Notes: generated from the letters alone by a model not told the origin. Shown: positions 1 through 13,472, counted from the first letter of the stretch. The stretch: DNA of 13,472 nucleotides from Promethearchaeota archaeon (GCA_048941015.1 JBHLNZ010000035.1:18294-31765), one strand, 5' to 3'. Made by a program: numbers and translations.

Positions 1-5
1 AAAAA

Positions 6-497
6 TTGAATAATGATGATAAAATTAAAGTAAAAAAAATTTTAGATGCATTTGAAAATGAAAATGGTAATACTATCTCATTACTTCAACAAATTCAAGA
101 ACAATATGGTTACTTACCTGAATATATATTAAACTATCTTTCCGAAGAACTAAAAATTCCAATCGCTAAGATCTATGGTATTGCTACCTTTTACTCGCAG
201 TTTTCTTTTACCGAAAAAGGAAAATATGTTATAACATGCTGTGATGGAACTGGATGTCATGTAAAAGGGACTCCTCTATTATTGGAATACCTCGAAAATC
301 AATTAAATATCAAATCTGGGCAAACTACAAAAGATAAAATGTTTACTCTAGAAGTTGTTAGGTGTTTGGGCTGTTGCGCAATTTCACCTGTATGTATTAT
401 TAATAACAAAATTTACGGGAATTTAAATATAAGAAAACTAGCAAAAATTCTTAAAAAATTAGAAAAAGAAGAAAAAATTAGCCTGAGCCCAAAATGA
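6..497 (+). CDS. nuoE: NuoE/HydC(BfuC)-like thioredoxin-fold [2Fe-2S] subunit
   Basis: Motifs LQQIQEQYGYLP, GIATFYSQF, C-DGTG-C and C-LGC-C give the Cx4C...Cx3C [2Fe-2S] ligands. TTG start at base 6; the true start could lie just upstream of the window. Its stop overlaps the next start (ATGA, 494-497). Confidence 0.93.
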   Translation: MNNDDKIKVKKILDAFENENGNTISLLQQIQEQYGYLPEYILNYLSEELKIPIAKIYGIATFYSQFSFTEKGKYVITCCDGTGCHVKGTPLLLEYLENQLNIKSGQTTKDKMFTLEVVRCLGCCAISPVCIINNKIYGNLNIRKLAKILKKLEKEEKISLSPK

Positions 498-2302
498 CCC
501 AAATTAAAAAAAGAGAAGTATTAATTTGTCGTGGCACCGGTTGTAATTCTCTTAATGCACAAGGAGTAAATGATAAATTAGAAGATTTAATTAAAAAATC
601 AAACTTACACGACTTTATACATATTAAGCGGACAGGGTGCCATGGTTTTTGCCAAATAGGGCCAACATTGATTATTAAGCCAGATAATGTAATCTATGTT
701 GTTCAACGACCTGAAGACATGGAAAATGTCGTTGAACAACATCTTAAGAGAGATACAGTAGTTAAAGAATTATTATATATTAATCCTGTTAATGGAAAAT
801 ATATTCAAAATAAGGATGACATCCAATTCTATAAAGCACAACAAAGAATAATAAGTGCAAATTGTGGTGAAATTGATCCTCAGGATATTGATGAGTATAT
901 TTCATTAGGTGGATATGATCTATTAAAAAAATGTTTAGTAGAATTGAACCCCCAGGAAGTAATTGAAGAGGTTAAAAAATCTCGATTGCGTGGGAGAGGT
1001 GGAGCTGGATTTCCAACAGGATTGAAGTGGTCATTCTGTGCTAGCGCTAAAGGCTCTCCAAAATATTTAATATGCAACGGTGATGAGGGAGACCCTGGTG
1101 CGTTTATGGATAGAGCCATTTTAGAAAGTGATCCACACTCTATCATTGAAGGCATGGCAATAGGCGCATATGCAATAGGCGCATCATATGGATATGTCTA
1201 TATTCGTGCTGAATACCCATTAGCCATTGAAAGATTTGAAATTGCATTAAAGCAAGCAAAAGAGAAAGGTTTCATAGGTAAGAATGCTAAAGGTATATTT
1301 AAAAAGCTAAAATTTGACATTGAATTACAAAAGGGTGCTGGTGCTTTTGTATGTGGTGAGGAAACTGCTTTAATGCAATCCATCATAGGAAAACGTGGTA
1401 ATCCTATGCCAAAACCACCCTATCCTGCTAACTCAGGATTATATGGTAAACCAACAAATATAAATAATGTAAAAACTTGGGCTAGTATTCCTAAGATCTT
1501 TGCAATGGGTGCAGACAATTACTCAGCTATAGGTTCAAAAGATGCTTCTGGCACAATTATTATAGCTCTTACAGGAAAAATAAATAACGGCGGTCTTGTT
1601 GAAATTCCAATGGGTACAACTATTAGAAAGCTGATTTTTGATATTGGAGGTGGAATTCCAGATAATAAAAAATTCAAGGCAATTCAAATTGGTGGTCCCT
1701 CGGGAGGTTGTATTCCGGCAGAATATTTAGACACTCCTATGGATTATTTGCATTTAACAGAATTGGGAGCGATTATGGGTTCTGGTGGGTTAATTGTTCT
1801 CGATGAAGATACATGTATGGTTGAATTGGCTCATTTCTTTATCAATTTTGCTCAAAAGGAATCATGTGGGAAATGTATTCCATGTAGAATTGGAACTAGA
1901 AAAATGCTACAAATTATTGAAAAAATTAAAGATGGACAAGGTACTTTAGAAGATCTTAAAAAATTAGAATCAATTGCCATTCTTGTAAAAAATGCTAGTC
2001 TCTGTGGTTTGGGACAAACCGCACCGAATCCGGTATTAACAACATTGAAATATTTTAGAGATGAGTATGAAGCACATATAAAAGGGATTTGTCCTGCTAA
2101 AGTTTGTAAAAACTTTATAGAATATAAAATTGTTGAAACAAAATGTACGTTATGTAATCTATGTGTAAAAAATTGTCCAGTACTTGCAATTGAGGGTAAA
2201 AATAATAAACCTCCTCGAATTAATTCCACAATTTGTACTAAATGTGGAGTATGTTTTAGCAATTGTCCTTCTAATTCAATTATCAAAATATCTAAAGGTT
2301 AA
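494..2302 (+). CDS. nuoF: NuoF/HydB(BfuB)-like FMN/NAD(H)-binding subunit, long bifurcating-type architecture
   Basis: N-terminal [2Fe-2S] domain (CRGTGC, GCHGFC). Core motifs GRGGAGFPTG, CNGDEGDPGAFMDR, GAGAFVCGEETAL, FKAIQIGGPSGG and ESCGKCIPCR...SLCGLG. Also HIKGICPAKVC and two C-terminal CxxCxxCxxxCP ferredoxin motifs. Confidence 0.95.
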   Translation: MTQIKKREVLICRGTGCNSLNAQGVNDKLEDLIKKSNLHDFIHIKRTGCHGFCQIGPTLIIKPDNVIYVVQRPEDMENVVEQHLKRDTVVKELLYINPVNGKYIQNKDDIQFYKAQQRIISANCGEIDPQDIDEYISLGGYDLLKKCLVELNPQEVIEEVKKSRLRGRGGAGFPTGLKWSFCASAKGSPKYLICNGDEGDPGAFMDRAILESDPHSIIEGMAIGAYAIGASYGYVYIRAEYPLAIERFEIALKQAKEKGFIGKNAKGIFKKLKFDIELQKGAGAFVCGEETALMQSIIGKRGNPMPKPPYPANSGLYGKPTNINNVKTWASIPKIFAMGADNYSAIGSKDASGTIIIALTGKINNGGLVEIPMGTTIRKLIFDIGGGIPDNKKFKAIQIGGPSGGCIPAEYLDTPMDYLHLTELGAIMGSGGLIVLDEDTCMVELAHFFINFAQKESCGKCIPCRIGTRKMLQIIEKIKDGQGTLEDLKKLESIAILVKNASLCGLGQTAPNPVLTTLKYFRDEYEAHIKGICPAKVCKNFIEYKIVETKCTLCNLCVKNCPVLAIEGKNNKPPRINSTICTKCGVCFSNCPSNSIIKISKG

Positions 2303-2307
2303 AAAAA

Positions 2308-5300
2308 ATGAGTAAAAAATTATCTTTTAAAATAGATAACAAAATTGTAGAGTTTTCAGAAGGTCAGACAATTTTACAAGTTGCTAAAAAAGCTGGAATT
2401 TATATTCCTACATTATGTTATATTGAAGATTTAAAACCGTATGGAGGTTGCCGATTATGCACCGTGAAAGTTGTTGGGGAAGGTAAACCACTAGTAACTG
2501 CTTGTTCTACCCCTGCTACCCAAAATATGGAAGTGATTACTAAGGATGATGAATTGCAAGATTTAAGAAAGGATATTTTGAAATTACTATTAAGTGAACA
2601 TCCCTCTTCGTGTTTAGTATGTGATCATAAAGATCAATGTGAGAATTTAAAGTATACGAAGAATAAATTTGGAAGGATGTTTGGCTGCTCTTCCTGTTCA
2701 AAAAAATTAACTTGTGAAATAAGAGAGATTGCTGATTATTTACAAATAGATGACATTCCATATGAACTTGAATATAGGAATTTGCCTCTTAAAAGAAATG
2801 AACCCTTTTTAGAAATAGATCCTAATATGTGTGTTTTATGTGGAAAATGCGTTAGGATTTGTAATGAATTGAGAGGGATTGGGGCAATCTCTCTCATAAA
2901 TCGAGGATATGATACCCAAGTTTCAACTGCCTTTGATAAATTACTTATAGATTCTAATTGTCAATTTTGTGGGGCATGTGTTGATATATGTCCTACGAGT
3001 GCATTATCCGTAATTAATTCAAAATGGGTAATAAATGTTGATGATATCGTAACTTCTACATGTGGGTTTTGTAGTGTAGGGTGTGGGTTTGATTATTATT
3101 CAGTAAGCGATAAAATAGTTAAATCAATTCCAAATAAGGATTGTGAAATTAATAAAGGACAATCATGTGTAATTGGAAGATTTTGTACAGTTCCATTCAT
3201 TAATGGGAAAGATAGGTTGAAATATCCATTAATAAGAAGGAATGGAGAATTAATTAATTGTAATTGGGATGAAGCTTATAATTCCATAATAGAAAATTTG
3301 AAAAAATATCGTCCAGATGAAATTGCTATATTAGCATCTCCTGATTTATCTAATGAATCCGCGTATGTTTTACATAAATTAGCACGCAAAATTGTAAAAA
3401 CTAATAATCTATTTACTAAAATCGATGGCAATTCAGTAGATATAATTAATGATTTATCGAAACAACTTTTCAATAAGGATTTTTATCCAGCATCATTTAG
3501 CACTATTGAAAATTCAGATCTAATTTTATTGATAAATGCAGATATTCAAAAAACGCATCCTATTTTATTGATAAACTTAAAAAAGGCAAAAGAAAATAAT
3601 GCAAAAATAATTTCTATAAACATTGGTGAATATAACTTACCATTTGAAACAGAAAGTTTGGTAGATATCAAAATAAATTTATCGATAGAAGGAATTAATG
3701 TCAAATTTTCAAGAGATTGGACTGAGCACCTTCATAATGATTCTAATCTAAATTTAAAAATTTCATCTAAAGATCTTAATCTCTTAATTTTACTATTAAA
3801 CAAGTATTTTTTAAAGCATGGAAAATATAAATCTGATCTCATTGAGAACTTCAAAGAATTTAACTTTTGGATTCAAAATCATGAAATTCTTGATGAGGAA
3901 AACAAGTTTGAGGAATTTTTTAATAGGATTTTAAATAATTGTTCAAATAATAAAATTACTATAATTTTAGGTCATTTAAATAAGATATCTAAAAATTATT
4001 TAAGAGATTTGATTGGAACAATCTTTAATTTGCGAATTCTCCTGAATAATAATTTAGATGTAATCCCATTATGGAATAGATCTAATATAGCTGGTGTGTT
4101 TCAAAATATATTTAATAATTCTATTGATTCTCAAGATAAAATTTTTAATGCAATTAGAGAAGGAAAAATCAAACTATTATATACAACTGAAAGAATTGAA
4201 AATATTGAATTGATAAAGTCAATCGAGTTTTTAATAATACAAGATATTTACCCTTCAGAAATGATGCAAATTGCTAATGTTGTTCTTCCAACTTGCACTT
4301 TTATAGAAAGTTCAGGATCTTTTATTAATTCTGAGCAAAAATTATTAACTTTTGAGAAGAGTACTTCAAATATTGGACAATCTCAACCAGATTGGAAAAT
4401 TTTCAGTGACTTAGCTAAAAAATTTGTTAACAATTTAAACATTAAGGATTTCGAATATTCAAATTCTAATGAAATTTTAAATGAATTGAAATTAAACAAT
4501 TTTCATTTTAAAGAACCCTCAACAATTAAAATGGATAACTCTTCTAACAAACTTAACTTATATATTCCTAGGTTAGAATTAGTTCCTTTAATCAATGAAA
4601 AACCATTTAAATTGAATGAATTCATATATCGTGGTGAAATGATTTCAGAGCAAGTTCCTGATCTTAGAAAACTAATAAAATATAGAAATATAAAGGAATC
4701 AAAAAAAGCAGTAAAAGTAAAACAAGAGAAATTACAAAAAACAAACTATAAGGTTAAATCAATTGAAGAAGTTGCTTTAAATATTTATAAAATTGTAATA
4801 AGCATACCATTTATACCTGCAAAGGCCAAACCAGGTAACTTTATTATATTAATGAAAGATGAAAAAAGTGAGAGGATTCCGTTAACATTATCAGATTGGA
4901 ATGTTGATGAAGGAACTATAACCGTATATGTACAAGATCGAGGTTTTTCTACTCAAGAGTTAACCAGATTAAAAAAAGGAGATTATATCTACAGTATTGT
5001 TGGACCGTTAGGTAACCCTATTGAAATTAAAAAGTATGGAACTGTATTATTAGCTGCTGGGTGTTATGGAATAGGAGCAATTTATCCAATTGCAAAAGCT
5101 TTGAAAGCAGCTGGAAATAAAATAATTATAGTTTTAGAAGCTAGAAATAAAAACTTTTTTTATTTAGAAAAAGAGTTTGAGGAAATTGCAAACAGAATTG
5201 AATATTTTACTTCCGATGGATCCAAGGGAGAAAAAGGAAAAATAAATCTTATTATTGAGAAATTATTCAACAAAATCTTTATAGATCAATGTTATTTTAT

Positions 5301-5616
5301 AGGTTGCAATCAAATGATGAAAGAAGCTTCAGATATAACAAAAACAAGTATTAAAATTCCAACTTTTGTAAGCTTGAATACAATAATGATAGATGGAACA
5401 GGATTATGTGGAGGATGTCGATTTACCTTAACTCAGGAAGGTAAAAAAATCACAAAATTTGCTTGTGTTGATGGACCGATTTTTGATGGTCATCTTGTTG
5501 ATTGGGACTTATTGATTGAAAGAGGTATTAACTATAGCGATTCTGAAATTGATGCATATAGAAGTCATAGATGTAAAGCATTAGAAAAATACGAATTTAA
5601 TGAAATTAATGATTGA
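2308..5616 (+). CDS. Fusion: NuoG/FdhA-like Fe-S scaffold with degenerate molybdopterin-oxidoreductase domain (aa ~1-810) + NfnA/SudB-like FAD/[2Fe-2S] domain (aa ~813-1102)
   Basis: Fe-S motifs: IPTLC...GGCRLC...TAC [2Fe-2S], HPSSCLVC His-ligated cluster, CVLCGKCVRIC, CQFCGACVDICP, and TCGFCSVGC...C. Mo-pterin fold motifs DRLKYPLIR, WDEAY, QDIYPSE, VVLP..FIE..GSFIN.E, PDWKI. C-terminal NfnA motifs AKPGNF, ERIPLT, GPLG, MIDGTGLCGGCR, CVDGPIFDGH. Confidence 0.9.
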   Translation: MSKKLSFKIDNKIVEFSEGQTILQVAKKAGIYIPTLCYIEDLKPYGGCRLCTVKVVGEGKPLVTACSTPATQNMEVITKDDELQDLRKDILKLLLSEHPSSCLVCDHKDQCENLKYTKNKFGRMFGCSSCSKKLTCEIREIADYLQIDDIPYELEYRNLPLKRNEPFLEIDPNMCVLCGKCVRICNELRGIGAISLINRGYDTQVSTAFDKLLIDSNCQFCGACVDICPTSALSVINSKWVINVDDIVTSTCGFCSVGCGFDYYSVSDKIVKSIPNKDCEINKGQSCVIGRFCTVPFINGKDRLKYPLIRRNGELINCNWDEAYNSIIENLKKYRPDEIAILASPDLSNESAYVLHKLARKIVKTNNLFTKIDGNSVDIINDLSKQLFNKDFYPASFSTIENSDLILLINADIQKTHPILLINLKKAKENNAKIISINIGEYNLPFETESLVDIKINLSIEGINVKFSRDWTEHLHNDSNLNLKISSKDLNLLILLLNKYFLKHGKYKSDLIENFKEFNFWIQNHEILDEENKFEEFFNRILNNCSNNKITIILGHLNKISKNYLRDLIGTIFNLRILLNNNLDVIPLWNRSNIAGVFQNIFNNSIDSQDKIFNAIREGKIKLLYTTERIENIELIKSIEFLIIQDIYPSEMMQIANVVLPTCTFIESSGSFINSEQKLLTFEKSTSNIGQSQPDWKIFSDLAKKFVNNLNIKDFEYSNSNEILNELKLNNFHFKEPSTIKMDNSSNKLNLYIPRLELVPLINEKPFKLNEFIYRGEMISEQVPDLRKLIKYRNIKESKKAVKVKQEKLQKTNYKVKSIEEVALNIYKIVISIPFIPAKAKPGNFIILMKDEKSERIPLTLSDWNVDEGTITVYVQDRGFSTQELTRLKKGDYIYSIVGPLGNPIEIKKYGTVLLAAGCYGIGAIYPIAKALKAAGNKIIIVLEARNKNFFYLEKEFEEIANRIEYFTSDGSKGEKGKINLIIEKLFNKIFIDQCYFIGCNQMMKEASDITKTSIKIPTFVSLNTIMIDGTGLCGGCRFTLTQEGKKITKFACVDGPIFDGHLVDWDLLIERGINYSDSEIDAYRSHRCKALEKYEFNEIND

Positions 5617-5658
5617 AGTTAAGGTAATTATAAATTAAATTGTAATTTTTAAGATAAA

Positions 5659-5663
5659 GAGGA
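5659..5663 (+). promoter_or_regulatory. Shine-Dalgarno-like site
   Basis: GAGGA ends 6 nt before the ATG at 5670, consistent with an internal cistron of an operon. Confidence 0.45.
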
Positions 5664-5669
5664 TTTTAA

Positions 5670-8402
5670 ATGGAAAAAAATACTCCTTTAATTGACATTT
5701 TACTTACAAATATGAATAAAATTCTAAAAATTGAAAAATATGATGAAATTAGAATTGAAAGTTTCATTAATTCATTAATAAAGGCAGAAAATGAAAGACA
5801 AAAGATTTTAAGAAAAATTAAGCAAATAAATAAAATAGATCTCCAACAATTAAAAAGTGAATTAGGAATACCTGAAAGAACTTTAATATATAATATTGAA
5901 TATTTAAAAGAATTGGGAAATTTAGAATTCATCGGAGAAAAATCTTTATTCTCTCAGGAAATTAAAGAAAAAAGTAAGAGTGAAGGGATTTTTCCTGATG
6001 TTTCAATTATCAGAGATGACCTTATATGTTGTGGATGCGGTTTATGTCAATCAATCTGTCCAGTAAATGCAATAGAATTTTTTGATGAAACATTTGAAAT
6101 CGATGAAGAAACATGTATTAATTGTGGGTTATGCTACGCTTGTTGTCCTCGATCATTCTATCCAAAGGAATTAAAAAGATCACTGGAAGAGAAACCAAAT
6201 GGTCTTAAATATTTAGAGCAATTAAATTATTATCGAGATATATGTAGAGCGCGAACTAAAGATCCTCATCTTAAAGAAGTCACTCAAGATGGAGGAGTTG
6301 TAACTTCATTACTTCTTGCTGCTTTTCGGATGAATCTAATTGATGCTGCTTTAGCCGTAGGCATATCAGATAAACCTCTAAAACCTTTTCCACTTATAGT
6401 CTCAAAAGAAGATGATTTACTACAAACAGCTGGAACGAAATATAGTAATTGTCCATCACTAAAAATATTAGATGATGCTTACAATTATAAAAATATTGCA
6501 GTTGTTGGCACTCCATGTATGATGGAATCTCTCCAAAAAATTTCTTTTTATCCTTTAAATAAGCCTTTATTTGATAATATAACTTTAAAAATTGGATTAT
6601 TTTGTATGGAATCATTTGATTATAACAAATTAATTGATTTTATAAAGACAGAGTTTTATAAAAATCCTGAAGAAGTTAAAAAGATGGATATAAATAAAGG
6701 GAGGATTTACATTTTTGATAAGCAAAATAAAATGTTTGACATTCCTTTAAAAAGAATTAAAAAGTATGGTAGGTTTGGATGCTTTATGTGTGATGACCTA
6801 ACTGCTGAACAAGCAGACATTTCTATAGGATCTATTGGTTCGGATTTCGGCTGGTCAACTGTGATTATAAGGACTGAAAAAGGAGCTAAACTATTTGAAA
6901 AAGCATTGAATATTAATATGATCGAAAAAGAAGAAATTAAAGAGGATAGTAAAAGCTTTCATTTGATTCGTACGATTTCTGATTCAAAAAAGAAAAAATA
7001 TTTAGAAATTCAACGCCAAAAGATGATTGAACAATTTCCTAATGATAGAATAAAAAACTTTAAAGAAGTACCAAAAGGTTATACAACTGAAATAGCTTTG
7101 TTAGAAAGCTCCAGATGCTTACAATGTGGTAATCCGTTATGCATTACTGGGTGTCCAGTAAATATTGACATTCCTGAATTTATTCGGTTAATAAGAAAAG
7201 AAAGATTTCGCGAAGCTGCACAAAAAATTTTGGAAACAAACTCTCTTCCTGCTGTATGTGGAAGAGTATGTCCTCAAGAAAATCAATGTGAAGGAGAATG
7301 TCTTCTAGGTAAAAGATTTAAACCTATTTCTATCGGTAATTTAGAACGATTTGTAGCTGATTTTGAGAGAAATAATAGAAGTTTTTTTATTCAAAAGAAA
7401 GAAGTTATAAAAAATATAAAGGTGGCAATATTAGGAAGTGGTCCAGCAAGTCTTACTGTTGCAGGCGATTTGGTAAAACTAGGATATGATGTTACTATTT
7501 ATGAAGCATTCCATAAAGGTGGTGGTGTTTTAGCTTACGGAATTCCTGAATTTCGCTTGCCAAAAAATATTGTAGATTCTGAAATTGAATATATTAAATC
7601 ATTAGGTGTTAATATCGAATACAATGTGATTATTGGAAAAACTTTAACGATTGATGATTTAAAAGCAATGGGATATGAGGTTATTTTCATTGGAATTGGA
7701 GCAGGTTTACCAATATTTTTAGGTATACCTGGAGAAAATTTAAAAGGTATTATTTCAGCTAACGAGTTTTTAACTAGAGCAAATTTAATGAAAGCGTACC
7801 GATTTCCAAATTATAATACACCTATTAGAATTGGGAAAAAAGTAATTGTTGTTGGAGGTGGAAATGTAGCATTAGATTCCGCAAGAACTGCCTTAAGGCT
7901 AGGTGCCGAAAAAGTTATAATAATTTATAGAAGATCTGAGGTTGAGATGCCAGCCAGGAGAGAAGAATACCATCATGCTTTAGAAGAAGGAATAGAATTT
8001 CAGTTTTTAACAAACCCAATAAGATTCATTGGAGATCATAATGGTAATGTTAAAGAAATAGAAGTTGTAAAAATGAGATTAGGAGATCTCGATCAATCAG
8101 GACGTAGAAGACCTATTCCTATTGAAAATTCAGAATATTTTATCGATGCTGATACAATTATAGTTGCGCTGGGTACTAAAGCAAACCCAATTCTTACAAG
8201 GTCAATTCCAGATTTAAATTTGAATAAATGGGGATATATTGAGACCGATGAAGATGGGCAAACTAATTTAGAAGGTATTTTTGCTGGAGGTGATATAGTG
8301 ACCGGTAGTGCGACAGTTATTTCGGCAATGGGAGCCGGAAAAAAAGCAGCAGTGGCAATTGATAAATATATCAAAAAAAAGTATAAGGAAAAAAATAAGT
8401 GA
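5670..8402 (+). CDS. Fusion: putative winged-HTH + 2x[4Fe-4S] + FrhB/FdhB F420-binding domain (aa ~120-445) + NfnB/SudA (GltD-like) NADP(H)-dependent flavoprotein (aa ~449-910)
   Basis: Ferredoxin motifs CCGCGLCQSICP and CINCGLCYACCP. FrhB motifs QDGGVVTSLL, AGTKY, VGTPC, IGLFCMESF, GC..C.D....ADIS.GS.GS..GWSTVIIRT.KG. NfnB motifs NFKEV, RCLQC...C..GCPV.IDIP, CGRVCPQENQCE, GSGPA, YGIPEFRLPK, GGGNVALD, YRR, AGGDIVTGSATVISAMGAG. Confidence 0.92.
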   Translation: MEKNTPLIDILLTNMNKILKIEKYDEIRIESFINSLIKAENERQKILRKIKQINKIDLQQLKSELGIPERTLIYNIEYLKELGNLEFIGEKSLFSQEIKEKSKSEGIFPDVSIIRDDLICCGCGLCQSICPVNAIEFFDETFEIDEETCINCGLCYACCPRSFYPKELKRSLEEKPNGLKYLEQLNYYRDICRARTKDPHLKEVTQDGGVVTSLLLAAFRMNLIDAALAVGISDKPLKPFPLIVSKEDDLLQTAGTKYSNCPSLKILDDAYNYKNIAVVGTPCMMESLQKISFYPLNKPLFDNITLKIGLFCMESFDYNKLIDFIKTEFYKNPEEVKKMDINKGRIYIFDKQNKMFDIPLKRIKKYGRFGCFMCDDLTAEQADISIGSIGSDFGWSTVIIRTEKGAKLFEKALNINMIEKEEIKEDSKSFHLIRTISDSKKKKYLEIQRQKMIEQFPNDRIKNFKEVPKGYTTEIALLESSRCLQCGNPLCITGCPVNIDIPEFIRLIRKERFREAAQKILETNSLPAVCGRVCPQENQCEGECLLGKRFKPISIGNLERFVADFERNNRSFFIQKKEVIKNIKVAILGSGPASLTVAGDLVKLGYDVTIYEAFHKGGGVLAYGIPEFRLPKNIVDSEIEYIKSLGVNIEYNVIIGKTLTIDDLKAMGYEVIFIGIGAGLPIFLGIPGENLKGIISANEFLTRANLMKAYRFPNYNTPIRIGKKVIVVGGGNVALDSARTALRLGAEKVIIIYRRSEVEMPARREEYHHALEEGIEFQFLTNPIRFIGDHNGNVKEIEVVKMRLGDLDQSGRRRPIPIENSEYFIDADTIIVALGTKANPILTRSIPDLNLNKWGYIETDEDGQTNLEGIFAGGDIVTGSATVISAMGAGKKAAVAIDKYIKKKYKEKNK

Positions 8403-8503
8403 TTTTTGAACTCGTTTATTCTTATGTCCTTGAAGGAAACCTATATTGAACATAGAGAGTAATTATTTTCATTATTCTCATCTTTCTAACAACATGATTA
8501 GTG

Positions 8504-8526
8504 TATGAACTTTTATATATGAACTT
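8504..8526 (+). repeat. 9-bp direct repeat TATGAACTT x2 upstream of the sulfotransferase
   Basis: Copies at 8504-8512 and 8518-8526 (14-bp period), with a TTTTATATA stretch spanning the gap. Confidence 0.4.
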
Positions 8527-8561
8527 GATTTAAAATACTTATTAACCAATGAATTGTACTT

Positions 8562-9686
8562 ATGACTCAAGAATATAGTATAACTGCTAAACTTGGTCCT
8601 TCTATTGGAAGTTCTATTCGAAATTGGATGAAGTTAGTTACTAGCAGTGGCTTTGTGGATTTAAAATATTATCCACGAGTATTTCTAGTAGATTTCATTA
8701 GTGCTATCGGAATTCCTTTTCGCATTTATGAAAATTTAAGATTTAATGATAAAATATATTCAACAGATTTGAAAGTTCCACCTTTATTTATTTTAGGCCA
8801 TTGGAGAAGCGGAACAACTCATATCCATAATTTGATGTGTCAGGATCCTCAATTTGGCTATATTACTATGCTAAACGCCGCATTTCCTAAGTCTTTTATA
8901 AGTAACAATTTTTTTAAATGGATTATGAAAAAATTAATGCCCAAGAAAAGACCAATGGATAACATGGAGATGGGAATTAATAATGCACAAGAAGAAGAAA
9001 TGGCCCTAGGAAATTTATTTCCATATTCCTTTTACAATGCATTTTACTTTCCACGAAGATTAATAGAATTTTATCATAAATATGTTCGATTTGAAAATAT
9101 ATCAAAAAAAATTAAAAAACAATGGAAGAAAGTTTATTATTTTCTACTCAAGAAAGCTACATTATATATGAACGGAAAAAGACTCGTATTAAAAAACCCA
9201 GCAAATACAGCTCGAATTAAATATCTTTTAGAAATGTTTCCAGATGCTAAATTCATTCATATATACAGAAATCCGTATGATGTCTACGGTTCCACCCAAA
9301 TACTTTACCAAAAAATGATGAGAGCATTTATGCTTCAAAAAATCTCAGATAAAGCTTTAGAAGAAGACATCTTTAGAGTTTATAGAGAAATGATGAGGAC
9401 TTACTTTGAAGAGAAAAAATTAATTCCTAAAGGTAATTTAGTGGAAATTAAATTTGAAGACTTAGAAATTAAACCTCTCGATCAATTAGATAAAATCTAT
9501 TCTGCTTTAAATTTAACAGGTTTTGAAGACGCAATCCAATATTTTAAAACCTATCTTAAAACTTTAATCAACTATAAGAAAAATAAATTTGAATTAGATA
9601 ATCAAACAATTGAAAAAATATCAAAAAATTGGAAATTCACTATTGATAAATGGGGCTATGAGGTTCCTAGATTTAATTTAAGTTAG
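8562..9686 (+). CDS. PAPS-dependent sulfotransferase (Sulfotransfer_3 / Stf3-like family)
   Basis: 5'-PSB loop FILGHWRSGTTHIHNL, RPMDNM...QEEE, LKNP.NTAR, and 3'-PB motif HIYRNPY.V..S. Confidence 0.9.
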   Translation: MTQEYSITAKLGPSIGSSIRNWMKLVTSSGFVDLKYYPRVFLVDFISAIGIPFRIYENLRFNDKIYSTDLKVPPLFILGHWRSGTTHIHNLMCQDPQFGYITMLNAAFPKSFISNNFFKWIMKKLMPKKRPMDNMEMGINNAQEEEMALGNLFPYSFYNAFYFPRRLIEFYHKYVRFENISKKIKKQWKKVYYFLLKKATLYMNGKRLVLKNPANTARIKYLLEMFPDAKFIHIYRNPYDVYGSTQILYQKMMRAFMLQKISDKALEEDIFRVYREMMRTYFEEKKLIPKGNLVEIKFEDLEIKPLDQLDKIYSALNLTGFEDAIQYFKTYLKTLINYKKNKFELDNQTIEKISKNWKFTIDKWGYEVPRFNLS

Positions 9687-9784
9687 TTTGAATCTACTTC
9701 TTTATCTCACCAACTTATATTTTTAAGCAAATGTAGCTGCAATTTTTACTTTTAAAGAATAATATTAAAATTATAATATTCTTT

Positions 9785-10648
9785 TTATTTTGGAATTCCT
9801 ATTGGACAAATTTTTAAACAATATGAACAATAATTTTTATCTATTAAAGCTTCTATGCATTTAGAACGATTGATATATGTGATTATTCCCGATTCTTTTT
9901 TTATAGGATCTTTATAAACAGCCCCTCCTAAACAGTTTTTTACACATGAACCACAATTATTGCAAAAATCTTCCAATTCATCAAAGTTTCGTTTTGATCT
10001 TATAGGAATATTCGCATCAGTAGTAATCATGCTCCATCTTTGTCTTGGTCCAAATTCAGGTGTGATTGTAAGTCCACTTCTACCTAAAATTCCTAATCCC
10101 GCTTCAACAACATGTGGTCCATATAATAATTTACCTCCGAAGGGATGATGTGCTTCACTTTTATACCCTTGATCCTTTAAATATTCAGTTAATTCGATAG
10201 TAACATCACCTAATACTTTATATACTCTAAATACTTCTATTTGACAATTCGCACTTGGAGCTGTTTCGATGCCATTAAGCCATTTCATTTCCATACCCAG
10301 AATAATTCCATTTTTCCCATACACTTTTAGATCTTTAAAAATATAATTCTCATTAACTGGAACATACCCTATAAAGTCTACGTCAAGCTGTTTTGCTCTC
10401 TCTTCAAACATATCCCAAAAGCCTGCAGATACTTCTTCTTTAATATTCCTTTCATTCCCATATTTAGTTTTTCGTGCTTGGTCGAATCCTTTAAAAGTTC
10501 CTCTCATATATTTACTAAAAATTTTTGCTGTTTCGCGATCGATTACTTCTGGAGGACCCGCACTCATAGAGAAAAGTTCTTTCGGAATGATAAAGACCAA
10601 ATTTTCATTTTTACCAATATATGTTGGTTTAATACCTACATCAGACAT
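9785..10648 (-). CDS. Reductive dehalogenase/QueG-superfamily cobalamin- and 2x[4Fe-4S]-binding protein, paralog 1
   Basis: AGLG..GR.GL.ITPEFGPRQR...ITTD, FCxxCxxCxxxC and Cx9CxxCxxxCP. No Tat signal. The substrate cannot be determined from sequence. Confidence 0.8.
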   Translation of the reverse strand: MSDVGIKPTYIGKNENLVFIIPKELFSMSAGPPEVIDRETAKIFSKYMRGTFKGFDQARKTKYGNERNIKEEVSAGFWDMFEERAKQLDVDFIGYVPVNENYIFKDLKVYGKNGIILGMEMKWLNGIETAPSANCQIEVFRVYKVLGDVTIELTEYLKDQGYKSEAHHPFGGKLLYGPHVVEAGLGILGRSGLTITPEFGPRQRWSMITTDANIPIRSKRNFDELEDFCNNCGSCVKNCLGGAVYKDPIKKESGIITYINRSKCIEALIDKNYCSYCLKICPIGIPK

Positions 10649-10669
10649 ATAAATTCTATTTATTTACTT

Positions 10670-10693
10670 AAATAAAAAAATTTTTACTTTTGT
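10670..10693 (-). promoter_or_regulatory. Conserved upstream element (putative BRE/TATA promoter) of paralog 1
   Basis: Minus-strand ACAAAAGTAAAAATTTTTTTATTT at -45..-22 from the ATG; 23/24 identical to the copy at 11738-11761. Confidence 0.65.
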
Positions 10694-10772
10694 GTATATA
10701 TAATAGAAAGAGCAATACTTTAATGTTGGAAACTTATTTTCTTACAGACTCCATTCTAATTTAGGAAATGGC

Positions 10773-10847
10773 AAAATAAAAAAAAATTGGAAATTTACTA
10801 TTGAGAAGTGTAGCTATAAAGTATCAAAATTAAAAAATGCATTTTAA
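10773..10847 (+). pseudogene. Remnant of a second sulfotransferase copy (3' end only)
   Basis: 10781-10817 matches 9623-9659 at 32/37 nt. It translates KIKKNWKFTIEKCSYKVSKLKNAF* versus KISKNWKFTIDKWGYEVPRFNLS* in the intact gene. No ATG occurs in frame after the stops at 10701-10706. Confidence 0.75.
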
Positions 10848-11716
10848 TTTTTTACCCCATGAGGGCATACTTTTAAGCAATTAGAACAATAATTATTATT
10901 AATCAAACTTTCAATACATTTCGCACGGTCAATATGTGTTATCACACCAGAATCTTTGATTTTTTCAATAGGTTTTTCTAATGCTGCTCCTCCAAGACAA
11001 TTTTTGATACAAACACCACATTCCTCACAGAATTTTTTCATTTCACTAAAATCTCTTTCTTTTGTTTCAGGAATTTCAGCATCAGTTGTAATTACACTCC
11101 ATCTTTGTCTTGGTCCAAATTCAGGAGTAATGACAAGACCATTACGTCCCATAAATCCTAACTTTGCAGCAACTGCATGGGCAGTAAATAAAAGTTTCCC
11201 TCCAAAGGGATGATGAGCTTCGCTTTTATAGCCTTGGTTTTGTAAAAATTCAGTTAATTTTATTGTTCTTTCACCCAATTCATAGTAAACTCGAAATGCT
11301 TCCAGTCCACAATAAACACTGGGAGCAGTCTTAATCATATCCCATTTCATTTCCATACCAAGAATAATAGCATTTTTTCCTACGATAGGAAGATCTTTAA
11401 AGATATAATTCTCTAATACCGGAGTATAGCCAATAAGATCAATTCCATTATCCTTAACTAAATTTTCAAAATTATTCCAGAATTCGGGGCTTGTTTTAGT
11501 TCTTGTATTCGTTTCCTTATTATTATATTTTGTTTTATTAGCAACATCAAATCCTTTAAATGTTCCTCTTAAATATTTACTGAATTCTTTTGCTGTTGTG
11601 GGGTCTAACTTTTGTTCTGATGATAATTTCATTGTAAAAAGCTTTGTTGGAACAATAAAAACTAAATTCTCGTTTTTGCCAATATAAGTAGGCTTGACTT
11701 TCTTTTTAGCTTCCAT
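10844..11716 (-). CDS. Reductive dehalogenase/QueG-superfamily cobalamin- and 2x[4Fe-4S]-binding protein, paralog 2
   Basis: Same motifs as paralog 1 (LGFMGRNGLVITPEFGPRQRWSVITTD, FCEECGVCIKNC, CIESLINNNYCSNCLKVCP). Colinear with paralog 1, roughly 60% aa identity by eye. Confidence 0.8.
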   Translation of the reverse strand: MEAKKKVKPTYIGKNENLVFIVPTKLFTMKLSSEQKLDPTTAKEFSKYLRGTFKGFDVANKTKYNNKETNTRTKTSPEFWNNFENLVKDNGIDLIGYTPVLENYIFKDLPIVGKNAIILGMEMKWDMIKTAPSVYCGLEAFRVYYELGERTIKLTEFLQNQGYKSEAHHPFGGKLLFTAHAVAAKLGFMGRNGLVITPEFGPRQRWSVITTDAEIPETKERDFSEMKKFCEECGVCIKNCLGGAALEKPIEKIKDSGVITHIDRAKCIESLINNNYCSNCLKVCPHGVKN

Positions 11717-11737
11717 AATTAATATCCCTTTAAATTA

Positions 11738-11761
11738 AAATAACAAAATTTTTACTTTTGT
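11738..11761 (-). promoter_or_regulatory. Conserved upstream element (putative BRE/TATA promoter) of paralog 2
   Basis: Minus-strand ACAAAAGTAAAAATTTTGTTATTT at -45..-22 from the ATG, the same spacing as in paralog 1. Confidence 0.65.
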
Positions 11762-11799
11762 ATGTAATATTTAGATTAAATAGAGAGATTAATAACTTT

Positions 11800-13472
11800 A
11801 TGGTTAATAATATTAAGGAGCTTAAATACCATTGTCCTTTTTGCAATAATAGTTTAGCATCTAGATTCTCTAAATGTTTCAATATTTATTGTCAAGGCCA
11901 AAATTTTAATGTTGATAATCTTGTTCTTTATAGGCTTAATCCAGATTTAGGAATCGGGAGAATAAGAAAAAAGTTAGAAATTCCTGCATCAAAAACTCTT
12001 GATGATGAGGATACCTTTTTTATTACAAAGTTTAAAGTGTATTTTGAAAACAATATTATTAAGACCATTCATCCAATAGATCTAATTCATTATATTTTCT
12101 CTTTAAATGAGAGAATATTAACTAAACAAGGGATTGTTACTGTAAATTCTAATGATTTTCTTGTGACAAAAGGAAACATTTCGTATGAGATAGTATACTC
12201 AAATGGAAAAGTGACTCAAATTGACGAATCTGATATCATATCTAAATATAGACCTTCATTAAAGAATATAATATTTAAACAACTAATTGATCCACCTGAG
12301 AACTTTTTAATTAAATATTGGGCGAATTTATTTCATTCATATTATACATCCTACCAAATTAAATGTATTACCAATTCTCGTTTGTCTTTAATGCCTCATC
12401 AGATTAATGTAGCATATAGATTATCTGAGGAATATTTTCCAAGGGTAATATTGGCAGATGAGGTAGGACTTGGAAAAACTATTGAAGCAGGAATATTTAT
12501 TAAAGAATTAATGGCAAGAAACATCGCTGAACGGATTTTAATTATCGTTCCAGCAACTCTGGTTAAACAATGGCAGTTTGAAATGCAGAACAAGTTTAAT
12601 GTTGAATTTACAATATATGATGGTAAAAAGGTAAAAGATTTACTAAATAAAGGTAATTATAAAAGTTCTGAAACATTTCAAAATCCTTTTTATTATGATA
12701 ATTTAATTATATGTTCGCTCCAATTTGCAAGAAGTCAGAAATATATTGAATATTTATCTCAAATTTCATGGGATATAGTAATTTTTGATGAGGCGCACCA
12801 TTTAAGACGATATTTATTAAATACAACAACTGGGAATTATCGAGAGACTCTTAATTATGAGTTAGCAAGAAACTTGAGCAAGTCTACTGATTCGCTGCTA
12901 CTTTTAACAGCCACTCCATTACAACTCCATTCTTTCGAGTTATTTTCCTTAATAGAACTTATTCAGAGAGAAGCTTTTGATAATTTTTCAGATTTTGAAC
13001 ATTTTAGGAAGAATATGCCTTTTATTAACCTTCTTGTATCAAATATAAATCAAGTAGAAAAACTCAATAACTTTGAAGTAAAAAACACTATCAAACTTCT
13101 TAAAGGGCTTGGATATGTTAATAAGAAAAAAGAAGATTCACAAATTTTAGAAGATTTAAAATTAGAATCTTTTAAAATAAATCTTTTAAAGAAAATAGAG
13201 AAAGATCATACTTTATCAAAATTTTTAATAAGAAATCGTAAAAAGAATGTTATTTCTAAAGAATTCTTGAATGAAAGAATTGTAAAGACAATAATGGTAA
13301 ATCCTACTAAAGAAGAATTAGATATTTATAATGAAATTAGACTTTATTTAGCAAAAATTTATAATTCTGCTTTAGCAAACAAAAATATTGGGATTGGTTT
13401 TATTATATCTACTTTACAAAAACTATTAACCAGTTCAAAATATGCTTTTTTAAAGAGTCTCGAACGTAGGTT
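11800..13472 (+). CDS. SNF2-family, RapA/HepA-like ATPase with N-terminal Cys4 zinc ribbon (3'-truncated by window edge)
   Basis: Read manually: open from ATG 11800 (MVNNIKELKYHCPFC...) to the window end. Motifs LMPHQ, RVILADEVGLGKTIEAG (motif I, ~12451), IVPATLVKQW (Ia), IFDEAHH (II, ~12787), LLLTATPLQ (III). Not in the supplied ORF track. Confidence 0.9.
   Translation, partial: MVNNIKELKYHCPFCNNSLASRFSKCFNIYCQGQNFNVDNLVLYRLNPDLGIGRIRKKLEIPASKTLDDEDTFFITKFKVYFENNIIKTIHPIDLIHYIFSLNERILTKQGIVTVNSNDFLVTKGNISYEIVYSNGKVTQIDESDIISKYRPSLKNIIFKQLIDPPENFLIKYWANLFHSYYTSYQIKCITNSRLSLMPHQINVAYRLSEEYFPRVILADEVGLGKTIEAGIFIKELMARNIAERILIIVPATLVKQWQFEMQNKFNVEFTIYDGKKVKDLLNKGNYKSSETFQNPFYYDNLIICSLQFARSQKYIEYLSQISWDIVIFDEAHHLRRYLLNTTTGNYRETLNYELARNLSKSTDSLLLLTATPLQLHSFELFSLIELIQREAFDNFSDFEHFRKNMPFINLLVSNINQVEKLNNFEVKNTIKLLKGLGYVNKKKEDSQILEDLKLESFKINLLKKIEKDHTLSKFLIRNRKKNVISKEFLNERIVKTIMVNPTKEELDIYNEIRLYLAKIYNSALANKNIGIGFIISTLQKLLTSSKYAFLKSLERR

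Follow-up and report, generated by a model that had tools for sequence, protein, structure and literature searches.

NfnAB (NfnSL) is a free heterodimer of small subunits that works with free ferredoxin, and four Nfn patterns have been catalogued (PMC6405883). In the Nfn-Bfu enzymes, StnABC/NfnABC (S. ovata, 8OH5; C. saccharolyticus, 9BOV; T. sibiricus, 9N5U), a single GltD-like domain lies within the BfuA subunit, and the FAD of this domain serves in electron transfer only. Bfu-type and NfnSL enzymes both catalyse NADPH:NAD+/Fd transhydrogenation, and Thermococcaceae species typically have either NfnSL or NfnABC (PMC12018979). An F420-Bfu, with the F420 domain in BfuA and no Nfn module, was predicted in Methanosaetaceae and proposed to couple NADH/Fd to F420 (Schut et al., 2022; PMC9304861). 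The F420-reductase subunits of Ca. Ethanoperedens, CODH zeta (8RIU) and FwdI of Fwd (8RJA), were characterized with assays; they plug into a ferredoxin-reducing enzyme and send electrons to F420, replacing the ferredoxin or polyferredoxin on CODH and Fwd (PMC11493965). Finally, HdrA-NfnB fusions are known from ANME-1, and their authors suggested two bifurcation sites within one protein (PMC9012536).

The window, i.e., the whole 13,472-nt stretch of DNA analyzed here, comes from an uncultured Asgard, Loki-type archaeon and contains four tightly packed genes, all on the plus strand, as are all features given below (ORFs 6..497, 494..2302, 2308..5616, and 5670..8402). They encode, in this order, a BfuC/NuoE-like protein, a BfuB/NuoF-like protein, a BfuA/NuoG-like protein fused to NfnA (P0001, 1102 aa), and a ferredoxin-FrhB protein fused to NfnB (P0002, 910 aa). 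By direct reading, bfuC and bfuB share an ATGA overlap (494-497), bfuB is followed by bfuA::nfnA after 5 nt (2303-2307), and a 53-nt gap (5617-5669), with GAGGA upstream of the ATG, precedes frhB::nfnB; the ORF coordinates and this reading confirm the arrangement of four co-oriented genes described in the earlier note. The BfuA/NfnA and FrhB/NfnB junctions lie at about nt 4744 and 7014, where that note had put them, and neither long frame contains a stop codon, in agreement with its claim of unbroken fusion frames. Its domain list was right as to architecture and missed two elements, a degenerate formate-dehydrogenase-type domain in the NuoG-like part and an N-terminal helical domain of P0002. 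A 10-N scaffold gap falls within the first nuoE codons immediately 5' of the window, and an ATG on the far side of this gap, 22 nt before the start of the window, is the likely true start of nuoE.

The two Nfn domain types resemble NfnAB in their Asp/Cys3-ligated [2Fe-2S] cluster, two [4Fe-4S] clusters, and b-FAD Arg (E 1e-64 and 1e-175), as well as in the retained nfnA-then-nfnB gene order. The layout nonetheless matches none of the four catalogued patterns: each domain has a fusion partner, NfnA forming the C-terminal domain of BfuA and NfnB bearing an N-terminal F420-reductase module, and the NfnA motifs GGGVG and GP are GCYG and GC here. With StnABC/NfnABC the locus has in common a BfuBC core with the bifurcation signature, the BfuA Fe-S chain, a degenerate molybdopterin-type scaffold, and NADP(H) as the predicted substrate. 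Unlike those enzymes, it has a complete two-domain NfnSL module attached, in which the Arg that marks the bifurcating FAD is retained; in P0001, neither Fer4_20 nor Pyr_redox_2 gave a match that would indicate a GltD domain, and its segment 113-165 is short where 9bov_A has GltD, so the difference from StnABC/NfnABC drawn earlier holds. The two systems between which Thermococcaceae usually choose are thus merged here. The Methanosaetaceae F420-Bfu likewise joins a Bfu core to an FrhB-type F420 domain, and the coupling proposed for it is likewise proposed here, both being predicted only; in our case FrhB resides on the NfnB subunit. The Ethanoperedens subunits show the same order of 2x[4Fe-4S] followed by FrhB with [4Fe-4S] and FAD, but they are separate subunits of CODH and Fwd, whereas in P0002 the module shares a polypeptide with NfnB and has an additional helical domain of ~110 aa on its N-terminal side. 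In the ANME-1 fusions an NfnB module is similarly grafted onto another bifurcating enzyme, although the host is HdrA rather than Bfu, and NfnA and FrhB are absent. The earlier note knew of no characterized enzyme of this architecture, and neither such an enzyme nor a publication describing or assaying the Bfu-Nfn-FrhB combination was found in the searchable literature. The novelty lies in the combination of both fusions in one operon.

The search of relatives for both fusions together, suggested earlier, yielded the same four-gene layout twice more, at 76-82% identity in a congener and at about 58-66% on an unrelated metagenome contig, i.e., the double fusion is found at three loci (the source genome G000, G022, and L092). 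It is rare in comparison with about 97 FrhB::NfnB clusters. The common form in the genus, at the same locus, is a solo NfnA with FrhB::NfnB; for instance, the congener G019 has this form between flanks that are 76-89% identical. The complementary form, in which NuoEF-NuoG::NfnA goes with an unfused NfnB, is found widely among Asgard archaea (e.g., G042, G049, G057, and L096-L099), and a bacterial NuoE-NuoF-NuoG::NfnA locus (L095) is situated on a contig that stops just past the fusion gene. Split NuoE-NuoF-NuoG, NfnA, and NfnB genes occur in L103-L105. Each fusion alone is therefore not rare; only their combination is. The source genome contains a single Complex1_51K (NuoF-type) gene, bfuB, and no solo NfnA was found in it; the complex therefore appears to be the only Nfn-type system of this genome.

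Both fusions are real. They could have been regarded as frameshift or misassembly products, with the AT-rich dead domain as a pseudogene remnant in a decaying locus, since the locus is on a scaffold of a MAG with 5% estimated contamination, the 10-N gap lies in the 5' end of nuoE, and GC drops to 0.23-0.25 within the scaffold domain. Against this, the fusions recur across independent assemblies and over 100 protein clusters, the orthologous fused genes standing in for read mapping; the frames are open, the cofactor ligands invariant, the flanks syntenic with congeners, and the domains fold confidently in models. This explanation is already largely refuted and hardly deserves any credence.

BfuC (6..497) is a NuoE-like [2Fe-2S] subunit (PF01257, 2Fe-2S_thioredx, E 5e-48; 143.8 bits with the NF005722 NuoE model, cut-off 141). 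BfuB (494..2302), with Complex1_51K and NADH_4Fe-4S domains, begins with a [2Fe-2S] domain (nt 494-778), continues with the FMN/NADH domain and the N3 cluster (nt 872-2092), and ends in a ferredoxin domain of the 2x[4Fe-4S] type (nt 2123-2284). Its full-length matches are bifurcating HydB/NfnB chains (7t2r_B, E 4e-236; 9n5u_B, E 3e-211), and residues 5-598 align end to end with 7t2r_B and 7q4v_B. Among the conserved stretches are DEGDPGAFMDR, GAGAFVCGEET, and GGPSGG; BfuB keeps the GGPSG loop and the equivalents of D195, A201, M203, and F281 of T. sibiricus NfnB, which are the Bfu-specific residues near FMN (PMC12018979). Together with the [2Fe-2S] cluster of BfuC and the cluster set of BfuA, these features place the BfuABC part, by its architecture, as a predicted Bfu-type bifurcating core for NAD(H) and ferredoxin. 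The earlier note attributed Bfu bifurcation to FMN; this has to be corrected, as the bifurcation site is a flavin/Fe-S 'flavobicluster' and not the flavin alone (PMC12018979).

The Fe-S part of BfuA (P0001 residues 1-300; 2308..3207) was delineated by Pfam matches and by the columns that are invariant among 64 homologues. Its clusters are a [2Fe-2S], a His-ligated [4Fe-4S] (H98/C102/C105/C111), 2x[4Fe-4S], and the Molybdop_Fe4S4 cluster (C252/C255/C259/C287). An extra invariant motif, C127/C130/C136, is likewise found in a BfuA that is not fused to NfnA (G055). The next domain (residues 301-710; 3208..4437) is of the formate-dehydrogenase molybdopterin type, as aligned to 6tg9_A. The catalytic Cys386/His387 of FdsA are replaced by N375/S376 (nt 3430-3435); none of the 64 homologues has Cys at this column, and 24 of them have a deletion there. 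A Pfam search of P0001 gave no match to the domain IV cap, Molydop_binding (PF01568). Owing to both losses, an active FdhA/FdsA formate dehydrogenase was rejected, and on its sequence the domain is catalytically dead, with a scaffold role. It is poorly conserved (the insert 441-600 has 49% gaps) and predicted to be well folded (pLDDT mostly 85-96). The linker to NfnA (residues 711-812; 4438..4743) constitutes the fusion junction, with a mean top-residue frequency of 0.36 and partly low pLDDT, and coincides with the gene boundary in the split forms. The full-length P0001 model has a pTM of 0.76, with confident scaffold and NfnA domains.

The NfnA (NfnS/PyrK-type) domain occupies residues 813-1102 of P0001 (4744..5613; 4ylf_A, E 7e-66; 5jca_S, E 4e-62), and the part aligned with T. 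maritima NfnA (4ylf_A) spans residues 816-1084 (E 1e-64). It contains the a-FAD site and a [2Fe-2S] cluster with invariant Asp/Cys3 ligands (D1029, C1034, C1037, C1053). The canonical NAD(H) pocket motifs are absent from all 64 aligned fused copies, each having GCYG for GGGVG (here G918-C919-Y920-G921, nt 5059-5070) and GC for GP (G999-C1000, nt 5302-5307). The same substitution was observed in three of three sampled split NfnA adjoining NuoG, whereas GCYG occurs in none of the 39 solo NfnA of relatives. The change is no more than a hint that NfnA has lost NAD(H); a comparable one, GAYTG, is known in P. furiosus Xfn. Since no Bfu-linked copy examined retains the canonical motifs, a single NAD(H) site, that of NuoF, is probable for the complex in place of two. 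The NuoG-fused NfnA domains form a single clade (SH-aLRT 100), and their NfnB partners also group together (SH-aLRT 94), a sign of co-evolution. NfnA adjoins NfnB in every variant, whether split, singly fused, or doubly fused; this constant adjacency and the separate NfnB clade support the earlier proposal that the NfnA-NfnB pair would serve as the docking element.

The remodelled pocket also suits a different explanation, namely that the operon encodes an NADPH:NAD+/F420 oxidoreductase of Nfn type, in which NuoE/NuoF/NuoG form only an NADH dehydrogenase module that does not bifurcate, like those of complex I and NAD-dependent Fdh, and stand in for the lost NAD site of NfnA, while FrhB stands in for ferredoxin; the sole bifurcating center, if any, would be the b-FAD of NfnB. 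The position of FrhB at the ferredoxin-facing end of NfnB fits this explanation, as does the best match of the BfuA part, 6tg9_A, which is a non-bifurcating NAD-dependent formate dehydrogenase. BfuB speaks against it by its full bifurcating-type layout with both terminal Fe-S domains, by its best full-length matches, all of which are bifurcating enzymes, and by the D/A/M/F residues, reportedly missing in non-bifurcating NuoF (PMC12018979; PMC9304861), and we regard it as unlikely, though worth serious consideration.

P0002 begins with a helical domain of no assigned family (residues 1-110; 5670..5999), for which all Pfam matches are sub-threshold (CggR_N, E 9e-4; HTH_11, E 0.013), leaving a weak wHTH-like signal. 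The domain is kept across 60 FrhB::NfnB homologues, and its model is all helical (pLDDT 80-93). The same domain recurs in the FrhB paralogues of 505-508 aa encoded in the genome.

The F420-reductase-type module (6006..7004) comprises 2x[4Fe-4S] (residues 113-165) and FrhB (185-445), with matches to FrhB_N/FrhB_C (PF04422, PF04432) and Fer4 families. The [4Fe-4S] ligands C283, C312, C371, and C374 are invariant in the 60-homologue alignment, and the QDGG flavin motif is present. The best solved match is 8riu_B (E 3e-54), followed by FrhB 3zfs_C (E 6e-51). In the source genome, cofD, cofE, and cofG score above curated cut-offs, which establishes the genes, production of the cofactor itself being predicted; Lokiarchaeial genomes are reported to contain a complete F420 biosynthesis gene set, and Asgard archaea to encode F420-dependent Mtd and Mer (PMC8498797). 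The module is thus predicted to use F420. It might instead be an internal Fe-S/flavin relay or react with another substrate, the enzyme then being limited to the three carriers NAD(H), NADP(H), and ferredoxin: equivalog scores are below the cut-offs (TIGR03289 frhB, 233 vs 331.5 bits; NF006807, 255 vs 269), some family members use ferredoxin (e.g., the chlorophyll reductase 5dqr_A, which is among the matches), and the source genome has many FrhB paralogues. Given that the top solved matches all react with F420 (8RIU/8RJA, FrhB, Fsr), that the FAD and cluster motifs are conserved, and that F420 biosynthesis genes are present, we consider such a three-carrier enzyme improbable.

The NfnB (NfnL/GltD-type) domain (residues 449-904; 7014..8381) matches 4ylf_B (E 1.5e-176) and 5jca_L (E 1e-156), with Foldseek TM of 0.86-0.88 against its targets, and contains two [4Fe-4S] motifs, the b-FAD site, and an NADPH-binding domain. 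All 60 homologues share the Arg of GIPEFRLP (R629) and the Cys residues of the clusters. Databases label homologues as glutamate synthase, and the domain scores 583 bits with TIGR01316 'gltA', above the cut-off of 472, so that it might be read as a GltD feeding a GltB encoded elsewhere, in an operon for nitrogen assimilation. A GltB-type gene does occur on another contig (C45), and one relative has a NuoE-NuoF-short BfuA-GltB cluster along with GDH genes adjoining NfnA-FrhB::NfnB. This assignment is nevertheless highly improbable: no GltB is found in or near the window, PF01645 has no match on the contig, the only strong GltB match being on C45, the adjoining partner is always NfnA, the structurally defined NfnB is matched at E 1e-176, and the domain retains the Arg that contacts N5 of the bifurcating FAD.

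With odds slightly better than even, we favor the reading that the four proteins form one soluble multi-flavin Fe-S complex linking NAD(H), ferredoxin, NADP(H), and F420. In this predicted complex, of likewise predicted stoichiometry, BfuB and BfuC would form the bifurcating core for NAD(H) and ferredoxin, and BfuA would supply the Fe-S chain and the dead formate-dehydrogenase scaffold with NfnA attached at its C-terminus. The NfnA domain would recruit the NfnB of P0002 via the canonical NfnA-NfnB heterodimer interface. NADP(H) would be bound by NfnB at the b-FAD, both one-electron outlets of which would be rewired. On one side, the [4Fe-4S] pair of NfnB, which normally reduces free ferredoxin, would face the covalently attached ferredoxin-domain/FrhB module; on the other, the [2Fe-2S]/a-FAD branch of NfnA normally reduces NAD+, and here, with a remodelled pocket and a tether to the Fe-S chain of BfuA, it would exchange electrons with the Bfu core, in either direction. 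The net result would be a reversible hub among NADP(H), F420(H2), NAD(H), and ferredoxin, the four-carrier exchange that the earlier note had proposed, which probably redistributes NADPH from amino-acid and C1 metabolism; the neighbors in relatives are NADP-linked enzymes, i.e., GDH and an NAD(P)-type methylene-H4MPT dehydrogenase.

Points against the favored reading are the rarity of the double fusion and the seeming functional redundancy of a Bfu core and a complete NfnSL, as both catalyse the same transhydrogenation; joining them has no obvious energetic rationale. A bolder, and doubtful, possibility is that two mechanistically different bifurcating centers, the b-FAD of NfnB and the Bfu flavobicluster, operate in series in one complex. 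NADPH oxidation might then drive the reduction of F420, NAD+, and ferredoxin simultaneously, or the reverse, and, if this were true, a single enzyme would balance the four soluble redox pools of this Asgard cell against one another. By our own arithmetic from physiological potentials (PMC9304861), the reaction 4 NADPH -> 2 F420H2 + NADH + 2 reduced Fd is about isoenergetic, the acceptor mean being about -375 mV versus -380 mV for the donor.

The operon consists of four co-oriented genes on the forward strand, whose products were assigned by Pfam, NCBIfam and PDB sequence searches. The first gene (6..497, +) is an ORF encoding a NuoE-type [2Fe-2S] protein, and the second (494..2302, +) encodes P0003, a NuoF-type protein of 602 aa that is extended by a [2Fe-2S] domain at its N-terminus and carries a 2x[4Fe-4S] domain at its C-terminus. 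The third (2308..5616, +) encodes the 1102-aa P0001, in which a NuoG-type Fe-S part is followed by a molybdopterin-oxidoreductase domain and an NfnA/PyrK-type domain, and the fourth (5670..8402, +) encodes the 910-aa P0002, which opens with an N-terminal domain of unassigned family and continues with 2x[4Fe-4S], FrhB_N, FrhB_C and NfnB/GltD-type domains. The spacing described in the earlier note (an ATGA overlap followed by 5-nt and 53-nt gaps) is borne out by the ORF coordinates and by direct reading of the sequence. In the PDB search, residues 816-1084 of P0001 matched Thermotoga maritima NfnA (4ylf_A, E 1e-64) and residues 449-904 of P0002 matched 4ylf_B (E 1e-175). Both fusion junctions (~4744 and ~7014) lie where they had originally been placed.

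Translation of nuoE probably does not begin at the annotated TTG (window position 6), since the window begins directly after a 10-N scaffold gap located within the first nuoE codons (G000:C85:18272-18293; L046:6273-6294); an ATG is present 22 nt upstream of the window start. Beyond this ATG lie a long AT-rich divergent intergenic region and then an AOR-ferredoxin gene pair. Downstream of the operon, a sigma-70 scan for promoter and terminator signals did not rise above shuffled sequences, the sigma-70 model being inapplicable to archaea. Compared with its congeners G022 and G019, the genome contains in this region an additional gene for a sulfotransferase (8562..9686), and the gene for a ~290-aa protein with a 2x[4Fe-4S] domain at its C-terminus is present twice (9785..10648 and 10844..11716). 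In the congeners a single 290-aa Fe-S gene stands between FrhB::NfnB and an SNF2 helicase gene, and the two copies are 77-81% and ~62% identical to it.

A misassembly or a frameshift as the origin of the fusions is practically excluded, since both fusions recur in independent sequences. The congener G022 has the orthologous fusion genes in adjacent positions, FrhB::NfnB encoding 911 aa at 82% identity and NuoG::NfnA, cut off by the contig end, showing 76% identity. The complete operon, NuoE(163)-NuoF(613)-NuoG::NfnA(1065)-FrhB::NfnB(903), is present on L092, an unrelated metagenome contig from ENA, whose fusion proteins share ~58% identity with P0001 and ~66% with P0002. Taken singly, the NuoG::NfnA fusion is shared by well over 100 protein clusters, annotated as Loki-, Thor-, Hel- and Heimdallarchaeota; among shorter forms of ~828 aa (35-40% identity), one is annotated as a Planctomycetota bacterium. 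The FrhB::NfnB fusion occurs in ~97 clusters (~905-930 aa).

Five arrangements of these modules were observed among relatives: (a) plain NfnA and NfnB; (b) NfnA with FrhB::NfnB, the common form in this genus (~20/36 genomes); (c) NuoE-NuoF-NuoG, NfnA and NfnB as separate genes (L103-L105); (d) NuoE-NuoF-NuoG::NfnA with a plain NfnB (G042, G049, G057, L096-L099); and (e) the double fusion, found only in the genome under study, G022 and L092. On a bacterial contig (L095), NuoE-NuoF-NuoG::NfnA(828) is the last visible part, the sequence stopping right after the fusion gene and leaving NfnB outside it. The congener G019 has form (b) at the equivalent locus, bordered by AOR-ferredoxin on one side and by the 290-aa Fe-S protein and the SNF2 helicase on the other. 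Its flanks are 76-89% identical to those of the window, and its NfnA and FrhB::NfnB are 41 and 63% identical to the window genes. Since this locus with matching flanks carries form (b), the NuoEFG::NfnA cassette of the G000/G022 lineage (G000 being the genome of the window) sits where a solo nfnA stands in G019. A search of G000 yielded one NuoF-type gene only, that of the window, and no solo NfnA; the complex is the sole NuoF-type and the sole Nfn-type system found there.

When 45 NfnA domains were placed in a tree, those fused to NuoG (five copies) came out as a single long-stemmed clade (SH-aLRT 100), and the solo copies track taxonomy. The NfnB partners of NuoG-fused NfnA also cluster (SH-aLRT 94), with the plain NfnB of G057, G042 and G049 as the sister group of the FrhB-fused NfnB of G000 and G022; the clade stands beside the genus clade, not within it. 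Since the NuoG-fused NfnA and their NfnB partners group in both trees, the two subunits co-vary, as a physical interface would predict.

The NuoG-fused NfnA domains also differ from solo copies in two motifs. In an alignment of 64 fused homologues, including distant ~36%-identical forms, G918-C919-Y920-G921 and G999-C1000 are invariant (64/64). At the first position, GGGVG stands in the NfnA of T. maritima and Pyrococcus furiosus and in most of the relatives' solo NfnA, and at the second, solo copies have GP; GCYG was found in 0/39 solo NfnA of relatives. The two loops bearing these motifs line the NAD(P)H cleft in FNR-type domains. Among the 120 best shorter matches, 98 were stand-alone NfnA-like proteins with GCYG, and the three whose location was looked up all belong to nuoE/nuoF clusters and directly follow a nuoG-like gene. 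Given that these located copies adjoin a nuoG-like gene, the GCYG/GC signature tracks association with the Bfu module (the predicted bifurcating NuoE/NuoF/NuoG-like core), fused or unfused, and offers a testable marker of NfnA copies that work with it. A second NAD site, on the NfnA domain, is doubtful, the pocket motifs GGGVG and GP being replaced by GCYG and GC; the NAD(H) site of Bfu-linked NfnA, remodelled in this reading, has probably been lost.

The Bfu core itself retains the features of bifurcating enzymes. P0003 (BfuB) aligns end to end with the bifurcating HydB/NfnB chains 7t2r_B (E 4e-236) and 9n5u_B (E 3e-211), and keeps the GGPSG loop and the equivalents of D195, A201, M203 and F281 of Thermococcus sibiricus NfnB, residues reported as conserved in Bfu enzymes and missing from non-bifurcating relatives (PMC12018979). 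The Fe-S ligands of the NuoG-like part of P0001 (BfuA) are invariant in the 64 homologues, including an extra C127/C130/C136 motif. A cluster shared between this motif and the Cys gained by the NfnA domain is unsupported, as the motif is also present in a BfuA without an NfnA domain. The molybdopterin-type domain of P0001 has N375/S376 at the positions of Rhodobacter capsulatus FdsA Cys386/His387 and no Pfam match to Molydop_binding; none of the 64 homologues has Cys in the Cys386 column, and 24 have a deletion there. This domain shows low conservation in the alignment and is nevertheless modelled confidently (pLDDT mostly 85-96), in line with a role as a scaffold. It is catalytically dead, comparable to the scaffold molybdopterin-type domain in the A subunits of StnABC and NfnABC. 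A related NuoE-NuoF-BfuA(972 aa) cluster was found in a closed 6.0-Mb genome of the same order (G055; L052:2645-7887), its BfuA having an Fe-S part and a degenerate molybdopterin domain like those of P0001 and ending in a 2x[4Fe-4S] ferredoxin domain, not NfnA; no catalytic partner gene is adjacent to this cluster.

In P0002, both cluster motifs of the NfnB part are intact, and so is the GIPEFRLP Arg, the residue that contacts N5 of the bifurcating FAD in NfnSL (the separate NfnAB heterodimer). The F420-reductase-type FrhB module, with its four cluster Cys and QDGG motif kept, immediately precedes the NfnB [4Fe-4S] domain in the fusion, and this domain is the end of Nfn that faces ferredoxin. 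Among solved structures, residues 113-445 match best the zeta subunit of the Ca. Ethanoperedens CODH (8RIU); FrhB and FwdI (8RJA) come next. The 8RIU and 8RJA subunits have a ferredoxin domain and then FrhB, the same layout as in P0002, and assays and crystal structures have shown that they redirect electrons to F420 in enzymes whose normal acceptor is ferredoxin (PMC11493965). For F420 biosynthesis, cofD, cofE and cofG of G000 score above curated cut-offs. The module is preceded by a conserved, confidently folded, all-helical domain (window 5670-5999, residues 1-110), present in all FrhB::NfnB proteins and in 505-508-aa FrhB paralogues of the same genome (C131, C137). A Pfam search of the N-terminal 115 aa gave only sub-threshold HTH-like matches; docking or regulation are possible roles. 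In at least 90% of FrhB::NfnB proteins, the stretch that separates the Fe-S and FAD domains of NfnB contains a C-P-(D/E)-C motif (alignment columns of P0002 residues 572-577), possibly an additional metal or redox site; the motif is missing in T. maritima NfnB, P0002, P0006, P0091 and P0095. Its loss was rejected as a mark of NuoG-fused-NfnA partners, since P0091 and P0095 lack the motif yet have solo NfnA.

The structural model of P0002 (60 homologues) has a mean pLDDT of 77.7 and a pTM of 0.66, and its NfnB part matches 5jca_L and 4ylf_B in Foldseek (TM 0.86-0.88). In that of P0001 (64 homologues; mean pLDDT 80.1, pTM 0.76), both the scaffold and the NfnA domain are confidently predicted, which would agree with a defined domain arrangement. 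The proposed docking of the FrhB protein onto the Bfu core through NfnA and NfnB, and the architecture as a whole, gain support from the co-varying trees, the domain content and the series of arrangements.

The F420 module at the ferredoxin-facing end of NfnB, the remodelled NAD pocket of NfnA and the tether to BfuA together suggest a wiring model. NADP(H) would react at the b-FAD of NfnB, from which one outlet would reach the F420 reductase via the clusters of NfnB, and the other would lead through the [2Fe-2S] and a-FAD of NfnA and the Fe-S chain of BfuA to the BfuBC core, which would handle NAD(H) and ferredoxin. By our own arithmetic on the physiological potentials tabulated in PMC9304861, the four-carrier reaction can lie near equilibrium and would, being so close to it, be reversible. 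The recurrent neighbours of Nfn genes in relatives, glutamate dehydrogenase and NAD(P)-type methylene-H4MPT dehydrogenase, would fit a role of the complex in NADPH redistribution.

The annotations of database matches (Promethearchaeota/Lokiarchaeota) put the genome among the Asgard archaea. These are the closest prokaryotic relatives of eukaryotes, and the complex bears on how they balance NADPH, NADH, ferredoxin and F420 in amino-acid fermentation and H4MPT-dependent C1 metabolism. In the literature, NfnSL and the Bfu-type NfnABC are viewed as two unrelated answers to one problem; here they form a natural, recurrent physical merger, joined in the present case by an F420-reductase module. Known Nfn-Bfu enzymes differ in having a GltD-like domain inside BfuA, and the predicted F420-Bfu of Methanosaetaceae in that its BfuA includes a domain like FrhB; the text of that study makes no mention of a Bfu core bearing an NfnA/NfnB pair (Schut et al., 2022, PMC9304861). 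None of four described Nfn patterns includes NuoG or FrhB (Liang et al., 2019, PMC6405883), and Thermococcaceae species typically hold either NfnSL or NfnABC (Xiao et al., 2025, PMC12018979). The HdrA-NfnB fusions of ANME-1 are a conceptual parallel (PMC9012536). No published description of either fusion, and no closer parallel, was found in the openly accessible literature. The merger raises the questions of what is gained by joining two bifurcation centres and whether electrons can pass between them, for which the graded series of plain, split, singly fused and doubly fused forms is a ready construct set for biochemistry and cryo-EM.

Several other combinations of related modules were observed. 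A JGI contig (3300024265, L093:3255-14642) contains NfnA-FrhB::NfnB, GDH, a cluster of NuoE, NuoF, a 237-aa [2Fe-2S] BfuA-like protein and GltB (Glu_synthase, 526 aa), and a second GDH; the cluster is possibly a Bfu-type glutamate synthase beside an F420-linked Nfn. On a contig of GCA_019057835.1 (L100:15081-16724), a NuoE gene is followed by a 1055-aa NuoF::GltD fusion (Complex1_51K, NADH_4Fe-4S, Fer4_20 and Pyr_redox_2), and the same contig holds NfnA-FrhB::NfnB and an Mpt_N-type methylene-H4MPT dehydrogenase. A further NfnA fusion is a 703-aa protein of G049 (L080:1867-3978; G049:C333) whose C-terminal half resembles NfnA and which contains a large insertion; it is encoded beside a divergent NfnB (48% identity). 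Another fusion of the F420 module, to an NfnA-like electron-transfer domain, is the 610-aa FrhB::PyrK-like protein of G000 (C27; L007:751-2583, minus strand; FrhB_N/C, NAD_binding_1 and DHODB_Fe-S_bind), with orthologues of 608-614 aa in several congeners. Finally, a GltD/NfnB-like stretch of the same genome (G000:C84:5279-6505; L002), sharing 47% identity with P0002 residues 489-903, is part of a 1665-aa open frame, an unusually large multidomain redox protein.

Follow-up and report, generated by a model that had tools for sequence, protein, structure and literature searches.

An FrhB::NfnB fusion protein in a Loki-type Asgard archaeon as a candidate link between F420 and NADP(H)

The DNA analysed here (the window, 13,472 nucleotides of a Promethearchaeota archaeon, GCA_048941015.1, JBHLNZ010000035.1:18294-31765) comes from a Loki-type Asgard archaeon and contains, at positions 5670-8402 of the plus strand, a single uninterrupted ORF of 910 amino acids (aa) which encodes an FrhB::NfnB fusion. 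From the N-terminus the protein consists of a 110-aa helix-turn-helix (HTH)-like domain, a 2x[4Fe-4S] ferredoxin domain, an FrhB domain, a short connector and a full NfnB domain (Table 1). A previous reading, made from the sequence only, had described the fusion with its motifs, and every one of these was found within this ORF (ISDSKKKKYLEIQ at aa 436-448, GSGPA at 589, IPEFRLP at 625, GGGNVA at 729 and YRR at 753). The start which it had placed at position 6027 needs to be moved to 5670, and the fusion does not begin with the ferredoxin, as a conserved 110-aa domain that had been overlooked precedes the ferredoxin motifs. Searches with Pfam and NCBIfam assigned the 2x[4Fe-4S] domain to aa 113-168, FrhB_N and FrhB_C to aa 193-425 (66 and 141 bits versus cut-offs of 22 and 23) and Fer4_20 plus Pyr_redox_2 to aa 460-890, and the AF2 model of the whole 910-aa chain reached a pTM of 0.79.

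Table 1. Features of the fused gene and of the genes upstream of it, in window coordinates.
Feature	Position	Strand	Basis
NuoE/HoxE/BfuC-like [2Fe-2S] subunit	1..497	+	PF01257 163 bits; NF005722 NuoE 143.8 bits, cut-off 141
NuoF-like subunit, bifurcating BfuB/HydB type, 602 aa	494..2302	+	Pfam and PDB matches
NuoG/FdhA/BfuA-like Fe-S scaffold	2308..4746	+	PF13510, PF10588, PF22117, PF04879, PF00384
NfnA-like domain (FAD, NAD-type fold, [2Fe-2S])	4747..5616	+	NF004862 299 bits, cut-off 220, aa 814-1091
N-terminal HTH-like helical domain, 110 aa	5670..5999	+	AF2 pLDDT 83
2x[4Fe-4S] ferredoxin domain	6006..6173	+	Pfam Fer4 families
FrhB-type flavin/[4Fe-4S] domain, putative F420 oxidoreductase	6219..7001	+	PF04422 66 bits, PF04432 141 bits
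Short connector, FrhB C-terminal helix to NfnB N-terminus (aa 445-456)	7002..7037	+	Domain ends from alignments
Complete NfnB (NfnL) domain	7038..8402	+	TIGR01316 583 bits, cut-off 472

The N-terminal domain is kept in all fused homologues and in a stand-alone FrhB paralogue on contig C131 (C131_501, phmmer 4.5e-6). It gives weak HTH matches (Pfam CggR_N, E 9e-4), and a Foldseek fold search with this domain returned HTH-like matches that were non-significant, none better than E 0.46. At the other end of the module, the joint between FrhB and NfnB had been described as a short Lys-rich linker, ISDSKKKKYLEIQ. The joint is short indeed, and most of the Lys-rich stretch turned out to belong to the C-terminal helix that is conserved in the FrhB fold: it can be aligned with the last residues of the FrhB chain in solved structures (3ZFS_C/4OMF), and its residues K440 and K442 are invariant in the alignment of homologues. 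As residue 6 of Thermotoga maritima NfnB is already aligned at aa 450, the true connector is about 5-15 residues; the AF2 model has coil at aa 440-456 with a pLDDT of about 77-87.

Based on domain architecture, score and the adjacent NfnA, the C-terminal half is NfnB (NfnL), with the corresponding activity predicted. It matches TIGR01316 (NfnB/'gltA') with 583.3 bits versus a cut-off of 471.75 and Fer4_20 (PF14691) with 145 bits, and it contains two [4Fe-4S] motifs (C483/486/491/495 and C530/534/540/544), the FAD site GSGPAS and the NADPH sites GGGNVALD and YRR, in agreement with the intact Fe-S, FAD and NADP motifs of a full NfnB reported earlier. Across 60 homologues every Fe-S ligand Cys of the fused protein was invariant with the exception of C530, which was nearly so. 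In the PDB the best matches of this half were 4YLF_B (590 bits, aligned throughout) and 5JCA_L (525 bits), versus 282 bits for GltD, and structural comparison with Foldseek and VIA-align gave a TM of 0.87 and a Z of 40.6.

The presence of a full FrhB domain preceded by a 2x[4Fe-4S] ferredoxin was likewise borne out by the domain calls and by the Cys ligands. The ferredoxin-domain ligands (C120/123/126/130 and C149/152/155/159) and C283, C312, C371 and C374 of the FrhB domain are all invariant, as are Q206 and G208 of the QDGG motif and Y258 of GTKY, with G209, G255, T256 and K257 nearly invariant; most positions of the GSxGS..GWSTV motif are invariant as well. The scores of the FrhB domain lie below the equivalog cut-offs for FrhB proper (PRK09325, 255 versus 269 bits; TIGR03289, 233 versus 331.5 bits), and hence it is a family paralogue and not the beta subunit of the F420-reducing [NiFe] hydrogenase; the FpoF model NF040616 matches aa 114-444 with 141.7 bits, also below its cut-off. 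The best PDB sequence match of the combined ferredoxin and FrhB half was the zeta subunit 8RIU_B (E 2e-54), followed by Fsr, a sulfite reductase that depends on F420, and by FrhB, and the ferredoxin domain aligns to those of 8RIU_B and Fsr. Zeta was also the best fold match, and nearly its whole chain (8RIU_E, 353/370 residues), with the ferredoxin domain, superposed on the model (VIA-align Z 41.4, rmsd 3.5 A), with further Z scores of 36.9 to 8RJA_K, 34.0 to 7NP8_A and 32.7 to 9R51_B. HCAR, a relative that does not use F420, was far weaker in sequence (E 1e-6, 31 bits, versus 133-188 bits for proven F420 enzymes), and still superposed on the FrhB model at a Z of 29.9 (5DQR). In sequence and in predicted fold, this half is closest to F420 reductase modules with biochemical proof of function, which occupy the docking place of ferredoxin. 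F420 use by this half is predicted from likeness and context; the F420 site of Fsr itself is described just as a positively charged cleft (PMC10229431).

The first gene of the operon is NuoE-like, with its ATG 22 nt ahead of the window (contig C85:18272). The NuoF-like protein that follows has an N-terminal [2Fe-2S]-like domain, an FMN/NADH domain, a [4Fe-4S] domain and a C-terminal 2x[4Fe-4S] domain (Pfam), and its top full-length PDB matches are all bifurcating: 7T2R_B (788 bits), HydB 7Q4V_B (734 bits) and T. sibiricus NfnABC 9N5U_B (706 bits). Against solved BfuB subunits it scored 657-788 bits, versus 397 bits for Nqo1 of complex I. The NuoG-like part makes up the N-terminal 813 aa of a 1102-aa protein and has [2Fe-2S], NuoG-type and 2x[4Fe-4S] motifs, Molybdop_Fe4S4 and a molybdopterin-fold domain, with PDB matches to 6TG9_A, 9BOV_A, 8OH5_C and 7T2R_A; the C-terminal dinucleotide-binding domain PF01568 was absent from this protein in the Pfam search. 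This NuoE, NuoF and NuoG-like set has the architecture of Bfu enzymes (BfuC, BfuB and BfuA), and bifurcation by it is predicted. The remainder of the NuoG-like protein is a C-terminally fused NfnA domain (NfnA 4YLF_A, 222 bits; 5JCA_S, 210 bits) which stops 53 nt 5' of the fused gene, and in which the Gly-rich nucleotide motif reads AAGCYGIGA (5053-5079), whereas free NfnA of related genomes mostly has GGGVGIAP. With NfnA fused to the NuoG-like subunit of a Bfu-type module, the likely overall reaction is changed. All modules are combined only in the source genome and one relative. Neither the upstream NfnA nor its fusion to the NuoG-like protein featured in the sequence-only reading.

The FrhB::NfnB fusion is real and conserved, far beyond chance. 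Its fused or fragmentary relatives fall into about 95 protein clusters at 53-81% identity, with all named ones from Asgard metagenome-assembled genomes, and Logan contigs from independent studies cross the FrhB/NfnB junction (X1, 6593-7265; X5, 6450-7267) as well as the boundary between the end of nfnA and the start of the fusion (X5, 5040-6400; X10, 5389-5871). An assembly artefact can be rejected on these two grounds. Among the public runs listed for this sequence, none was of RNA. Fused forms were seen in no family but that of the window, and about 45 of the 85 genomes having a close NfnB carry one; the fusion replaces the ordinary NfnB there, as just one genome (G138) has both. In every fused locus examined nfnA lies directly upstream, and it is a free gene in all but the source-type loci. 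The NfnB-domain tree has a main fused clade (99/99), with G000 and G099 apart in a polytomy and G195 grouping with the free forms; this is compatible with either one or several fusion origins. In one genome (G040), where the NfnB half is intact, part of the FrhB domain is deleted internally and its GG motif is mutated, which indicates that the F420 module is dispensable, at least there.

With regard to F420, which serves as hydride carrier in the archaeal C1 pathway, the sequence-only reading had advised a check for the biosynthetic genes, with their absence to count against an F420 partner. CofG, CofH, CofD and a CofE/FbiB-like protein were all found above curated cut-offs, so this objection does not arise, and the genome also encodes an F420-dependent Mtd (357 bits). 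CofE is above cut-off in 100/101 family genomes, so that a comparison of F420 biosynthesis with the presence of the fusion has zero discriminating power. The genome has eight FrhB paralogues without the context of an F420 hydrogenase large subunit, which suggests that F420 is a general carrier here. Fno gave zero TIGR01915 matches in the source genome (95% complete), and no npdG-type Fno scored over the cut-off in the 101 family genomes; the fused protein is unrelated to Fno. Weak Fno-like genes of 64-97 bits were found mostly in genus g2, and also in g7, g72 and one g1 genome. A complementary distribution of fusion and Fno was considered and dropped, as these weak genes co-occur with both fused and free NfnB and follow no pattern.

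Our preferred reading, which we judge to stand at an even balance, is that the 910-aa protein is the NfnB of an NfnAB-type bifurcating transhydrogenase with an acquired N-terminal F420 port that is wired to the ferredoxin branch. The port would be a pre-existing three-part module of HTH-like domain, 2x[4Fe-4S] ferredoxin domain and FrhB ([4Fe-4S] and FAD), and electrons would pass in either direction between F420, the FAD and [4Fe-4S] cluster of FrhB, the two ferredoxin-domain clusters, the two [4Fe-4S] clusters of NfnB (the ferredoxin branch), the bifurcating FAD and NADPH, with the second branch running via the [2Fe-2S] cluster and FAD of NfnA. We infer here F420 binding, electron transfer between module and NfnB, association with the Bfu core and the direction of flux. 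In most family members, which have a free NfnA partner, such an enzyme would couple NADP(H), NAD(H) and F420(H2), with F420 replacing ferredoxin or sharing its place, and the fusion probably links the NADPH, NADH and F420 pools. Since Fno is not found above curated cut-offs in these genomes, the fusion would provide the F420/NADP link in the family. The same genomes use F420-dependent Mtd. In the source genome and its nearest relative the Bfu core would contribute NADH and free ferredoxin sites, and the four-gene product could join the four pools of ferredoxin, NADH, NADPH and F420. A further-reaching version, which we hold to be somewhat unlikely, has the genes at 1-8402 forming one soluble supercomplex with two different bifurcation sites in series (the Bfu-type NuoF site and the bifurcating FAD of NfnB) and the F420 port on the Nfn ferredoxin branch, equilibrating all four pools, while in the simpler form of NfnA plus fusion F420 would replace ferredoxin as the direct partner of a bifurcating flavin and stand in for the missing Fno.

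Energetics constrain these proposals. The clusters of the Nfn ferredoxin branch are of very low potential, so that electrons entering it from F420H2 would move uphill if the potentials have not been retuned. F420 itself has an E0' of about -340 to -360 mV (PMC9304861), a potential nearly equal to that of NAD(P)H; its reduction thus needs no bifurcating flavin, and F420 as a bifurcation partner would be energetically unnecessary in the plain NfnA plus fusion form.

Other explanations give the two halves a different relationship. The FrhB-like domain may work without F420, as a flavin/[4Fe-4S] relay or with another partner such as ferredoxin or an unknown substrate, in which case the fusion would extend the Fe-S chain of Nfn or act as a built-in ferredoxin. 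Ferredoxin is the partner of the FrhB-family enzymes of chlorophyll metabolism, and the existence of such non-F420 members, the superposition of HCAR, the scores under the curated FrhB and FpoF cut-offs and the plain ferredoxin or polyferredoxin extensions that NfnB carries without FrhB in other lineages (P0135, P0161 and P0232) all fit with a relay of this type. We nevertheless regard it as unlikely, given the much higher scores of proven F420 enzymes than of HCAR, the capacity of the source genome and 100/101 family genomes to make F420, and the FrhB paralogues outside a hydrogenase context. A role of the C-terminal half as a GltD-type electron-input subunit, for instance of an F420-dependent glutamate synthase or another reductase, is highly improbable: although the public annotation reads 'NADPH-dependent glutamate synthase' and GltD and NfnB share a fold (6S6S, Z 37.4), T. 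maritima NfnB and P. furiosus NfnI are matched far better than GltD, and an NfnA gene or domain adjoins every locus while a GltB-like large subunit was found at none.

It is also conceivable that the fusion is of the Rosetta-stone type, with both halves belonging to the same pathway and benefiting from co-expression or co-localisation alone, with no exchange of electrons within the protein, and with free ferredoxin staying the low-potential partner of Nfn; the module might then serve another partner or act as an FpoF-type ferredoxin:F420 oxidoreductase. The very short connector, the conserved junction, the near mutual exclusion of fused and free forms, and the whole-chain pTM, which suggests a fixed arrangement, speak against such an unwired fusion, as do the zeta and Fsr ferredoxin domains, which bridge to the distal cluster of their partner. 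On the other hand, the same module of N-terminal domain, ferredoxin and FrhB occurs as a stand-alone gene beside Hdr-like genes on C131, the FpoF model matches aa 114-444 of the fused protein at a score under the cut-off, G040 tolerates a decayed FrhB next to an intact NfnB, and the relay in Fsr requires a second protomer (PMC10229431), so that a geometry in cis is not to be assumed. On balance we consider the unwired fusion distinctly unlikely.

Comparison with known systems places the preferred reading, an F420 port on NfnB, among several precedents. Nfn acts in anaerobes as the central valve that connects the pools of NADH, NADPH and ferredoxin. Like NfnAB, the locus encodes a full NfnB (the last 455 aa of the fused protein, with 56% identity to T. 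maritima NfnB when aligned by structure), which has the two [4Fe-4S] motifs as well as the sites for FAD and NADPH, and it has NfnA with its [2Fe-2S] ligands directly upstream; it differs in the 450-aa N-terminal extension of NfnB and in the fusion of NfnA, with altered Gly-rich motif, to the NuoG-like protein. The ferredoxin-domain plus FrhB architecture is shared with the zeta subunit of the F420-reducing CODH of Ca. Ethanoperedens thermophilum (8RIU) and with the FrhB-like subunit of its F420-reducing formylmethanofuran dehydrogenase (8RJA), where an F420 reductase module is grafted onto a normally ferredoxin-using enzyme; the ferredoxin domain of zeta docks where ferredoxin would and passes electrons to F420, with activity measured (PMC11493965). 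In these two cases the module forms a subunit of its own that docks on a CO2-forming metalloenzyme (CODH or Fwd), with proven F420 activity, whereas here it is covalently joined to a bifurcating flavoenzyme, has an extra N-terminal domain and is predicted to act on F420. The order of ferredoxin domain, FrhB and catalytic domain on one polypeptide is that of Fsr of the Methanococcales (7NP8, 7NPA; PMC10229431; E 1e-40, Z 34), in which the C-terminal partner is a sulfite reductase and electrons are relayed through a second protomer.

The Nfn-Bfu enzymes, StnABC of Sporomusa ovata (8OH5) and NfnABC of C. saccharolyticus and T. sibiricus (9BOV, 9N5U; PMC10482914, PMC11829005, PMC12018979), likewise join NuoE-like, bifurcating NuoF-like and NuoG/HydA-like subunits to an NADPH-binding NfnB-type module; in these the NfnB-like domain is inside BfuA and there is no NfnA, while the operon described here has a BfuA-NfnA fusion, a separate NfnB chain and the added FrhB. 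The F420-Bfu of Methanosaetaceae (Schut et al. 2022, PMC9304861) shares the idea of a Bfu core with an F420-reducing FAD domain and of F420 as mid-potential third substrate, although it is a prediction only, with the F420 domain in BfuA, without Nfn subunits and from another lineage. That a flavin-based bifurcating complex can have F420(H2) as a substrate has a precedent from 2017 (cited in PMC6085437 and PMC8498797), which concerns another enzyme family; there F420H2 is, according to these citing papers, the bifurcated donor and not a partner of the ferredoxin branch. We found no description of an FrhB::NfnB fusion in open-access papers and preprints. The fusion is a concrete and testable candidate for the loading and unloading of F420 in Loki-type Asgard archaea, a lineage that bears on metabolic models for the archaeal relatives of eukaryotes, and if F420 were indeed served by the bifurcating flavin, this would widen the substrate range and modular logic of electron bifurcation. 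Free NfnAB, Bfu-linked NfnAB, FrhB-fused NfnAB and the combination of both at this locus form a modular series of four, a natural experiment in complex assembly through gene fusion and cassette exchange.

The database also has forms of 626-635 aa (e.g. P0096) that begin within FrhB, at aa 276; a truncated gene call or a split gene is the probable cause. In three homologues from genus g4 an in-frame TAG was considered as possible recoding and rejected, as TAG is a stop codon there and is followed by a second stop. A CPxC before the FAD site is not specific to the fusion: NfnB has it throughout the family, whether fused or free, and the protein in the window has lost it. Genes for glutamate dehydrogenase (GDH) and for an Mpt_N-domain protein often adjoin nfnAB in the family.

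The FrhB::NfnB fusion is encoded by one open reading frame without internal stop (Table), located in the window that forms the final 13.5 kb of a 31.8-kb contig (assembly of 3.59 Mb, 95% complete). While all motifs quoted in the sequence-only reading were found in this frame, the position it took as gene start, 6027, is that of the first ferredoxin cysteine; the real start lies at 5670, and an N-terminal domain had thus been overlooked. The 'Lys-rich linker' of that reading matches the C-terminal FrhB helix, which is conserved, and since the NfnB alignment begins already at aa 450, the true connector is approximately 5–15 residues long. The NfnB half scored 590 bits with Thermotoga maritima NfnB (4YLF_B, 56% identity in a structural alignment) and 525 bits with Pyrococcus furiosus NfnI-L. 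Across 60 aligned homologues, the Fe-S ligand cysteines and the motifs for flavin and nucleotide show no variation or almost none. Nearly all NfnB proteins of the family, fused or free, have a CPxC motif in the loop preceding the FAD site, which is lost from the fused protein of the window.

Features of the operon, the fused protein and related loci (window coordinates unless a contig, C, or locus, L, is named; G, genome)
Feature	Location	Strand	Length	Remarks
NuoE-like subunit	operon gene 1			
NuoF-like subunit	operon gene 2		602 aa	
NuoG/FdhA-like Fe-S scaffold + complete NfnA domain	operon gene 3		1102 aa	NF004862 299 bits; 4YLF_A 222 bits
Gly-rich motif AAGCYGIGA of NfnA domain	5053-5079			
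Fused protein	5670-8402	+	910 aa	operon gene 4
N-terminal helical domain	aa 1-110			no significant family match
2x[4Fe-4S] ferredoxin domain	aa 113-168			two canonical CxxCxxCxxxCP motifs
FrhB_N + FrhB_C	aa 184-444			
Complete NfnB	aa 457-904			TIGR01316 583 bits (cut-off 472)
Loop without CPxC	aa 566-583, about nt 7365-7420			
Genes downstream of operon	8562-11716			
Tandem frhB::nfnB genes	L030, G279:C211:58000-77999			
Fused gene with FrhB_C deletion	L063, G040:C36:374000-380000, gene ~2472-5036			
Mpt_N-domain gene before nfnA	L026:12036-13031		331 aa	
Stand-alone N-domain + 2x[4Fe-4S] + FrhB protein	in C131:6300-13300 (L054:2301-9300)	-	501 aa	
FrhB_N/FrhB_C + PyrK/NfnA-like protein	C27:1301-3133 (L056)	-	610 aa	
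HdrA-like protein with NfnB-like insertion	C84:4799-9763 (L060)	+	1654 aa	
FrhB paralogue with winged helix	C134 (L057:4557-6008)	+		PF01978 E 8.5e-7, no stretch passing alone

The fusion is real and conserved. Contigs independently assembled from other studies' runs span the FrhB/NfnB junction and likewise the boundary with the upstream gene, and a clustered protein database holds approximately 95 clusters whose members are fused relatives or fragments of such (53–81% identity, mostly full length). Close homologues carry the names of Promethearchaeota, Lokiarchaeota or Hermodarchaeota MAGs, which makes the source a Loki-type Asgard archaeon; public annotations name the fused protein 'NADPH-dependent glutamate synthase' or 'F420 hydrogenase beta subunit, partial'. 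In a set of 1.84 billion representatives clustered at 50% identity, this domain order reduces to one representative and one fragment; the remaining top-150 matches align to the NfnB half only, and none of ten long NfnB-half matches scanned had an FrhB extension, carrying ferredoxin, polyferredoxin or NfnA extensions instead. Full-length matches in 301 genomes of the phylum are restricted to the window's own family, where a close NfnB orthologue is present in 85/101 genomes: the fused form in approximately 45 (several with two copies, one such pair in tandem), only a free NfnB of ~470 aa in approximately 31, and an NfnB gene cut by contig ends in the rest. Both forms occur together in a single genome (G138), and the fused gene thus replaces the ordinary NfnB and is not an addition to it. 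The NfnB-domain tree has a main fused clade (99/99), with the window's protein and its nearest relative placed apart in a polytomy, and it would be compatible with a single origin, with losses or with exchange. At locus L030, two frhB::nfnB genes separated by 52 nt lie behind one nfnA, and a more distant NfnB-like gene is found beyond the pair. Forms of 626–635 aa (P0095, P0096, P0098 and P0099) in several independent MAGs begin mid-FrhB, their first residue aligning to aa 276; gene splitting, truncation of the gene call or an upstream in-frame stop could explain them.

The fused gene is the fourth in a tightly packed operon (intergenic gaps −4, 5 and 53 nt), which begins 22 nt upstream of the window and is divergent from aldehyde:ferredoxin oxidoreductase (AOR) and polyferredoxin genes. 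The best full-length matches of the NuoF-like subunit are all solved bifurcating BfuB/HydB subunits (657–788 bits, vs 397 bits for complex I Nqo1). A Pfam search found no C-terminal pterin-dinucleotide domain on the NuoG/FdhA-like scaffold. The FrhB fusion and the Bfu/NuoG~NfnA genes are combined only in the window's genome and in G099 (82% identical); all other fused loci retrieved have a free nfnA (~300 aa) directly upstream and no NuoEFG. In other genera and families NuoE-NuoF-NuoG~NfnA recurs with a free NfnB behind it, and in more distant families NuoG-like, NfnA and NfnB are encoded by separate adjoining genes. In G204, a genome of the same genus, AOR and polyferredoxin are divergent from a plain nfnA and the fusion, and with this layout at a conserved locus the window's arrangement seems to have arisen by replacement of the nfnA cassette with another. 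The NuoG-fused NfnA lineage retains the FAD and [2Fe-2S] motifs, and its Gly-rich nucleotide motif is GGGCYGIGA or a close variant, vs mostly GGGVGIAP in free NfnA homologues. This changed motif hints that NuoF may handle NAD(H) in this lineage, and NfnA may bind NAD(H) differently or no longer bind it. Downstream of the operon are a sulfotransferase-family gene and, on the opposite strand, two short paralogous reductive-dehalogenase-like genes with sub-cut-off TIGR02486 scores (59 and 84 bits).

The sequence-only reading had proposed F420 as a partner of Nfn bifurcation, and this does not fail on the supply of the cofactor, as CofG (391 bits), CofH (469 bits), CofD (315 bits) and a CofE/FbiB-like two-domain protein (289 bits) were all found above curated cut-offs in the genome, with CofE above cut-off in 100/101 family genomes. 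An F420-dependent Mtd is also encoded (357 bits). Fno (TIGR01915) was found neither in the genome (95% complete) nor above cut-off in the 101 family genomes, and a known F420/NADP link is thus missing. The genome has eight FrhB-family genes, including the fused one, whose ferredoxin-FrhB half scored 188 bits with the zeta subunit of the F420-reducing CODH of Ca. Ethanoperedens thermophilum (8RIU), 172–178 with FrhB, 133–145 with Fsr, and 31 with the non-F420 HCAR. These scores place the FrhB domain much nearer to enzymes proven to use F420 than to HCAR, and it is a putative F420 module; an FrhB-like domain working without F420 is unlikely. The AF2 model (pLDDT 81, pTM 0.79) superposes on nearly the whole zeta chain, including its ferredoxin domain (Z 41.4, 353/370 residues), with Z of 33–37 for 8RJA, Fsr and FrhB. 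The zeta subunit, a ferredoxin domain plus F420 reductase, is the key precedent for this module, as it docks in the place of ferredoxin and makes a ferredoxin-type CODH reduce F420, with measured activity (PMC11493965), while Fsr has the same order of ferredoxin, FrhB and catalytic domain in a single chain (PMC10229431).

The mechanism we favour, with a roughly even chance of being correct, is that the module would serve as an F420 port in electronic contact with both [4Fe-4S] clusters of NfnB. Published structures from T. maritima and P. furiosus assign these clusters to the ferredoxin branch; their proximal and distal positions and the potentials of Nfn are likewise taken from the literature. 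In its widespread two-gene form the enzyme would link NADP(H), NAD(H) and F420(H2), and the four-gene version of the window would add a Bfu core with NADH and ferredoxin sites. A fusion that merely co-localises two enzymes, without internal wiring, is rather improbable in our view, and that the C-terminal half is the GltD of another enzyme is very improbable, given the adjacent NfnA and similarity at the level of NfnB. The wiring as F420 port has energetic limits: the potential of F420 is about −340 to −360 mV (PMC9304861), and being nearly isopotential with NAD(P)H, it would make bifurcation onto F420 unnecessary in the two-gene form, while F420H2 fed backwards into the very low-potential branch would go uphill unless potentials are retuned. 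With a Bfu core, F420 and NADP+ would be well-matched mid-potential partners of NADH and ferredoxin, in line with the separate predictions of Schut et al. (PMC9304861) for 'F420-Bfu' and 'Nfn-Bfu'. In many relatives nfnAB, whether fused or free, has glutamate dehydrogenase genes alongside (L024, L027, L031-L033, L039, L041 and others). A number of fused loci have, immediately before nfnA, a gene with Mpt_N (in Pfam, the N-terminal domain of methylene-tetrahydromethanopterin dehydrogenase), and AOR flanks the loci of genus g1; these neighbours are in keeping with a function in the distribution of electrons carried by NADPH. In G040 (100% complete) an in-frame deletion has removed ~55 aa from the FrhB_C part of the fused gene product, and QDGG reads QDWE, with loss of the GG motif, next to an intact NfnB; its FrhB looks like a decaying F420 module, which suggests that the module is accessory to NfnB and not essential.

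Every part of the system belongs to a known family (NfnB, NfnA, the FrhB family and BfuB/C/A-like proteins), and no description of the module combinations was found in the searchable open literature. BfuA itself contains the NfnB-like domain in both StnABC and NfnABC, which lack NfnA, and the window's system is therefore not Nfn-Bfu in the defined sense.

The N-terminal module predates the fusion; it has a stand-alone equivalent on contig C131, which is likely to represent the donor type. Neighbouring genes in the C131 cluster encode another FrhB of 370 aa, an HdrB-like CCG protein and a double HdrA of 1028 aa, making up a candidate F420-linked Hdr-like complex. Contig C137 encodes a 498-aa protein in which ferredoxin and FrhB parts are joined to an N-terminal extension whose homology is uncertain. 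On C27, FrhB_N/FrhB_C is joined to a PyrK/NfnA-like FAD/[2Fe-2S] domain (DHODB_Fe-S_bind), so that together with FrhB::NfnB both kinds of Nfn-type subunit are fused to FrhB in one organism. The protein on C84 consists of an HdrA-like part, an NfnB-like insertion (Fer4_20 + Pyr_redox_2), a further HdrA-like part and MvhD, and resembles the HdrA-NfnB fusions of ANME-1 (PMC9012536). Finally, HTH-type domains recur on FrhB modules, both as the C-terminal TrmB-type winged helix of the FrhB paralogue on C134 and as the HTH-like domain at the N-terminus of FrhB::NfnB.
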